A stretch of DNA of 64,000 nucleotides, filler included, from an uncultured Myxococcia bacterium (GTDB lineage: Bacteria > CAZTWC01), in assembly GCA_964617105.1 (NCBI GenBank). It is 6 parts of 6 records of this genome, joined end to end, with 100 filler letters (N's around TTAATTAATTAA, not from the genome) between each part and the next. Parts side by side here need not be neighbours in the genome. Positions count along the whole stretch, not along the records: positions 46,600 to 57,677 come from CAZTWC010000105.1; 5 more parts are not named here. One strand, 5' to 3'. This document shows, one piece after another, positions 1-64,000 of the stretch (the stretch's first letter is position 1; each line of letters opens with the position of its first letter). Both the position numbers and the translations under genes were made by a program. The notes below the pieces were generated by a model. It made no database searches and was not told where the DNA came from. It was given only the letters and a program-made list of their open reading frames with translations.

Positions 1-592
1 CCCGGTTGGTTTCCAGGTTTAACTCCGGATGAAATTGGCTGGCGTAAACCGGTTTGTTGGGAATACGAAAAGCCTGATTAGGACTCAGTTCACTGCTAGC
101 CAGGTTTTGTAAATAGGCCGGTAATTGAGACACCCGGTCTTTATGTCCCATCTGGGCATAGAATTTTGACGGGAACCATGAGAAAAGGGGATCCTGTTCT
201 GCGGCCCTGGTTTTGGTGAGCAGGTAGGTTCCTACCTCGGTATTATCCGGATCGTGGATTACCGTTCCGCCTAAAATTTTGGATAAACTCTGAAATCCCC
301 AGCAGGAAGCGTATAAAGGAATATCTTTATCTATTACATCTAGCAGGAACTCTGAAATAAAAGGGAAAAATTGGTAATCTTCGGACTTGGAAACATAATG
401 TTCTCCACTGCCACCTACCATCAAGATATCGAAAGGCGGTAATTTTTCTACTTTAGGTTGTTCATAAACTGCGTTAACAGTAGTCAGTTGTTCAGGTTCA
501 ACCCCACATTGGGTAACAAAGCAGTTTATTTCTTGTTCCAGCATTGGGTCTTTGGCGTTTCTAATCTGAAGTAATATGATTCTTGGCTTCAT
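1..592 (-). CDS. Class I glutamine amidotransferase (GMP synthase-like), 3' end runs off the window
   Basis: Not in the ORF track. Manual translation from ATG at 592: MKPRIILLQIR...MVGGSG...YASCWGFQ...QMGHKDRV...SQFHPE, showing the nucleophile-elbow Cys and the HPE triad motif. Confidence 0.85.
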   Translation of the reverse strand, partial: MKPRIILLQIRNAKDPMLEQEINCFVTQCGVEPEQLTTVNAVYEQPKVEKLPPFDILMVGGSGEHYVSKSEDYQFFPFISEFLLDVIDKDIPLYASCWGFQSLSKILGGTVIHDPDNTEVGTYLLTKTRAAEQDPLFSWFPSKFYAQMGHKDRVSQLPAYLQNLASSELSPNQAFRIPNKPVYASQFHPELNLETNR

Positions 593-809
593 AAATATCA
601 CTTTGAAAAAATTCTGGACAAAAATAAGAATTACATTTTAACTCTATTGGTTAAATAGTGCAACCGCTAATTTGGCTCTGAAGAGCCAAACACCCGATAA
701 AAAAACTTGTAATTGAAGTAAGAATTGCTAGAATCCACTTTGTCGCGAGAATTGCTTCAGGTTTTCGGAACAATTAGTATCATTTGTAAAACTGGAGGTT
801 TATGTCCCA

Positions 810-2634
810 ATGAAAAAGTGTATTTCACTATTATTGTTTATGGTTGGATTTTCTTTTTTCCTGGCTTCTTGTAACTACGACTATCAGAATCCGGTGGATC
901 AACTCAAAACCCATGTAGTCAAGGGAAAAGTGGTAAAACCGGTAGATGGTAGCGTTAAGGAGGCTATTGCCGGTTGCCAGGTTAAACTGATTGGTAGTGT
1001 TTTAGCAGTGGAAACTGACCAAACCGGCCAGTTTACCTTTTATGATTTCCCCCCTACACATCAAAGGGGCAAACAGGAGAAGCAAGTGGCTCACACTATG
1101 CAGATTTGGTGTGAAGAGGGGGATTGGCAGAAGTTAGTTCAAGATATCCACCTGGAAGCGGAAAATGCCCTGGATTTGGGTGTAATTGTGTTAGAAAAGG
1201 CCGCCGACCTGAAGGGAAAAGTATCTGCAGATAGTAAAAGTAAAGATCTAACCGGCATAAAGGTGGCTCTGGCCCATACATATTATACCACTTATACTGA
1301 TAAAGATGGGGAATATCATTTTAAGAAGATTGCCCCTGGCAACTACCAACTAGTGGCTTTCCATTCCCAAATGGGATTGGGCAGATTGGCAATCCAGCAT
1401 AAGCCGGGAACCNNNNNNNNNNGATACTTTTGGAGATATAACCCTTAATAGTCAACCTGCTGACGGAGAGGTGTCTGGCAACGCGGTGAGAATTAAGGGC
1501 TCCACAGATCACCAGGGGGTGGAGGTAAAACTGTTGGAGTGTATGGAAGTGGAATGCTCTGCAATTACCGACCCCAGTGGTTCTTTTAAAATGAACTCCC
1601 TGACAGCAGGTATTTATACATTGCACCTGCAAAAGAGTTCTGCGGGCGAAGGCGATGGAACAGCAGGGGCTACCACCTATCTACCTCTAATATTACCCAA
1701 TATCCCGGTGGGTGGTGATGCGGTTGTTAGCCAGGAGATACCACCTCTGTTTTTAGAGCCCGGTATTCGCAGCCGCGATTTGGGTGATGCTATTAGCGAC
1801 TGTGACGGGGATGGCAAGATCGATATGGCGCCTGGTCAGGCGGACTGCCAGGAGTTTTGCCATGACCAGGAGGATTGCCAGGTAATTTGCGATCAAGATA
1901 ATGACAACGATGGCATCCCTAATCAAAAAGAGGACAACCATTGTTGGTGCCAACCGGCCGGCGCCACTTATGACCCTTTAGTTCAAAGTTGTCGTGCTTT
2001 GGTGGGGGACGGAGTAAAGAGAATGCCGGTTGCCCGAATCGAACCGCAAACCAGGTTGGAAGTAGAGCAGGGCGCCAAAGTGGATTTAGACGGCTCCAAA
2101 AGTTTTAGCCCCAATTTCGGCAAATCTGCATTGCAATACCATTGGACCATATTGAAGTCACCCTTCTCCACAACTGATAAGATTAGTTCTGCCAATGTAG
2201 CCAAAACTACGTTGACAGTGAGCCAGGTGGGAATATACCAGGTGCAGTTGCAGGTTTCTAAAAACGGGGTTTTAAGTGAGCCGGACCGGCTGATTATAGA
2301 CTCCAAAAAACCGAGCAATTATCCTCCCAAAGTGAAGGTCCAAATATTGGATTCCAGCGGCCAGCCCCTTAAGGATAACCGGGTGCCCGTTAATAGTAAA
2401 ATAACCCTGGACGGCAGCGGTAGTAGCGATCCAGACCCTGATGACAACATGTTTTTAGAGTATGCCTGGAGCATCGATAAGAAACCAACAGGCAGTACTT
2501 TGGCGTTTGAGAGAGCAGATATAGGCAAGGTGGAGATAAAATTGGATAAAAAGGGTGAATATGGCTTTACCCTTACAGTAAAGGACTTGGCTAATCATGA
2601 GGTTAGCGAGTCCTTTACTGTGGAGGGTTATTAA
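810..2634 (+). CDS. Lipoprotein with carboxypeptidase-regulatory-like beta-sandwich repeats, TSP3-like Ca-binding motifs and two PKD-like domains (one gene split by a small N gap)
   Basis: Lipobox FLASC; repeated G-x-V...TD..G.F.F segments; DCDGDG and DNDNDGIP motifs; two LDGS-S-x-P...Y-x-W PKD-like units. The 810..1448 and 1471..2634 ORFs flank the N gap at 1413-1422. Confidence 0.65.
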
Positions 2635-2641
2635 GGGAGCC

Positions 2642-3713
2642 CTAAAGATTTTTTAGTTCTCTGCAGGCTATCTCGGCCGCCTGACTCCACTGCCAATTTC
2701 TTTTTATATGTTGGGCCGCCGCCGCCCCTTTTTCTTTGGCATTTGATTGGTTATCAAAGACGTATCGCAGGTTTTGGGCGATTTCATCTATATCCAGAGA
2801 TGCCCACAGGCCGGTTTCGCCGGGATTGGGAAAAAAAATTGGGCAATAGATGGGTTCTAGTTTTTTGGGCTGCATCAAGTAAGCGATATCATGGTTTAAA
2901 AATTCGGTGGACCCGCTGTGAAATACTGCGATAGTGGGTAGGCCGCAGGATAGAGCCTCAATCAAAGGCAGCCCCCAACCCTCGGAGCGGCTGGCGCTTA
3001 CATAGCAGTCACAGGAGGCGAACAGCCTGGGCATCATGGCATCAGACAGTTCCCGTTCAAAAAAGATAAATTGATGGGCGTGGGAGGGAAACTCTGCACA
3101 TAGAGTGGCTTGAACATCTATCTTTTTCAATTTGGGGCTGACCGCATTGAGATGAAAAACCATCTCCACCTTCTCCTGGGGCGAGAAAGCCTGGCAAAAG
3201 GCGGCAGCCATCTCCCGCACCCCTTTGCGGGCTTCGAACTTTCCTATGGTGAGGAAGCGGAACTTGCCTTCGTCTTTAAAGGCGGGCAGAGGTTTGGCGG
3301 TAGGAGCAAACAAATAGGAATCCACCCCCTCTGGCACCACCCTGATCATTTCGCCGGCAATACCATTTTGTCTTAACACTTCAGCACCCCACTCACTGGG
3401 CACCCAGACCTGATTTAACTGCTTTAGCAGGTGTATCCACCTGGGCGGCAGGATAGTGGATTCAAACACGGTAAAACCGATTCGCCACCCACCGCAGAAA
3501 CGATGCATATCATCGCCATAGGCGATATTTANNNNNNNNNNCCACCCGCTCGGTCATTTGGCGAAATGGAGAGGGGAGGGGGATGTTGCTCATGGGAAAT
3601 AGAGGTACCAGACAGACTGGAACCAGTTTGTTCAGGGCCAGGAAAAAGTTGCGAGTGTGGGCAGCATAACCGGAATTGCCGTAAACATTGCCAAAGCCGT
3701 TGATTATGTTCAT
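2642..3713 (-). CDS. Glycosyltransferase family 4 (one gene split by the N gap at 3532-3541)
   Basis: N-terminal SGYAAHTR, then VPEGVD, RKG and SRSEGWGLPLIEALSCGLP (EX7E motif). Confidence 0.85.
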
Positions 3714-3821
3714 CTTAGTATTACCCGGTTGAAAAGTTTAAAAATTACTGATATCGTAACAAAATAAATTAACATGAGCAAGAAAACCGGTGACGAGTAA
3801 AATCAACAGAAAGGCGGGGCT

Positions 3822-5519
3822 ATGATTTTATTAAATCCTAAAGAATTTTCCAATGACTATCTTGACGACAATTCCAAACAACTGATGGGTAAGACCATAG
3901 ACTTTTTCGAAAACAAGGGAAAAGAGAAAGTTAAGGAGGATGACCGGCAGCGGGTATGGTACAAGGATTTCATAGATTTTCAAAAGAAGGAGAAATGTTT
4001 TTCTACTTTATTGACCCCTCCGGAGTATGGTGAGGAAAATTGTCGCTGGGACACCTTTCGTAATTGCCAATTTAACGAGATCCTCAGTTTTTATGGCCTG
4101 GCCTATTGGTATACCTGGCAGGTGTCCATTTTGGGACTTGGTCCAGTATGGATGTCAAAGAATCAAGCCATGAAAGAGCAGGCCGCCCGATTGCTAAAAG
4201 ATGGCAATGTGTTTGCCTTTGGCTTGTCTGAGCGGGATCATGGGGCTGATATCTATTCTACCGAGATGGCTTTGACTCCTCAGGATGATGATAATTTTAT
4301 TGCCAACGGCTCCAAATACTATATTGGAAACGGCAACGAAGCCCCCATGGTTTCCACTTTTGGCAAAATGTCAGACAGCGGCGACTATGTGTTCTTTGTG
4401 GCTAACTATATGAACGAACACTATGATTTAGTGAAAAATATCTGCAACAGCCAGAATTATGTTTCTGAATTTTGCCTTGACAACTATCCAGTGATGGCCA
4501 ATCAGGTTCTATCTGTAGGAGATGATGCCTGGAACACTGCTCTTAACACCGTCAATGTGGGTAAATATAACCTGGGATGGGGTTCTATCGGCATGTGCAC
4601 CCATGCCCTGTATGAATCTATTAACCATGCTTCCAACCGTCGCCTCTACAATATGCATGTCACCGATTTCCCCCATGTTAAGCAACTGTTTACCGATGCC
4701 TACGTGCGGCTTTTGGGCATGAAACTCTTTGCTCTGCGTGCTTCCGATTACCAGCGGGCAGCCTCAAAGGATGACCGGCGCTATTTACTATACAATCCGG
4801 TAATGAAGATGAAGGTCACTACCCAGGGAGAGGAAGTTATCAATTTGTTATGGGATGTTATTGCCGCCAAAGGCTTTGAGAAGGATACCTTTTTTGAATT
4901 AGCGGCCAGAGATATTCGGGCTCTACCCAAACTAGAGGGCACTGTGCACGTTAATATTGCCCTGATTGTAAAATTTATGCCCAATTACTTCTTTTTTACC
5001 TCCGAGTATGAAGATATCACCCAGCAGACTCAGACCACCCATGATGCTTTTTTGTTCAACCAGGGAGCGGCCCGGGGACTGAGTAAAATTAAATTTCACG
5101 ATTACGGCATAATTTTTGATCAATACGATCTGCCCAATGTCAAATTGTTCAGGGAGCAGATAGAGGTGTACAAAGAGATGCTTATGATGGCTACTCCTGA
5201 TGATGGTCAGCGCAAAGATATTGATTTTCTGTTGAACATGGGGGAGGTCTTTACTCTGGTTGTCTATGCCCAACTTATATTGGAGAGCGCCAAAATTTAT
5301 CAGATAGATTCCCAAATAATCGATCAAATGTTTGACTGTTTTATCCGGGATTTTAATAAATTTGCTATTCAACTCTATGCCAAACCCAGCAGTTCCGCCA
5401 AACAGCAGGACTACTTTTTAAAGATGATCCGCAAACCCCACACCGATCTAAAAAGATACCAAAAAGTGTGGAAGGAATATGTCTATTCGCTAAAAGGCGT
5501 CTATGAGATGAATGGGTAG
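3822..5519 (+). CDS. Acyl-CoA dehydrogenase family protein
   Basis: AFGLSERDHGAD, NGSKYYIGNG and LPKLEGTVHVN motifs. Confidence 0.9.
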   Translation: MILLNPKEFSNDYLDDNSKQLMGKTIDFFENKGKEKVKEDDRQRVWYKDFIDFQKKEKCFSTLLTPPEYGEENCRWDTFRNCQFNEILSFYGLAYWYTWQVSILGLGPVWMSKNQAMKEQAARLLKDGNVFAFGLSERDHGADIYSTEMALTPQDDDNFIANGSKYYIGNGNEAPMVSTFGKMSDSGDYVFFVANYMNEHYDLVKNICNSQNYVSEFCLDNYPVMANQVLSVGDDAWNTALNTVNVGKYNLGWGSIGMCTHALYESINHASNRRLYNMHVTDFPHVKQLFTDAYVRLLGMKLFALRASDYQRAASKDDRRYLLYNPVMKMKVTTQGEEVINLLWDVIAAKGFEKDTFFELAARDIRALPKLEGTVHVNIALIVKFMPNYFFFTSEYEDITQQTQTTHDAFLFNQGAARGLSKIKFHDYGIIFDQYDLPNVKLFREQIEVYKEMLMMATPDDGQRKDIDFLLNMGEVFTLVVYAQLILESAKIYQIDSQIIDQMFDCFIRDFNKFAIQLYAKPSSSAKQQDYFLKMIRKPHTDLKRYQKVWKEYVYSLKGVYEMNG

Positions 5520-5599
5520 TGATCTCTTAGATGGGAATTTATAGTTTTCTCCTCTACCCTTGCATCTAAAGGGTGTAGGTGCTATTATATCACTAACTT

Positions 5600-5700
5600 G
5601 GAGGTACTTCCGTGGCTGGTGCGCGGCCTGGACTTCAAATCCAGTCGAGGGTTTTGTTCAGCAAGGTCCTGGCGGGTTCGATTCCCGTGTGCCTCCGCCA
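5600..5700 (+). tRNA. selC: tRNA-Sec (anticodon UCA)
   Basis: 8-bp acceptor stem GGAGGUAC/GUGCCUCC followed by GCCA; long D stem with UGGU loop; anticodon loop CUUCAAA (TCA at 5635-5637); long variable arm; 5-bp T stem with UUCGAUU loop. This is the bacterial 8/5 Sec fold. Confidence 0.95.
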
Positions 5701-5702
5701 AT

Positions 5703-6779
5703 TTATTCCGGCAAAATCAGCATGGCATCGCCATATGAGTAGAAGCGGTAGCCTTGTTCAATGGCCTGCTGATAGGCTTTTAGCAGAAATTCCCGTCCAG
5801 TCAGAGCCGACACTAAAAGGAGCAAGGTAGAGCCGGGCAGATGAAAATTGGTAAGCATGGCATCAACGGCTTTAAAATGGTATCCCGGGTAGATAAACAG
5901 CGATGTTTCCCCGTGACCGGCTTGTAGAGATTTTGTGCTCTCCTGCCAGCAACTCTCCAACACCCGCACCGAAGTGGTGCCCACCGCTAAAATACCGCTT
6001 TTTTCCTGGCGGCTTTGCTGGATGGTTCGGGCGGTTTTTTCTTCCAGCCAGTACCTTTCGCTGTGCATCTGGTGCTCCCTGATATCATTGCTGCGGATTG
6101 GTAAAAAAGTGCCAGGCCCTACGTGCAGGGTAACAAAACTGATTCCGTCCTCAGTTTCTAATTGTTTTAATAATTCTGGAGTGAAATGGAATCCAGCCGT
6201 GGGAGCGGCCACCGAACCTTCCTCCCTGGCGTACACTGTCTGGTAGGTTTGCCGGTGGTTTACATCCAGAGGATTTTCGCGGATATATGGAGGCAAAGGA
6301 ACAGCGCCAACATTTTCAAGGACCTGGCGCCAGTCCGTAAAGGTTTTAGAAAATTTTATCTGCAAATCATAGTGCCCCCCGCCTCGATTGGTCTGGATCA
6401 CAAACTGAACACCAGGGGCAATGTCGATGTTCTCTTTCGGCTTCAAAGGGCGGGAACTTTTGGCCATTGCTTGCCATATCTCCTCAACCATTTTAATTTG
6501 GCCAAGCCGTCTGGTGAGCAAAAATTCCACTCGGCCACCGGTGGCTCTGCGGCCAAAAACTTTTACAGGAATCACTTTGCTGTTATTGAAAACGCAGTGA
6601 TACCTTCCACCCAAAATAGCCGGCAGATCTTTTACCTGAAAGTGTTCAATAGTTTTTTGCTTCAACTTAAGCAGCAACAATTTGGCTTTCTCCCGATGCA
6701 TTAGTGGTTTTTGAGCAATAGAATGAGTGGGGAGATGGTATTGGTAATCGGAACAATTGTATGAGAATTGGTCTATCAT
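5703..6779 (-). CDS. queA: S-adenosylmethionine:tRNA ribosyltransferase-isomerase
   Basis: VPLPPYI, YQTVYA, GSVAAPTAGFHFT, LHVGPGTF, TNFHLP and YRFYSYGDAM motifs. Confidence 0.97.
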   Translation of the reverse strand: MIDQFSYNCSDYQYHLPTHSIAQKPLMHREKAKLLLLKLKQKTIEHFQVKDLPAILGGRYHCVFNNSKVIPVKVFGRRATGGRVEFLLTRRLGQIKMVEEIWQAMAKSSRPLKPKENIDIAPGVQFVIQTNRGGGHYDLQIKFSKTFTDWRQVLENVGAVPLPPYIRENPLDVNHRQTYQTVYAREEGSVAAPTAGFHFTPELLKQLETEDGISFVTLHVGPGTFLPIRSNDIREHQMHSERYWLEEKTARTIQQSRQEKSGILAVGTTSVRVLESCWQESTKSLQAGHGETSLFIYPGYHFKAVDAMLTNFHLPGSTLLLLVSALTGREFLLKAYQQAIEQGYRFYSYGDAMLILPE

Positions 6780-6853
6780 AATCTTACCTAAAAAATGCCT
6801 ATATTGCAGGATTCAACTACGGAAAAGTTTACTGTTTAGAGGAGAAATGGTTT

Positions 6854-8140
6854 TCAATAGATGGTTCTCAACTCCACCCCTGGATAGTAGTGAGATAATA
6901 TTTGCTGCCAATTATGACCTTTCAGGGCCATTCCTTTAGCTCCCCACTGGCAAAGGCCAACACCGTGACCAAAGCCATCACCGTTAAATAGAAAATCGTC
7001 ACCCGATTTCTCAACCTTGAACCTCAGCGATTTGAGGTTGAAAATACCCGCCAGGCGCCTGAACTTGTATCCGGTGAATCCGATTTTATTTCCCTTTGCT
7101 CCCCTGAAGGTGATCTGTCTTATCCGCCCGGAAGAACTTCGCTTAATAGCAGCGATTTTTATTTCTTTTTTCAGGTTTATTCCGGTTTTTCGGCCGATAA
7201 GTTTTTGCAACTGTTTTTGGGATAGGCGATATCTCCAGCCGTAATGCGGACAACCCCGGTCGGAAGGGCAGGGAACCGCTGGGAAAAGATAGTTGTGAGT
7301 GTCTCCAGAATTCCATAATTCCCGGCCGCTCTCTGTATGACCGCCGCAACAGGAGTGGAAATAGGCTTTTACCGGTAGATTTTTAAAGGTGAGCACCAGC
7401 CCCCTGGTCTCTTGCACCGCCTGCTTGAGTTTTTGGTTTTTCTCCGCAGCATCCAATCCTTTATAAACCTGGTCATAGATAGAGGACTTGAGGTGAAAAC
7501 TCTCATCTATCCGGGCAATACGCTGAAACAGAGCATAACTGCGGGATACCACTGCCTGGGCCTTCAAAGCTTCCAGAGGCCAGGATAAAGGTATCTCCTG
7601 GGCAAGAACTCCCTGGAGGTAAGTTTCCATAGAAAATTGATTAACTATTTCCAGTTGATTTTGTCCGGTGTCACTTTTTATTGCCAGCAAGATATCTCCG
7701 CTTAGTTTACGAGCACCAAGGTATAAACGGTTTGTCCTGCTCGTGAGTCGTAATTGCCTGGATAGGAGCCTGAGGCCGTTCAAAAGGATATATCCATCTT
7801 CAATATGGAAGTTGAACACCTTTTTTCCCTGGTGCTTTTGTAATAAATCACGGGTCATCTGATCAAAAATGTCTAGATCTTCTGCCTCTATAATCGCCCC
7901 GGTGTAGTTTGTATGGTTTTTATGGTCAAAGGAGTTGATCAGTATTTTTATAGGCAAATCAGCGGCATGGGCAGGGTAGATAACCCCAAAAAATAAAATC
8001 GGGAAAATTAAATACCGTAAACCACAAATCAGTCTCCGAAACTGGCAGCAAACAATTATTTTGGCAAATACCGAAAGCGGAAGGGTAAACCTGTGACCAC
8101 GTTCTATCTGGGTTGACATATTGGTTCTATTTGGTTTCAT
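6854..8140 (-). CDS. SpoIID/LytB domain protein (true start probably downstream of 8140)
   Basis: YLQGVLAQE...EALKAQAVVSRSYA, FHSCCGG, GHGVGLCQWGA and ILSHYYPG motifs. Confidence 0.92.
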   Translation of the reverse strand: MKPNRTNMSTQIERGHRFTLPLSVFAKIIVCCQFRRLICGLRYLIFPILFFGVIYPAHAADLPIKILINSFDHKNHTNYTGAIIEAEDLDIFDQMTRDLLQKHQGKKVFNFHIEDGYILLNGLRLLSRQLRLTSRTNRLYLGARKLSGDILLAIKSDTGQNQLEIVNQFSMETYLQGVLAQEIPLSWPLEALKAQAVVSRSYALFQRIARIDESFHLKSSIYDQVYKGLDAAEKNQKLKQAVQETRGLVLTFKNLPVKAYFHSCCGGHTESGRELWNSGDTHNYLFPAVPCPSDRGCPHYGWRYRLSQKQLQKLIGRKTGINLKKEIKIAAIKRSSSGRIRQITFRGAKGNKIGFTGYKFRRLAGIFNLKSLRFKVEKSGDDFLFNGDGFGHGVGLCQWGAKGMALKGHNWQQILSHYYPGVELRTIY

Positions 8141-9026
8141 AGTTCAAGGTTATCGGCGCCATGGGCGGGTGGATAATCTCCGCCTTGGGCAAGGCAACTT
8201 TAAAGTGCCGGTTTAGAATATCTTCCACCATTTCGAAAGGGGAGGAAAATTTGTGGTTATTCTTCAAAATTGGTTTTGCCATCTCCTGCACCTGGGGATG
8301 CAGCGGTAGCTCCTCCGGCTTGAATCCCTGTCTTAGGCCCTCAATAACCAGTTCCACCAATTCGTAAGTATAGCCCAGGTCGCTATAGTCGGTTTGGCCT
8401 GGTTCGAGTCCGGCAGTTGGTTCTCTTTGGGCACTCTGGCTGAAATCCAAGTGGATGGCCAACTGTTTCACCAGTCGCTTGGAAAGATTGCCAATAGGAC
8501 TTAAATGAACGGCGCCATCTCCAAACAGAGTAAAATAGCCGATACCAAAATCTTCATCCCGGTTACCAGTGCCTATTACCAGTTTTTTATCCAGTGCTGC
8601 CATGGTAGAGAGAATATTAGCCCGAATCCTGGACATCATATTACCCAGATCTTTTTTTGCTTCAGGTTTCTTCAAATTGGGGATCAAAGCGTTATAAGTT
8701 TCTACTACCGGCTCTATGTTTAATACCTGGTATTTAATTCCCAATTGTTGCGCTATAGATATGCCATCCACTTTATCCTGGGGTGAATTTACTTTGGAAG
8801 ACAAAATATAGGCGCTCAGTTCCAATTTGTGGCAATGCTTTTGGTTGTAACCGGCAATCGCTTTGGTTGCCAGTGCTGCGCTGACAGTAGAATCAACTCC
8901 CCCAGAAAGACCAATCACTCCGCCGGATGCTCTATGTGTGAGGATGCTCTGGATGATAAAATTTCCTATCTGTTCAGTCACTAACTCCAAATCTATAGAA
9001 GCCAGTTTGATCTTGTCTGGACTCAT
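8127..9026 (-). CDS. nadE: NH3-dependent NAD+ synthetase
   Basis: GLSGGVDS, GNMMSRIR, GTGNRDE, GYFTLFGDG and PTAGLEPGQTD motifs. Confidence 0.93.
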   Translation of the reverse strand: MSPDKIKLASIDLELVTEQIGNFIIQSILTHRASGGVIGLSGGVDSTVSAALATKAIAGYNQKHCHKLELSAYILSSKVNSPQDKVDGISIAQQLGIKYQVLNIEPVVETYNALIPNLKKPEAKKDLGNMMSRIRANILSTMAALDKKLVIGTGNRDEDFGIGYFTLFGDGAVHLSPIGNLSKRLVKQLAIHLDFSQSAQREPTAGLEPGQTDYSDLGYTYELVELVIEGLRQGFKPEELPLHPQVQEMAKPILKNNHKFSSPFEMVEDILNRHFKVALPKAEIIHPPMAPITLNYETK

Positions 9027-9128
9027 TTATCTCTCCGGCCAATTTGACTAACCAAAATATTTAATATATCATAAATAACAATAAGATTAAATTATTCCAG
9101 GTTTAAATTTTTTCCTATTGAGGTAATT

Positions 9129-9815
9129 TTGATTAAAAAATTTAATGAACATCGTCAGCATTCAAGAGTTAATGTCCAGGTGAAGGCGCTTTTTAGCGGA
9201 CAATTTGGTTTTGACGAGAAAATTGCCAATAATATCAGCAAAGGTGGCATCTATGTTGAAACGGATGACTTTATTGGCAAAATCGGAGATAAACAGGAGT
9301 TAATAATAATCACTCCAGACGATATTATCGAAGTGGCGGTGTTGGCTCAATTAGTCAGATATTGCTATAATAATGAACAACAAATAACTGGAGCTGGATT
9401 CAAGTTTATACTGGTGGAACCAGCTCAGCAAAGCGAGTTGAACAGTTTTATCGATGGGCTTTTAACTCAGCGGGAAATTATAGGCAAAAGAGAACATGTG
9501 CGTATAACCGCTAGATTTCCCCTTAAGTTTCCCGCTCTGGATGAACTGAGACATGCCTATACTGAAAATATCAGTCGGGGAGGCCTCTTTTTTTACAGCC
9601 CCCGCCAATTGGAAAAGATCCAAGAGTTCAATTTAATGCTACAAAATCCTCTGAGTGGAGAAAATTTGCTTTTAAAGGCCAAAATTGTGTCAAACCGCCG
9701 TATTGAACGGAAAAAAGCCCCCGCCATTTTTGGTATCGGAGTTAAATTTATAGAGGTGGAAAAAAATGTCGAAGATAAGTTGGCGCTATTTATCCGGGAT
9801 TGGGTTTTACGCTGA
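9129..9815 (+). CDS. Tandem PilZ-domain protein
   Basis: Two RxxxR / NISxGG pairs (RQHSR...NISKGG; REHVR...NISRGG). Confidence 0.85.
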   Translation: MIKKFNEHRQHSRVNVQVKALFSGQFGFDEKIANNISKGGIYVETDDFIGKIGDKQELIIITPDDIIEVAVLAQLVRYCYNNEQQITGAGFKFILVEPAQQSELNSFIDGLLTQREIIGKREHVRITARFPLKFPALDELRHAYTENISRGGLFFYSPRQLEKIQEFNLMLQNPLSGENLLLKAKIVSNRRIERKKAPAIFGIGVKFIEVEKNVEDKLALFIRDWVLR

Positions 9816-9960
9816 AGAATTCGGATGCATCTTCACCAGCGTAGGCGCCGGCTCAAAAATTGTCCTCGACGTATTATCATACGACTGCGGTAATTTTTAA
9901 GCCGGCGCCTACGCCGCAGGTGATCCCTTTAGGGAAGCTGGTGAAGCGCCTCCAAATTCT
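9816..9960. repeat. Nested inverted-repeat (REP/MITE-like) element between convergent genes
   Basis: AGAATTCGGA(9816)/TCCAAATTCT(9951), CTTCACCAGC(9831)/GCTGGTGAAG(9937) and a perfect 15-bp GCGTAGGCGCCGGCT(9839)/AGCCGGCGCCTACGC(9900). Confidence 0.8.
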
Positions 9961-9983
9961 TATGACGAATAGGGGCAACTAAC

Positions 9984-10529
9984 TTACCATGTCCATATAT
10001 CTTCTTGCTTGCTTCCCATCCCTTTGATAGAAAATAGGCAGCCTTTGGTCTTATTGTTTTGGCCATCAACCTGGCAGGATATTTGAGAGCATTCAACTTC
10101 GTCTTTAAAAAGCAGGGTAAAGAAACCAGCCAACTTGCCTCTTACCAACTCACACCCGCTGATAAAATTGCTGATAGGCTTGGCAAAGGGGGAGTTTTCT
10201 ACCTGGCAGAGCACTTTTTTCTGCTCCAGGTTATATTCCAGGAGGTTATATTTACCCTGTTTTTTATTCTCTTCGCCCTGGATAAATAGTTTTAGCCTAT
10301 CAGATGGAGAAAGGCGCCCTTTGTTGTTTAATTGTCGGTAGATCTTTTGCCCGATAAAAAAGCCGCTATCGAATAATATTTGGGATGTATATTCACCGTT
10401 ATATTCTAATACTTGAGCGAATATTTCCTGGAACAATTCCGCTTCCATTATTATCGGTTCATGTTCGGCTATTTTATCATTATTTGCCGGAAGAGTGGGG
10501 GGTACACCATTTTTTTGGATTGTAATCAT
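9984..10529 (-). CDS. V4R (4-vinyl reductase-like) domain protein
   Basis: ENSPFA...CELVRGKLAGFF...VECSQISC...GCLF pattern. Confidence 0.75.
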   Translation of the reverse strand: MITIQKNGVPPTLPANNDKIAEHEPIIMEAELFQEIFAQVLEYNGEYTSQILFDSGFFIGQKIYRQLNNKGRLSPSDRLKLFIQGEENKKQGKYNLLEYNLEQKKVLCQVENSPFAKPISNFISGCELVRGKLAGFFTLLFKDEVECSQISCQVDGQNNKTKGCLFSIKGMGSKQEDIWTW

Positions 10530-10617
10530 CTGGTTAAGATGTGATCAAAAGGACGCAAGTCACCTGTTCAGATGCACATTGCGCCCTAAAATTTAGGTTA
10601 TTGGGCTACTTGATGAA

Positions 10618-10953
10618 TCAAGAAAAACTTTGGCGGGCTTCATCAAGGCTGTTGTAAAGTTTAAATACCTGTAACAGGCCAGTTGTTTTAAAAACATCTT
10701 TTACCTGGGGCCTGGGATTAAACAATCTGACACCACCGCCTTTGGATTCAGCATCTTTGAATAGAGAGAGGCATTCGCGAATGCCAATAGAACTTAAAAT
10801 ATTCAACTCTTCCAGGTTGAGAACAAATTTGCATTTACCCTGTTTAATCAGGTTTTCCCTTTCCTGTTTGAACTCCAGAGCAGTGTCGTTGGTTAACTCG
10901 CCAACGGGAGTTATAATTGTCGCGTCGCCCATTTCGGTAATTTTTATTTCCAT
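10618..10953 (-). CDS. STAS-domain anti-sigma factor antagonist
   Basis: GEL...LNLEELNILSSIG...VFKTTGL, RsbV/SpoIIAA-like with the phosphorylatable Ser. Confidence 0.9.
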   Translation of the reverse strand: MEIKITEMGDATIITPVGELTNDTALEFKQERENLIKQGKCKFVLNLEELNILSSIGIRECLSLFKDAESKGGGVRLFNPRPQVKDVFKTTGLLQVFKLYNSLDEARQSFS

Positions 10954-11063
10954 AATATCCCTCTTAAGACGTAAGGTTAAATAATTTAAAGATTTTTATA
11001 TCTTAATATTAATAACAAAAAAAAGCAAGCAAAAAATATCTTGTAGCCCCAGATCCTGTGGTA

Positions 11064-11870
11064 TTATAGATGTTTAGTCATGTGCAGGGTAGAGCCATTG
11101 TCAAGGAATTCATAGCCGTCCATAAATGAGTCAATAATGGTAATGCCTCTGCCGCCGAGCACTAAAAGTTTTTTCGGGTCATTCATCTCCCCGATTTTCT
11201 TGTTAAAATCAAATCCTGAACCATTATCGCGGATGTAAAAATCAAGTTCATCGTTGTCGTAGAGCACCGACAAGTGTATTTCCTGCGTTTCATCGTTATT
11301 ATTGCCGTGCATAAAGGCATTGGCCAGCCCCTCATAAAAAGCGGTGGCAACTTTATTTATTTCGGTCTCATTGTAGTAACCAATGGAGTAAAACAGTTCG
11401 CGCACAAAAGAGACAGATGCGGTAATAAAATTTCGTTTTCCAGGAAATTTTATGTTTAGATCGTTTTTAATGTAAGGATGGATTTTTTTTCGTCCATCTT
11501 CAATATTTCTCCGGCGCCGAAATCGTTCAGTTACCGCCGATATTTCGTTTAATTCAAAAGGTTTTTTTATAAGGTAATCGGCATTGCTGTTGATGGCTTC
11601 CACCACATTGTCCTTATCGGCATTGGCGGTTATGATTACAATGGTCAACCGGCTGGATATCTGTCGGATTTTTTTAATTAATTCAATACCGGATATATCG
11701 GGTAAAACCATCTCGGTAAAAATAATTAAAGGCTCTTCAGTTAGAATTCGATCCACCAATTCTTGTCCGGAGGTGAATACCTGACAGGAAAAACCATCTT
11801 TAGTCAGTTTTCTTTTGATAAGGTTGGCAAAAAAATCTTCTTCATCGATTATAAATACATTTTTATTCAT
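11064..11870 (-). CDS. Receiver domain fused to RsbW-like anti-sigma factor kinase (HATPase)
   Basis: N-terminal REC fold (IIDEE...TEMVLPDISG...KKPF); C-terminal EGLANAFMHGN, IRDNGSGFD and GGRGI. Confidence 0.85.
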   Translation of the reverse strand: MNKNVFIIDEEDFFANLIKRKLTKDGFSCQVFTSGQELVDRILTEEPLIIFTEMVLPDISGIELIKKIRQISSRLTIVIITANADKDNVVEAINSNADYLIKKPFELNEISAVTERFRRRRNIEDGRKKIHPYIKNDLNIKFPGKRNFITASVSFVRELFYSIGYYNETEINKVATAFYEGLANAFMHGNNNDETQEIHLSVLYDNDELDFYIRDNGSGFDFNKKIGEMNDPKKLLVLGGRGITIIDSFMDGYEFLDNGSTLHMTKHL

Positions 11871-11894
11871 AATAGTTCAGTATCTAAAATTAAG

Positions 11895-11991
11895 TTAAAT
11901 AATATGTAAAATTATGTAAGATACATCATCTTCATAAACGGTTTCGCCACAAAACTTGACAGCGGCATTTTCGATCTGGTCACCGATTTCG
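11895..11991 (-). CDS. C-terminal fragment of a PP2C/SpoIIE-type phosphatase (truncated by contig end)
   Basis: Manual translation EIGDQIENAAVKFCGETVYEDDVSYIILHII* matches the F-x-G...DD-x-(S/T)-hydrophobic C-terminus of the family; it lies upstream of the RsbW-like and STAS genes. Confidence 0.6.
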
Positions 11992-12091
11992 NNNNNNNNN
12001 NNNNNNNNNNNNNNNNNNNNNNNNNNNNNNNNNNNTTAATTAATTAANNNNNNNNNNNNNNNNNNNNNNNNNNNNNNNNNNNNNNNNNNNN
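11992..12091. other. Artificial contig linker (N run plus TTAATTAATTAA)
   Basis: 100-nt N block with a central all-frame stop linker. Confidence 0.98.
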
Positions 12092-12348
12092 TTGATGCGG
12101 ACTTGAATAAGCAACTGTTGGAGTTTTATGGAAATATTCTAAAATATATAGAAGGCTCTCTTAAATTAGGAATAACTATGGGGGTGATCAGGGAATGTCA
12201 TACTGAAATAATCTCTTGTTGTATTTTGGGAACTATCAAAGAGGTTTTATACCATTACATTATGACTGGAAAGACCATTGAGCCGGCCAAGCTGGCTGGT
12301 GAGATATTAGATTATAATTTGAAGGGATTGTTCATGCCCGGGGTTTAA
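12092..12348 (+). CDS. C-terminal part of a probable TetR/AcrR family regulator (5' truncated)
   Basis: Helical C-terminal pattern IEGSLKLGITMGVIRECHTEIISCCILG...LKGLF; begins at the contig edge. Confidence 0.55.
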
Positions 12349-12704
12349 ATACGGCCGAAGTCGTCCTCAAAGCGTTCGATATCGTCTTCCCCAAAATAGT
12401 CGCCGGTTTGGATCTCGATGAAAACCACATCCTGCTGGCCGATATTTTCTACTCGATGGATGGAGTTCTGGGCAATATTCAGTGATTGGTCGGCAGACAC
12501 TTCCAATTGGCGTTGGCCCAGGGTTACCAGGGCGTTGCCGTTCAGGAAAAACCAGTGCTCAGAACGTTTTTGGTGGCGTTGTAAACTTAGACGTTTTCCT
12601 GGATAGACCACAATTCTTTTTATTTTGTGATCCTCGCGGTCAGATAGCACCACGAAATATCCCCAGGGACGATGATCGGTGTTGCAAGTCTGGTTGTTGA
12701 CCAT
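12345..12704 (-). CDS. Mannose-6-phosphate isomerase type II cupin
   Basis: RPWG, RLSLQRHQKRSEHW, IHRVEN and IEIQTGDYFGEDDIERFEDDFGR motifs. Confidence 0.92.
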   Translation of the reverse strand: MVNNQTCNTDHRPWGYFVVLSDREDHKIKRIVVYPGKRLSLQRHQKRSEHWFFLNGNALVTLGQRQLEVSADQSLNIAQNSIHRVENIGQQDVVFIEIQTGDYFGEDDIERFEDDFGRI

Positions 12705-12882
12705 TAGAGCAGGGGTCCTTAAGTCATTTTTGGGTAGTCAACCCGGCATTAAAATGCCGGGAATTCTTTTCGTCCTTAAAATGGTGAGTTTACAAAATAT
12801 GTTAGCACTGACAGAAAATTTTGGCAATAGATGAAACTCTGTCAATTGCTTATTAGGGTTAATTCCCGGATGGACCAGGAAC

Positions 12883-12915
12883 AAAAAAAAGCCGGGAATT
12901 ATAATTATTCCCGGC
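12883..12915 (-). terminator. Rho-independent terminator for the 12954..13220 gene
   Basis: 9-bp stem GCCGGGAAT/ATTCCCGGC next to an A8 run (U tract on the minus strand). Confidence 0.8.
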
Positions 12916-12953
12916 CTTAAAAAACAATTTCTATTGAAATTGTTGAGAGGGGC

Positions 12954-13220
12954 TTATTTTTTGATTACTTCCCGGACAGTTTCCCTAATAGAGTTAATCA
13001 GGCCTTTAAACTCTTTTTCGCCAAGTCCTTTATAAGCGGTGATGCCGTTGTTGGCCAGGATAACATCCTCTTCTATATCCAGGTTGATTTCACCAATGGT
13101 TTCGAAAAATTTGGTCTCACTGTCTTTTACGCTGGCGTTGGCGTCAGTGCTGTAAAAGGTTATGGAAAAGGTGAGAACCATGGCGATCATAATGGCGATT
13201 ATGGCGTTTAACTTTTTCAT
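12954..13220 (-). CDS. Small secreted hypothetical protein
   Basis: Signal peptide MKKLNAIIAIMIAMVLTFS...ANA; AAGGAG SD; own promoter and terminator. Confidence 0.75.
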   Translation of the reverse strand: MKKLNAIIAIMIAMVLTFSITFYSTDANASVKDSETKFFETIGEINLDIEEDVILANNGITAYKGLGEKEFKGLINSIRETVREVIKK

Positions 13221-13276
13221 TTCTTTACTCCTTATATATTATTTTTTGTTATTATCAGTTAACGACAATTTATATT

Positions 13277-13292
13277 TGCACAGACTGTGCCA
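13277..13292 (-). promoter_or_regulatory. Sigma-54 (-24/-12) promoter
   Basis: Minus strand TGGCACAGTCTGTGCA has GG-N10-GC spacing and lies about 55 nt upstream of the ATG at 13220. Confidence 0.7.
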
Positions 13293-13661
13293 AGTTGAAC
13301 AAAAAGATAAATAAAACTCAACTAGCTGATAATATGGGGAAATTTAGCGATATGGTGTTCGGTTAGTTTGAGTGATATGTGTAGTCATAAAAATACGCAA
13401 TAACTCGTACCAATAAGCAATAAAAATGACGCACTGGGTCGAATTGTTGTAACATGGTGATAAATAAAGAAAAATAGTGGTGATGCCGTTGGGATACACA
13501 ACGGTGACCGGTGTAGCATGAAGACTACACGCAAATTTGGTCTAAAAAATATTTTGGTTAGTGTACTGTATAGCAAGAATTGATAATTTTTTATAAGTTG
13601 AAATCAAAATAGTTTCAGGTAATATGACAACCAAGTCATACATTAGGAGTATTTTATCAAC

Positions 13662-15299
13662 ATGCGTAAAATATTTTATCTGCTAGCTGCGGTTTTAGTC
13701 GCCCTGGCGGCCTATTTTTTTGTTGCTGACCTTTGGGCTTTCTTTAAGGTCACTGCCCACCACTTCACCTTTCCCTACGACCTGGAACAAGAGGAGGGAT
13801 ACAACCTAATCCACGCCGTTTTCTTGAAAGAGGGGGTTCCAATTTACTCCCCTCTGGATCAATACCCCTATCTTTTTACCAACGATTATCCTCCAGTCTA
13901 TTTTATCCTCCTGGCCCTTTTGTTGCCCTTTTTCGGTCATACACTTTTGCCGGCCAGACTGCTTTCCTTTATACCGGTTCTGGGCTGTGCTCTGTTGGTC
14001 TACTTTTTTATCAGACAGTTGTCAGAAAAGCAGGAGAACTCAGGTCAAGGAGTTATTGCGGAATTGTCCAGACAGGTTATTCCCCTGGGAGCGGCGATTG
14101 TTTTTTTAACCAATGACCTGATAGTCTATTGGTGCAGTTTGGCCCGAACCGACTTTCTCTCTATCTTTTTTTCTTTGCTGGGCCTATATTTCATCCGCAA
14201 TTATCCCCGCGGTTTCTATTGGGCCATTCTCTTTTTTCTGCTTTCCGGATTTACCAAACAGTTGACGGTTGCCGCGATTTTTGCATCCTTTATTTGGCTG
14301 CCTCATCCGGCCCGCTGGCGATTTTTAGCCATATTATCCGGCCTTACGGCTGCGGTTTTGCTGATCTTGTTTGTGGTCACTGGCGGCCAATTTTTTCATC
14401 ATCTCTTTTTTTACAACATGATTGTAGGTGCACCGGAAATCAGGTATCTGGTCTTTTTTCTGGCTACTAATGTGTTTCTTTTACCAATATTACTGGCCGG
14501 GATAAAAGATAGAAATTATTCGCTCTTTACTATCTATTTTTTTATTGTGTTCACCCTGAAGACGCTCCAGTTGTTCAAAGGGGGAGCTCATAGCAACTAC
14601 TATATTGAGGTGTTTTTAGTTATGGTTATCCTGGTGGGCGGCGGCGCCTGCCGCTTGAAGGCGGCGCTGGTCAATGGTAAAGATGGCGGCTCACTATTTA
14701 TCCCCCGGTTCAAGGCCCTGGGAGCACTAATTCTTTTGCTTCTCTATTTAATCCTCAATACCTCTATATATTACATGGAAACTATGGATACCCATAAACG
14801 CAAGATTGGAGACTACCTCCTCTCTTTGACCAAAAGGTACAATGTGCTCAATGAGTTTGGCACTTTTAATGTATTAGCTGGAAAGGAGCCGCGGCCAGAG
14901 GGATTTGGCCTGAAGGAGTTGTACCATGCCGGATATTTAAGCCCGGATGATCTTTACAACTTTTGTGTGAAAAACGACTTTCGCTATCTGATTTTTTACG
15001 AGGACTATAAAGATTTACCAGGGTTTGACCAGTGTGTAAAGGAGCGTTACTCCTTGAGTGAGCAGTTGCCTCGCTACAACCCTGTTGGGATTAATATGCT
15101 TATGTACGATAAAAAGAGTGATATTGCCATGCACAATATTTTACCTCTGGCTGGTATTGCCTATCGATTTATCTCCTTTAGCCAAAGCATTGTAGACTGG
15201 TTGGAAACTCTTCTGCCCCAGCGGTTGAAGTCCGGCTTTAAAGAGGATTCTTTTGATAGAGAATGGCAGATTTACCAACGTAACGATTTTGGCGAATAA
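13662..15299 (+). CDS. Polytopic membrane protein, probable GT-C (ArnT/PMT-like) glycosyltransferase
   Basis: Many TM helices; loop motifs EQEEG, YPPVY, RTD and FTKQ. Confidence 0.65.
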   Translation: MRKIFYLLAAVLVALAAYFFVADLWAFFKVTAHHFTFPYDLEQEEGYNLIHAVFLKEGVPIYSPLDQYPYLFTNDYPPVYFILLALLLPFFGHTLLPARLLSFIPVLGCALLVYFFIRQLSEKQENSGQGVIAELSRQVIPLGAAIVFLTNDLIVYWCSLARTDFLSIFFSLLGLYFIRNYPRGFYWAILFFLLSGFTKQLTVAAIFASFIWLPHPARWRFLAILSGLTAAVLLILFVVTGGQFFHHLFFYNMIVGAPEIRYLVFFLATNVFLLPILLAGIKDRNYSLFTIYFFIVFTLKTLQLFKGGAHSNYYIEVFLVMVILVGGGACRLKAALVNGKDGGSLFIPRFKALGALILLLLYLILNTSIYYMETMDTHKRKIGDYLLSLTKRYNVLNEFGTFNVLAGKEPRPEGFGLKELYHAGYLSPDDLYNFCVKNDFRYLIFYEDYKDLPGFDQCVKERYSLSEQLPRYNPVGINMLMYDKKSDIAMHNILPLAGIAYRFISFSQSIVDWLETLLPQRLKSGFKEDSFDREWQIYQRNDFGE

Positions 15300-15318
15300 A
15301 AGGAAAACTGATATCAAA

Positions 15319-16578
15319 ATGCCTACCGCGGCCCCAAAAAACCTATTTAAGGACCAAAAGTCATGGAATAGTTGGCAATGGCAGATGGCCAATGCCATAA
15401 CCGATAGTGAACAGTTGCAGTCGGTGATTCCTCTTTCCCGTCAGGAAAAGATCTCCATTGACGCCAGTTTACGCCATTTCCGCATGGCCATAACCCCCTA
15501 CTATGCCAGCCTTATTGATCCGGCTGATCCTTTTTGCCCTATCCGGCTGCAGGCAGTGCCCCAGTCGGCTGAAGGGGTGGTTGCTCCTGGTGAATATGAA
15601 GATCCACTGCAAGAAGATCAGTATATGCCGGTACCGGGATTGGTGCATCGCTATCCGGACCGGGCGCTTTTTTTGGTGACTCAGGTGTGTTTTATCTATT
15701 GCCGGCATTGCACCCGCCGAAGGAGGGTAGGGGAAAAAGATTCAAATAGTTCTCAAACCTCCTTTCAAAAGGCGGTGGGCTATATCAAGGCCAACCCTGT
15801 TATACGAGATGTGTTGGTTTCTGGTGGCGATCCTCTGGTGCTTTCTGATGAAAAACTGGAGACAATTCTTTCTGGCCTGAGAGAGATAGAGCATGTGGAA
15901 ATAATCCGGATTGGCACCCGCGCTCCGGTGGTGATGCCCATGCGGATAACCACCAAACTGGCTAAAATGATACAAAAATATCATCCTGTCTATCTAAACA
16001 CTCACTTTAATCATCCCCGGGAGATCACTGCCCTGGCCGGAGAAGCCTGCGCAAAATTGGCCAACCACGGTATCCCTCTGGGTAACCAGGCGGTATTACT
16101 TCGATACGTAAACGACTGTTCTCATGTGATGAAGAAGTTGTCTCAGGAACTGTTACGTATCCGGGTGCGGCCCTATTATATTTCTCAGTGTGATCCGGTT
16201 CAGGGTCTTTCCCATTTTCGTACTCCAGTGTCCAGGGGGATAGAGATCATCGAGGCTCTGCTGGGGCATACGTCCGGCATGGCGGTTCCCACTTTTGTGG
16301 TGGATCTGCCCGGGGGTTGCGGTAAGGTTCCGATAATGCCCAACTATACTGTTTCCCAATCACCTGGGCAAGTAGTATTTCGAAACTTCGAAGGCTGTTT
16401 CTCCCGGTACACCGAAAATATTAACCCCGATTCCGGGTGCGGCCGCCACTCAGCCTGCCAGGATCCCCGCTACCGTATCCAAGTTGGGCCATCATCAATG
16501 TTGGATACAGGCGGTCCGGTAAACATAATCCCAGACATAGAAAGAATAAAGTGGGTCAATAAAAAGCCCAACGATTAA
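15319..16578 (+). CDS. kamA: Lysine 2,3-aminomutase (radical SAM/PLP)
   Basis: WQWQMAN, HRYPDR, CFIYCRHCTR, SGGDP, RIGTR, THFNHP and VDLPGGCGKVP. ATG at 15319 preferred over the track start of 15253. Confidence 0.88.
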   Translation: MPTAAPKNLFKDQKSWNSWQWQMANAITDSEQLQSVIPLSRQEKISIDASLRHFRMAITPYYASLIDPADPFCPIRLQAVPQSAEGVVAPGEYEDPLQEDQYMPVPGLVHRYPDRALFLVTQVCFIYCRHCTRRRRVGEKDSNSSQTSFQKAVGYIKANPVIRDVLVSGGDPLVLSDEKLETILSGLREIEHVEIIRIGTRAPVVMPMRITTKLAKMIQKYHPVYLNTHFNHPREITALAGEACAKLANHGIPLGNQAVLLRYVNDCSHVMKKLSQELLRIRVRPYYISQCDPVQGLSHFRTPVSRGIEIIEALLGHTSGMAVPTFVVDLPGGCGKVPIMPNYTVSQSPGQVVFRNFEGCFSRYTENINPDSGCGRHSACQDPRYRIQVGPSSMLDTGGPVNIIPDIERIKWVNKKPND

Positions 16579-16604
16579 CCTGGTTAATTCGCACTCTGTA
16601 ACGT

Positions 16605-16726
16605 CCTAAATGGATCACCTTTGGCGTCAGTTAGCCAAGATGCATCCATTACATTATAAATCGTAAGAATTCGGATGCGCTCGAATAACTGCAACAACGT
16701 TAGTCGAGATTCAGCCGAATTCTTAC
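16605..16726. repeat. Two adjacent hairpin elements related to the 9816-9960 repeat
   Basis: 12-bp IR GTAAGAATTCGG(16663)/CCGAATTCTTAC(16715); the reverse complement of 16605-16627 matches 9911-9933 at 20/23 nt. Confidence 0.7.
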
Positions 16727-17832
16727 TTGGTGGTGAGGTAATACCAGATAGTCCGGAAAGGATGCGCAAACATAGAGGGGTAGGCTTCGCAGTCCACCCA
16801 ACAGGGTAGGCAGTCTTCGTTTTGGTCGCAGTTTTTAATTATACTACGCACTTTGCCTGCCATTTCAGATTCAAGAATTTCGGGAATGCTATAGTTGTAA
16901 TCCTTTACGTTGCCCATAAAGATTTGGGAGCGGTCGCAACTTTTAACATTGCCGTCTGCCTGGATAGTTAAAGAGGCAAAACTAGAGGTGCAGGGGATAA
17001 CCATCTTTTTTTTGTCCAGTCGCAAAAAACGCAGGTAGAGTTTTAGATAGATACGCATAAACAGGGTGTTGGCGCCTTTGATTTTGGCTCCCTGATAGAT
17101 TTGTTTTACCTTCTGTACGGTTTTTTCCAGGTTTTTCTGGCAGGCTACAATCATTTCATCCTGTTTATCGGTGTTGCCGTAAAAATCTGATTCAACTCCG
17201 TAGCAGAGGGTGGAGGAGCCGTGCCCAATATGTTCCCTGAACTCAGAAACTGTGTCAATATTGTAGTTGGTGATAATAGTCTGCACTGCGGTGTAGAAAT
17301 TTTTGTGCTTTTTTTCCAACTTCTGCAGCCGCTGAAAAGTTTCCATGGACTGATCATAGCAGTCAAAACCGCGGGATAGTTTTTGTTCCTCTCTGAAACC
17401 ATCGATACTGACGGTTACGTGAAATTCCACTCCGGGCCGCAATTTTTCAATGCACTGTTCGATTATTTTTTCCACCCGGTCTGATTTAAGGCCGTTGGTG
17501 GGGATATTTATCATGGACAGGTGGGGACATTGCCGGCACAAATATTCCACGTATTGAGGCAACTCTTTCAACAGGGTAGGTTCACCACCGCAAAGGCTTA
17601 TCCAGAAAATATTGTGGCGGATACTATCGATAACTTTTTTGAACTCCGCCAAACTTAACTCCTGGCTGTGATCCTTGATTTGCCATATATTACATATAGT
17701 ACATTTTGAATTGCATCGGTAGGTGAGATCGAAGTTGTACTTAAAGGGGATCAGTTTCGGCCAGCCAAAATGGCGAAAAAAAAAGGTCAAAATTGACCGG
17801 TATAAAAGATAAAAGTAGGATCTTAAACGCAT
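16723..17832 (-). CDS. Radical SAM protein with SPASM/twitch domain
   Basis: CNSKCTIC, GGEP, TNG and SIDG motifs; C-terminal C...DGNVKSC...GNV...C..C...C. Confidence 0.88.
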   Translation of the reverse strand: MRLRSYFYLLYRSILTFFFRHFGWPKLIPFKYNFDLTYRCNSKCTICNIWQIKDHSQELSLAEFKKVIDSIRHNIFWISLCGGEPTLLKELPQYVEYLCRQCPHLSMINIPTNGLKSDRVEKIIEQCIEKLRPGVEFHVTVSIDGFREEQKLSRGFDCYDQSMETFQRLQKLEKKHKNFYTAVQTIITNYNIDTVSEFREHIGHGSSTLCYGVESDFYGNTDKQDEMIVACQKNLEKTVQKVKQIYQGAKIKGANTLFMRIYLKLYLRFLRLDKKKMVIPCTSSFASLTIQADGNVKSCDRSQIFMGNVKDYNYSIPEILESEMAGKVRSIIKNCDQNEDCLPCWVDCEAYPSMFAHPFRTIWYYLTTK

Positions 17833-17999
17833 GGTAGAAAATTAGCATATACAAATTTAGATGTCAAATAGAGGATTTTGTTGAGCATAAATATTAGCAA
17901 CAGGTCACAATGTTACTCAGGAAAAATAACACTTGAAACAATGATAGGTTTATTTTATGATAATATTCTAAAACAGGTACTGTTAATTCGGGAGGAACT

Positions 18000-20777
18000 T
18001 TGCATAAATATTACGGTTTTTTACGGATTACGCCCTCTCGGGCGGGGTTGCTGGTTGGACTCCTTGGCTGTATTCTGTCCCTGTTTCTCTACAATTGTCT
18101 CAACGGCAAAGTGAGTCGGCAGAGTAGCGTTATTGTTCCTTTGCTTTCAGGTGAAAAACCAGCCTTAAAAATTGTCACTCAGGGCAAATTGCCGGTGAGC
18201 GTGGAGATGGCGCTTAACGACCTGACTTTTGCTTTGGAAAAAATGACCGATGTCTCTTTCAATTCAGAAGTGTTGAGAGTAGACCAACCAATATCGCCCC
18301 GTTTTTTTAACCGCCAGGTTTTTTTACTCATCGGCTCAGGTATGTTGGCAGATGAACCGCTCTCTGGTTACGAGTTGGAGCGGCTAAAAAATAATCCGGA
18401 ACAATTTATTATAAAAGTAAAAGAAGGATCCCCCCTGGTTATTCAAGTAGAGGCCGGTTCTCCTCTCTATATGCAGTATGCCATCTATTCCCTGCTCAAG
18501 GAGTTTGGGGTGGCTTATTACCATCCCCGGGAAACCTATTTTCCAAAAGTCAGGGAAGTGTCAATTAATAACTATTATCAGCAATCTGACTTTATCAAGA
18601 GCGGCTTAAAAAAACGCGGTTTTCATTTTCACACCGAATTTCCCATCCCTTTGACCCACTTCTTGTTTAACCCCTCAGATAAAAATTTTGGTTATATCCG
18701 GGAGTATCTCGATTATCTGGTTAGAAATCTGCAAAATGTTTTCCAGTTTTCCCTTCTGTCAGGACTCAATATGGAACACTGGACGCCTTATGGACAGAGG
18801 ATAGCCAATTATGCCCACCAACGGGGAATAAAGATGGGGGCATCTCTGAGTTTTAACAACCAACAGAAGAAAAGTTATCAACTTATTTCTGATACCGAGA
18901 CCGAGGAAACCGGGCAGATAGAAACCAACCTTAAGCGGCTTTTAAAAGTGCCTTTTGATTCTTTGGTGTTGGATTTTTCCAGAGATTCCAGGCAGACCTG
19001 GCCGGCAGAAAAGGTAAAGAGTTGGTTTAGTTCGGCAAAAGAAGCAATAAAACCAATCGCTAATCAGCCGGAGTTATATGGATTGGTTTTACCCGATAAT
19101 GATCTTTTAGATGAGAACAACGGTCAATACTATCACCTTTTGGAGGGCGATGAAAAAGGCCCTGGTTATTATGTGACTGTCCCTCAATTTTATAATCTGA
19201 CCGATCCAGCTCTGATACATGGAGGAAGCAATCTTCATCATCAGCGATCGTTTATTGAGCGTAATGCCTCGGCTAAAACCAAAGTGGTATATTTTCCCGC
19301 CAATTCCTGGTGGCAGGGATTTGATATCGATTTCCCTCTGGTTCTTCCGCTGACAGCCTATTCCCGCTGGAGCGATATGGACTACTTAAAACGGAAAACC
19401 GTGGCGGGTCAGGTGACTTTCACCTCTGGTCAAGAATGGGGCTATTGGATTATTGATTACTATACCGCCCTGGTGGCTCTGAATCCTGACTATCACTGGA
19501 AAAGCCATTACCAAAAGGTTGCCGGGATTATATCCAAAGAAAAAGCCGGTAAAACTGCCATAGCCACGGTGTTAGAAGAGTGGACTGAGAAGCAACGGCA
19601 CTATTTTTTCGAGAAAGATCCTTTCCTCTATTACTATTTAATCGGAATTTCTCCCCCGAAAACTGCGGGATCGGCCAAGGCGCAAAAAAGGATTTCGTTC
19701 TCTCAGGTGGTGTCTGAATTGAGTGACGATGAGTATTATAGTTGGATGACCAGTCACTATGATGTGCTGATTAAGATGCAAAGAAGTTTTGAGGAGAGTT
19801 ACCAAAAATTGCCCACCGACCGAGTAATTACCGCTTCGGGGGATCAGAAATTGTGGCTAGAGTTGAAAAATGGGCTGCAACTCTATTTGGTGAGGCTAAA
19901 ACATCTGCTCGCCCTGTACCAAGCGGCTATGGCTGCCAGAAAAGGCAATAAATCCTTCGCCAGGGAGAGATTAGATGAAGCCAAAGAATTACGCTCCAGG
20001 GCCCAGAACATGATCAATGTGGTGGAAACCCATGTTTATCGCTATCCTTTATCCATGATGACCGGCCTGGAGGCCAACCGCTCTTATTTTCAATACGGGT
20101 ATTTGCGGCCTGCCTCAAAAGTTCAGCATTGGTTTAAAGGTGAACAGGAATGTGCTCAGGCCTTGGAGATGAAATTTGGCGGTCAGGCAGAAACCTTCAA
20201 ACACTATCCTTACCAGGTTTTTCGGGTAGATTCCGCTGATTTAAAAATAACTGAACCAGAGTCGTCCGGCGCCAAGACTTTAGTGAAGCCATTTTTGTCA
20301 TCCCTGCTTTTGGCCTCTCATTTACGGACAACCACCAGGTTCGATATGGAATTTTCCCTGGCCCTGGACCATAACCAGAACTTTAAACCAGATTTAAAGA
20401 GCGAGTCATTTTTGGCCACCGACTTGCTGCAGGCAGGGTTTTATCAGGGCAGCATTGGGCAGTTTCCCTTGCCGGTAAGAAACCAGGATGGCAACCAGGT
20501 TGGAATTTTGTACCTTAACCAGGTAAAAGTAGACTTGGAATTGAAAATGATTAATGAAAAGGTAAGCAAACTTTATCAAGGGAAATTAAGCGCTCTGTTA
20601 ACCAAAGATAATTTGTTGGATATGCTATTACTTAGTGATGATACCATTACTACCAGGCAGAGGGCATCTAGGCTGCTGGCCGAGCAATTGGAAGTGTCAG
20701 TAGAAGATTTGCCCAGGGTTCTACCTCTGGTTTTAGAATTCCTGCAGGTAGAGATGAAAAAGGCAGAAGAAAAATAG
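18000..20777 (+). CDS. Large exported or membrane-anchored hypothetical protein (possible glycoside-hydrolase-like fold)
   Basis: 925-aa ORF with N-terminal TM segment; YAIYSLLKEFGVAYYHP...RGFHFH resembles hexosaminidase-like domain 2 followed by a barrel (weak). Confidence 0.5.
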   Translation: MHKYYGFLRITPSRAGLLVGLLGCILSLFLYNCLNGKVSRQSSVIVPLLSGEKPALKIVTQGKLPVSVEMALNDLTFALEKMTDVSFNSEVLRVDQPISPRFFNRQVFLLIGSGMLADEPLSGYELERLKNNPEQFIIKVKEGSPLVIQVEAGSPLYMQYAIYSLLKEFGVAYYHPRETYFPKVREVSINNYYQQSDFIKSGLKKRGFHFHTEFPIPLTHFLFNPSDKNFGYIREYLDYLVRNLQNVFQFSLLSGLNMEHWTPYGQRIANYAHQRGIKMGASLSFNNQQKKSYQLISDTETEETGQIETNLKRLLKVPFDSLVLDFSRDSRQTWPAEKVKSWFSSAKEAIKPIANQPELYGLVLPDNDLLDENNGQYYHLLEGDEKGPGYYVTVPQFYNLTDPALIHGGSNLHHQRSFIERNASAKTKVVYFPANSWWQGFDIDFPLVLPLTAYSRWSDMDYLKRKTVAGQVTFTSGQEWGYWIIDYYTALVALNPDYHWKSHYQKVAGIISKEKAGKTAIATVLEEWTEKQRHYFFEKDPFLYYYLIGISPPKTAGSAKAQKRISFSQVVSELSDDEYYSWMTSHYDVLIKMQRSFEESYQKLPTDRVITASGDQKLWLELKNGLQLYLVRLKHLLALYQAAMAARKGNKSFARERLDEAKELRSRAQNMINVVETHVYRYPLSMMTGLEANRSYFQYGYLRPASKVQHWFKGEQECAQALEMKFGGQAETFKHYPYQVFRVDSADLKITEPESSGAKTLVKPFLSSLLLASHLRTTTRFDMEFSLALDHNQNFKPDLKSESFLATDLLQAGFYQGSIGQFPLPVRNQDGNQVGILYLNQVKVDLELKMINEKVSKLYQGKLSALLTKDNLLDMLLLSDDTITTRQRASRLLAEQLEVSVEDLPRVLPLVLEFLQVEMKKAEEK

Positions 20778-20793
20778 AAAATAAGGAGGAGAT

Positions 20794-22023
20794 ATGCATT
20801 CAACCAGGTATTTGATTTTTTTACTCCTGGCTTTGTTCTTATTACCTTTTCAGGCTGAGGCTCAGCAAGAAGAGGAGCAACAGACGGAGGCGGAAGAGTC
20901 AGTTGTTCAGTCCGAAACCTCTGATGCTGAAACTGAAGCAGCAACAGAGCAGGAAGCAGAACCCGCTGTGGAGGAGGAACCAGAAGAAGAGGGAGAGACC
21001 GGAGAGGCTGAGGCCGAGCCGTCTGGACAAGTTGATGCTGATCCTGGCGTCAAAGAAGTGGATGAAAGTAAAGAGCAACCGGCAGCATCGCCAGAAACGC
21101 CGGCTGAGAACGCGGAAGCGAGCTCTGCAGAGGGGGTGGCTACAGAAGGCCAGGAAGAAGCGGGTGCAGCAGCGGAAGATCCAGAGAAAAGCAAGGCTAA
21201 GGCTGAAGAGGAGAGGGCGGCTAAAGAAAAGGAGATATTAAAAAAAGAATTGGTTATCAACGAGAAGAGCATTGTGGATAAAAAGAGCGGGTTGACCTGG
21301 CAGAAAGAGATTGAAAAAACTTCTTTTACCTATCCACAAGCAATGGAGTTCTGCCAAAAATTAAGTAAAAAAGATTGTAAAGCGGGATGGCATTTACCCA
21401 CTAAGGGTGACTATATGCTGCTTTTAGGGAATTGCAGTGAAGATCTGTCACAAGAGGATAAACTGCCAGGTGGCGGTTGCGGGTTATGTACTGATAACAT
21501 CAAATGTAAAAAGATGTTTGAGGAACAACTGGGCTGGTACTGGACCCTAACGGCTCACCAGGATATTTCCAATAGTGGTTGGTGTGTAAATTTGAAAAAG
21601 GGTAGGGTCTTCACCCACTATTCCATGTTTAGTGGTGCCAGAGCCCGGTGTGTTTGCGGAAAGAGCGTGGGGATGAAAAAGAAAAAGCAGACCTCACAGG
21701 TGTATAATCCCAAGGAGAAAGGATTAATGACCTTTGATGAGAAATCGAAAGGCAAAGGGGACCAGAAGTCTGATAAGAGCCTTGAACAAAAAGCAGAGCC
21801 AGGTGAAGAACCTGAGGAGCAGAAAGTAGAAGGTGGTCCGGTTAAAGAGGAATCAGCTGAGGGAAAGGCGTCACCTGCAGAGGAAACACCAGTTGAGGAA
21901 GCAGAAAAACAGGAAGGGGTTGAGGTAGAGCCCAAAGTTGATGAAAATTCTCCGGCAGAAGAGCAAAAAGAGAGTGATAATAAAACCGAAGAAACATCAG
22001 CAGAATCTGAAACCAAAGAATAG
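20794..22023 (+). CDS. Secreted DUF1566 (Lcl-type) domain protein with acidic low-complexity flanks
   Basis: Signal peptide; VDKKSGLTWQK...A.EFC..L...WHLPT...YWT...W.V...RCV. Confidence 0.8.
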   Translation: MHSTRYLIFLLLALFLLPFQAEAQQEEEQQTEAEESVVQSETSDAETEAATEQEAEPAVEEEPEEEGETGEAEAEPSGQVDADPGVKEVDESKEQPAASPETPAENAEASSAEGVATEGQEEAGAAAEDPEKSKAKAEEERAAKEKEILKKELVINEKSIVDKKSGLTWQKEIEKTSFTYPQAMEFCQKLSKKDCKAGWHLPTKGDYMLLLGNCSEDLSQEDKLPGGGCGLCTDNIKCKKMFEEQLGWYWTLTAHQDISNSGWCVNLKKGRVFTHYSMFSGARARCVCGKSVGMKKKKQTSQVYNPKEKGLMTFDEKSKGKGDQKSDKSLEQKAEPGEEPEEQKVEGGPVKEESAEGKASPAEETPVEEAEKQEGVEVEPKVDENSPAEEQKESDNKTEETSAESETKE

Positions 22024-22059
22024 TTGAAATTTTTGACCGATTAAAAATAGGAGCGGATT

Positions 22060-22695
22060 ATGAAGTTTGAACTCAGAGCCTATATGTTTATCGATAGTTT
22101 GCAGCCCCAGTTAGCTCAATTTATTGCCAAGGACAATAAGGTTTACGATCCCAGTGAATATGATGCCTGTATGATGTTGGAGTTGGCGCCGGCTATGGAG
22201 ATCCACAGTATGATCGACAGCGCGCTTAAATCTACCGGGGTAAGACTGGGAGTGGTTGTAACCGAAAGACATTTCGGTATGATGATGGTGCATCATCCCG
22301 ATCAGGGCGAGGTGCGCACCTCGGCCGAACGGGTATTTGACAGCACCGGCCTTTCGGTGGGGGTTCGGGCACCCATAACTATATTGACCAACAAAATTAT
22401 TCGCAGTGTAGAGCAAGATCACGCCATATTTTTTACCGGCACTGCCAAGGGAAATATGGTTGTATCCGGAGATTCAGTGTTGATTTTGGAAACCACGCCA
22501 GCGGCTTATTTGACCATTGCCTGTAACGAGGCCTTGAAAGCAGCCACTGTCAAATTGATTACCATTAAACCATTTGGCGCTACCGGCCGTCTGGTGATGA
22601 GCGGCCCCGAATCGGAGATAGATTCTGCTGCCGAAGCGGCTCTGAGTATCATGGAGCAGTTAAACCAGGAGACAGCCAGTCTAGCCAGCGACTAA
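22060..22695 (+). CDS. Bacterial microcompartment shell protein, tandem-domain (BMC-T, CsoS1D/CcmP-like)
   Basis: ELRAYMFIDSLQPQLA, LELAPAMEI, ERHFG, ILETTPAAY...NEALKAA and FGATGRLVMSG motifs. Confidence 0.88.
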   Translation: MKFELRAYMFIDSLQPQLAQFIAKDNKVYDPSEYDACMMLELAPAMEIHSMIDSALKSTGVRLGVVVTERHFGMMMVHHPDQGEVRTSAERVFDSTGLSVGVRAPITILTNKIIRSVEQDHAIFFTGTAKGNMVVSGDSVLILETTPAAYLTIACNEALKAATVKLITIKPFGATGRLVMSGPESEIDSAAEAALSIMEQLNQETASLASD

Positions 22696-22702
22696 GTTCA
22701 TA

Positions 22703-23986
22703 ATGATAAACGCTACAACGGTTGAAAAAGGGAGTTTACCCCAAAAATTAACCCCCATGCTCCAGCAATACCTGCAGATCAAAGAGCAGGCACCAGACGC
22801 TATCCTTTTCTTTCGCATGGGCGATTTCTATGAGATGTTTTTCGAGGATGCCAAAACGGCTTCCTCGGTGTTGGGTCTTACCTTAACCTCGCGAAGTCAC
22901 GGCAAAAACAAAAAGAGTCCAGAGCAGGATATACCTCTGGCTGGATTTCCACATCACAGCGTTAACGGGTATATTAACCGGTTGGTGGATAAGGGATTTA
23001 AGGTAGCAGTATGCGACCAGGTGGAAGATCCTGCCACTACCACCAAGTTGGTACGCCGGGAACTGACCAGGATTATCACCCCTGGAACTCGCCTGGCCTG
23101 TCAAGATGAGCAGTCCCCCGGCCTTAATAACTTTCTGCTCAGCATCAATCCCGGCGGTAAAGAGATCGGTTGCGCAGCAGTAGATGTGGCTACCGGTGAT
23201 TTTATGGCTACAGTTTGCTGCACTCCGGAAGAGTTGATAGCCGAATTGCACCGTTTTCAACCTCGGGAGATGGTTTTACCCGATAATTTAAAGGGACTTC
23301 AGGGAGGTATTCTCAGGTTGATCCACACCAGGTATGGTACTCCGCTGATCAACTACAGTGATCTCTCACTCTTTCAATCTTTGTCAGCTTACAACTCTTT
23401 GTGCCATCATCTTAAACTTCACAACCTGGATGGGTTGGGATGCCCTAAAAATAGCCCTATGGTTGGGGCGGCCTGGGCGCTGTTGGACTATTTGGGTCAG
23501 ACCCAAATGGTTGAACTCAATCACCTGAAAAGATTAAAGATATTTCGGCGCACCGATTACCTGGTGATGGACGAGCGCAGTCTGGTTAACCTGGAATTGG
23601 TGAAATCCCTCCGGAACGGGGGGCGAGATGGGACTCTGCTGGACTTGCTGGACTTGACTGTTACCGCCATGGGGCGGCGTAAAATTGCCCAGTGGCTGCA
23701 ATTTCCGTTGTGCAATTTGACTGCTATTGAGGAACGTCTGGACGCGGTGGAGGAGTTAAAGGGTGACAGTTTGAGGCTGAACGCTTTGCGGCAGTCTATG
23801 AAGGGAATCTGTGACCTGGAGAGGATCAATAGCAGGTTGGCCACCCAGATAGCTTCACCTCGGGATTTGGCGGCTTTGGGAGGTACTCTCCAGAGTTTGC
23901 CAGAGATTGGAGACCAGATTGTAGGCTGTCGATCCCTCCTCTTACAAAAATTGGCCTCTGACATTGATGACATACCAGAGATATCA
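22703..23986 (+). CDS. mutS: DNA mismatch repair protein MutS (3' truncated)
   Basis: TPMLQQY...FFRMGDFYEMFFEDA, IITPGT and TAMGRR motifs. Confidence 0.96.
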
Positions 23987-24086
23987 NNNNNNNNNNNNNN
24001 NNNNNNNNNNNNNNNNNNNNNNNNNNNNNNTTAATTAATTAANNNNNNNNNNNNNNNNNNNNNNNNNNNNNNNNNNNNNNNNNNNN
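23987..24086. other. Artificial contig linker
   Basis: N block with TTAATTAATTAA. Confidence 0.98.
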
Positions 24087-25635
24087 CCAACTCCAGTGCA
24101 GATTGCAGGTGAATAGGGTTGTGTTGCAAACTCTTTTGAAAATATAATTGGGCGTTTTTAAAATCTTTGTTTCCGAGTTTAAAAAGACCCATCAGGTGGT
24201 AGGCTTTATTTAGTAATTTACCCTGGTCAATTAATTTATTCAGATACCTGGTCATGGCTTTTTCATTTTTCTGGATATTTAAAACGTAGGCCAACAGATA
24301 AACTGATTCATAATGTTCAGGGTGGGTAGTTAATAGTTTAGTGAGCAGACCCTGGGCCTGTGGATATTTGTTTTTTGCGATTAGAATTCCTGCTTTGGCA
24401 ACCAAAAACTCTGGATGTCTTTTGGCTTCCTGGGGGATATTTTCAATCAAGGTTTGGTTTTTGCTCAACAATATACTGCTCATACCATAGATTTTGCTCA
24501 GGTAGTTATTGGTCTGGATTAAGAGTATTTGGGCAGCCACGTCTTCGCTGTCTTTCTGGAAATGTTTTTTAAATACCTGGGCGGCTTTCATATAGCCAAA
24601 ATAGGTATCCATTTTAAAAAAATTATATCCCGGTTTTTTCTCTAATTGGGACTGCGATAGAGATTTCAGGTTGACGTTACCTCCGCTAACAAACAGGGAT
24701 AACACTACTACTCCTGTTATCAACACAATCAGTAGAGCGGCAGCCATTATTGTTTTTTTGGTTCCCAGGGCAGATAATTTTACCGATATTGATTGGGCTG
24801 TTCCCAGTTTTTCCACCGCCTGTTTGGATAACCTTATTTTTTGCTCTGAATCCTCTGTCTCCACCATCCTGGTTTTTTCATCATCCGGTTTCTGAACCAT
24901 TTCCGCCGGGTCCTGATTTATGACTGGCACCACTTTGGTTAAGAGATCCTGATCATTTTTATCCTCTTTTGGGCGTAATTCTTTAATTATTTCGTTAAAT
25001 TGGGGGATTGAATCTATGGGTTCCCAATTTTCACCATCCTCTGAAATTGATTCTTTGCCGTCAAATTCTCCTTCTGAAAGCAAACGGGCAATTTGTAAGG
25101 AATTGATTGGCCCTGTTTTTTGGTTGAGGTTTGTTAACACATAGTAGTTCTCCTGGGTCAGCACCCTGGTAACGGTTTCATTCCGATCATGCTGTGGAGA
25201 TGGCTGATGATCCAGGTGTCCGGCTCCAATATCATCATCTTCTTCCAACTCTAGTTTGAAAGATTCATCGAAAATAGCCTCCTCAAGAGAAGTGGCATTG
25301 GTGCTGATTTTTTCCGTAGAGGCGATTTTTGTGACATCATCGTCCTCTTGGTTGGTAAGGGGAGTGGAAGTAGGGGGCTTTTCTTTACCTTTTTGGTCCA
25401 ATAGATCCAACTCCAGGTCGAAATCTAAATCCTTATCTTGATCTTGCGGAGTTTCCTCCGGCGCCATAAAAAAAGCACCTGATTCAGAGTCACCCAAGTC
25501 GTCTTGCCCATCGTCCTCGCCGTAAGAGTAAAAGGAGTATTCGCACTGTGGACAGGAGATCACCACCCCTTCATCCGCTATATTTTTTCCTTGCACTTCA
25601 AATTGGTGATTACATTTTTCGCATTTAAATTTCAT
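24087..25635 (-). CDS. Zinc-ribbon / GYF-like / TM / TPR protein (3' truncated)
   Basis: N-terminal CEKC...CPQC; acidic linker; GPI...L..GE...E.IS.DG..W.PI..IP.F (GYF_2-like); one TM; TPR-like helices. Confidence 0.7.
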
Positions 25636-25655
25636 CAGAATAACTCCCTGCTGGG

Positions 25656-26087
25656 TTACATTTTTTCATGCTCTTTTTTTATACATTTGTTCATTATCAC
25701 TTTGAGCCCCGCATCCCTGGCTTTTGCTGCCGCTTCATTATGGGCCAGTCCCAGTTGCATCCAGACAACTTTGGCGCCTTTGGCTACAGCTTCATCAACA
25801 ATGGGCGGAATAAATTCCGGTTTGCGAAAAATTACCACCACATCAGGGGCTTCTGGGACTTGCTCCAGATTTTGGTAACATTTTTCTCCCAGAACCTCCT
25901 GGTAGATAGGATTTATTGGAATGATTTTATAACCATTCTGTAGTAAATATTGGGCAACTTTGTAACTATCTCTCACCGGTTTAGTGGAGATACCGATTAT
26001 GGCGATATTTTTTATGGCTTTTAGAATATCGAATATCTCTTGAGTGGTGGGATTGCTATCGGGCATCTGGCAGTTATTTTCAGTCAT
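25656..26087 (-). CDS. CoA-binding protein (YccU-like)
   Basis: IAIIGIS...RDSYKVAQYL...PINP...WMQLG...MNKC. Confidence 0.9.
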   Translation of the reverse strand: MTENNCQMPDSNPTTQEIFDILKAIKNIAIIGISTKPVRDSYKVAQYLLQNGYKIIPINPIYQEVLGEKCYQNLEQVPEAPDVVVIFRKPEFIPPIVDEAVAKGAKVVWMQLGLAHNEAAAKARDAGLKVIMNKCIKKEHEKM

Positions 26088-26227
26088 TAGATCCTCCCAA
26101 AGTAATATATAAATAATATTCAGGGTTGAAACCGATGGTGGATTTGTAGTATAAATTTTAAAATATTTTAATCGTTATATGAAAAATAGGCAAATTTTAT
26201 TGTTAAAATTTAGCGAATGAGGAAAAA

Positions 26228-26773
26228 ATGGACAGAGAAGAAGCATTAAAATTAGTAAAAAGCAGATTAACTAACAAAAATTTGGTAAAACACTCTTTGG
26301 CGGTAGAAGCCTGCATGAATGAACTGGCCAAACATTTTGGTGAAGAAGGAGAGAAGTGGGGTCTGGCCGGTTTGTTGCATGATCTGGACTACGAAGAAAC
26401 TGTGGATGATTTTGCCCGTCATGGATTTGTAACCACTGAGATCCTGGAGCCTTTGGGAGTTGATCCGGAAATCCTTTATGCTATTAAGGCTCATCCCCAG
26501 CATGTGCCAGCCAAAAGCCATATGGATACCTGTTTGGTAGCCGTGGATCCTGCTACCGGCCTAATTATCGCCTCCGCCCTGATGCATCCCAGTAAAAATT
26601 TGACCCAGGTTGACATGAAGTTTTTGCTGAAGCGTTTTAAAGAGAAACGTTTTGCCGCCGGGGCCAATCGGGAGCAAATACTTTTTTGCCAGAACGTAGA
26701 TCTAGATAAAGAACAATTTTTGCAGATTTGTCTGGAGGCGATGCAAAAGATAGCGGATCAGTTAGGATTGTAG
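26228..26773 (+). CDS. HDIG-domain metal-dependent hydrolase
   Basis: KHSLAVE, GLLHDLDY and KRFKEKRFAAGANRE motifs. Confidence 0.88.
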   Translation: MDREEALKLVKSRLTNKNLVKHSLAVEACMNELAKHFGEEGEKWGLAGLLHDLDYEETVDDFARHGFVTTEILEPLGVDPEILYAIKAHPQHVPAKSHMDTCLVAVDPATGLIIASALMHPSKNLTQVDMKFLLKRFKEKRFAAGANREQILFCQNVDLDKEQFLQICLEAMQKIADQLGL

Positions 26774-26792
26774 AGGAATTTTTGAGCGGGCC

Positions 26793-28172
26793 CTAAGGGC
26801 CAGGTTTAATGAAAATTACGGCCTGCTCCACTCTTTCCACGGATCCGTCCAATGGAGCATGGATATTGGCGCCCAACTGCCCTTTGGCTATTTGGGCGAT
26901 TAGTTGACCAGCCTGCACTCTCTGGCCCGGTTTGACCAGCGGGAGAGCCGGGGCGCCCAGGTGCTGTTTTAGTTTTATTCCTAATTGCGGTGCCACCATG
27001 GGGTGTTCTATTGTTGCCAATTTTTGGTCATATTTTTTCACTCCCACCCGCCGGGTCATATTGGCAGCATCTACTTTGCGAGGTTCTTTAACTGGATGGA
27101 CATCCCGGGGAGCCTGGCGAAGGGGATTATTTATTTTATGGTCAGACAAACTTTGGCGCAGGTGTTGAAACAAGGCTCTGGGAGACAAGCCGCAGGGGCA
27201 GGCGTAGAATTCACATACACCGCAAAAGCAGCATAAAAAAGATGCCAGAATCGCCTGATCATGGTCATCTCTTTCGTATGCCATGGCCCTCATAACTGTG
27301 TGAGGTTCTATCCGGTGCCCTAGCAAAAAACGGGGACAAAGATCGGTACACAGTCGGCAGCCATCACAACTGGACCGGGCCCGTTTCAGTTGATCCACCG
27401 GACTCAATCGCTTTATTTTAACGGCATGGTGCTCTTCGGGTAGGACAATTACCCCGCTGGTGGTTTTACTTACATAGTCTTCTCTGCCGTCCTGGCCGGC
27501 TATCTGCCCCATCACCGGCCCGCCGTTCAGAGCAGTCCAGTTTTCCTTTTTACTGCCGCCGCACAGAGAAATCAGGTGGCTGAAAGGGGTGCCTAAAGGA
27601 GTGTTTATGATAGCCGGTTTCTCCACTTCACCGTGAACAGTTACCAATTTATGAGTTACCGGTTTATCTTTAAGAGCATCAGCCACTTGAGAGAGGGTGG
27701 TGACATTTTGAACCAATACGCCAACATCCAGGGGAATACCGCCCTCGGGAACGATTTTTTGGCAGGCCTCATACACTAATATCTGTTCATCGCCGGCCGG
27801 ATAGTAGTTGCCAACTTTTAGGATTGACAGTTGCGGATGTCCACAAATTGCCTGGTTTAAGGCCTCCCCCGCTCTCTGATAGTAATCTTTGATAGCGATA
27901 ATTCCTTTTTGAGCTCCAGATGCCACCATTACCGCTGCCAGGCCAATCACCACATCTTTGGCCCGTTGTTCCATCAAGAGTCGATCACTGCTAAGCAAGG
28001 GTTCGCATTCGGTGCCGTTAGCAATCACCAGGTCAACCAGGCTGTTTATCTTGACATGAGTGGGAAATCCGGCTCCGCCAGCCCCCACTATTCCAGCCGC
28101 TTTTACCTTTTCTACCAGGGTTTTTCTAACCTGGGCGCGGTTAATTCCGCTTTGCCCAAAAGTGTTATCCAA
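26793..28172 (-). CDS. PduS/RnfC-like flavin and 4Fe-4S protein (SLBB domain)
   Basis: GIVGAGGAGFPTHVK, NGTECEPLL, YPAGDEQ, two Cys clusters (CDGCRLCTDLCP; CCFCGVCEFYACP) and a C-terminal LKQHLGAP...IHAPLDG barrel, the PduS domain order. Confidence 0.85.
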   Translation of the reverse strand: MDNTFGQSGINRAQVRKTLVEKVKAAGIVGAGGAGFPTHVKINSLVDLVIANGTECEPLLSSDRLLMEQRAKDVVIGLAAVMVASGAQKGIIAIKDYYQRAGEALNQAICGHPQLSILKVGNYYPAGDEQILVYEACQKIVPEGGIPLDVGVLVQNVTTLSQVADALKDKPVTHKLVTVHGEVEKPAIINTPLGTPFSHLISLCGGSKKENWTALNGGPVMGQIAGQDGREDYVSKTTSGVIVLPEEHHAVKIKRLSPVDQLKRARSSCDGCRLCTDLCPRFLLGHRIEPHTVMRAMAYERDDHDQAILASFLCCFCGVCEFYACPCGLSPRALFQHLRQSLSDHKINNPLRQAPRDVHPVKEPRKVDAANMTRRVGVKKYDQKLATIEHPMVAPQLGIKLKQHLGAPALPLVKPGQRVQAGQLIAQIAKGQLGANIHAPLDGSVERVEQAVIFIKPGP

Positions 28173-28401
28173 GAGTTTTTCCTATAAAGTTAGATGTTAG
28201 ATAATAATGATATTAGCACCCTTTTTATACCATATAGAATTTTTTTGTTCCACTAGACAAATAATCGCCATCATAGTGCGCCGGAGCTATTCAATATCGG
28301 AGCGGCAGTGACTGCTCCAAACCGGCTGTTAAGCGGATAAAAGACATCATTAATAATATATTCCTTGACTAACATCTAATATTATTCATAAAATAATAAT
28401 T

Positions 28402-29667
28402 ATGGATAAATTATTAGCAATGATACTAGCAGGTGGTCGGGTGAAAGAATTAGCTGCCCTGACTGTTCATCGTCCCAAGGCGGCTTTGCCCTTTGGCGGC
28501 AACAACCGGTTCATTGATTTCCCTTTGACCAGTATTATGAAAGCCGGGATTAATCGGGTGGCAGTGCTCTCCCAGTACCGGCCCGCATCTTTGATGGATC
28601 ACATCGGAGTCGGCGAAGCCTGGAACCTGAATGGCCGTCGCCGGGGGATTAATATCCGACCTCCCTATATGGCTGCTGGCGGCAGTGACTGGTATAGGGG
28701 TACCGCTGATGCAGTGTACAAAAATATCAACTATATAAAGGATTACCGGCCAGAACAGGTGATGATCCTTTCTGGTGATCACATTCACAATATCGATTTG
28801 ACCCCCATCCTGCAATTTCATCGGGAAAAAGAGGCGCATCTCACCATTGTGGTAAAGGAGGTGGCCGCGGAAAGCGCCCATAAATTCGGCATAACTCTTA
28901 TCGATAAAGATTCAAAAGTGGTCGAGTACCAGGAGAAACCTGATAAACCAGCCGGCAACCTGGCTTCTCTTACTATCTATATTTTTGAGCGAGAGGCGCT
29001 TATCTGGCATCTGATTAAAAATGCCCGCCTGGGAAAAACTTATCAACTTTACGACGAAATTGTTCCTGCCATGGTTTCAGAGGGCAAGGTTTTTGCCTAT
29101 GTGTACCAGGGCTATTGGAACTATTCCCGCTCATTTAGCGATTATTTTCAGGCTCACCAGGATCTTTTGGGTGAAGATCCGGTTTTGAATATTAATGATT
29201 GGGGAGTCAGAACCAGCACTATAGACTGTCCAGGCGGCGATCCTGCTCCCAGTTATTTTTCCTCCTCTTCCAGGGTGTCAAATTCGGTTATCTCCCCGGG
29301 GTGCCAAATAGATGGCCAGGTGGAAAACTCTGTCCTCTCTCCGGGAGTAGTGGTAGAAAAGGGGGCCAGGGTGAAAGACTCGGTAATAATGCACAATACC
29401 AGGATTTGTAAGGGGGCTTCTCTGCAGCGGGTCATTTGTGATAAAGATTGCCATATCGGAGCCAGGGGTCGCCTAGGTCAAGAGGGAGTACCCAGAGTTC
29501 ATAAAGCAGCAGATATAACCGGCGACCTGGTGGTAATAGGCAAGGGGGTTAATATGCCGGAAGGGGTATCCATCCAACGGGGCGTGTTGGTTTATCCGGA
29601 GGTTGATTTGAGTGGTCAGACCAATCAGTGTTTGGAATGGGGAACAATATGGGGAAGTGAATCATGA
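28402..29667 (+). CDS. ADP-glucose pyrophosphorylase family, GlgD-like subunit
   Basis: [10 protein letters not shown] (degenerate GxGxRL), [23 protein letters not shown] and a hexapeptide tail. Confidence 0.8.
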
Positions 29668-30947
29668 ATACCAAAAAGATTTTGGCCATGCTGCTAGCCG
29701 GCGGAGCCGGCACTCGTCTCAATATCCTCTCCGAAACCCGGGCTAAACCAGCGGTTCCCTTTGGCGGGATATACCGGATTATCGATTTTACTCTGAGCAA
29801 TATTTTACACGCCGGACTGGGCAATGTGGGCGTTTTGACTCAATATCGCCCTCTGTCGCTGATGGAACATATCGGTAGCGGCTCATCCTGGGATTTTATC
29901 GGATTAGATCGCAGTATCAGGATATTACCGCCTCAAACTGGTAAAAACAAATCGGATTGGTACAAAGGGACAGCCGATGCCTGTTATTTAAATTTGGGCT
30001 ATATGGATCGTTTCCAGCCAGAACAGGTATTGATTCTCTCTGGTGATCATATCTACAAAATGGATTACCAGGAGATGATTAATTTCCATTGTCAAAAGGG
30101 GGCCGATGTTACTATAGCCACTCTGGTTGTCCCCTGGGAAGAGGCCAGCCGTTTTGGATTGGTCATGGTAGATGATGATCAGCGAGTGGTGGAGTTTCAG
30201 GAAAAACCTGACCAACCGGGCAGCAACTTGGCTTCCATGGGTATTTATGTGTTTGAGTATTCGGTTTTACGTCAGCAACTCCTGGATGTGGTTGGGGGGA
30301 TGAAAAAATACGATTTTGGTCAAGATATACTTCCCCACATGCTGTCAGGAGGTAAAAAGATGTATGCCTATCCTTTCAAAGGATATTGGCGTGACGTGGG
30401 CACTATCAAATCATTCTGGGATGCTCAACAGGAATTATTAAATCCGGATAGCCCTTTTGATCTCTCCAGGTGGCAGGTATATACTAATCCAGAGGACAGA
30501 AATCTCAGTGAAAGAGGAGCCTCCAGGCTGGGAAAGCATGCCCTGGTTCTCAATAGTTACGTCAGCAAAGGCTGTGTAGTAAAGGGAAAAGTAGTAAACT
30601 CCATACTCTCTCCCGGCGTGTTGGTGGAGAAAAACAGCATTGTGCAAAATTCGATTTTAATGCATGACTGTCAGATAGAGGAGAATTGTTTTATCGACTT
30701 TACCATTATGGATAAAGACGTAAAGGTAGGAAGTGGCGCTAGCATAGGGACTGGCGAAGAGAGCCAGGTAAACATAAAGTTTCCCAGCCATCTCAACAGC
30801 GGTATAACCCTGGTAGGAAAAGGTGCTAATATCCCCTCTGGAACCGTGATAGGAAAAAATTGTCTCCTTTTTCCTGGGGTTAAAGGTAAGTTGTTTGCCA
30901 AAAAAGAGGTCGGGTCAGGAGAGGTAGTGGGAGCGGTGGAAGATTAG
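29664..30947 (+). CDS. glgC: Glucose-1-phosphate adenylyltransferase
   Basis: [50 protein letters not shown] and YWRDVGT motifs. Confidence 0.93.
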
Positions 30948-30958
30948 TTAAGGGCTCC

Positions 30959-32797
30959 CTAAGCTGAAATTTGATGTTGATTTGGATGACCGCCCGTATT
31001 TCTTCCTTTATTAAGAAACTCCCGCTCAGTGCTTTCCAGCATTATTTTGCCGGCGGGAGAGAGATGGGGGGTAAATTCTACGACTATTTCACTTAACTCA
31101 TTACATATGCCGTTCAAATCAACCGACATTTTGTTTAGCCGGCGGCTGACATAGTCTCTGAACTTCAAGGTTATTAAAACCTTTCTCATACTGGTGCTAA
31201 TATCTTCGGCGCCTTCGATCATGGTTTCCAGCAAGTTGGACAGATTGTTGACTGAATCAACAATGCTGTGTTTGATTTTGGAGATCATTTCTTTGCCGGA
31301 TTCAATTTTATTTCTGTCCTGTAAAAGTTCATAATCTACCTGATGGTAAACCAGTTGACTCTCCTGGTCGATCAGGTCGGTAGTTTCAATGATCCGTTTA
31401 CTGGCCACAATCGATTTTTCAGAAAGTTGAATGGTCTGATCAGCAACCACTCCGAATTGAACACCGTATTGACCGGCCCGGGCCGCCTCTATCCTGGCAT
31501 TGAGAGCCAACAAATTGGCCTGCCTGGCAATTTTCTTAATAGTGCCGGCCAAATCTCTCACCGTGGCTATCTCCTGGATGATCCCTTTAATTTTCATGAT
31601 AGAAGCCAGATTTAACTTGGCGCTGATCTCCATTTGGCTGATAATCTCCACCAGGGAGTCGGCGCTGATTAGCAGTACCGATTTTTGAGGGATCGAATGG
31701 TGGGAGCCAAAAGAGGTTTCGAATTGGGTGCCGATAAAGTTGGTGATCACCTTTTTGGTATCGCCGATATGACTGTCAGATTGGTTGGCGATCAAGTTAA
31801 TGCCGCGAATAATTTTATCCACCGAATCTTCTATACGGCCAATAGCATTTCCCAAATAGGAGTTTACTTCTAATATGGCCGTATAAGTCCTCACCAGCAT
31901 GTTGCCAACTTCACTTTTGTTGATCTTTTGGGGGGAGGTAAGAACAGATTTCATTTCGAATTCCCGGCGGCAATAAAACAGTTTTTCCACCACTTTTTCA
32001 AGTTTTTGGCGAATAATGTCCTGAAATTGTAGGGATACCACCACCTGAGATATTTCGTGGTAAATATTTTCGCTATCACTCACCAGGCTGGCAATGGAAA
32101 GGGTAAGTTCGTTCATGGAGGAGGTTATGGTTGAGATAACCTCCTGGGCTACATCCTTGGAGTATTGAACTTTTTTGGAATCCTGCACCACGTTGGTATC
32201 TATCTCGATATATATCTCTTTGCAGTTGTCCTCTATTTTTTCGGCGATTTCCACGATCTCTTTTGATGCCTTGTCGGCGTGAACCGCCAGGTTGCCAACT
32301 TCGGCCGCCACGACTGAAAAACCACGGCCGTATTCACCTGCCTTGGCAGCAACCACCGAAGCATTAATAGCCAGGATATTGGTCCAGTCGGCGATATCTT
32401 CTATCTCTCCAGTGGCTTCCCGCACAAACCTGATATTATCAACGATAGTGTTCATTTGTTTGACGTTTGCCAGATTGAGTTGGGCATTTTTTTCCATTTT
32501 ATTGACCAAATCAAGCATAGATTTGGTGTTGTCCTCAATCGATTTTATGGAGGCATCGTTATGCTCATCCAGATCAAAATAGCGATCATCGCTACCCAGC
32601 ACATAATAATAGATTTTTTGCGCCCGGTTAGTATGCTTTTTGGCCATATTACTAATACGTTTGAGTTTATCGCCAATCTCCAGGACCGTCCTCTCGGTTT
32701 CTATGATTATCTCGTTGATAGTGATTTGGGAGGTATTGATCACTTTGTCGATATGTTCAATAACATTCAGTAATAAAATTGGATTTTTTGAATACAT
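30959..32797 (-). CDS. Soluble protein with two tandem methyl-accepting chemotaxis signalling domains
   Basis: Two hairpin tips (TNILAINASVVAAKAGEYGRGFSVVAAEV; ANLLALNARIEAARAGQYGVQFGVVADQT); no TM segment. Confidence 0.85.
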   Translation of the reverse strand: MYSKNPILLLNVIEHIDKVINTSQITINEIIIETERTVLEIGDKLKRISNMAKKHTNRAQKIYYYVLGSDDRYFDLDEHNDASIKSIEDNTKSMLDLVNKMEKNAQLNLANVKQMNTIVDNIRFVREATGEIEDIADWTNILAINASVVAAKAGEYGRGFSVVAAEVGNLAVHADKASKEIVEIAEKIEDNCKEIYIEIDTNVVQDSKKVQYSKDVAQEVISTITSSMNELTLSIASLVSDSENIYHEISQVVVSLQFQDIIRQKLEKVVEKLFYCRREFEMKSVLTSPQKINKSEVGNMLVRTYTAILEVNSYLGNAIGRIEDSVDKIIRGINLIANQSDSHIGDTKKVITNFIGTQFETSFGSHHSIPQKSVLLISADSLVEIISQMEISAKLNLASIMKIKGIIQEIATVRDLAGTIKKIARQANLLALNARIEAARAGQYGVQFGVVADQTIQLSEKSIVASKRIIETTDLIDQESQLVYHQVDYELLQDRNKIESGKEMISKIKHSIVDSVNNLSNLLETMIEGAEDISTSMRKVLITLKFRDYVSRRLNKMSVDLNGICNELSEIVVEFTPHLSPAGKIMLESTEREFLNKGRNTGGHPNQHQISA

Positions 32798-32808
32798 ATG
32801 GTCTACCG

Positions 32809-33672
32809 TTACAGGTTAAAAGTTAAAAGCACCTCATTGCCGGAACTATTAAAACCGATTTCATCACAGTAAAGATAATTGGCCATGCCATTCTTGTAAG
32901 GTATTACACCTTTGGCCACCCGGTTGTATTTTCCATCAGGTCCCTTGCCGGTTCCTATTTGGAGCATAATTTGGTTGTAATCGAAGCCAGACCCCATATC
33001 CTTCACCTTTATAGCTATTTTTTTAAAAGTAAAGGAAAACGCAAGACTGACTTTTTTGTTCGCATCCTCCAGGTTGCCATGAATAACAGCATTTTTAAGA
33101 GCCGCTTTCAGGGCGGAAGATATTTTCACCTCCATTCCCGGCAAATTGAACAGCAGCGGAGAGAGTTGCCGGGTTATCACCAAGTCTATCGCTCTGGCTA
33201 CATCTTCCATGTTGGAATCGATTTCAAAAGAGTCATTGATATATAAATACCGGTTTAATCCAATGGTACGATTTTTATTTTCAAGCCAGTCGATGTTCTT
33301 ATTTATGGCCTCCAGAATTTTTTTATCCCCATCGGGACCTTCTGGTTTATAAATATATTGAAATACTTCAAATTTGCATAGTTGGTTGAAATTACTCTGT
33401 TGGTCAAAATTATATAACACTACTATGGGCAAAATATTGAAGTAGCGTGTAAATATTATTACTTTGTTGCCAAAATCCGCCTCACTGGTTTTTTGGTAAT
33501 CCCAACAAAAAATAACCACCTGAGGCTGCACTTTCAGGCTGGTAACCATATTGTTAAAGTCGTTGCTCACCAGGTAATACATCATTTGCCAGTTTGCCGG
33601 CAAAGATTTGTTTTTAGTCACTGTTGCCAGCCGATTATCGGGGGCAAAGATAATAATATTTTTTTTATTCAC
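32809..33672 (-). CDS. Degenerate receiver domain plus RsbW-like HATPase
   Basis: NAVIHGN and VKDMGSGFD motifs; the N-terminal REC-like region lacks the canonical acidic residues. Confidence 0.65.
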   Translation of the reverse strand: MNKKNIIIFAPDNRLATVTKNKSLPANWQMMYYLVSNDFNNMVTSLKVQPQVVIFCWDYQKTSEADFGNKVIIFTRYFNILPIVVLYNFDQQSNFNQLCKFEVFQYIYKPEGPDGDKKILEAINKNIDWLENKNRTIGLNRYLYINDSFEIDSNMEDVARAIDLVITRQLSPLLFNLPGMEVKISSALKAALKNAVIHGNLEDANKKVSLAFSFTFKKIAIKVKDMGSGFDYNQIMLQIGTGKGPDGKYNRVAKGVIPYKNGMANYLYCDEIGFNSSGNEVLLTFNL

Positions 33673-33735
33673 ATCTGTATTTCTGAAAATATAACATATT
33701 AATAGAATGTGTCAATCTTTTAACCTTTGGTAACC

Positions 33736-34320
33736 TCAAGAGCGAACTTTGATGAGTCGCGTCAAGGCCATAACCGAAAAATCCTCGGTTGGTTTTATCC
33801 TGGTTGAAGAGGTGTCCACAATATCCCGTTCCCATTGTAACTGCATCATGCGTTTGAAGTCAATGGCTTTGGCTCCCACTTCGTACATGGTACCCCCTTT
33901 GTCCCGAAAGGTTGAGTTTCTCATTATCTCAGTTAGAACAAATTTTGGTGACTGCCCAGCCAAATTGAGAGAAACGATTATAACCTCATTGATTTTTAAT
34001 GGCAAATCACTGCTGAATCGCATACCAAATGAAGAGATATCTTTTATACTTATTCGTCCCTGGAAACGGTATTTTATGTATGGAGCATCTCCGGTAGGCT
34101 TGAATATGGCTCCTCTCAAATCCACTGGAGTCCGTTTCTCTATCCGGCCGTTGGTCCAGGGCTCGTCACCTTCGGGAAGTATTTTGATATTATTACTGAT
34201 ACTTCGCTTGATTTGTAATTTTTCCCGTTTTTCTACGATGGTGCGAGTTATATACTCCGAAAGTTCGATCATCTGAGGAATAGTCAGTTTGTTCAATTGT
34301 GCTTTTATCTCTTCCGACAT
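33736..34320 (-). CDS. PilZ-domain protein
   Basis: RIEKR...DISSFG motifs. Confidence 0.75.
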   Translation of the reverse strand: MSEEIKAQLNKLTIPQMIELSEYITRTIVEKREKLQIKRSISNNIKILPEGDEPWTNGRIEKRTPVDLRGAIFKPTGDAPYIKYRFQGRISIKDISSFGMRFSSDLPLKINEVIIVSLNLAGQSPKFVLTEIMRNSTFRDKGGTMYEVGAKAIDFKRMMQLQWERDIVDTSSTRIKPTEDFSVMALTRLIKVRS

Positions 34321-34411
34321 CGGATTACCTCATAACTCACAAAGCGGTATAAATATTTTATAAAAAGTTATTAACTGGTTGAACCAATTCGGCGCTCCAA
34401 ATTTCCTCGAA

Positions 34412-35277
34412 TTAAAACCAACGGCGTTTATGTTGAACGTACATTGTAACAAAATTCTGGTTTGATGTCATTAGGTAGATGATACCTTCGATCAATCCCA
34501 ATACCACAGCCAGAGCAAAGAAAAGGCCAAAAATAGCCAGGTTAACATTATATATGATTCCTATCAACCATAGTCCTATGGAAATTATGGAGCAAAAAAT
34601 AAGAATTAGCCCTTCTGTTTTCAAGCCCAGGTAAAATTTGTGGATTCCAAAAGAGCCCAGGAAAATAGCCAGCAAAGCGGATAAAATTCTTTTATCATTT
34701 TGTAATGTTACTTGTTGTTCATTTTGATTATTTATCTCCACTCCCATGGATTTAAGGATATTCTGAGCCTTTTCCCGCACACTTAAACTCATGTCGTGCA
34801 TAGCCATTCGCAAAGGACCAATCACCCGTTTATCATCTATCTTGCCCAGGGCTTCCACAGCACATATCCGCACCGCAACTATGGGATCATCAAGGGATTT
34901 TATTAAAAACCGGATAGACTGCAGGTTGCCTAAAAGTCCCAGGGCAATGACAACATTGATGCGCACCTGGGAGTCGGAATCTTCCAGCGTTTCTATCAGA
35001 GCCGTAACCGCCCGTTGGTCGCGTAATTTGCCCAGCAATAAGGCCGCCTGTTTTCTGATTTCGCTGTTGTCATCATACAGCAGTTCAATCAAAGGCTCCA
35101 CTGCTCTGATATCTCTTAGGCGGTCGATCTGTTCTAACGCTTTGGTTTTAACTAACAGATTAGGGGAAGCCAGGGCATCAATATAGGTATCTGCCAGGGA
35201 TTGGTCATCGAATTTGTCCAGAGCATCGGTGGCTAAATCCCTGACCAATGGTTTGTCATCGCCCAGTGCCTTGGTCA
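34412..35277 (-). CDS. HEAT (PBS lyase-like) repeat protein with C-terminal TM2 domain (5' truncated)
   Basis: Repeated AV..LI..L.D....VR..A..ALG units; LLAIFLGSFGIHKFYLG TM2 motif. Confidence 0.85.
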
Positions 35278-35377
35278 NNNNNNNNNNNNNNNNNNNNNNN
35301 NNNNNNNNNNNNNNNNNNNNNTTAATTAATTAANNNNNNNNNNNNNNNNNNNNNNNNNNNNNNNNNNNNNNNNNNNN
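35278..35377. other. Artificial contig linker
   Basis: N block with TTAATTAATTAA. Confidence 0.98.
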
Positions 35378-35780
35378 CTTTGTCGGTTGAACAAAAGACC
35401 ACTTTTTTAACATTATTTCTCTGGGCAGCCATAATTATATTCTGGGTGCCAATAATATTGGTTTTTACTGCTTCAAAAGGGTTATACTCGCAACTTTTCA
35501 CATGCTTTAGACCAGCGCAGTGGAGAACAAACTGTACCCCTTCTGATGCCAATTTTACCCGCTGGTATTCGCGGATATCGCCGATCAAATAGCGCATTTT
35601 GTTACTGGGCCCGATCTCCTCCTCCAGAATCACCTGTTTGGTTTCATCGCGGCTAAATACTCTGACCGTATCAGCACCTGCCAGCAGGCAGTGTTTAACC
35701 AAATGCCTCCCCACCGAACCGGTGGCACCGATTATCAGAACTTTTTTTCCCTTCAGGTTGGTATCAATTTTTTTCTTCAT
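35378..35780 (-). CDS. Polysaccharide biosynthesis NDP-sugar dehydratase/epimerase (PseB/CapD-like, 3' truncated)
   Basis: GATGSVG, FSRDETKQ, GDIR, AGLKHV..CEYNPFEAVKTN and STDK motifs. Confidence 0.9.
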
Positions 35781-36007
35781 TAGTTATCTCTGGATGGGCT
35801 ATGATTGTCGCTTATTTTTAGCATTACTACTTTTATTTCATCAGAAATATCGATTTTATTTTAGATTTAGAATATATCATATTTCAACTGTTATTCACAG
35901 GAAAAATTATATATATTGTTTCTCTAAAACAATTTGATAATTGCTCATTTTAGGTCATAATCTTGCTACAATTTAATAATCCTGGTAATATTTAATTTTA
36001 CGGACTG

Positions 36008-38626
36008 TTGTCAACGGAATTTATTCTCCCAGGGAGATATGGTCAAACAATTTTTGAGGTTAAAATTATTGTGTCAAATATAATATTTGGACTGAAATTA
36101 AATTATATCCTTATATTGTTCTGGTTAACTCTGTTTATAAATCCGGCTATCTCTATCGCCGAGGAAAAGAGGGGGGATAGTTTGAGTCAAATCACTAACA
36201 ATAATGGTTTGACAGAAAATAAACCAGAAGAAGATATTGATAATCTCTTGGAAATCCACGGACTTAAAGACCGCCAACATCTACAAGAGATCTTAAAACA
36301 TTTTAGCCTGATGCCCTGGCTGAATAATTGCCGGGCAATAATCCAAACCGGAACCATGGCAACTTTGCGATGCTCAGGTTATATACCTCCGGCTGAAAAA
36401 CTTCAAACTTTTCTCAGATCCAAACACTCTTTGGGCATTGAATTTATCTCTATGAACCAGGGGATTGTAAAATTAAAATACAGCCCCTATCAAGTTTTCA
36501 AACTTAACGTTGCTATTGGAAAATTTGACAATCTTACCGGCGTAGACAAACTGGACTGGCTGGAAAAAAGTGCGGGTGATTTGGTTGGTATCCTGGTAGA
36601 CAACAACCCTTTTATCAATGTCACCAGGTTTAAAAAACGTCTTGAGTATCATCCCGAATCCAGCGATTTTAAGGCCGGACTGAATAATTTGCGTCAAAAA
36701 TATTCAGTATTTTATTATTTGAAGGGAGATATTATCTCTTTAGGGATTAGAGGAGAAGTAAGAATCTCGGTGTATGACACCAGAAACAGTAAGCAAATAT
36801 ATTTTTGGAAAAAGCAAGGGGAATTTGACCAGATACCTGCTATTCTCCAAACTATGGGAGAACAAATTGCTGAACAACTCAATTTAAAAATAGTTCCTAT
36901 TAAAAAAAATGAACCACATAATACCAGCGGATTAACCGGATTGGTGGCTAAATATATTTCCGACAAAAAACGATCTCCCCTTTGGTTGGAAAAATTTAAA
37001 TTAACTTCTCTATACCCGGTTAAATGGTCTTATTACAACCGATACCCACCTATTATTTTGCAGATGAAAAATCGGGGTAAAAAGTCGGTAAAAAATTTAC
37101 AGTTTATCGTCAGGATTCCTGGTATAACCGATACATTTTATCTTCGGCGCCAGCAACTGCTTTCCAAGAAAACCCTGGAGATACCACTGGATTTTAGGTT
37201 TATCCAGGCATCAATGGCTAAGGTAGAAAAAAATATGGTTCTACCTTGCATTATTAGTTATAGTTTTGAATATCAAGAGGAAATCCATCTTCATAAAATC
37301 AAATATCCATTGATAATTCACAGTCGAAACCAGGTAGACCTGGAAGATGTTCATGTTTTATCCTCTTTTATCAACCCCTTTGAACCGGCATTAAAGAATC
37401 TGGTGCAACAGTTAAAAAAAATTCCTCTGCCATCAAACAATACTGAAACTTTACGTAAATCCCAACTGCTACCCATGGTAATAGTTAATTATCTGTTATC
37501 GCTGGGATTTCAGTGGAGTAGTGGTGGATTCCGCGGCATTGATCAGAGGGAACTGGTAAAGGTAAGATTCCCCTTCCAGACCTTAAAATCTATGACTGCT
37601 AACAATACCGATCTTACCGTGTTAACCGCCTCGTTGCTGGAGGCAGCTGGGATTAAATGTAAATTACTGTTATCCCGACGACACTTACTGTTACTTTTAA
37701 ACAGTGGTTCTACTGAATTTAATTCTCACCAGGTCTCTTTTGATCGAAACCATTTTATTCATATGGATAAAATAATATGGATTCCCCTGGAGTTATCCAG
37801 CAGTGCCTCCTCTTTTTGGGACTGTTGGATGCGAGGAGCCAGAATTGCCGCTGCCAGTAACCTGGAAGAGATGGAAGAGGTTAACGTTGAGGAGGGGTGG
37901 GAAACCTATGCGCCCCTGACTATCGATGCTCCTATCTATAGTATCCCAAATATAAATCAGGAAAAATACTTAGCCACAATTGCCGATAACATCCGGCGAT
38001 GGAATCAATTGAAGAGTCAAACCCTGGAAACCCGTTTGAACTTTTTACGCAGTCATATCCGGCTCAATCGCCGGAATATAAACATGCAAAATGAGATGGG
38101 AATGCTTCTGGCTAAAGGACTTCGACTAAACCAGGCTCTATCTACCCTTTCAGCAATAGTGGAAAGATATCCTAATCAAAGTTATGCTTTGAATAATCTT
38201 GGCAATATCTATCTGCTGTTGGGTTCAGGAAGAATTGCCGTCGATTTTTATAATCGCGCCTTAGACAACCGGAGTGTTAACCCGGCAAAAATATACTATA
38301 ACCTGGCTTTAGCTCTCTATTTAATGGATGACAGGATCAGTGCCATCAGCACTATTAAAAAGGCTTTAGCCGCTGGAATCGGTAATTGGCTAATGGCCAT
38401 GGAAGCGCAAATTGAGTGGGATAACATCTTTTCTCCAACTGATATTGAACTTCAGGAAGGTATTAAAATGCGCAATAATTACTTCGCCCTTATTCACGAC
38501 ACCTGGAACCAGGGTGAATTGGCCGATGAATATCGCCATCAAAAAAGAGATGGAAAAATGAAGGAGATGCAACTGGTTTCAAGTCGAGAACAGAATTTTT
38601 TGGCCCAGATGCTCCTTTGGTTTTAA
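36008..38626 (+). CDS. Exported protein with Ig-like, inactive transglutaminase-like and TPR regions (start uncertain)
   Basis: Aligns by eye with 57778..59779; TPR NNLGNIY...YYNLALAL at the C-terminus. Confidence 0.6.
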   Translation: MSTEFILPGRYGQTIFEVKIIVSNIIFGLKLNYILILFWLTLFINPAISIAEEKRGDSLSQITNNNGLTENKPEEDIDNLLEIHGLKDRQHLQEILKHFSLMPWLNNCRAIIQTGTMATLRCSGYIPPAEKLQTFLRSKHSLGIEFISMNQGIVKLKYSPYQVFKLNVAIGKFDNLTGVDKLDWLEKSAGDLVGILVDNNPFINVTRFKKRLEYHPESSDFKAGLNNLRQKYSVFYYLKGDIISLGIRGEVRISVYDTRNSKQIYFWKKQGEFDQIPAILQTMGEQIAEQLNLKIVPIKKNEPHNTSGLTGLVAKYISDKKRSPLWLEKFKLTSLYPVKWSYYNRYPPIILQMKNRGKKSVKNLQFIVRIPGITDTFYLRRQQLLSKKTLEIPLDFRFIQASMAKVEKNMVLPCIISYSFEYQEEIHLHKIKYPLIIHSRNQVDLEDVHVLSSFINPFEPALKNLVQQLKKIPLPSNNTETLRKSQLLPMVIVNYLLSLGFQWSSGGFRGIDQRELVKVRFPFQTLKSMTANNTDLTVLTASLLEAAGIKCKLLLSRRHLLLLLNSGSTEFNSHQVSFDRNHFIHMDKIIWIPLELSSSASSFWDCWMRGARIAAASNLEEMEEVNVEEGWETYAPLTIDAPIYSIPNINQEKYLATIADNIRRWNQLKSQTLETRLNFLRSHIRLNRRNINMQNEMGMLLAKGLRLNQALSTLSAIVERYPNQSYALNNLGNIYLLLGSGRIAVDFYNRALDNRSVNPAKIYYNLALALYLMDDRISAISTIKKALAAGIGNWLMAMEAQIEWDNIFSPTDIELQEGIKMRNNYFALIHDTWNQGELADEYRHQKRDGKMKEMQLVSSREQNFLAQMLLWF

Positions 38627-38636
38627 TTACAACGCT

Positions 38637-40561
38637 ATGATACTTGTTTCTTTAGATAAAGTCGGGATCTCCCTGGATGGAAAAACTATAGTCAATGATA
38701 TATCTCTGACTATTAAAACTGGCGAAAAAATAGGTCTTATAGGCAATAACGGTTGCGGAAAGACTACTATCCTGCAGTTAATAAACGGTTCCCTGAGTCC
38801 GGAATACGGTAAAGTTCATAAAAAAAAAGAGTTGAAAATATCCTATCTATCCCAGCGCCCAAAATAATTGATGCTGCCATGGCAAGTTTTAGCGATTTGC
38901 AGGAGATGGAAAACACCATCATTCAAATGGAAAATGACAGCCAACTATATTCGGATCAGGAATTGTTGGCAAGATATGGACAGTTACAACATGCTTACGA
39001 AATGAAAGGAGGCTATACCTGGAGGGGGGAAGTTCATAAATTACTAGCCGATTTTGGTTTTGGCGGAGAAAAGATGCACCATCGGGTTGAAAATCTTTCG
39101 GGCGGAGAAAAAAACCGGTTGATGCTGGTTATAACTCTTTTGCGCCAATCCGACCTATTACTTCTGGATGAGCCTACCAATCACCTGGATATTATCACCT
39201 GCGAAAAACTTGAAGAAACTCTCTCTCATTATCGAGGTTCAGTGCTAATAGTATCTCATGACCGCTATTTTTTGGATCGTTGTGTAGATAAAATATTTTA
39301 CCAGGCGGCCGGGAAACTGCAAACCTATTATGGAAATTACTCTCATTATCTACAGGAATGCCAAAAGAGAACCGATCAAACCGAAAAAACTATCCGGATG
39401 CAGCAAGAGGAGATACAGCGAACCGAAGACTATATTCAGCGCAATATTTACGGCCAGAAAACCAAACAGGCCAAGAGCAGAAGGAAAAAATTAGAGAAGA
39501 TAAAAGCCAATATTATAGAGCGTCCTCAGGAAGACCAGCGCCTGACCCAGATAAATATTCTTAAAACTGGGCGGGGGGACCACCTGGTATTGGAGGCCCG
39601 GGATATAGCCAAAGCCTTTGAAGATAATAATCTGTTTAATCCTAGTAGTTTTACCATCTACCGGGGAGAAAAAATCGGTTTAATGGGACCTAACGGCTCG
39701 GGAAAGACTTCGCTACTCCGTTGCCTGCTAGGAGAGATTACGCCGGACCAGGGTGAGATACAACGCGGCAATAGAACTTCATGGGCCTATTATGACCAGA
39801 ATATGTCAATTATTGATCCGTCCAAGCGGGCTATTGATGAGATTTGGGACCTTGATCAAACCATATCCGAACTTGAAGTGCGCAACTATATGGCCGGATT
39901 TCTGTTTCGGGAAGAGGATGTTTTTAAATCGGTAAAGGATTTTTCCGGTGGTGAGCAAGCCCGGTTGGCTTTGGCAAAACTCTTTTACCACCCGTGTCAT
40001 TTTTTGGTGCTGGACGAACCTACCAATCACCTGGATATCCAGTCCAGAGAGGTTTTAGAAGATGCGCTGCAAAAATACAATGGAGCAGTGCTGGTGGTAA
40101 GCCATGACCGCTACTTTTTGGACCGGGTGATAAACCGTATTCTCTATCTGGACCAGGGATGTTTGGATGAATATTTGGGCAACTATACATATTTCAAAGA
40201 GAAACAGGAGCAAATCAGAAAAAAAACGCCTGAAGGATTATTAGTTAATCCCCAAGAAGAGGCTACTCACTCAGACCATGCTTACCTTGATGGAGAAAAG
40301 GAGAAAAAGGGAAAGAGTTCTCACCATAAAGGTAAGCAAAAACGTAGTTTGCGAAAAAGACTGGAGAAATTGAAACAAGAAACCATAGTCCAGGAAGAGG
40401 AGTTGGAGGAAGTTAGTCAAAAGATGTCCCAACCGGAAAGTCAACAGGACTGGCAACTTTTACATCAACTTCAAGAGAGAAAGGATGAGTTGGAAGAGAT
40501 GATTCTTTCCGGAATTGAAGAGTCAGAACAAATTGAAGAGCAATTGGAAGAGATGGAATAA
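38637..40561 (+). pseudogene. ABC-F family ATPase, frameshifted near 38860
   Basis: Walker A GNNGCGKT is in 38637..38867; the remainder (LSGGE, LLLDEPTNHLD, second GPNGSGKT, FSGGE) is in the -1 frame. Confidence 0.8.
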
Positions 40562-40596
40562 TTGACTTTTGATTAGTAAGTGATAATCTTGTTTAT

Positions 40597-41709
40597 ATGT
40601 CGTTAAAGATTGAACATTTAAAAGAAAATCAGCGGACGGTGTTGAAATTAATCGGCACGGTAAATAGTGAATCTGCACCAAAATTATTTGAAGATTTTAG
40701 CCATATTTTAAAACAGAAAGAGCCGCTGGAAGTTGACCTTTCAGAAGTTGAATATATCGACTCCACCGGTGTTGCCACTTTTGCCGAAATTTGGAACAGT
40801 TTTCGTGATCAGGGATTGCGTTTCAGCATTTTCGGCTTATCAGACAAGTTGAAGGCCGCCTTCAGCATGTTCCAGGTTGACCCTGAACAACTGAGAACTC
40901 TACCTTCGCCCCCCACCGGATTTTTGGAAAATTTGGGACAACAAACTATTGATTCCTTCCAGGAGTTCTACCAGTTGCTGATATTGATGGCCGAAACTTT
41001 TTTTGAAGCGGTGATTGCCCCTTTCAAAGGTCGTAAGATTCGCTGGTCTTCGGTGGTTGAACAGTCAATAGTCATTGGATCTGAGGCGCTGCCGATTGTG
41101 GGTCTGATCTCCCTGCTAGTAGGCCTTACCATGGCTCTGATGAGCGCCTACCAACTAAAACAATTCGGTGCCAATATATTTATTGCCAACCTGGTAGGAG
41201 TTTCCATGACCAGGGAACTTGGCCCCTTGATGACCGCCATTATCGTGGCTGGCCGGAGCGGCTCCTCTATTGCCGCAGAAATATCCACCATGACCGTAAC
41301 TGAAGAGGTTGATGCCCTAAAAACTATGGGGATCCGTCCCCTTAGTTATTTGGTTATCCCCAAAGTTTATGCCATAACTATAGCCCAGCCCTTATTAACT
41401 GTGCTGGCCGATTTTTTAGGTATTTTGGGCGGGTTTTTAGTTGCGATAATATATCTGGACCTGTCGGCTGTGGCCTTTATTCAACAGTTGCTCCAGTCTA
41501 TGGTGTTAAAAGATATTTGGACCGGTTTGGTAAAGAGCGTTGTTTTTGCCTGGATGATTGTGGTAGTCGCATGTTACAAGGGATTTATCGTCAAAGGTGG
41601 AGCCGAGGGAGTTGGCAGGGTAACTACCAGTTCGGTGGTTACTTCTATTTTTTTGGTAATAGTGGCCGATTGTTTTTTTAGTGTACTGTTTTATTTTTTA
41701 ATGGAATAG
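40597..41709 (+). CDS. mlaE: STAS-fused MlaE family ABC permease
   Basis: N-terminal DLSEVEYIDSTG STAS; RELGPLMTAIIVAGRSGSSIAAEI and EEVDALKTMG motifs. Confidence 0.9.
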   Translation: MSLKIEHLKENQRTVLKLIGTVNSESAPKLFEDFSHILKQKEPLEVDLSEVEYIDSTGVATFAEIWNSFRDQGLRFSIFGLSDKLKAAFSMFQVDPEQLRTLPSPPTGFLENLGQQTIDSFQEFYQLLILMAETFFEAVIAPFKGRKIRWSSVVEQSIVIGSEALPIVGLISLLVGLTMALMSAYQLKQFGANIFIANLVGVSMTRELGPLMTAIIVAGRSGSSIAAEISTMTVTEEVDALKTMGIRPLSYLVIPKVYAITIAQPLLTVLADFLGILGGFLVAIIYLDLSAVAFIQQLLQSMVLKDIWTGLVKSVVFAWMIVVVACYKGFIVKGGAEGVGRVTTSSVVTSIFLVIVADCFFSVLFYFLME

Positions 41710-41719
41710 ATGGAATAGA

Positions 41720-42508
41720 ATGACCCTGGAGCCGGTAATAGAAATAAAAGACCTGGTCACCCATTATGGGCCACGAAAAATTCTGGATGGCGTGGATCTA
41801 TCCGTACAGCGTGGCGAAATATTGGTTATTCTGGGAGGCAGCGGCTGTGGTAAAAGTACCCTATTAAAACATATTATCGGACTTCATCTGGCAACCTCCG
41901 GTAATATTAAAATATTTGGTCAAGAGATTGTTAGGCATGAAGAAAAACTGGAAAAAATGAGGAATCAGATGGGGGTGTTGTTCCAAAACGGCGCTTTACT
42001 TAATTCCATCAGCGTTGGAGATAACGTGGCACTCCCCTTAAAGGAACACACCCAATTACCAGAGAAGGTTATAAAACGGATTGTACAAATGAAATTGACT
42101 TTGGTGGGTCTTTCCCAGGCCGAATTTCTATTTCCACCTGAACTTTCGGGAGGGATGAGGAAAAGAGCGGCTTTGGCCAGGGCAATGGCGCTTGATCCGG
42201 CAATTTTATTTTGTGACGAACCCTCTGCTGGATTGGACCCTCTGACTTCTGCTGGACTGGATAAGTTGATTCTAAAGTTGAAAAAACTGTTCCAGATGAC
42301 CATTGTGGTGGTAACCCACGAATTGGCCAGCATTGACACCATCGCAGACCGAATAGTATATCTGGATCAGGGAAAAACTCTGTTCTGCGCTCCATTGGCA
42401 GAGGCTAAAAAATGCCAGGTTCCTCAGGTGAGAGATTTTTTTGCCCGGCAAAGCGATGAGCAGGATGAGAGTAGGATGAAGAACTTTTATACATTACTGT
42501 CAGAGTAA
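41720..42508 (+). CDS. mlaF: MlaF family ABC ATPase
   Basis: GGSGCGKS, LSGGMRKRAALARAMALDP and DEPSAGLDP motifs; operon context. Confidence 0.9.
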   Translation: MTLEPVIEIKDLVTHYGPRKILDGVDLSVQRGEILVILGGSGCGKSTLLKHIIGLHLATSGNIKIFGQEIVRHEEKLEKMRNQMGVLFQNGALLNSISVGDNVALPLKEHTQLPEKVIKRIVQMKLTLVGLSQAEFLFPPELSGGMRKRAALARAMALDPAILFCDEPSAGLDPLTSAGLDKLILKLKKLFQMTIVVVTHELASIDTIADRIVYLDQGKTLFCAPLAEAKKCQVPQVRDFFARQSDEQDESRMKNFYTLLSE

Positions 42509-42512
42509 ATTT

Positions 42513-43538
42513 ATGATAACCAGAACACAAAAAGTAAAACTAGCCATATTTTTACTAACCGGCATTTTTATCTTGATCGCTTCTATCGCAATTTTGACTG
42601 GAATAAAACTGTTTGAAAAAATTGATACCTATTATGTCTACTTTTCTGCTTCGGTCAGCGGTTTGGAACCTGGTTCGCCGGTAAAATACAACGGAGTAAG
42701 GGTGGGGCGGGTTGAGAAGATCGATATAAATCCTAAAAAGGTTTCCGAGGTGGTCATCATCCTTTCAGTTCGCAAAGGAACTCCGGTAAAAAAAGATACC
42801 AGGGCAATTATGTCACAGGTGGGTATCACCGGCCTTAAATTCCTTGAGTTTGTGGGCGGGTCTGATTCTTCCGATTTTCTAAAATCTGGAGACAATATTA
42901 TTGCCGGGGAATCTTTTATAGATGAGTTGACAGGAAAAGCTACTGCCATCGCCCTCAAGACGGAACTTCTAGTAGACAATCTGCTTAAACTTACTGATAC
43001 TTCAAACCGGACCAAATTGATTAAATTGTTGGAGGAGATGGACAAACTGGCCTTTAACAGCAACCAGTTTATTGAGAAAAATGGGCAGCAGGTTTCCGCT
43101 TTGCTCGACCAGTTTAATAGTTTAGCGGCAGAAACCAGGCAAACCGTGGTCCAGACCAGGCAACTTTTATCCGACAACCGCACTACCCTGAAAAATATAA
43201 TGAAAAATATGGATAGCACGGTTTTGAAGATCAACAAATCTATCGACGAAAAACAGGTTCGCCGGATAATTGATAACACTGATCGAGTTATTGATAAACT
43301 GCACTCAACCCTGGGAAAAGATGGATTGCAAACCTCTATTACTAAGGTTGACAATGTGATGGACAAAGCCTATAACTTGCTGAAAAATATTAATTTAACT
43401 GTGATGCAAAGCCGGGAGGATATCCACCGGGCTTTGACTTTTTTACGTGAGAGTAGTGAAAACCTGAGTGAATTTTCCCAATCGATTAAAAACGATCCCT
43501 CTTTACTGTTAAGAAGATCGGGAGATGAAGAGAAATGA
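42513..43538 (+). CDS. mlaD: MCE (MlaD) protein with long helical tail
   Basis: SVSGLEPGSPVKYNGVRVGRV; C-terminal coiled coil ending DPSLLL. Confidence 0.9.
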   Translation: MITRTQKVKLAIFLLTGIFILIASIAILTGIKLFEKIDTYYVYFSASVSGLEPGSPVKYNGVRVGRVEKIDINPKKVSEVVIILSVRKGTPVKKDTRAIMSQVGITGLKFLEFVGGSDSSDFLKSGDNIIAGESFIDELTGKATAIALKTELLVDNLLKLTDTSNRTKLIKLLEEMDKLAFNSNQFIEKNGQQVSALLDQFNSLAAETRQTVVQTRQLLSDNRTTLKNIMKNMDSTVLKINKSIDEKQVRRIIDNTDRVIDKLHSTLGKDGLQTSITKVDNVMDKAYNLLKNINLTVMQSREDIHRALTFLRESSENLSEFSQSIKNDPSLLLRRSGDEEK

Positions 43539-44281
43539 GCGACAATAAATCAGTATTTTCAAAATTATCTGCACCAACCTGGTGCTACACCTTTCTGCAA
43601 ATTACTATTCTGACTTTTTTGGCATCTTTCATGACCGGTTGCGTCAAGGCCCCCCAACGTGTCTACTACACCCTTGACTTTATTATGCCCCAGCCTATTG
43701 AAGCGACACCCAGATTTCCTTTAACCATCAGGTTGAAACCCCTGGATATCTCCAGACAATATAATGATACCAGGATTGTACACAAAAAATCGCTTTACGA
43801 GGTTAATTATTACCAGAATAAACGCTGGGCAGTAAAGCCGCAAAAAATGATTAGCGATCTGCTGCTTAAATATATGATTCGCAACAATTTGTTTAGAGAT
43901 ATAGGTGTTCAATACCGAGAGACTGAACCTGACTATGAAATTATGGGGGAGATAGATGCTATTGAAAAGTTTGACAGTAAAGATGTCTGGTTCGCTCATA
44001 TGGTTATTACCTTCAGTCTGATGAGTTACAAAGATAACAAGGTGGTATGGCGAAAAACCTACGATATTCGCAAAGAGATTTATCGTAAAGAGATGGTGCT
44101 GTTCATCCGGGGGATCAGCGTTCTTTTAGAGGAACTTTTAGGTGAATTTGTCAATGACCTGAATGATTATTTTACCAGAACGGCCATTAAGGGAGTAAAG
44201 GCAGAGCCTCTTTTGCAAGAATCGATTAAAAGAGATTCTAACGCTAAAAGTCAACCCGAATTTTTACAAAATGGCTGGTAA
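43535..44281 (+). CDS. PqiC-like (ABC_trans_aux) lipoprotein
   Basis: Lipobox MTGC, YYTL and RWAVKP motifs; follows the MCE gene. Confidence 0.75.
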   Translation: MSDNKSVFSKLSAPTWCYTFLQITILTFLASFMTGCVKAPQRVYYTLDFIMPQPIEATPRFPLTIRLKPLDISRQYNDTRIVHKKSLYEVNYYQNKRWAVKPQKMISDLLLKYMIRNNLFRDIGVQYRETEPDYEIMGEIDAIEKFDSKDVWFAHMVITFSLMSYKDNKVVWRKTYDIRKEIYRKEMVLFIRGISVLLEELLGEFVNDLNDYFTRTAIKGVKAEPLLQESIKRDSNAKSQPEFLQNGW

Positions 44282-44315
44282 TCACCTGGGTTGCGACCAA
44301 CTAAGGAGATGGATA

Positions 44316-45902
44316 ATGAGATCCAAAAAGGTAATAAATTGGTTTTTTGGTTTGATTTTTATTTTATCAGTTACCAATCAATCCTGGGCTGAATTCAGGG
44401 CTGACTCCTGGGATACTCCGGAACCGGAAATTCAATTGGAGATGGACCGAACTCTATTACCCATGGGTAAGGGGGCGGTCTTTGTTCCCTGTATGACCAA
44501 TCCGGAGTTGGAACCTTTTTTTCAGATTTTTAAAGAAGATGAACAAATAGCCTCTGGCCCCACCGGCTCAAGTCTTTTAGTAAGACCAGGAGAATACGTG
44601 GTGAAAGTCGGCTCCGGCGCTATGGACCAAAAAGTAACTACCCGGGTAATGATCAATGAGGGCCGAGCAACTATAGTTAAGCCTACCTGGTCAGGTCTAT
44701 CAATCAGGGTGGTGGATGAAACCGATACCGCATTCAGAGGTTCTTACGAATTGATCAATATGAAAACCAGAGAAAGTATTGGAATTGGTTATGGAAGCCG
44801 CGAAGAATTGGGAGAGAAGGTCAAAACCTGGTTGCTTCAGCCTGGTATCTACAAAATAGTCAGGGTTGGTGAAAACTATCGGGCCCGGATCAATTTTGCT
44901 ACGGTGAGGCTTTTGCCTAGTGAATTGACCCACTATGTGTTGGTTCAGGATGAAGATGATGGTGAATTTAGGGGCGCCGGCATCTCCGAAGGCCAATTAG
45001 GCGACACCACAGTTATGGGAAACTGGAAGATGCAACTACTGGTTGGCGGTGATTTCAGGATGGTGAGTGTACGTAAAGAGGAGGAGTTATCTGGGTATGA
45101 TGAGACCTACAACTTCAATCTGTTTTTAGACAGCAAACTCTTTTACCTGAAGGATCAACATCTATATTATACCAGATTGATGATCGATGAAAATCTGGAT
45201 AAGCAGAGTGGCCAGATTATGAGAAGAAACATAGACCGGTTGGATCTGGACAGTATCTACACCTATTACCTCTTTAAACGGGTTGGGCCGTATATAAGTT
45301 TTGGCCTGGATACCAATATTCTAAACCACTACCACGAATTTACGGAATCTAAAACTACGATGGCTAAACCGACCACTATAGTGGTTAAAAGAGAAGACGA
45401 CTCCATCATATACGAGAGACCTGGCGTAACCAGGTTCAAAAAGATCTCCTCTTTATCTCCTCTCGATTTTAAGGAGGGGTTGGGAATTAACTTTGTGATT
45501 TTCAAAGGGGTATTTGCCGACCTAAATTCACGGGCTGGCATCAGTTTGCGACAAATGATCGGACAGGAACATTATGAATTTATTGGTGAAGATAAAGCCG
45601 GGAAAATGGTTTTTAAACGAATTGGCAAATTTTTTGAAGAGGGAGTTGAATTTAACTTAAATGGCGATATCTACCTGGGAAGGTGGGTTGTTTTAACCAA
45701 TGAATTCGACCTTTTTCAACCCTTTGAAACTGGAAACCTGACCTTTGAATGGCGCTGCAACGCCAGTTTAAATCTTTCCCGGTTTGCCTCATTAAACTAC
45801 AATGTAAATATATGGCGAGACTTAAAACTAAAAGATATAACCGAAATTAAGCACAACGTATTGCTGCGCTTCTCCTTTGATGTGCTGTCATTTTTCTTCT
45901 AG
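44316..45902 (+). CDS. Probable outer-membrane beta-barrel protein with N-terminal periplasmic domains
   Basis: SD AAGGAG before ATG 44316; signal peptide ending SWA; amphipathic beta strands in the C-terminal half; aromatic C-terminus. Confidence 0.55.
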   Translation: MRSKKVINWFFGLIFILSVTNQSWAEFRADSWDTPEPEIQLEMDRTLLPMGKGAVFVPCMTNPELEPFFQIFKEDEQIASGPTGSSLLVRPGEYVVKVGSGAMDQKVTTRVMINEGRATIVKPTWSGLSIRVVDETDTAFRGSYELINMKTRESIGIGYGSREELGEKVKTWLLQPGIYKIVRVGENYRARINFATVRLLPSELTHYVLVQDEDDGEFRGAGISEGQLGDTTVMGNWKMQLLVGGDFRMVSVRKEEELSGYDETYNFNLFLDSKLFYLKDQHLYYTRLMIDENLDKQSGQIMRRNIDRLDLDSIYTYYLFKRVGPYISFGLDTNILNHYHEFTESKTTMAKPTTIVVKREDDSIIYERPGVTRFKKISSLSPLDFKEGLGINFVIFKGVFADLNSRAGISLRQMIGQEHYEFIGEDKAGKMVFKRIGKFFEEGVEFNLNGDIYLGRWVVLTNEFDLFQPFETGNLTFEWRCNASLNLSRFASLNYNVNIWRDLKLKDITEIKHNVLLRFSFDVLSFFF

Positions 45903-45920
45903 GTTGGTTGTAAATATTCT

Positions 45921-46499
45921 TTATTGCAGATTACCATATAGATTGTGATTGCAGTTAGTTTTATCCAACAATCTGTGGTCTGGCTCTGGAACCTGGTAAT
46001 TTTCGTGTCCCAGCCGCTCCAGCACCTCTTTCGCCAAATCCTGGTAATTTTTAGAACCTCTACTGTTGGGCGCATAAAAGGCGATAGGTTTGCCTTCTAT
46101 TTGCGAGCAGGAGATGTCGCTGTTCAGGGAGATTTTGGTATCAAGAATAAGGTCAGAGAACATTCTGGACAATTCACCCTCAATGGCACTGTTTACCCGG
46201 GTGGTGCGTCCATCTACCCGGGTGAATAGGATACCCAGAATATCCAAATCGCGATTAAGCCTTTCACTAACCAAAGACACGGTGCAGAATAACTCACTGA
46301 TTCCCGATGAGGAAAGCCGGGACATATCGGTGGGCACCAACAGATAATCGGAAGTAGTTAGGGCATTTAAAGTTAAATTGCCCATATTGGGAGGACAATC
46401 AATAATGATAAAGTCGTAGTGAGTCCTGGTGGCAGTGAGGGTGTCTTTGAGTACGAACTCCTTGCCGATTTTACTGGCCAGGATATTTTCGGTTTCGTA
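45921..46499 (-). CDS. ParA/Soj family ATPase (5' truncated)
   Basis: YDFIIIDCPPNMGNLTLNAL upstream of the track start; GILFTRVDGRT and SRGSKNYQDLAKE motifs. Confidence 0.88.
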   Translation of the reverse strand, partial: YETENILASKIGKEFVLKDTLTATRTHYDFIIIDCPPNMGNLTLNALTTSDYLLVPTDMSRLSSSGISELFCTVSLVSERLNRDLDILGILFTRVDGRTTRVNSAIEGELSRMFSDLILDTKISLNSDISCSQIEGKPIAFYAPNSRGSKNYQDLAKEVLERLGHENYQVPEPDHRLLDKTNCNHNLYGNLQ

Positions 46500-46599
46500 N
46501 NNNNNNNNNNNNNNNNNNNNNNNNNNNNNNNNNNNNNNNNNNNTTAATTAATTAANNNNNNNNNNNNNNNNNNNNNNNNNNNNNNNNNNNNNNNNNNNN
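46500..46599. other. Artificial contig linker
   Basis: N block with TTAATTAATTAA. Confidence 0.98.
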
Positions 46600-48541
46600 C
46601 ATCCCGGTAGGGCCGATCGGTAGTCATGGCGTCAAAAGCATCTGCCACCGACAATATCCGGGCTATCAGGGGAATATCCTCTCCCTGCAAGCCGGCTGGA
46701 TAACCAAAACCGTCATAACGCTCATGATGGTGCAGTATAGAAGCCACAATAGAATCTAAAAATTTAATATGCCCGAGGATATAGTCACCCTGGTTAGGGT
46801 GGGTCTTGATAATCTTCATATCTGCCTCAGACAGTTTCTCCCGCTTATGCAAAACCATATCACTTATGCCGATTTTACCAATATCGTGTAAAAGACCGGC
46901 TTGATTTATCAACTCTCTTTTTTCCCGGGAGAGCCCCATCTCATCGGCAATATGAAGAGAATAATGCGTCACCCTCTCGGAATGACCTTTGGTATAAGAA
47001 TCGCGTGCTTCCAAAGCCTGGGCTAGTGATTTGATGGTTTCTACATAGACCCGGTTGGTCTTGACCAACAGCCGGGCATTATCGATGGCAATAGCAGCCT
47101 GCATGGCAAAGATGGAAAAAACCTCCATTGTATCCTGGTCAAAGGCATTGGCCCGGGGACTTTCCGCATCGATTACCCCAATCACTTTTCCCCTGGCCTT
47201 GAGTGGAACGGTCATTTCACTCCTGCCGCCAATGGTGCCGCGGATATAGTAACTGCATTTAGTCACATCATTTACTAAAAGTGGTTGACCGCTCTCCGCC
47301 ACCTTACCGGTTATCCCCTGCCCCAACTTAATTTTTACCTGGTCTTTCAATTCCGGCGGATAACCTCTAGAGGCTTTGACCACCAGCTGCTCTTCGTGGT
47401 CCAAAAACATGATAGCGCAAGCATCCAGGTTGAGAGCAGTGGAGGATAGATCCAAAATGTCCTGAAGGGTGACTTCAATATCAAAACTAATACCCAGCCG
47501 GTCGCCAACTGCATAAAGCATTTTCATTTGTTCGATTTTGTCTTCCAGTTGTCCGGCGTGATATTCTATACGGGCATAGGTTCTGGCATTTCTAATGGCA
47601 TGAGATACCTGGTACCCAAAAGTGGCAAAGAGTTGCAGATCCTCCGCGTTAAAGGCAAAAGGACGACTGTGCTCTGCATCCAGGACCCCGATCACCTTTT
47701 GTTCTATAGCAATGGGCACCGCCATTTCACAACCGCCCCCATCACTGGCGGAAATATAATCCTTATCCCGGTTGACATCTTCAATTAAAGTCGGCTCTCC
47801 CCGGCTGACGGTCCTGCCACTGATCCCCTGGCCCACCGCTATTTTTAGGTTTTTTACCTTGGCTGGGCTATAACCGTAGTGAGCCTTGATAAATAGTTTT
47901 TCGTCCTGATCCTTAAGCAGAATAGCGCACCGTTCAAAACAGAGACACTGGTGGGCCAATTTTAAAATCTCCTCCAGAAGATCATCCTCCCGCAAATTCA
48001 AAGTCATTTTACAACTTATCCTGTTGAGGCTCTCCTGTTCCCGTATCTTCTTATTCAACCTTTCAAACAGGTTAGCATTGCTAAGGGCTATGGCTGCCTG
48101 TGCGGCAAAAATGGAAAAGAATTCCATCATCTCATTATTAAAAGGGATATGGCTTTCAGCATCAATAACCCCTATCACTTCGCCATTTAACTTAAGCGGA
48201 GCCGCCATCTCCGAAATGGCCCCTTCAACCCCAGGAATATAACGCCGGTCCTTTTTTACATCATTGACAAACATGGGTTTTCCGTTTTGGAAAACATGAC
48301 CAGTTATTCCCTCGCCCCTGACTATTTTGATCCTATCCACCACCTCCTGCTTATATCCTCTGGCTTTGCGGATAGTCATAGTATCCCTGTCTTCCTCCAG
48401 GGTTAAAATAGCACACCGTTTGAGCGAAAAGACATCTTCTACCAGGGATAGTATTTTATCCAACACCTCTTCCCGGCCATGCAACGAGTTCATCACCCGG
48501 CAGGCTTCGATGATTTTTGCCAATTTTGATTCGTTATCCAT
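46600..48541 (-). CDS. Triple-GAF plus HD-GYP phosphodiesterase (3' truncated)
   Basis: Three GAF repeats (G.GI.G.V...P.LV.DV..D..YI...EMA.P...IGV.DAE); HSERV, LHDIGK, HHERYDGFGYP and DAFDAMTTDRPYR. Confidence 0.93.
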
Positions 48542-48567
48542 GGTGCCTTGTCTTGCTGATACTATTG

Positions 48568-49755
48568 CTACAGATCACATTTTACTTTATTCCCAGCCAT
48601 AGCCGCTTTGGTCTTATCAACCCAGGTTTTTACCGTGGGATCATCTTTCAGATTATCGCCCAATTGGAGGAAGTCAAAACGAAAACAATTGCTGTTCACA
48701 TAACGGTCCACTTCACCCTGCAGAGAACGTATTTTGGCCTTTAGAGCAGCAGTCTCCTCAGAATATACAGATTGATTTTTTCTCCGGCTGGTAATCTTCT
48801 GCAGATCTATTTTATGCATTAACAGAGCATCACGGTATTTCCTGGAACTGTAATAGTTTAAAAAACCTTGTCCCTTTTTCTTCAGGCGCAAATCCAAAAC
48901 CGCCATATATTTACCCAGGCTGCCAGCGCCAACAATCATAGTTTTTCCCTCTATCCTGGGTTGAAAAAAGTAGCGCCGGTCATGGGAGGTAAAGATGATA
49001 TCGATTCCCTTTATCTGCCTGGCCAGTTTTAAGTCATTATCAAAGCCCAGGTGGCTGATTACCACAATAAAATCACTCCTGGTTTTTAGTTTTTCTACCT
49101 GTTTTCGGGCTGTATCAAAAGGGTCTTGAACAACAATCCCTTTAACGCCTAAATAATAATCGGGATTTACCAAACCCAATATTGCCAGTTTATGGGAACC
49201 CACCTTTTTTATCATCACTCTCTTCAGGGCAATTTTACTACCACTTTGATCGATAAGGTTGGTACCTATAACCGGAAGAGCATACTGGTCCTGCAACTTC
49301 TTGATAAACCCCCTACCCAGGGCAAAATCGATTTCACCCGGGAGCAAAGCGTCAACTTTAAAGTGGCGGTAGGTCCGGGCAAATACCCGAGCCTTAAGAC
49401 ATGCAGACCATTGCTCATTTTTATCAATGTTTCGGTGGGAAAAAAAGAGATCACCACCGTCAAAATATAGTAGCGGAACTTTTTTATTGTGCATCTCTTT
49501 CATCAATTTAGCCCGCTTGGCCAGACCGCCAAGCCTGTTGGCCGGTCACCCGCATGGATCTAATTCTCCATTTACATCAGAGGTATAAACTATTCGGATA
49601 TCTCCCTGAAAATCATCGGCAGCCCAAATCAAAGATGGAGCCCTCAGAGTCGTCAAAATAACTAATAAGAACAGTGTCCAGCCAGAAATCAACCTGGTCA
49701 CAAAAATTTGGATACTAACCAAATCAGTTTGGAAATCACTGATTTTTTTTATCAC
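48568..49755 (-). CDS. Exported UshA-like (metallophosphoesterase fold) selenoprotein, Sec at TGA 49546-49548
   Basis: The 49546..49755 and 48568..49506 ORFs are in frame and separated only by TGA plus 13 sense codons: ...YTSDVNGELDPCG-U-PANRLGGLAKRA...FDGGDLF...GEID...SHLG...SHD. A SECIS-like hairpin follows and the genome has selC. Confidence 0.88.
49515..49534 (-). promoter_or_regulatory. Putative bacterial SECIS element
   Basis: mRNA reads UGA, 11 nt, then GCUUGGC-GGUCUG-GCCAAGC (perfect 7-bp stem, G-starting loop). Confidence 0.75.
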
Positions 49756-50240
49756 AATTTCTCCAATCTCTCTTTTAAACTCCCTATCTCTTTGATGCGA
49801 AGACCAAAATTATCATTGGTGACCACCGCTTCTCCCCGGGCAACCTCCACATTGTTAACCATAAAAGAGAGGTAGGAATTGGCATCTCGGTCCAACTGGA
49901 TGGTTTTACCCTGGCTTAACCGCAAAATCTCGTATACTGCCATCCTGGTACGACCCATCTCCACCGCCACATCCAAATCTATGTTGAGCAAAACTTTCAA
50001 CTCCCTGGGATAATCCTTTTTTCCGCTACTTACTGGTCTGGCGGTTTCTTCCTGGACCAGTTCACCGAACTCATCCATATCCACGCCAGAGTCCATGGAC
50101 AACTGTTGCTCCCATTCTGCCGCCAAAGCATCCTGGTCAACGTCATCTTCCTTTTTCTCCGGTTCCGGGATTTCAATATCGCCATCTTTTAAAGCTGAAA
50201 ATAGAGCATCTAACTCTTCTTGTTGTAATATATCGCTCAT
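49752..50240 (-). CDS. fliN: FliN/FliM-C (SpoA) family switch protein with N-terminal CheY-binding-like peptide
   Basis: MSDILQQEELDALF N-terminus; LDVAVEMGRT...ARGEAVVTNDNFGLRI. ATG at 50240 preferred. Confidence 0.8.
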   Translation of the reverse strand: MSDILQQEELDALFSALKDGDIEIPEPEKKEDDVDQDALAAEWEQQLSMDSGVDMDEFGELVQEETARPVSSGKKDYPRELKVLLNIDLDVAVEMGRTRMAVYEILRLSQGKTIQLDRDANSYLSFMVNNVEVARGEAVVTNDNFGLRIKEIGSLKERLEKL

Positions 50241-50430
50241 TAGTTCCTCTGGGTAGTTGCCGTCAAAATTCCCAATACGAAGTGATTTCCCGAACGGCAA
50301 CTCTGGTTGGATTGAAACAAAGCTATTTGTAAATTTATCACAAAGATAGGCGGATAGCAACTTTTCACGCCACTTGCTAACATCATAAAATTATGCCATA
50401 CTTACACCTTAAAATTCAGGAGGAGATATC

Positions 50431-51579
50431 ATGGGAAAAAACTTGCTGCTCTACGCTTCACCGGAAACCGATAAAAATATCTATTATATCTCCAGATTCA
50501 AAGCCCCGGACCCTTACACTTTCATCCAAAAAGATGATACAACCTACCTGCTGGCTTCCTCTCTTGAATACGAGCGGGCCAAAAAAACCGCCCGGGTAGA
50601 TCAGGTGCTTCCCTATTTTAAATATTCAAAAAAACTAAAAGAAAAAAACGGTAAAGAGCCCAAGTTAGCCAAGGTAATATCGACGGTGCTGGAGGATTTG
50701 CAGATACAAGAGGTCCTGGTGCCCCATAATTTCCCCTATGGTTTGGCCCTGGAGTTATCGAATAATGGTATTGCTCTAAAGATCTCCGAAGATGCCATTT
50801 TTCCTCAACGGCTAATAAAGAGTGAAGAGGAAAAGAACAATATTCAGGATGCCTCCGATGAAACTGAACGCGCTCTGGTCAAAGCAGTGGCTTTTCTGCA
50901 AAACTGCTCAATCAAAGACCAGCAAATTTTAAATCCTCAGGGAGAAGTAGTTACCTGCGAAATGGTTCGCAATATTATCGACTCCCATCTCTATTTCCAC
51001 GGATACCTGGCTAAAGACACTATTGTCGCCACTGGAAAACAAAATGTCGATCCTCACAACAAAGGAAAAGGCCCTATTGCTCCCCATCAATCACTGATCA
51101 TTGATATTTTTCCCCAAAGCCAGGACAATTATTACTGTGCCGATATGACCAGAACTTTGGTTAAGGGAGATATTCCCCCGGAATTGCAAAAATTGTACGA
51201 TACTGTTTTAAAGGCCCAGCAAAAAGCACTGACCATGGTTAAAGAGCAGATGCAGGTGAAGGATATTCACCTTTTCATCAAGCAACTTTTCAAAGAGAAC
51301 AGTTACCCCACCGGTATCCTGAATGGTTCCATGCAAGGCTTTTTCCACGGCACCGGCCATGGACTGGGTTTAGACATCCACGAGGCACCCCGGGTCAGCG
51401 AAAATGAATTTAACCTCCAAATAGGCAACGTGATCACTATTGAACCAGGTCTTTACTATTATAAAACTGGCGGCGTGAGAATAGAAGATACAGTTTATGT
51501 CACTAAAAACGGCTGCCACAATTTCAACCGCTTCCCAAAAGTGTTACAGGTAGATAAGATAGATTTGAGCGGGTATTAA
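50431..51579 (+). CDS. Xaa-Pro peptidase (M24 family)
   Basis: IDIFP, ADMTRT, HGTGHGLGLDIHEAP, TIEPGLY and GVRIED motifs. Confidence 0.93.
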   Translation: MGKNLLLYASPETDKNIYYISRFKAPDPYTFIQKDDTTYLLASSLEYERAKKTARVDQVLPYFKYSKKLKEKNGKEPKLAKVISTVLEDLQIQEVLVPHNFPYGLALELSNNGIALKISEDAIFPQRLIKSEEEKNNIQDASDETERALVKAVAFLQNCSIKDQQILNPQGEVVTCEMVRNIIDSHLYFHGYLAKDTIVATGKQNVDPHNKGKGPIAPHQSLIIDIFPQSQDNYYCADMTRTLVKGDIPPELQKLYDTVLKAQQKALTMVKEQMQVKDIHLFIKQLFKENSYPTGILNGSMQGFFHGTGHGLGLDIHEAPRVSENEFNLQIGNVITIEPGLYYYKTGGVRIEDTVYVTKNGCHNFNRFPKVLQVDKIDLSGY

Positions 51580-51614
51580 ACCGTAACGCGCATTCTCTCC
51601 GCGATAGAGTTCGT

Positions 51615-52214
51615 ATGAATACTTCAATTATTGATAAAATAGTTCGAATATCCTGGTTGTTCGTATTGTTTTTCTCCCTGACCGGTCTCCTGTTTTCTTA
51701 TACGGGACAGGCTTCCATGATGTTGCCCTTCAGCCTAAAGGATTTGACCCAACAGGCAGAACTGATCGCCAAAGTCAAAGTGGTAGATGCTCAAAGCCGC
51801 TGGAGCCCGGGAAAAAAGATGATTTTCACCTACTTTGATCTAAAAGTTCAAGAAACATTAAAAGGAAAAGTAGAAAAAGAAAAAATCTGTCTTAAACAAA
51901 TGGGCGGGATTGTAGGTGACCACGGGATGATGGTCAGCGGTAATCCCAAATTAAAAAAGGGGGAAGAGACCCTCTTGTTTCTACAACTCCATAAAAACCA
52001 AAAAGGGGAGAAATGTTACTATGTTTTGGGGATGGCTCAGGGAAAATATTCATTAATAACCACTAAAATCAACCAGATCCCGGTGCTGGAGGCTTTTCGC
52101 GCCATGGATGGACTAAATTTAATTCAAAAGGGAAAAACCACCCTTCCCGCCAATAGAATCTCCTACCAGGAACTAAAAGCCAAAATCTTGAAGATTAAAT
52201 CCCACCAGAAATGA
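51615..52214 (+). CDS. Secreted hypothetical protein
   Basis: Signal peptide; L.DL...AELI..V.V...ETLKG...GG.VG...GEE.LLFL...GMAQG pattern. Confidence 0.65.
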   Translation: MNTSIIDKIVRISWLFVLFFSLTGLLFSYTGQASMMLPFSLKDLTQQAELIAKVKVVDAQSRWSPGKKMIFTYFDLKVQETLKGKVEKEKICLKQMGGIVGDHGMMVSGNPKLKKGEETLLFLQLHKNQKGEKCYYVLGMAQGKYSLITTKINQIPVLEAFRAMDGLNLIQKGKTTLPANRISYQELKAKILKIKSHQK

Positions 52215-52307
52215 AATGCGCTACTATCAAACAAAACATATCAGCAGGATGGGCGGCGATAAATGCGAAGGATAATTGTCTTCAGAGCCTTGCGGGGCAA
52301 GCATTTC

Positions 52308-53057
52308 CTATATCAACTTTTTCAAAATGTTTAAATATTCCTTGTGGCTTTCATAAACCATATTGGAGATAAAATTAATAAAAGGTTTACTGTCCTTTCC
52401 ATGGGAAATCTCAAGATTCTGGATATAATCCTGCCTCATTATCGGAGGGATAATCGTTATCACATAGTCATCCTGCATCAGCGACAAGTTCATTAATAAT
52501 CTTGCCACCCGGCCATTACCGTCAATAAATGGATGGATCTCGACAAACTCTTTGTGCAAAAGTGCGACAAACTCAACCGGATGATATTTACTTCGCATAT
52601 CAGGAATCTTTTCTAAAAACGACTCCATTAAAGAGGGTACTTTATCGTGATAAGGAAAGGTATATTTTGACCCGGATACGATTATGTTGACCTTTCTATA
52701 TTTGCCAGCATTATCCTTATCAATCCGGTAAAAAAACAACCTGTGAAAATCAAGGATATGCCCCTCAATAATCTGATCTCCTTTGGCAATATCATAAAGA
52801 AGGTCATAGGCTTCGCTGTGCCCCACTACCTCCTGATGCTCCTTAATGGTTTTACCACCTATGGTCAAACCATCCTCAAGAATAATTTTGGTCTCCACCT
52901 CAGATAAAGTATTTCCCTCAATAGCGTTTGAAGAATAGGTAAGACCCACCCGGAAATACTCTTTTATCTGCTTTAAATAATATTTATCCAAAGGACGATA
53001 CTGTTTAATCTCTTCTAAAAGCCTGTCAATATCTTTTATTCTGTTTGAAAATTTCAT
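52308..53057 (-). CDS. Fic family AMPylase with N-terminal inhibitory motif
   Basis: HPFIDGNGRVAR catalytic motif and SNAIEGN inhibitory motif. Confidence 0.93.
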   Translation of the reverse strand: MKFSNRIKDIDRLLEEIKQYRPLDKYYLKQIKEYFRVGLTYSSNAIEGNTLSEVETKIILEDGLTIGGKTIKEHQEVVGHSEAYDLLYDIAKGDQIIEGHILDFHRLFFYRIDKDNAGKYRKVNIIVSGSKYTFPYHDKVPSLMESFLEKIPDMRSKYHPVEFVALLHKEFVEIHPFIDGNGRVARLLMNLSLMQDDYVITIIPPIMRQDYIQNLEISHGKDSKPFINFISNMVYESHKEYLNILKKLI

Positions 53058-53129
53058 TTTTTATGTCTTTGTAATTGTTGCAATTCTATGCACTACCGTC
53101 CGGCAAACTTTTTGCAGTGCCGGATAAAT

Positions 53130-53245
53130 AAAACTAGCTGAAACCCTCCGAAAATGCTAAATTATTAGCATAACTTATCAAGATTATGGAGGATTTCAGG
53201 ATGGCCTATAATAACACAATTTTTGGACAAATGTTACCATTAATC
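53130..53245 (+). mobile_element. Possible IS4-family left-end remnant
   Basis: ATG 53201 with a GGAGG SD gives MAYNNTIFGQML, resembling the N-terminus of DUF4372-type IS4 transposases; similarity stops after about 15 codons. Confidence 0.35.
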
Positions 53246-53642
53246 AAACAGAGCATTTCGACATGTGGCAAATTTCAACCTCGAAGCCAACCCGGGCGCA
53301 CCCCCCATCTAAATGGCCGCTACCAGGGAACCGCCTGGGAAGGAATGCAAATTGCTAAACTAAGTCAAGATTGGATGGCAACTATTGACTACTATTGGGG
53401 TTCTGAACAAGATTGGCTCTGGTAATTGCGATTTTCCATAGCAGCCGGCAAGCAGAAAATCCAATTGCCCTTTGGGATACTGGACTTACCAAAGGCTGAT
53501 TGAATATATCGCCAAAGTCTTTTCAACCGCTATATGGGCTTTACCTGTGGGGTGCTGGTGAGTTGGTTAACCCCCTCCCCGCCATTTCAAGTTGCCTTAA
53601 TGGTTTTGATTTGATATTATTCCGTATTGGTGGTTATAAAGT

Positions 53643-53795
53643 TTAACCTATTAAATTCCAGGTGCCCGGCACTTTAATATAATCTTTTGGGGCCATGTAT
53701 TTATCTGGATTGGCGGCAAACTCCTCCGGATCAATCAACTTTTTCCAGAAAAATCTCCATTGGCCGTTTAGTTTTAGCGGCCCGTGTTTCTCGAA
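53643..53795 (-). pseudogene. Headless fragment of a 7TM-DISM/sugar-binding-type sensor N-terminal domain
   Basis: FEKHGPLKLNGQWRFFWKKLIDP...IKVPGTWN then stop; no start codon, and the upstream sequence is the res-like region. Confidence 0.55.
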
Positions 53796-53863
53796 AATAG
53801 TTCTTGAAATTAAATTCTCAATTGGTTATAATATCAATGAGTTTTGAGAAAGGAAGGAGTCCC

Positions 53864-54154
53864 ATGCAACCATCCATTGCTCTTGACCTAAAAAGAAGTG
53901 CAATACGTGAATCGGCGAGCCGTTTTCGCGTGGCGAACCCGCGCATCTTTGGCTCAGTGTTACACGGCACCGATAAAGAAGGCAGCGATCTAGACCTGCT
54001 GGTCGATGCGCTACCTGGCGCTACGCTATTTGATTTGGGTGGTCTGCAAGATGAGTTGGAAACGCTGCTCGGAGTACAAGTCGTTTTGCTGACGCCAGCC
54101 GACCTGCCGCCGAAGTTCCGGTCCAAGGTACTCGCGGAGGCGCAACCAGTATGA
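53864..54154 (+). CDS. mntA: Minimal nucleotidyltransferase antitoxin (MNT)
   Basis: GSVLHGTDKEGSDLD (GSX10DXD); SD AAGGAG before ATG 53864. Confidence 0.9.
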   Translation: MQPSIALDLKRSAIRESASRFRVANPRIFGSVLHGTDKEGSDLDLLVDALPGATLFDLGGLQDELETLLGVQVVLLTPADLPPKFRSKVLAEAQPV

Positions 54155-54519
54155 ACGAAAACCGACTTCCAGATTACCTAGAACACATCCAGAAGGCTGC
54201 AACAGATGCATGTGACTTTGTGGAAGGGTTGACCAAAGACGACTTCTTGGAAGATAAACGTACCCAGCAGGCCGTCATCATGAGCCTCATTATCATTGGC
54301 GAAGCTGCTACGAAGGTGATGGATAGTTACGCCGACTTCACGCAGACCCACCCCAAAGTGCCTTGGCGCAGCATGCGTGGTATGCGCAATCGCATTGCCC
54401 ACGGCTATTTCGATATCAACTTGGACGTGGTGTGGGAAACGGTGCAAACGGCGCTGCCAGAACTGCTGAAGCAATTGTCCCCCGTGCGCCTTGATGCTCA
54501 CAACGAAGACAGGCACTAA
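54151..54519 (+). CDS. hepT: HEPN (DUF86) RNase toxin
   Basis: IIGEAA and RNRIAHGY (RX4HXY) motifs; ATGA overlap with the MNT gene. Confidence 0.9.
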   Translation: MNENRLPDYLEHIQKAATDACDFVEGLTKDDFLEDKRTQQAVIMSLIIIGEAATKVMDSYADFTQTHPKVPWRSMRGMRNRIAHGYFDINLDVVWETVQTALPELLKQLSPVRLDAHNEDRH

Positions 54520-54574
54520 ACTAACCCCCCCCCCAAGCGATGCAGGAACATATTGACAGGGAGAGAGACAAGTC

Positions 54575-55132
54575 ATGCTGATCGGTTACGCGCGCGTCTC
54601 GACGCAGGATCAGAAAATTGAATTTCAACGGGAAGCCTTAGCCAAGGCTGGTTGTCAGAGGGTCTTTGAGGACAAGGTGAGCGGCACACGGGCCGAGCGT
54701 CTCGGCTTGGCCAAGACACTAGAAATGCTCCGCGAAGGTGACACCTTGGTCGTGTGGAAACTCGACCGGCTGGGGCGTAGCGTCAAGCAATTGGTCGATC
54801 TGGTCGGCGAATTACATAACCAAGGCATCCAGTTCAAAAGCCTCACTGACTCCATCGACACCGGTTCGCCATCGGGTCGGTTCTTCTTCCACGTCATGGC
54901 CAGCCTTGCCGAGATGGAGCGCGAACTGACCATCGAACGTACCCGCGCCGGGCTAAAAGTCGCCCGGCAACTCGGTCGCAAAGGCGGTCGCAAGCGCAAG
55001 ATGACCGAAAGCAAAATCGAATCAGCCAAGAAATTGCTAGCTAGCGGCACCCCCCCCAAGGACGTAGCCAAGAACCTCGGTGTGTCAGTTCCTACTCTGT
55101 ACCGCTGGGTGCCTGCCTCAGCAAACCCTTAG
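54575..55132 (+). CDS. tnpR: Serine recombinase (resolvase/invertase)
   Basis: GYARVST, WKLDRLGRS, ERTRAGL and a C-terminal HTH (GVSVPTLYRW). Confidence 0.93.
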   Translation: MLIGYARVSTQDQKIEFQREALAKAGCQRVFEDKVSGTRAERLGLAKTLEMLREGDTLVVWKLDRLGRSVKQLVDLVGELHNQGIQFKSLTDSIDTGSPSGRFFFHVMASLAEMERELTIERTRAGLKVARQLGRKGGRKRKMTESKIESAKKLLASGTPPKDVAKNLGVSVPTLYRWVPASANP

Positions 55133-55165
55133 CGTGCTATTTTTTCCGTTTCGTGAGCAGACCCC
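55128..55165 (-). repeat. 38-bp Tn3/Tn21-family terminal inverted repeat
   Basis: Minus strand GGGGTCTGCTCACGAAACGGAAAAAATAGCACGCTAAG; the resolvase stop codon lies inside it. Confidence 0.88.
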
Positions 55166-55223
55166 ATGATGCCCGAAAACTAGATCCAGGCAATTTTCCA
55201 GTAGCATTGGACACAAAACCCCA

Positions 55224-56417
55224 TCAGCCGTCTTTAATAGCGTCCCAGAGATCCTGCCCCTTTTTCTTAAACAAAGCCATAACCCGAGCGTTACCCTCAG
55301 TGGCCTCTTTGAAATCGGTTTGTTCGGTCCGCATCTCCTGTATAAACTGTAGGGCTTTTTTATCTTCGCCAAAATGATGATACAACATGGCGATTATATA
55401 GTTGACCTTAATGGAGGCTTCGTGATTGTTGGCTTCCAGATAACTATCCAGCGCCATCTTTAACTGAGCCGCCTCCTTTTCCGGCATTTCGGCATTACAA
55501 TACAATCTAGCCTTACGCAAATAGCAAGCCGCCTCTTTGGGCTGTAAATTTTTAGAAGATTTATTCCCCTCAATTATAAAGCAGTGCAACGCTAAGTCAT
55601 AGGTGATGATGGCTTCGTCAAAGGAACGGGGTCGTTCAAAAACTTTGGAAAGTTCCTCTATACTTAACTTGAAACCATAAGCATCTTCGATTATTTTTTC
55701 CCGCTCCTCCTGGGCGCTTTTAATATACTTGTGGAACCTGGGAATAGTGGTGGGAAAACCCTTTTCCTGGCCGATAAAACTCGCCTTGTCATCTGATGCA
55801 TAGAGGCACTTGGGGCAGAGGGTTACAGCATGATTTAAAAATTCACTCTTTATAAAAGGTGATTGCTCCAGGTAGTCGGCCACCTGAAAATAAGTAGATA
55901 TCACTTTTTGGCTTTTCGCCTTGAGGGTGTAGGAGATTATATTGGTATACCTGCAGATAGGACACTTTACTTTCAACACCTGAATCGGGTCTTTTTTTCC
56001 TTCTGGCAGACTAAAATTCTTGTTGAGCCGCAGTTTCTCCCGGCGCTTCTTGTCCTGGAGACAGTCCTCGATCTTCTTTTTCAACTCTTCGGGGTCCACC
56101 GGTTTGAAAGTATAAAAGGTTATACCCAGGTTATCCACTTCCTTAAGGTCCTCTTCGGTCATTCTAGCCGCCAAAGCAATATAAGGAATATCGGCGATCT
56201 CCGGCACTTCCAGCTTCTGTTTGATCACTTCAAAACCGTCCATATCCGGCATTTCCAGATCAATAAGCATTAAATCCGGAACAACTTCCTTGGCCTTTTG
56301 CAGTCCTTCCGGGCCGTTTTTGGCCATCTCAACTTCGAACCCCAATTGTTTTAACTGATTGGCAATTATCCGTCTGGAAACCATAGAGTCATCTACCAAC
56401 AATATTTTTTTGGCCAT
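55224..56417 (-). CDS. Response regulator receiver fused to a DUF2225-like Zn-binding/TPR domain
   Basis: LLVDDS...IDLEMPDMDG...KP; CPIC...CPKCLYA; helical C-terminus. Confidence 0.75.
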   Translation of the reverse strand: MAKKILLVDDSMVSRRIIANQLKQLGFEVEMAKNGPEGLQKAKEVVPDLMLIDLEMPDMDGFEVIKQKLEVPEIADIPYIALAARMTEEDLKEVDNLGITFYTFKPVDPEELKKKIEDCLQDKKRREKLRLNKNFSLPEGKKDPIQVLKVKCPICRYTNIISYTLKAKSQKVISTYFQVADYLEQSPFIKSEFLNHAVTLCPKCLYASDDKASFIGQEKGFPTTIPRFHKYIKSAQEEREKIIEDAYGFKLSIEELSKVFERPRSFDEAIITYDLALHCFIIEGNKSSKNLQPKEAACYLRKARLYCNAEMPEKEAAQLKMALDSYLEANNHEASIKVNYIIAMLYHHFGEDKKALQFIQEMRTEQTDFKEATEGNARVMALFKKKGQDLWDAIKDG

Positions 56418-56494
56418 TTTTCTTTTATCCCTTTACAGTTTTGTCATTATTATTGGACTATTGTGATTCAAAATTTACTAATTTATAATATTCT

Positions 56495-57328
56495 CTATAA
56501 TATTTCTCTCGATGTCAAGATTTCTAACGGAGAAAAATAGGACAAGCCTTCCGAAGGCCTAAATTGGTGCATAAAACGCTCTTCCATATATTTGCACCCC
56601 TTTTCCACTGCCTCCTTCCGAGAATATCCCCTGGCCTTCAGCGCGCAGATGGCTGCGGCCAACCGGCAACCGCTTCCTCTTACATTACTGCCCGGTATCC
56701 GACGGGAAACCAGGCATTGTTTTTCCTCCCCCTTTAAATAAAGCCGATTTTCCACCATATCGCCCTGGCCGTGCCCTCCTTTTATCAGAAGATGGCCATC
56801 AAAAAACCTGGCAATGGCTGCCGATGCCCGGAGGGGCAAATCCTGTCTCTCCTCTCCTCCGCCGCTGAGAATTATTCCGGCTAAAAAAGCGGCCTCTTCC
56901 AGGTTGGGAGTAATCATATCCACCGCTGGAATAAGCCTGCTGATTATCTCTTTCATGATTTTGGTTTCCACCAGGGAAGCGCCAACCGAAGCCTTAAGTA
57001 TTGGATCCCAAAGCACAAAGGGCGAGGGTAACAACCGGCTGATAAATTTTACAATTATCTCCGCCTGGGTGAAGGAGGATAATAGACCTATCTTTACTGC
57101 CCGGGGTTTAAAATCAACAGTTATTGATTCCAACTGCTGCTCCAGGCATTTATCTTCAACCGAAAATAGATGGGTAAAGGTGTGGCTGTTTTGAGCTGTC
57201 AAAGCAGTAACCGCCAGCAGACCGTGCACACCCAAAGCAGTAAATACCTCCAGGTCTGCTACTATACCGGCTCCGCCAGTAGGATCTGAGGCGGCAATAG
57301 AGAGAGCAGAAGGGATGACTACGCTCAC
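56495..57328 (-). CDS. thiD: Hydroxymethylpyrimidine/phosphomethylpyrimidine kinase
   Basis: SDPTGGAGIVADL, TAQN, KIGLL, TPNLEEA, KGGH and RGSGC motifs. Confidence 0.88.
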   Translation of the reverse strand: MSVVIPSALSIAASDPTGGAGIVADLEVFTALGVHGLLAVTALTAQNSHTFTHLFSVEDKCLEQQLESITVDFKPRAVKIGLLSSFTQAEIIVKFISRLLPSPFVLWDPILKASVGASLVETKIMKEIISRLIPAVDMITPNLEEAAFLAGIILSGGGEERQDLPLRASAAIARFFDGHLLIKGGHGQGDMVENRLYLKGEEKQCLVSRRIPGSNVRGSGCRLAAAICALKARGYSRKEAVEKGCKYMEERFMHQFRPSEGLSYFSPLEILTSREIL

Positions 57329-57677
57329 CCGGCCATCCCCTCCTCCCCTTTATTTTTATCATCTTCCTCTTCTGGACAATTCTCATCTCTGCCAAAGGAT
57401 ATCTTCCTGCCCACCTGGGAAAATAGTATCCCCACTTCCCATAACAAACAGGCTGGCACCCCCATCATTATCTGGGTAACCACATCGGGCGGAGTCAACA
57501 GTGCGGCCACTACAAAAGCGCCCAGGTAGGCATATTTACGAATCTGTTTGAATTTATCTGGAGTAACAATTCTTCCCAAAGAGAGAAAAAACATGAATAA
57601 AGGCAACTCAAAGACCAGGCCGAAAGCAAACAATAGCAGCATAGCCAGAGAGAGATATTCTATTATGGTCAGTATCG
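57325..57677 (-). CDS. tatC: Twin-arginine translocase subunit TatC (5' truncated)
   Basis: FGLVFELP, RKYA and AALLTPPDVVTQ motifs. Confidence 0.93.
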
Positions 57678-57777
57678 NNNNNNNNNNNNNNNNNNNNNNN
57701 NNNNNNNNNNNNNNNNNNNNNTTAATTAATTAANNNNNNNNNNNNNNNNNNNNNNNNNNNNNNNNNNNNNNNNNNNN
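57678..57777. other. Artificial contig linker
   Basis: N block with TTAATTAATTAA. Confidence 0.98.
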
Positions 57778-59779
57778 CCAAACTCTCCAGCATGGAGGCA
57801 TACAACACGCTCATATCATCACAATCGCCGGTCTTGTATTTCAAGGTTTCCCGGGGATACTGGACATAATCCAGCGAATGCTCCTGGGATGGGTTAACCG
57901 GGTCTTTGACATACTTGACCGGCAAGGTGGCCAGGGCGTTAAACACAGCCATGGGAAACTGCAGACCTTTGACCATAGATTGAATCTTCTCTTTATCTTT
58001 ATTTCTTTCTGGCGCCATGGAAATAGCCTGGCGGGCAAAATCCTTGACTGCCGGGTCCCTGGGGGTGATAAAAGCGGCCACAGCGCCATCGTTTTGCCAA
58101 CTTAGAGCATTGCGATCATAAATCAACACTGGTTTGATAAAGGTGTCCTTTAACTCCCGATCACCGACCACATAAGTTAAACTCACCTTCATCTGGGCCG
58201 GGGTATTCTCGTCAAGGCTGAATACTTTGTTTCGGTCCAGAGAGAGGTTGAGGGGAATTTCAACTCTTTTCCCTTTAGCCACCTGCTCCATCCTGGTTTC
58301 ATGGGGTAATTTGGTAAATCCAGGAATCTCCACCTGGAGTTTCACATCCTTTGCCGCCCGGCTGCCCAGATTAGCCAGCACCACCTTACCCAGTGATTTA
58401 CCAACGTAACGGGCCTGAAAAGCGGGAAAAATATTCTCCACTTCAACATCTTTAATCTTCAGAAATCTAGTCTCTTTAATAACACTCAGATATCCATCGA
58501 GTTTCTGCAGATTACCGGCTGAAATCCTATATTTCCGCGAAAGTCCTTTCTTTTTTATCTGCTCCAGCAAATCTTTATCTACCTGACGGGCGGTATCTGA
58601 TGCCATGGAAAAAAGATTCTCCAACTGGCCGTTCGATGTGGCAGTATAAAAAAGGGCATTAGTGGATAAATCCCTGATCTCCACCACCAGGGTTCCATTT
58701 TCACTCCGACCGCTGAATTTTCCACTGGCAACCAACTGGATGGTGTTCTCCAATCCTCTTTTGTTTCTGGGAATCTGCTTACGCCTTTTGATGTTGGCAT
58801 CCACGGCAATATACTTTGAATTGGATAAAGTTGAGGCAAAAACCTTGGCCCCGGAACTCTTCAGCCAATCGTAACGGGAGTTGCGGGTCAAATTCTTAAA
58901 AGGAGTAACAGAGAGTTTAAGGCCCGCTGTTTTGGTAAGATCGTAACGCACCTTGACCAGGGCTTTTGAAGCCTGCTCAACCGCCAAAGACAAACCAGCC
59001 GCCTGCTCCAAAGCGTTGGAAAACTTGAAACCATCACCAGATTTTAGTTTGACATCAACTTTGCAAACATCTTTGCCAAAATGCCGCAGTTCAGCATCGC
59101 TCACCGTGGTTATCGCCTTAATACCAGCCAGCAACCCGTCCATATCAGAGCGCTGGGCCAAATCGTAGAGCCACAAAGAGATGAGTTTGCTCTTTTGACC
59201 TCTTTTCTGTAATTTGGGCAAAGTCTTGGCAACAAACTGTTTTGCCAATTGCAAAGCCGACTTACGGCAGGCGGTGCGTTTGGAGATATCCATGGCGATA
59301 TCATCTTCGGAAAAGGAGCCGATATATTGGCCGCTGTCCACCTGAATAAGTTTCAGGGTCAAATTGCACTTGGCACTCTTAAAAGGCACCCCCATGGTAT
59401 CAGTGCTGAACACCTCGCAGTCAGCCTTGCCCGCTACCAGATAGTCTGCTTCAAAAGAGAAAACCGTGTCAGGCAGCCGCCCTTTCAACAAATCAGCAGT
59501 GGCTACGTTCTTACGAAGTTGCAGGGTCTGCTCTCTGTCCGCCACCTGAAAACCCTTTTGCACCAGGTGTTCGCTGATAAAGGATTCTATCGTCTCGCTC
59601 TCCTGTTTTACTCCGTCATAGATTTCGTCCACCATCACGGCAAAGCGCTCGGATGCATGAACTGCCCGGGTGGTACCGATTCCAGTGGCAAATATCATTG
59701 CCAGCAAAAATAAGATTGACAAACGTCTGATATGTGAAATTATTCCAGGGGAAAACAAGTGACTAAAAATCAGTTTCAT
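57778..59779 (-). CDS. Exported multidomain protein with transglutaminase-like domain (3' truncated)
   Basis: Signal peptide; CsgG/FlgT-like alpha/beta domains; DYVQYPRETL...GDCDDMSVLYASMLES catalytic-Cys motif. Confidence 0.75.
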
Positions 59780-59815
59780 AACTCAATCTCCTTGGTTGCA
59801 TTTCATCGTATTGGT

Positions 59816-62800
59816 TTATTTATCTTGGCGATAAGATAAAGTCTTGCTTTCTATTACCCGTTTTTCTGTATCCAGCCCTTTGGTTCCGGTGCCTCTTGAA
59901 CCCTGTTCCAACACCGCTAAAACCTTGGCCGGTCCGATAAGTCTATCGTGTTCAACCGTTAAACCGGCGATCTCGATTCTAAATCTATCTTTTTGACCCG
60001 GGTTGGCGTGATAAAACCCTCTCAAATTATCTTCTATCCGGTTAATGATAACATCCACCCGCCCTTTTTGGGTAGAGGGTGCAATAACCACAAATTGGCA
60101 ATCCGCTCTCTGATAGATAACATCCACATTGCGGATAGAGTCAGCGATTACCGACAATAATTTTACCTTTGTATCCCTGGTGATCCCTGGTGAATCAGTA
60201 TCGTTTTTTGGCCTGCTGTCAACTTTGAGAAAATTTATCTGGATCAAGGATAGATCAAGGTTGTAGCGGCCGGCTCGTAAAATTTCCATCCTAAGTTGAT
60301 CGTGTAATAAAAAACTGTGATAAACCCGGGGCGCTTCATGATCAGGAAAAAGCAGAACACCTTTGAGACGTTGCATATCCCGATCGGAAATATCACCAAA
60401 ATCGATAATGCTCTTTTTATCTTGGGCGTTTAATATTTTGCCGAAAAATTGGTTCAAATTATAGCGAAAGATATAACCGGTATCCTCCTCTTCGACATCT
60501 TCCAATAAGCGTTGGGCCATGGTTTTGTTCAAAAAAGTATTTTCGATAAAATATCTAAGTGTTTCTTTGCTCTTAGATATTGTAGCGGTAAATTTTAGTC
60601 CTAACCGTGGCAATATATCAGGCTCGGTCGGTTTTATTATCCGCACTACCCGACCAGATACGTTCAGTGGCAAAGATTTTTGGTTTATTGGAAAAACCGT
60701 ATAAAACATGATATCTTCGTTGATTTTGGCAGGGCAATCAGTCTCAACCAAAATGCCGCTTTTACTGATGTCAACCGATTTGGCTTTGTAATTTTCATTT
60801 TTATACTCAAATTCCATAAAGATTTTTATTGAAAATCTTGACTGATTACGCCGCTCCGGTATTTGTTCCGGTTTTATCTCAGCAGTTGCAGCCGGCGTAC
60901 TGGCCGGTGCTTTGTCTACGGTCGGTTGCTCTTCTGCCACCTCACCTTTGTGACCTAACACCTGGTAGGCGGTATAAGCGTTGCGGTAACCTTTTAGTTC
61001 CAGACCACCCACCGGGCGGCAGACCACTTGATCTTGCACATCCAGATAAGTTTCCCGGCTGATCAGTATCCCGCCGGCCGGCGCCTTGGTCTCCAGCCTG
61101 GAAGCCAAGTTTACATTGGGGCCCAGCACCGTGTATTCCAAGTGCTCTTTGGAGCCGATATTGCCGACAAAAACATCGCCGGTGGCAATGCCGATTCTGA
61201 TCTTCAGCCCCGATTTGCCCTCTGATTCCCATTTTGTCACCAACCGGGCTACTTCGATTTGCATATCCATAGCGGTGCATACAGCCTTGAAGGGGTGCTT
61301 AGGCTGCTCAATGGGATCGCCGAAAAAAGCCATGATCCCGTCGCCCATTATTTTGTCAACCGTGCCTTCATACTTGAAAATCAAGTGGGTCATGGCATCC
61401 AGGTATTCCCGCAAAATGGCCAGAATCTCGTCGGGCGACAACGTGTTGCTCAGAGTTGTGTAACCCTTGATGTCGCTGAAAAGAATGGTCAGCCGCTTTT
61501 TCTTACCCACCAGGTCCAGATTTTCCGGGTTGTCCAAAATACGGGTCATAACTCCGGGAGAAACAAAAGAGGAAAAAGCACTCTTTAATATCCGCTCGTC
61601 AGCATCACGGACAAAATGATTGGTACTGGAAGCGGTCAGGTAGCAGATAATCATAGCCAGGCCGGGGACAAAAAGAGCAATGATAGTTCCCTGGAGAAAA
61701 AGAAGATAATTTAGCAAAACAAAAACAGCCAAGACGCCAATATTGACAATGGCTGAATTTCTGGCCGTTAAAAACGAGGTGGAAAAACAGATTATCAGCC
61801 CCAAAACCAGCAATACCAGGCAGTCAACAATTTTTGAGGCCTTAGACAGCATAGTGCCTGACAGCAAATTATCTAGAGCATTGGCATGAGCCAAAACCAA
61901 AGGTGTGTTTACCGCAAAGGGAACCGGTCCGTGATCACCAATGCTGGCAGCGGTCTGCCCCAATAGAACAATCTTTCCCTTTAATTTATTTAGATCAACT
62001 ATTGGTTGACCACCTTTGGCCATTTGTTGGCTGGAGACTAAAAGATCGATAAAAGAGTAGTGCTCAACCTGCTCCATCTCTCCCTTGAAATTGATCCACA
62101 GAGCGCCATATTGATCTAGTGGTATATCCAGGTTAAATTGAGGAGATTTTATGGTGATACTATCCCTGGATAAGCGAATATGCTTCTCTTTCAAGTCAAA
62201 ATAATTGAACAGCATCCCCAGAGAGAGAGAAGGATAATATTTGCCCCGGTATTGATATAAAGGGTAAAATCTATCTAATATCCCCGCTGAATCGGGCAGC
62301 AGATTCAGATGTCCCAGGCCGTGGCTGCCTTTCAGGATTGGCAATATCGGTCCATCCACTTCATTGGCAGTAGGAGATAAAGTTTGTCCCAAAAATTTCC
62401 AACCTCGTTTCTCTATCTCTAACTGAGTTTCATTCTTATCTGAATTACCGGGTTTATCTGGCTGCTTTTCTTGCTCCAACGGCTCTTCCAATTGGATCAT
62501 ATCAGTCCCCAGCACCGCATTGCCGTAAATACTCAGCATCTGTCCAAAAAGTTGATCAAAGCGGGCATCCTTTTTGTCTGGATCTGTGTATAAAATATCG
62601 ACACCCAGAGTCTTGGCTCCATATTTTTGCAGGAGGTCGATAAACAGGGCCATATTTGACCTGTCTATGGGCCAATCTAGGTTAGCCAGGGTCTTTTCAT
62701 CTATGTTGACCAGCGTAATCTGGTTGGCCAGAGGAATTTTGCCCTTTAGGCGAAACCGCCAGGAACGGGTGCGGGCCTCGAAGCCATCCAGGGTATCAAA

Positions 62801-62893
62801 AAGGATAAAAATAACAGCCACCAGGCAGACGGCCAGTCCGGCGGCAAAACTGATTAGGGATAGTTTGGTTTTTCGGGGGAGTTTTGGGGTCAT
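59816..62893 (-). CDS. CHASE2 - TM - class III adenylate cyclase - PilZ - degenerate GGDEF fusion
   Basis: IDEKTL..LDWP.DR and GVDILY (CHASE2); FSDIKGYT, DKIMGDG, EYTVLGPNVNLASRLE (cyclase); RRNQSR...DISKSG (PilZ); EILRAGRY..DLSLI...RNVD (GGDEF-like). Confidence 0.85.
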   Translation of the reverse strand: MTPKLPRKTKLSLISFAAGLAVCLVAVIFILFDTLDGFEARTRSWRFRLKGKIPLANQITLVNIDEKTLANLDWPIDRSNMALFIDLLQKYGAKTLGVDILYTDPDKKDARFDQLFGQMLSIYGNAVLGTDMIQLEEPLEQEKQPDKPGNSDKNETQLEIEKRGWKFLGQTLSPTANEVDGPILPILKGSHGLGHLNLLPDSAGILDRFYPLYQYRGKYYPSLSLGMLFNYFDLKEKHIRLSRDSITIKSPQFNLDIPLDQYGALWINFKGEMEQVEHYSFIDLLVSSQQMAKGGQPIVDLNKLKGKIVLLGQTAASIGDHGPVPFAVNTPLVLAHANALDNLLSGTMLSKASKIVDCLVLLVLGLIICFSTSFLTARNSAIVNIGVLAVFVLLNYLLFLQGTIIALFVPGLAMIICYLTASSTNHFVRDADERILKSAFSSFVSPGVMTRILDNPENLDLVGKKKRLTILFSDIKGYTTLSNTLSPDEILAILREYLDAMTHLIFKYEGTVDKIMGDGIMAFFGDPIEQPKHPFKAVCTAMDMQIEVARLVTKWESEGKSGLKIRIGIATGDVFVGNIGSKEHLEYTVLGPNVNLASRLETKAPAGGILISRETYLDVQDQVVCRPVGGLELKGYRNAYTAYQVLGHKGEVAEEQPTVDKAPASTPAATAEIKPEQIPERRNQSRFSIKIFMEFEYKNENYKAKSVDISKSGILVETDCPAKINEDIMFYTVFPINQKSLPLNVSGRVVRIIKPTEPDILPRLGLKFTATISKSKETLRYFIENTFLNKTMAQRLLEDVEEEDTGYIFRYNLNQFFGKILNAQDKKSIIDFGDISDRDMQRLKGVLLFPDHEAPRVYHSFLLHDQLRMEILRAGRYNLDLSLIQINFLKVDSRPKNDTDSPGITRDTKVKLLSVIADSIRNVDVIYQRADCQFVVIAPSTQKGRVDVIINRIEDNLRGFYHANPGQKDRFRIEIAGLTVEHDRLIGPAKVLAVLEQGSRGTGTKGLDTEKRVIESKTLSYRQDK

Positions 62894-62898
62894 ATTTT

Positions 62899-63654
62899 CT
62901 ACTCAAGTCCACATTGTCTTAAAAGGGCATTTACCGCATCGGTTATTGACTCAATAACTTGTCTGGCATTTATACCAATAGAGCGGAGACAGCCAGATGC
63001 CTCTAATTCTGACATAATCACTTCTGTATATATTTCAGCCTCGGCACTGTCGATATCTTTGGAATGTTTTAAAGGTTCAACTACAATTGTAATTACACCG
63101 GGATGGGAATCAGATATTTTTTGTTCCAAAGCACTGGCAATATTTGCAGCAAAGGACTTCTCCAACTCAACTAAAGACTGTTTTTTCATTTCTCTGAATC
63201 TAGAGATAATTTTTATCTTATTTACATCCACAATTTTTAAATTCACTAAAGTAAAACCACTTATCAATCCTATATGCACATCAATAATCTTCTTTGCGTT
63301 CAACGCTTTCCCGATCCGGGCAAGACAGGAAGAATCTGTACAATCCGCCAGGTTAATTTTTCCTTTCCTTTTCCCTTTTGATTTTATTTTGGCTAAATTA
63401 AGAGCGTCACGAACGGAAAGAATCTCCATGTTCTTTCCTTCCTTTTTTGCGATATTCGCTTTCAGGATTTTACTGAATTTCAATAAAAGATTATTGGGCA
63501 CGCCAAATGATGAGACTTTGAGTGCAATTCTCTGCTTGTTTTTCTTGGCAAAGGCCAATCCGGAGACAGAAACCACCAAAATTATAAATATAAAAATAAT
63601 GGCAAAGCGAGAACACCACGTCATAAAAAGATTGTTAAAATATCGCGTGGACAT
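62899..63654 (-). CDS. Secreted hypothetical protein
   Basis: Signal peptide; CTDSSCLARIGKALNAKKII motif typical of CsgG-like alpha/beta domains. Confidence 0.55.
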   Translation of the reverse strand: MSTRYFNNLFMTWCSRFAIIFIFIILVVSVSGLAFAKKNKQRIALKVSSFGVPNNLLLKFSKILKANIAKKEGKNMEILSVRDALNLAKIKSKGKRKGKINLADCTDSSCLARIGKALNAKKIIDVHIGLISGFTLVNLKIVDVNKIKIISRFREMKKQSLVELEKSFAANIASALEQKISDSHPGVITIVVEPLKHSKDIDSAEAEIYTEVIMSELEASGCLRSIGINARQVIESITDAVNALLRQCGLE

Positions 63655-63884
63655 ATTAACCCCGCAGATTGACTTTGTTGATTACATAAAAAATATGATT
63701 ATAATTAATAGTAAATTCAAAGTCAAACTAAGAGGAACAAATATTCAAGTTGATTTAGGTTTTTTATAAACAGTGGAGTATTGATTGAGTTTAAATTGTT
63801 ATTAGAAGATATAAAAAGTTGCTGCGCTCACCGCTATCCCTGTGGCAAATCTCGAAATGCCAACCCAAAATTGACCACCTGTGC

Positions 63885-64000
63885 GTCTGGTAAGCAAGGG
63901 CTGTTACCAGCCCAAGCTCCCATAAGAACTAAGCATGATAGTTTCCCATCACTTAGCTCAAGCCTTTCTTCAGCCCATGTTAAGACCCGGTAATCATTAA
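63885..64000 (-). mobile_element. Group II intron 3' end (domains V and VI), 5' part outside the window
   Basis: Minus strand 63959-63926 is GAGCUAAGUGAUGG-GAAA-CUAUC-AU-GCUUAGUUC (34-nt DV, AGC triad, GNRA loop, AY bulge), followed by a DVI hairpin GGGCUG-GUAA-CAGCCC ending ...UUACCAGAC. Confidence 0.9.

Follow-up and report, generated by a model that had tools for sequence, protein, structure and literature searches.

An ORF pair split at an in-frame TGA in an uncultured Myxococcia bacterium is one gene for a predicted haem-less selenoprotein of the UshA-like PCGU family

UshA-like proteins with a selenocysteine motif were first listed in the 2008 GOS selenoproteome paper, as 'COG0737, UshA-like, CxU' (PMC2398784), and appear again in reviews from 2022 and 2026 (PMC9312934, PMC13188914). 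The Sargasso (PMC1088965) and Olavius (PMC1976440) papers, the Haft preprint and the BSepDB paper do not mention the family, and no paper in the literature searched gives it a function. It is already curated under the name of its own motif as NCBIfam NF041198, 'UshA_like_PCGU', the UshA-like (seleno)protein. Three other described systems resemble it: UshA and the 5'-nucleotidases (COG0737; Thermus 2z1a, E. coli c4898 (3ive), human CD73); the SoxB thiosulfohydrolase (TIGR04486; 2wdc, 4uwq), a periplasmic protein that performs sulfur chemistry on a Cys-bound substrate; and NF049981, 'UshA-like (seleno)protein family 2'.

The gene studied here lies in a 64-kb stretch of DNA from an uncultured Myxococcia bacterium, and we refer to that whole stretch as the window. 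Its product is a divergent, haem-less further member of NF041198, in keeping with the earlier statement that UshA-like selenoproteins had been described before. That statement placed them in deltaproteobacteria; QueA homologues outside the window carry mixed names and reach just 47-49% identity, which does not show such an origin for the window. The protein shares with the curated family a P-C-G-U at the same column, a degenerate nucleotidase N-domain, the SECIS position and a putative signal peptide, and its segment DPCGUPANRLGGLAKRA fits the family pattern, in which P-C-G-[U/C] comes next to strand 1 on its C-terminal side and precedes GG[LIV]A[RK]R. The score against the NF041198 model is 205.5 bits, below the cutoff of 275, while three long members (L002, L019 and L025) score 350, 278 and 373 bits. 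The match stops at position 378 of the 519 in the model, and the C-terminal four-haem domain of long members (4 CXXCH, PF13435; model positions ~380-519) is missing from the window protein. This domain of the typical member had not featured in the original prediction. Identity to any database representative is at most 37%. It is a widespread family: a search of the whole library returned 7419 relatives at E<=1e-3, and Sec forms of the family were found in several phyla. NF049981 is more distantly related, and its Sec falls in the same loop region; its motif is CxxU rather than CxU, and the window protein scores 52.2 bits against its cutoff of 140. A C-P-T-U clade was also considered as a candidate for this second family and was ruled out (82 and 78 bits against the same cutoff).

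The coordinates of all features are collected in Table 1. As originally predicted, the ORF caller has split one gene: translation table 11 gives two ORFs, 49546..49755 (69 aa) and 48568..49506 (312 aa), that share one frame and are joined over one TGA. This TGA, codon 70, lies within D-P-C-G-U and is the sole interruption of the frame. The DNA quoted earlier around it (GAT CCA TGC GGG TGA CCG GCC) and the length of 395 aa were both found in the sequence as claimed. Translation with TGA as U gives 395 residues, with U70 in the context ...SDVNGELDPCG-U-PANRLGGLAKRA..., so that the C-G-U motif of the original prediction is present in the recoded frame. In public protein sets the pieces appear as two entries, P0002 (308 aa) and P0027 (69 aa), each 100% identical to the corresponding piece of the window. 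No other frame in the window has a single internal TGA with long open stretches on either side. At its 5' end, the gene shares bases with the fliN-like ORF upstream, whose TGA stop and the GTG start overlap as GTGA. We conclude that this is one gene, mis-called as two ORFs.

Table 1. Features of the predicted selenoprotein gene and of the tRNA-Sec gene, in window coordinates.
Feature	Position	Strand	Details
Complete selenoprotein CDS (predicted)	48568..49755	minus	395 codons + stop; GTG start; TGA-70 read as Sec
GGAG, Shine-Dalgarno-like	49761..49764	minus	5 nt upstream of GTG start; sequence reading
Signal-like N-terminus, residues 1-46	49618..49755	minus	By inspection: basic/polar start, hydrophobic LISGWTLFLLVILTTL, then ...SLIWA/AD
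Cys68-Gly69-Sec70 motif (predicted)	49546..49554	minus	TGC 49552..49554; putative Sec codon TGA 49546..49548
Bacterial SECIS hairpin (predicted)	49515..49534	minus	5' arm 49528..49534; loop GGUCUG 49522..49527; 3' arm 49515..49521
Degenerate metallophosphatase / 5'-nucleotidase N-domain, ~residues 50-300	48856..49608	minus	Alignment, AlphaFold2 model, Foldseek
C-terminal helical hairpin + small strand/helix element, residues 301-395	48571..48855	minus	AlphaFold2 secondary structure
tRNA-Sec (selC), anticodon TCA, decodes UGA	5600..5700	plus	ARAGORN; Rfam RF01852

We examined the column of residue 70 in related genome loci. The scan of genome contigs used the closer alignment A2, the 16-sequence alignment A1 having no conserved stretch. 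In the genome contigs 295 relatives were found and 80 loci were kept; 32 related loci were examined at this column. An in-frame TGA was present in 24 of the 32 and Cys in four; the TGA loci come from several phyla and independent assemblies. Among database representatives that cover the column, 125 of 130 have C. In alignment A4 (109 sequences), C occupies column 68 in 107 sequences and column 70 in 105, with W at column 70 in three more, and both columns rank among the best-conserved residues. A cultured bacterium with a relative, Bacteriovorax sp. BSW11_IV, carries the Cys form (locus L027). This column was also where the original prediction had placed its refutation test, homologues without Cys or Sec, and the outcome (C in 125/130, TGA or TGC in 28/32 loci) favours the claim. 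A further 13 of the 148 representatives start directly past the Sec70 column. One of these, P0148, is at a tree distance of 0.0044 from the part of the L025 gene that follows its TGA.

These data bear on a rival explanation, in which the TGA is a true stop, or a sequencing error for TGC or TGT, and the locus is a pair of small genes, a pseudogene or a normal Cys-containing protein. Gene callers do split the locus, a single base separates TGA from TGC or TGT, and the window is a draft with runs of N. That 24 loci from independent assemblies all have TGA at this column argues against both a stop and an error, as do the SECIS at a fixed distance from the TGA and the tRNA-Sec gene within the same window. 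A single NF041198 HMM match also continues across the TGA (residues 50-386, model positions 21-378, E = 1.3e-60), and the downstream ORF alone would have neither the signal nor strand 1 of the fold. We therefore regard a stop or an error as very improbable.

The perfect 7-bp hairpin that had been noted 11 nt after the UGA is present, and comparison supports it as a SECIS. The structure (GCUUGGC/GGUCUG/GCCAAGC) is encoded by L-G-G-L-A-K codons, folds alone with -12.2 kcal/mol and has a 6-nt loop that opens with GG, with 18 nt from UGA to loop. The published bSECIS consensus calls for a stem of 4-16 bp, a loop of 3-9 nt with G in its two opening positions, 16-37 nt from UGA to loop, and an energy of -7.5 kcal/mol or lower (PMC13188914); the window hairpin agrees with it in stem, loop, spacing and energy. 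Folding energy was also considered as evidence and was dropped, as it was not significant in either stretch analysed: for an 81-nt stretch z was -0.36 (75/200 shuffles fold as well), and for a 49-nt stretch z was -1.48 (15/200 shuffles). The minimum-energy fold is a competing structure of -17.9 kcal/mol, compared to -13.8 kcal/mol with the 7-bp hairpin in context. Since folding energy fails to single out the hairpin, its support is comparative. A conserved hairpin from LGGLA[KR] codons begins 11-12 nt past the UGA. It is kept in 25 Sec genes, where 89.1% of cells are paired and 10 cells have changed on both sides, and its conservation crosses phyla with compensatory changes. Pairing in a fixed register was found at 156 of 175 positions in Sec genes, compared to 2-4 of 7 in Cys forms (three independent Cys-form genes). 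Two of five covariation measures were not above shuffles, being reached by 115/500 and 485/500 of them. It should also be noted that a conserved peptide motif is encoded where the hairpin lies, which puts part of the hairpin's conservation at the protein level.

The tRNA-Sec gene at 5600 of the original prediction was called by both ARAGORN and Rfam RF01852, the latter with 64.7 bits (gathering score 47, E = 6.8e-11). No selA, selB or selD was found among the 51 window ORFs scanned within the 64 kb. Because of the TGA or Cys at this column in relatives, the conserved hairpin and the tRNA-Sec gene in the window, we read TGA-70 as a selenocysteine codon, a reading made from sequence that upholds the selenoprotein call. 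SelB with Sec-tRNA would read the UGA as directed by the hairpin.

The predicted fold of the N-terminal part is the 5'-nucleotidase N-domain. The AlphaFold2 model has a pLDDT of 91.8 and a pTM of 0.86, and Foldseek ranks 5'-nucleotidases and SoxB at the top (probability 1.00; TMq up to 0.64, the value for 3ive, which has E = 2.3e-22). Together with the NF041198 match, this agrees with the UshA-like fold proposed earlier. UshA and the 5'-nucleotidases share with the window protein the N-terminal metallophosphatase fold, the linker helix and the GD, SHLG and SH motifs. They differ in what the window protein lacks, namely the catalytic and motif-I His, GNHE (here GEID) and PF02872, and in its Cys-x-Sec insert. 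Alignment to the Thermus 5'-nucleotidase 2z1a confirmed the degenerate metal-binding motifs of the original prediction: SDVNG stands for DxHG (D60, N62) and GEID for GNHE. The same alignment puts H258-D-R in place of H-x-H. The motif-I His is N62 and the catalytic His is I142, while the metal-site residues D102, E141, H235 and H258 are kept. Across the family, His was found at the catalytic column in 0 of 114 members and the motif-I His in only 6 of 109. The substrate-binding C-domain PF02872 was not found in a Pfam search, which gave just a weak match to PF00149 (E = 0.02). Residues 301-395, with no CXXCH, occupy the place of a nucleotide-binding or cytochrome domain. In alignment A1, short relatives share this C-terminal element, and long ones have it followed by 4 CXXCH. 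Phosphoesterase activity appears to have been lost, leaving a dead nucleotidase scaffold, and the selenoprotein would not be a phosphoesterase.

The kept metal residues raise the question of a working hydrolase, either a metal-dependent phosphoesterase or a SoxB-like thiosulfohydrolase acting at D102/E141/H235/H258, with the Cys/Sec pair as a regulatory or structural selenylsulfide. One metal site still has its four ligand positions in the window protein, as it does in 74 of 114 family members. SoxB shares the fold and is the best-scoring characterised family after NF041198 (TIGR04486, 94 bits; 2wdc and 4uwq among the fold matches), and alignment to a snake-venom 5'-nucleotidase puts two Cys in the same loop. 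In CD73-type (eukaryotic) 5'-nucleotidases the loop Cys pair forms a disulfide. Against hydrolysis stand the counts for both His columns and the missing C-domain. The SoxB match is far under its cutoff of 550 bits and is limited to residues 74-294, and no sox genes were found near the gene among the window ORFs scanned. Furthermore, conservation of Cys/Sec exceeds that of every metal ligand except the GD motif. Sec in selenoenzymes points to a catalytic role, and its use here suggests catalysis. We consider a working hydrolase quite unlikely. The original suggestion of redox or metal handling rather than a nucleotidase fits the loss of both His residues and of the C-domain.

Our preferred reading, which we hold to be probable, is that the gene encodes an exported selenoprotein of a short, haem-less branch of the UshA-like PCGU family, with Cys-Gly-Sec as its working centre. 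Of the predicted export, a signal-like sequence is present as read by eye, and the AlphaFold2 model places a helix at residues 12-36; this signal would export the protein. N-termini of relatives are hydrophobic or lipobox-like, and exactly 4 CXXCH occur in 65 of the 148 representatives. Attachment of c-type haem is periplasmic. The relatives with four CXXCH and the lipobox-like N-termini therefore suggest an extracytoplasmic location for the family. The working centre, the Cys-Gly-Sec pair, would lie in the loop that follows strand 1, beside the remnant metal site. It may do two-electron redox chemistry through a selenylsulfide, or it may serve as a ligand for a soft metal or metalloid; such a Cys/Sec site, for redox work or for soft metals, is the function that we infer as likeliest. 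Relatives seem to supply the centre through a four-haem cytochrome c domain fused to the protein, or they lie next to a membrane-anchored thioredoxin. No thioredoxin, DsbD, rhodanese or cytochrome c was found among the window ORFs scanned. As the window protein has neither a fused haem domain nor a thioredoxin within the 64 kb, its partner is presumably unlinked.

The genes around the window gene (the fliN-like ORF, a GAF/HD-GYP protein and an M24 peptidase) hold no clue to a redox or metal function. The fliN-like and GAF/HD-GYP neighbours were rejected as functional partners, being found in 0 of the 23 related loci with flanks scanned. Rhodanese and MauE lie upstream in four of nine PCGU loci, and the four represent one lineage. 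In a sister clade of 14 loci, thioredoxin adjoins the gene in six, arsenic genes in five (ACR3 at L003, L004 and L008, thioredoxin-type ArsC at L007 and L008, ArsM at L005) and DsbD_TM in two. The relatives behind this neighbourhood signal are at most 33-35% identical.

These neighbourhoods suggest a possible periplasmic role for the Cys-x-Sec site in handling arsenic or some other soft metal or metalloid, which it could bind, reduce or pass on to an efflux system. A phosphate-ester fold would then have been re-used for a phosphate analogue, much as two phosphatase folds have turned into arsenate reductases. In addition to the arsenic genes in 5/14 sister-clade loci, a CDF transporter adjoins in two loci and an ArsP/SaoE-like permease in one, and translations of L018 and L022 have a His-rich C-terminal tail. 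C-x-C serves as an As(III) site in ArsR. However, there is no arsenic or metal gene near the window gene or near five of the nine PCGU loci, several of the loci are closely related and so not independent, and a neighbourhood by itself is weak evidence. Metalloid handling in this sense is doubtful. A broader scheme, which we offer as speculation and likewise think doubtful, is that a dead nucleotidase scaffold has been repurposed in the periplasm as a selenol/thiol reductase or carrier, acting on a substrate that is phosphate-like or a soft metalloid, for example arsenate/arsenite, selenite or sulfane sulfur. Recharging of the selenylsulfide would fall to the electron wire of the lineage, either a four-haem cytochrome fused to the protein, or a membrane-anchored thioredoxin with CcdA, or, here, an unlinked partner. 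If true, the protein would add a third case to the phosphatase folds that became metalloid redox enzymes, and would be the first of them with Sec.

To the curated family our data add a conserved SECIS from LGGLA[RK] codons, and they show clearly that phosphoesterase residues have been lost. They also add two alternative architectures for electron input, and recurrent thioredoxin and arsenic-gene neighbourhoods in the sister clade. Combined, they narrow the function of the family to a short list of testable activities. The haem-less form also has short relatives of 375-400 aa: P0028, P0049 and P0060 with Cys, and L013 of Fidelibacterota and L018/L022 with Sec. They match the window protein in length and architecture, helical hairpin and final strand/helix element included, but it is just 23-28% identical to them. 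These short relatives are without a curated family of their own. All short forms tested score 182-242 bits against NF041198, and since they fall below the cutoff of the only curated model, automatic pipelines keep missing them. In the FastTree phylogeny, the window protein sits on its own long branch, nearest to the four-haem form P0020.

The locus at 48568..49755 (minus strand) is a real selenoprotein gene. Its two ORFs share a frame and are separated by one TGA at codon 70 (49546..49548), and the DNA originally quoted around this codon matches the window sequence. Reading the TGA as U gives a single 395-residue product, with U70 in the context ...YTSDVNGELDPCG-U-PANRLGGLAKRAKL.... Across all six frames of the window, no second case turned up of one TGA lying within a frame that is open for long stretches to either side. 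Public protein collections list each half as a protein of its own (P0002, 308 aa; P0027, 69 aa), in both cases 100% identical; therefore the split attributed to the ORF caller is real. The GTG start overlaps the stop of the upstream fliN-like ORF (GTGA). The N-terminus, a hydrophobic stretch followed by ...IWA/AD, was judged by eye to be signal-like, and residues 12-36 form a helix in the AlphaFold2 model.

Four lines of evidence agree that TGA-70 is a Sec codon, and the original prediction of a selenoprotein was correct. First, the profile of the curated NCBIfam family NF041198 ('UshA_like_PCGU') matches across the TGA (residues 50-386, E = 1.3e-60). Second, the corresponding column is occupied by Cys or Sec in relatives. 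A whole-library HMMER search returned 7419 relatives at E<=1e-3, the best outside one being 37% identical, and we built an alignment of 148 representatives, P0003 plus 147 from the top 150 of the hit list, without the window's own two pieces. In this homologue check, which had been proposed with the prediction, the Sec column is C in 125 of 130 covering rows (W in 2; V, G and Y in one each), and 123 of 134 rows have C at the position two residues before it. The W residues may reflect TGA translated under another code. Thirteen of the 148 representatives start just past the Sec column, which is where a gene split at its TGA would be expected to begin; P0148, which starts after the column, lies at a tree distance of 0.0044 from the post-TGA part of the gene at locus L025.

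Third, the TGA recurs in other genomes. From a scan of genome contigs 80 of 295 relatives were kept, and 32 of these (L001-L020, L022-L032 and L036) were examined; the other 48 were mostly weaker matches. An in-frame TGA falls exactly at the Sec column in 24 of the 32 loci, in nine as E/D-P-C-G-U and in fifteen as C-[PE]-T-U. Four loci have a Cys codon there (L026, L027, L028 and L031), and four have no such motif (L023, L030, L032 and L036). Taxa among the genome-contig relatives are Thermodesulfobacteriota, 'Deltaproteobacteria', Syntrophorhabdales, Fidelibacterota, Neomarinimicrobiota, Krumholzibacteriota and Myxococcota. Fourth, the window contains a tRNA-Sec gene, found where it had been predicted. 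selA, selB and selD were absent from the 51 window ORFs scanned, and none adjoins the tRNA-Sec gene (window 5600-6779). With the window's own record set aside, the QueA protein encoded next to this tRNA has no match above 47-49% identity in a collection of 5.8 billion clusters, and on this basis we place the source organism in an apparently poorly sampled lineage.

Coordinates of the selenoprotein gene, associated window features and related loci
Feature	Position	Strand	Remark
tRNA-Sec gene	5600..5700		abuts queA
queA	5703..6779	minus	adjoins tRNA-Sec gene
ORF before and including the TGA (table 11)	49546..49755	minus	69 aa; frame shared with next ORF
ORF after the TGA (table 11)	48568..49506	minus	312 aa
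GTG start of selenoprotein gene	49753..49755	minus	GGAG 5 nt ahead
Predicted SECIS hairpin	5' arm 49528..49534; 3' arm 49515..49521	minus	loop GGUCUG; begins 11 nt past UGA
Triple-GAF HD-GYP ORF	46544-48541	minus	flanking, same strand, closely spaced
Lone fliN-like ORF	49752-50360	minus	flanking, same strand, closely spaced
Short P-C-G-U Sec genes, Neomarinimicrobiota-like lineage	L018:7917-9167; L022:1682-2839; L024:7929-9086; L029:6315-7469		rhodanese, MauE/DoxX upstream
C-[PE]-T-U sister clade loci	L001, L003-L012, L014-L017		e.g. L004:7956-9125

The hairpin reported downstream of the UGA is present at the distance claimed. Its folding energy is unremarkable (z = -0.36 and -1.48), and a competing structure has the lowest energy (-17.9 kcal/mol, versus -13.8 for the hairpin in context and -12.2 for the hairpin alone). 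All of the other 24 Sec genes carry CUGGGC-GGUCUG-GCCCGG or a close variant at the same place, formed by the codons of a conserved L-G-G-L-A-R, and since the hairpin overlaps this peptide, part of the signal is protein-level. In the alignment of all 25 Sec genes, 89.1% of 175 cells are paired, compared to 20.6-56.6% with the partner slid. Changes on both sides occur in 3 of 7 hairpin pairs (10 cells), to be read with the relatedness of the sequences in mind. The percentage paired, the double-change cell count and the covariation score are each higher than in any of 500 shuffles; two other measures in this alignment, double-change pairs (reached by 115 of 500) and additional types of pair (reached by 485), are not above the shuffles. 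The clearest compensation is in the window itself, with CUU...AAG (Leu...Lys) versus CUG...CGG (Leu...Arg) in most others. In the same register the Sec genes pair 156 of 175 cells, compared to only 2-4 of 7 pairs in four Cys-form genes (three independent). The hairpin also satisfies all points of the bacterial consensus as set out in section 5 of PMC13188914. Its assignment as a predicted SECIS is settled by comparison, not by energy.

The sole Pfam match, to Metallophos, is weak (E = 0.02). The AlphaFold2 model built from 114 relatives is confident (pLDDT 91.8, pTM 0.86), and its top structural matches are 5'-nucleotidases (3ive, E = 2.3e-22, TMq 0.64; CD73; Thermus 2z1a), as the proposed UshA-like fold would have it; SoxB is also among the matches, and a PDB sequence search agrees. 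Alignment to 2z1a bears out the degenerate metal motifs: D-x-H is D60-V-N62, G-N-H-E is G140-E-I-D143 and G-H-x-H is S-H258-D-R. The catalytic His column contains no His across the 114-sequence alignment, and the motif-I His is kept in 6 of 109. Ligand positions that persist are D102 (98 of 114), E/D141 (98), H235 (84) and H258 (87); 74 of the 114, the window protein among them, have all four. Nearly invariant are G63, C68, C70 (the Sec column), G76, G77, D99, G101, G140, G147, N166 and G285. Pfam found no 5'-nucleotidase C-domain; residues 301-395 are modelled as a helical hairpin plus a small strand/helix element. Judging from these residues, the phosphoesterase machinery is gone from the window protein.

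The family is already catalogued, with a curated model named after its motif. It was described as 'COG0737, UshA-like, CxU' (76 Sec and 92 Cys sequences in GOS data; PMC2398784), and reviews from 2022 and 2026 list it with NF041198 (PMC9312934, PMC13188914). The passages on the family in these reviews state no function, and a literature search, supplements excluded, found no functional study. The new contribution is small: one divergent member without haem, from a lineage that is poorly sampled; functional leads from relatives; and the conservation across phyla of the predicted SECIS.

The last ~140 of the 519 NF041198 positions are a four-haem cytochrome c domain, as in P0003 (4 CXXCH, PF13435). 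Exactly four CXXCH occur in 65 of the 148 representatives and none in 78, some of those being fragments. In contrast to the long forms, the window protein has no CXXCH and stops at position 378 of the model; its score is 205.5 bits, where the cutoff is 275. Three of four Sec four-haem genes pass (L002, 350; L019, 278; L025, 373 bits; L020 scores 240), and the four-haem Cys form L027 scores 218. Nine short forms (P-C-G-U or a Cys/W counterpart) all fall under the cutoff (182-240 bits), and the two C-P-T-U forms scored gave 242 and 222 bits. The C-[PE]-T-U sister clade, with CxxU and not C-G-U, comprises short haem-less Sec proteins that reach the cutoff of neither NF041198 nor NF049981 (UshA-like family 2). 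In a FastTree tree of 169 rows (excluding P0041, P0066, P0072, P0111, P0143 and domain pieces <280 aa), the window protein has a long branch (0.97) and falls within a 27-row clade (support 95) that unites the C-P-T-U Sec clade with short Cys forms lacking haem. The row nearest to the window protein, with weak support, is the four-haem P0020; this quick tree contains numerous long branches and is to be read with caution.

Haem of the c type is attached outside the cytoplasm. The family is therefore likely to be extracytoplasmic, because nearly half of the representatives carry a c-type cytochrome domain. The N-termini of relatives are hydrophobic or lipobox-like, and together these features suggest that the selenoprotein is exported. 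The Cys-Gly-Sec pair, in the loop after strand 1 and beside the remnant metal site, would be the working centre, and in the long forms the four haems could act as a wire supplying electrons.

Among the 14 C-P-T-U loci with flanks, a membrane-anchored SurA_N-thioredoxin adjoins six (L003, L004, L006, L007, L011 and L016), DsbD_TM two and rhodanese two (with MauE too in L004). Arsenic genes adjoin five (ACR3 in L003, L004 and L008; ArsC in L007 and L008; ArsM in L005), and CDF plus Usp adjoin two near-identical loci. Rhodanese and MauE lie directly upstream in four of nine P-C-G-U loci (L018, L022, L024 and L029), which represent a single lineage; the other five have unrelated neighbours. A His-rich tail (..HHGH.H) closes the L018 and L022 translations. 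A redox centre based on a two-electron selenylsulfide and a site for a soft metal or metalloid both fit these patterns, with no preference for either.

The window gene's own neighbours (the fliN-like ORF, the triple-GAF HD-GYP protein, an M24 peptidase and a Fic protein) are no help on function. No thioredoxin, DsbD, rhodanese or cytochrome c was found among the window ORFs scanned, and the fliN-like/HD-GYP arrangement recurs in none of 23 related loci with scanned flanks. A mobile-looking patch at 52308-55132 holds a Fic-domain ORF, an MntA/HepT-like toxin-antitoxin pair (53804..54519) and a serine recombinase (54575..55132), and a group II intron match (Rfam RF00029, 57 bits) lies near the window end at 63885-63961 (-). 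N runs occur at 1413-1422 and 3532-3541, with pairs of 44-N runs near 11992, 23987, 35278, 46500 and 57678; runs about every 11.6 kb cut genes, including a MutS-like ORF ending at 24034 and the GAF/HD-GYP ORF (46544..48541). An ORF at 22060-22695 (+) is similar to CcmP, a tandem-BMC shell protein, at a score of 159 bits that falls short of the cutoff, and no further microcompartment gene was noticed near it. An RnfC/PrdC-like protein at 26793-28172 (-) has its RnfC_N barrel domain at the C-terminus (residues 381-453), not the N-terminus.
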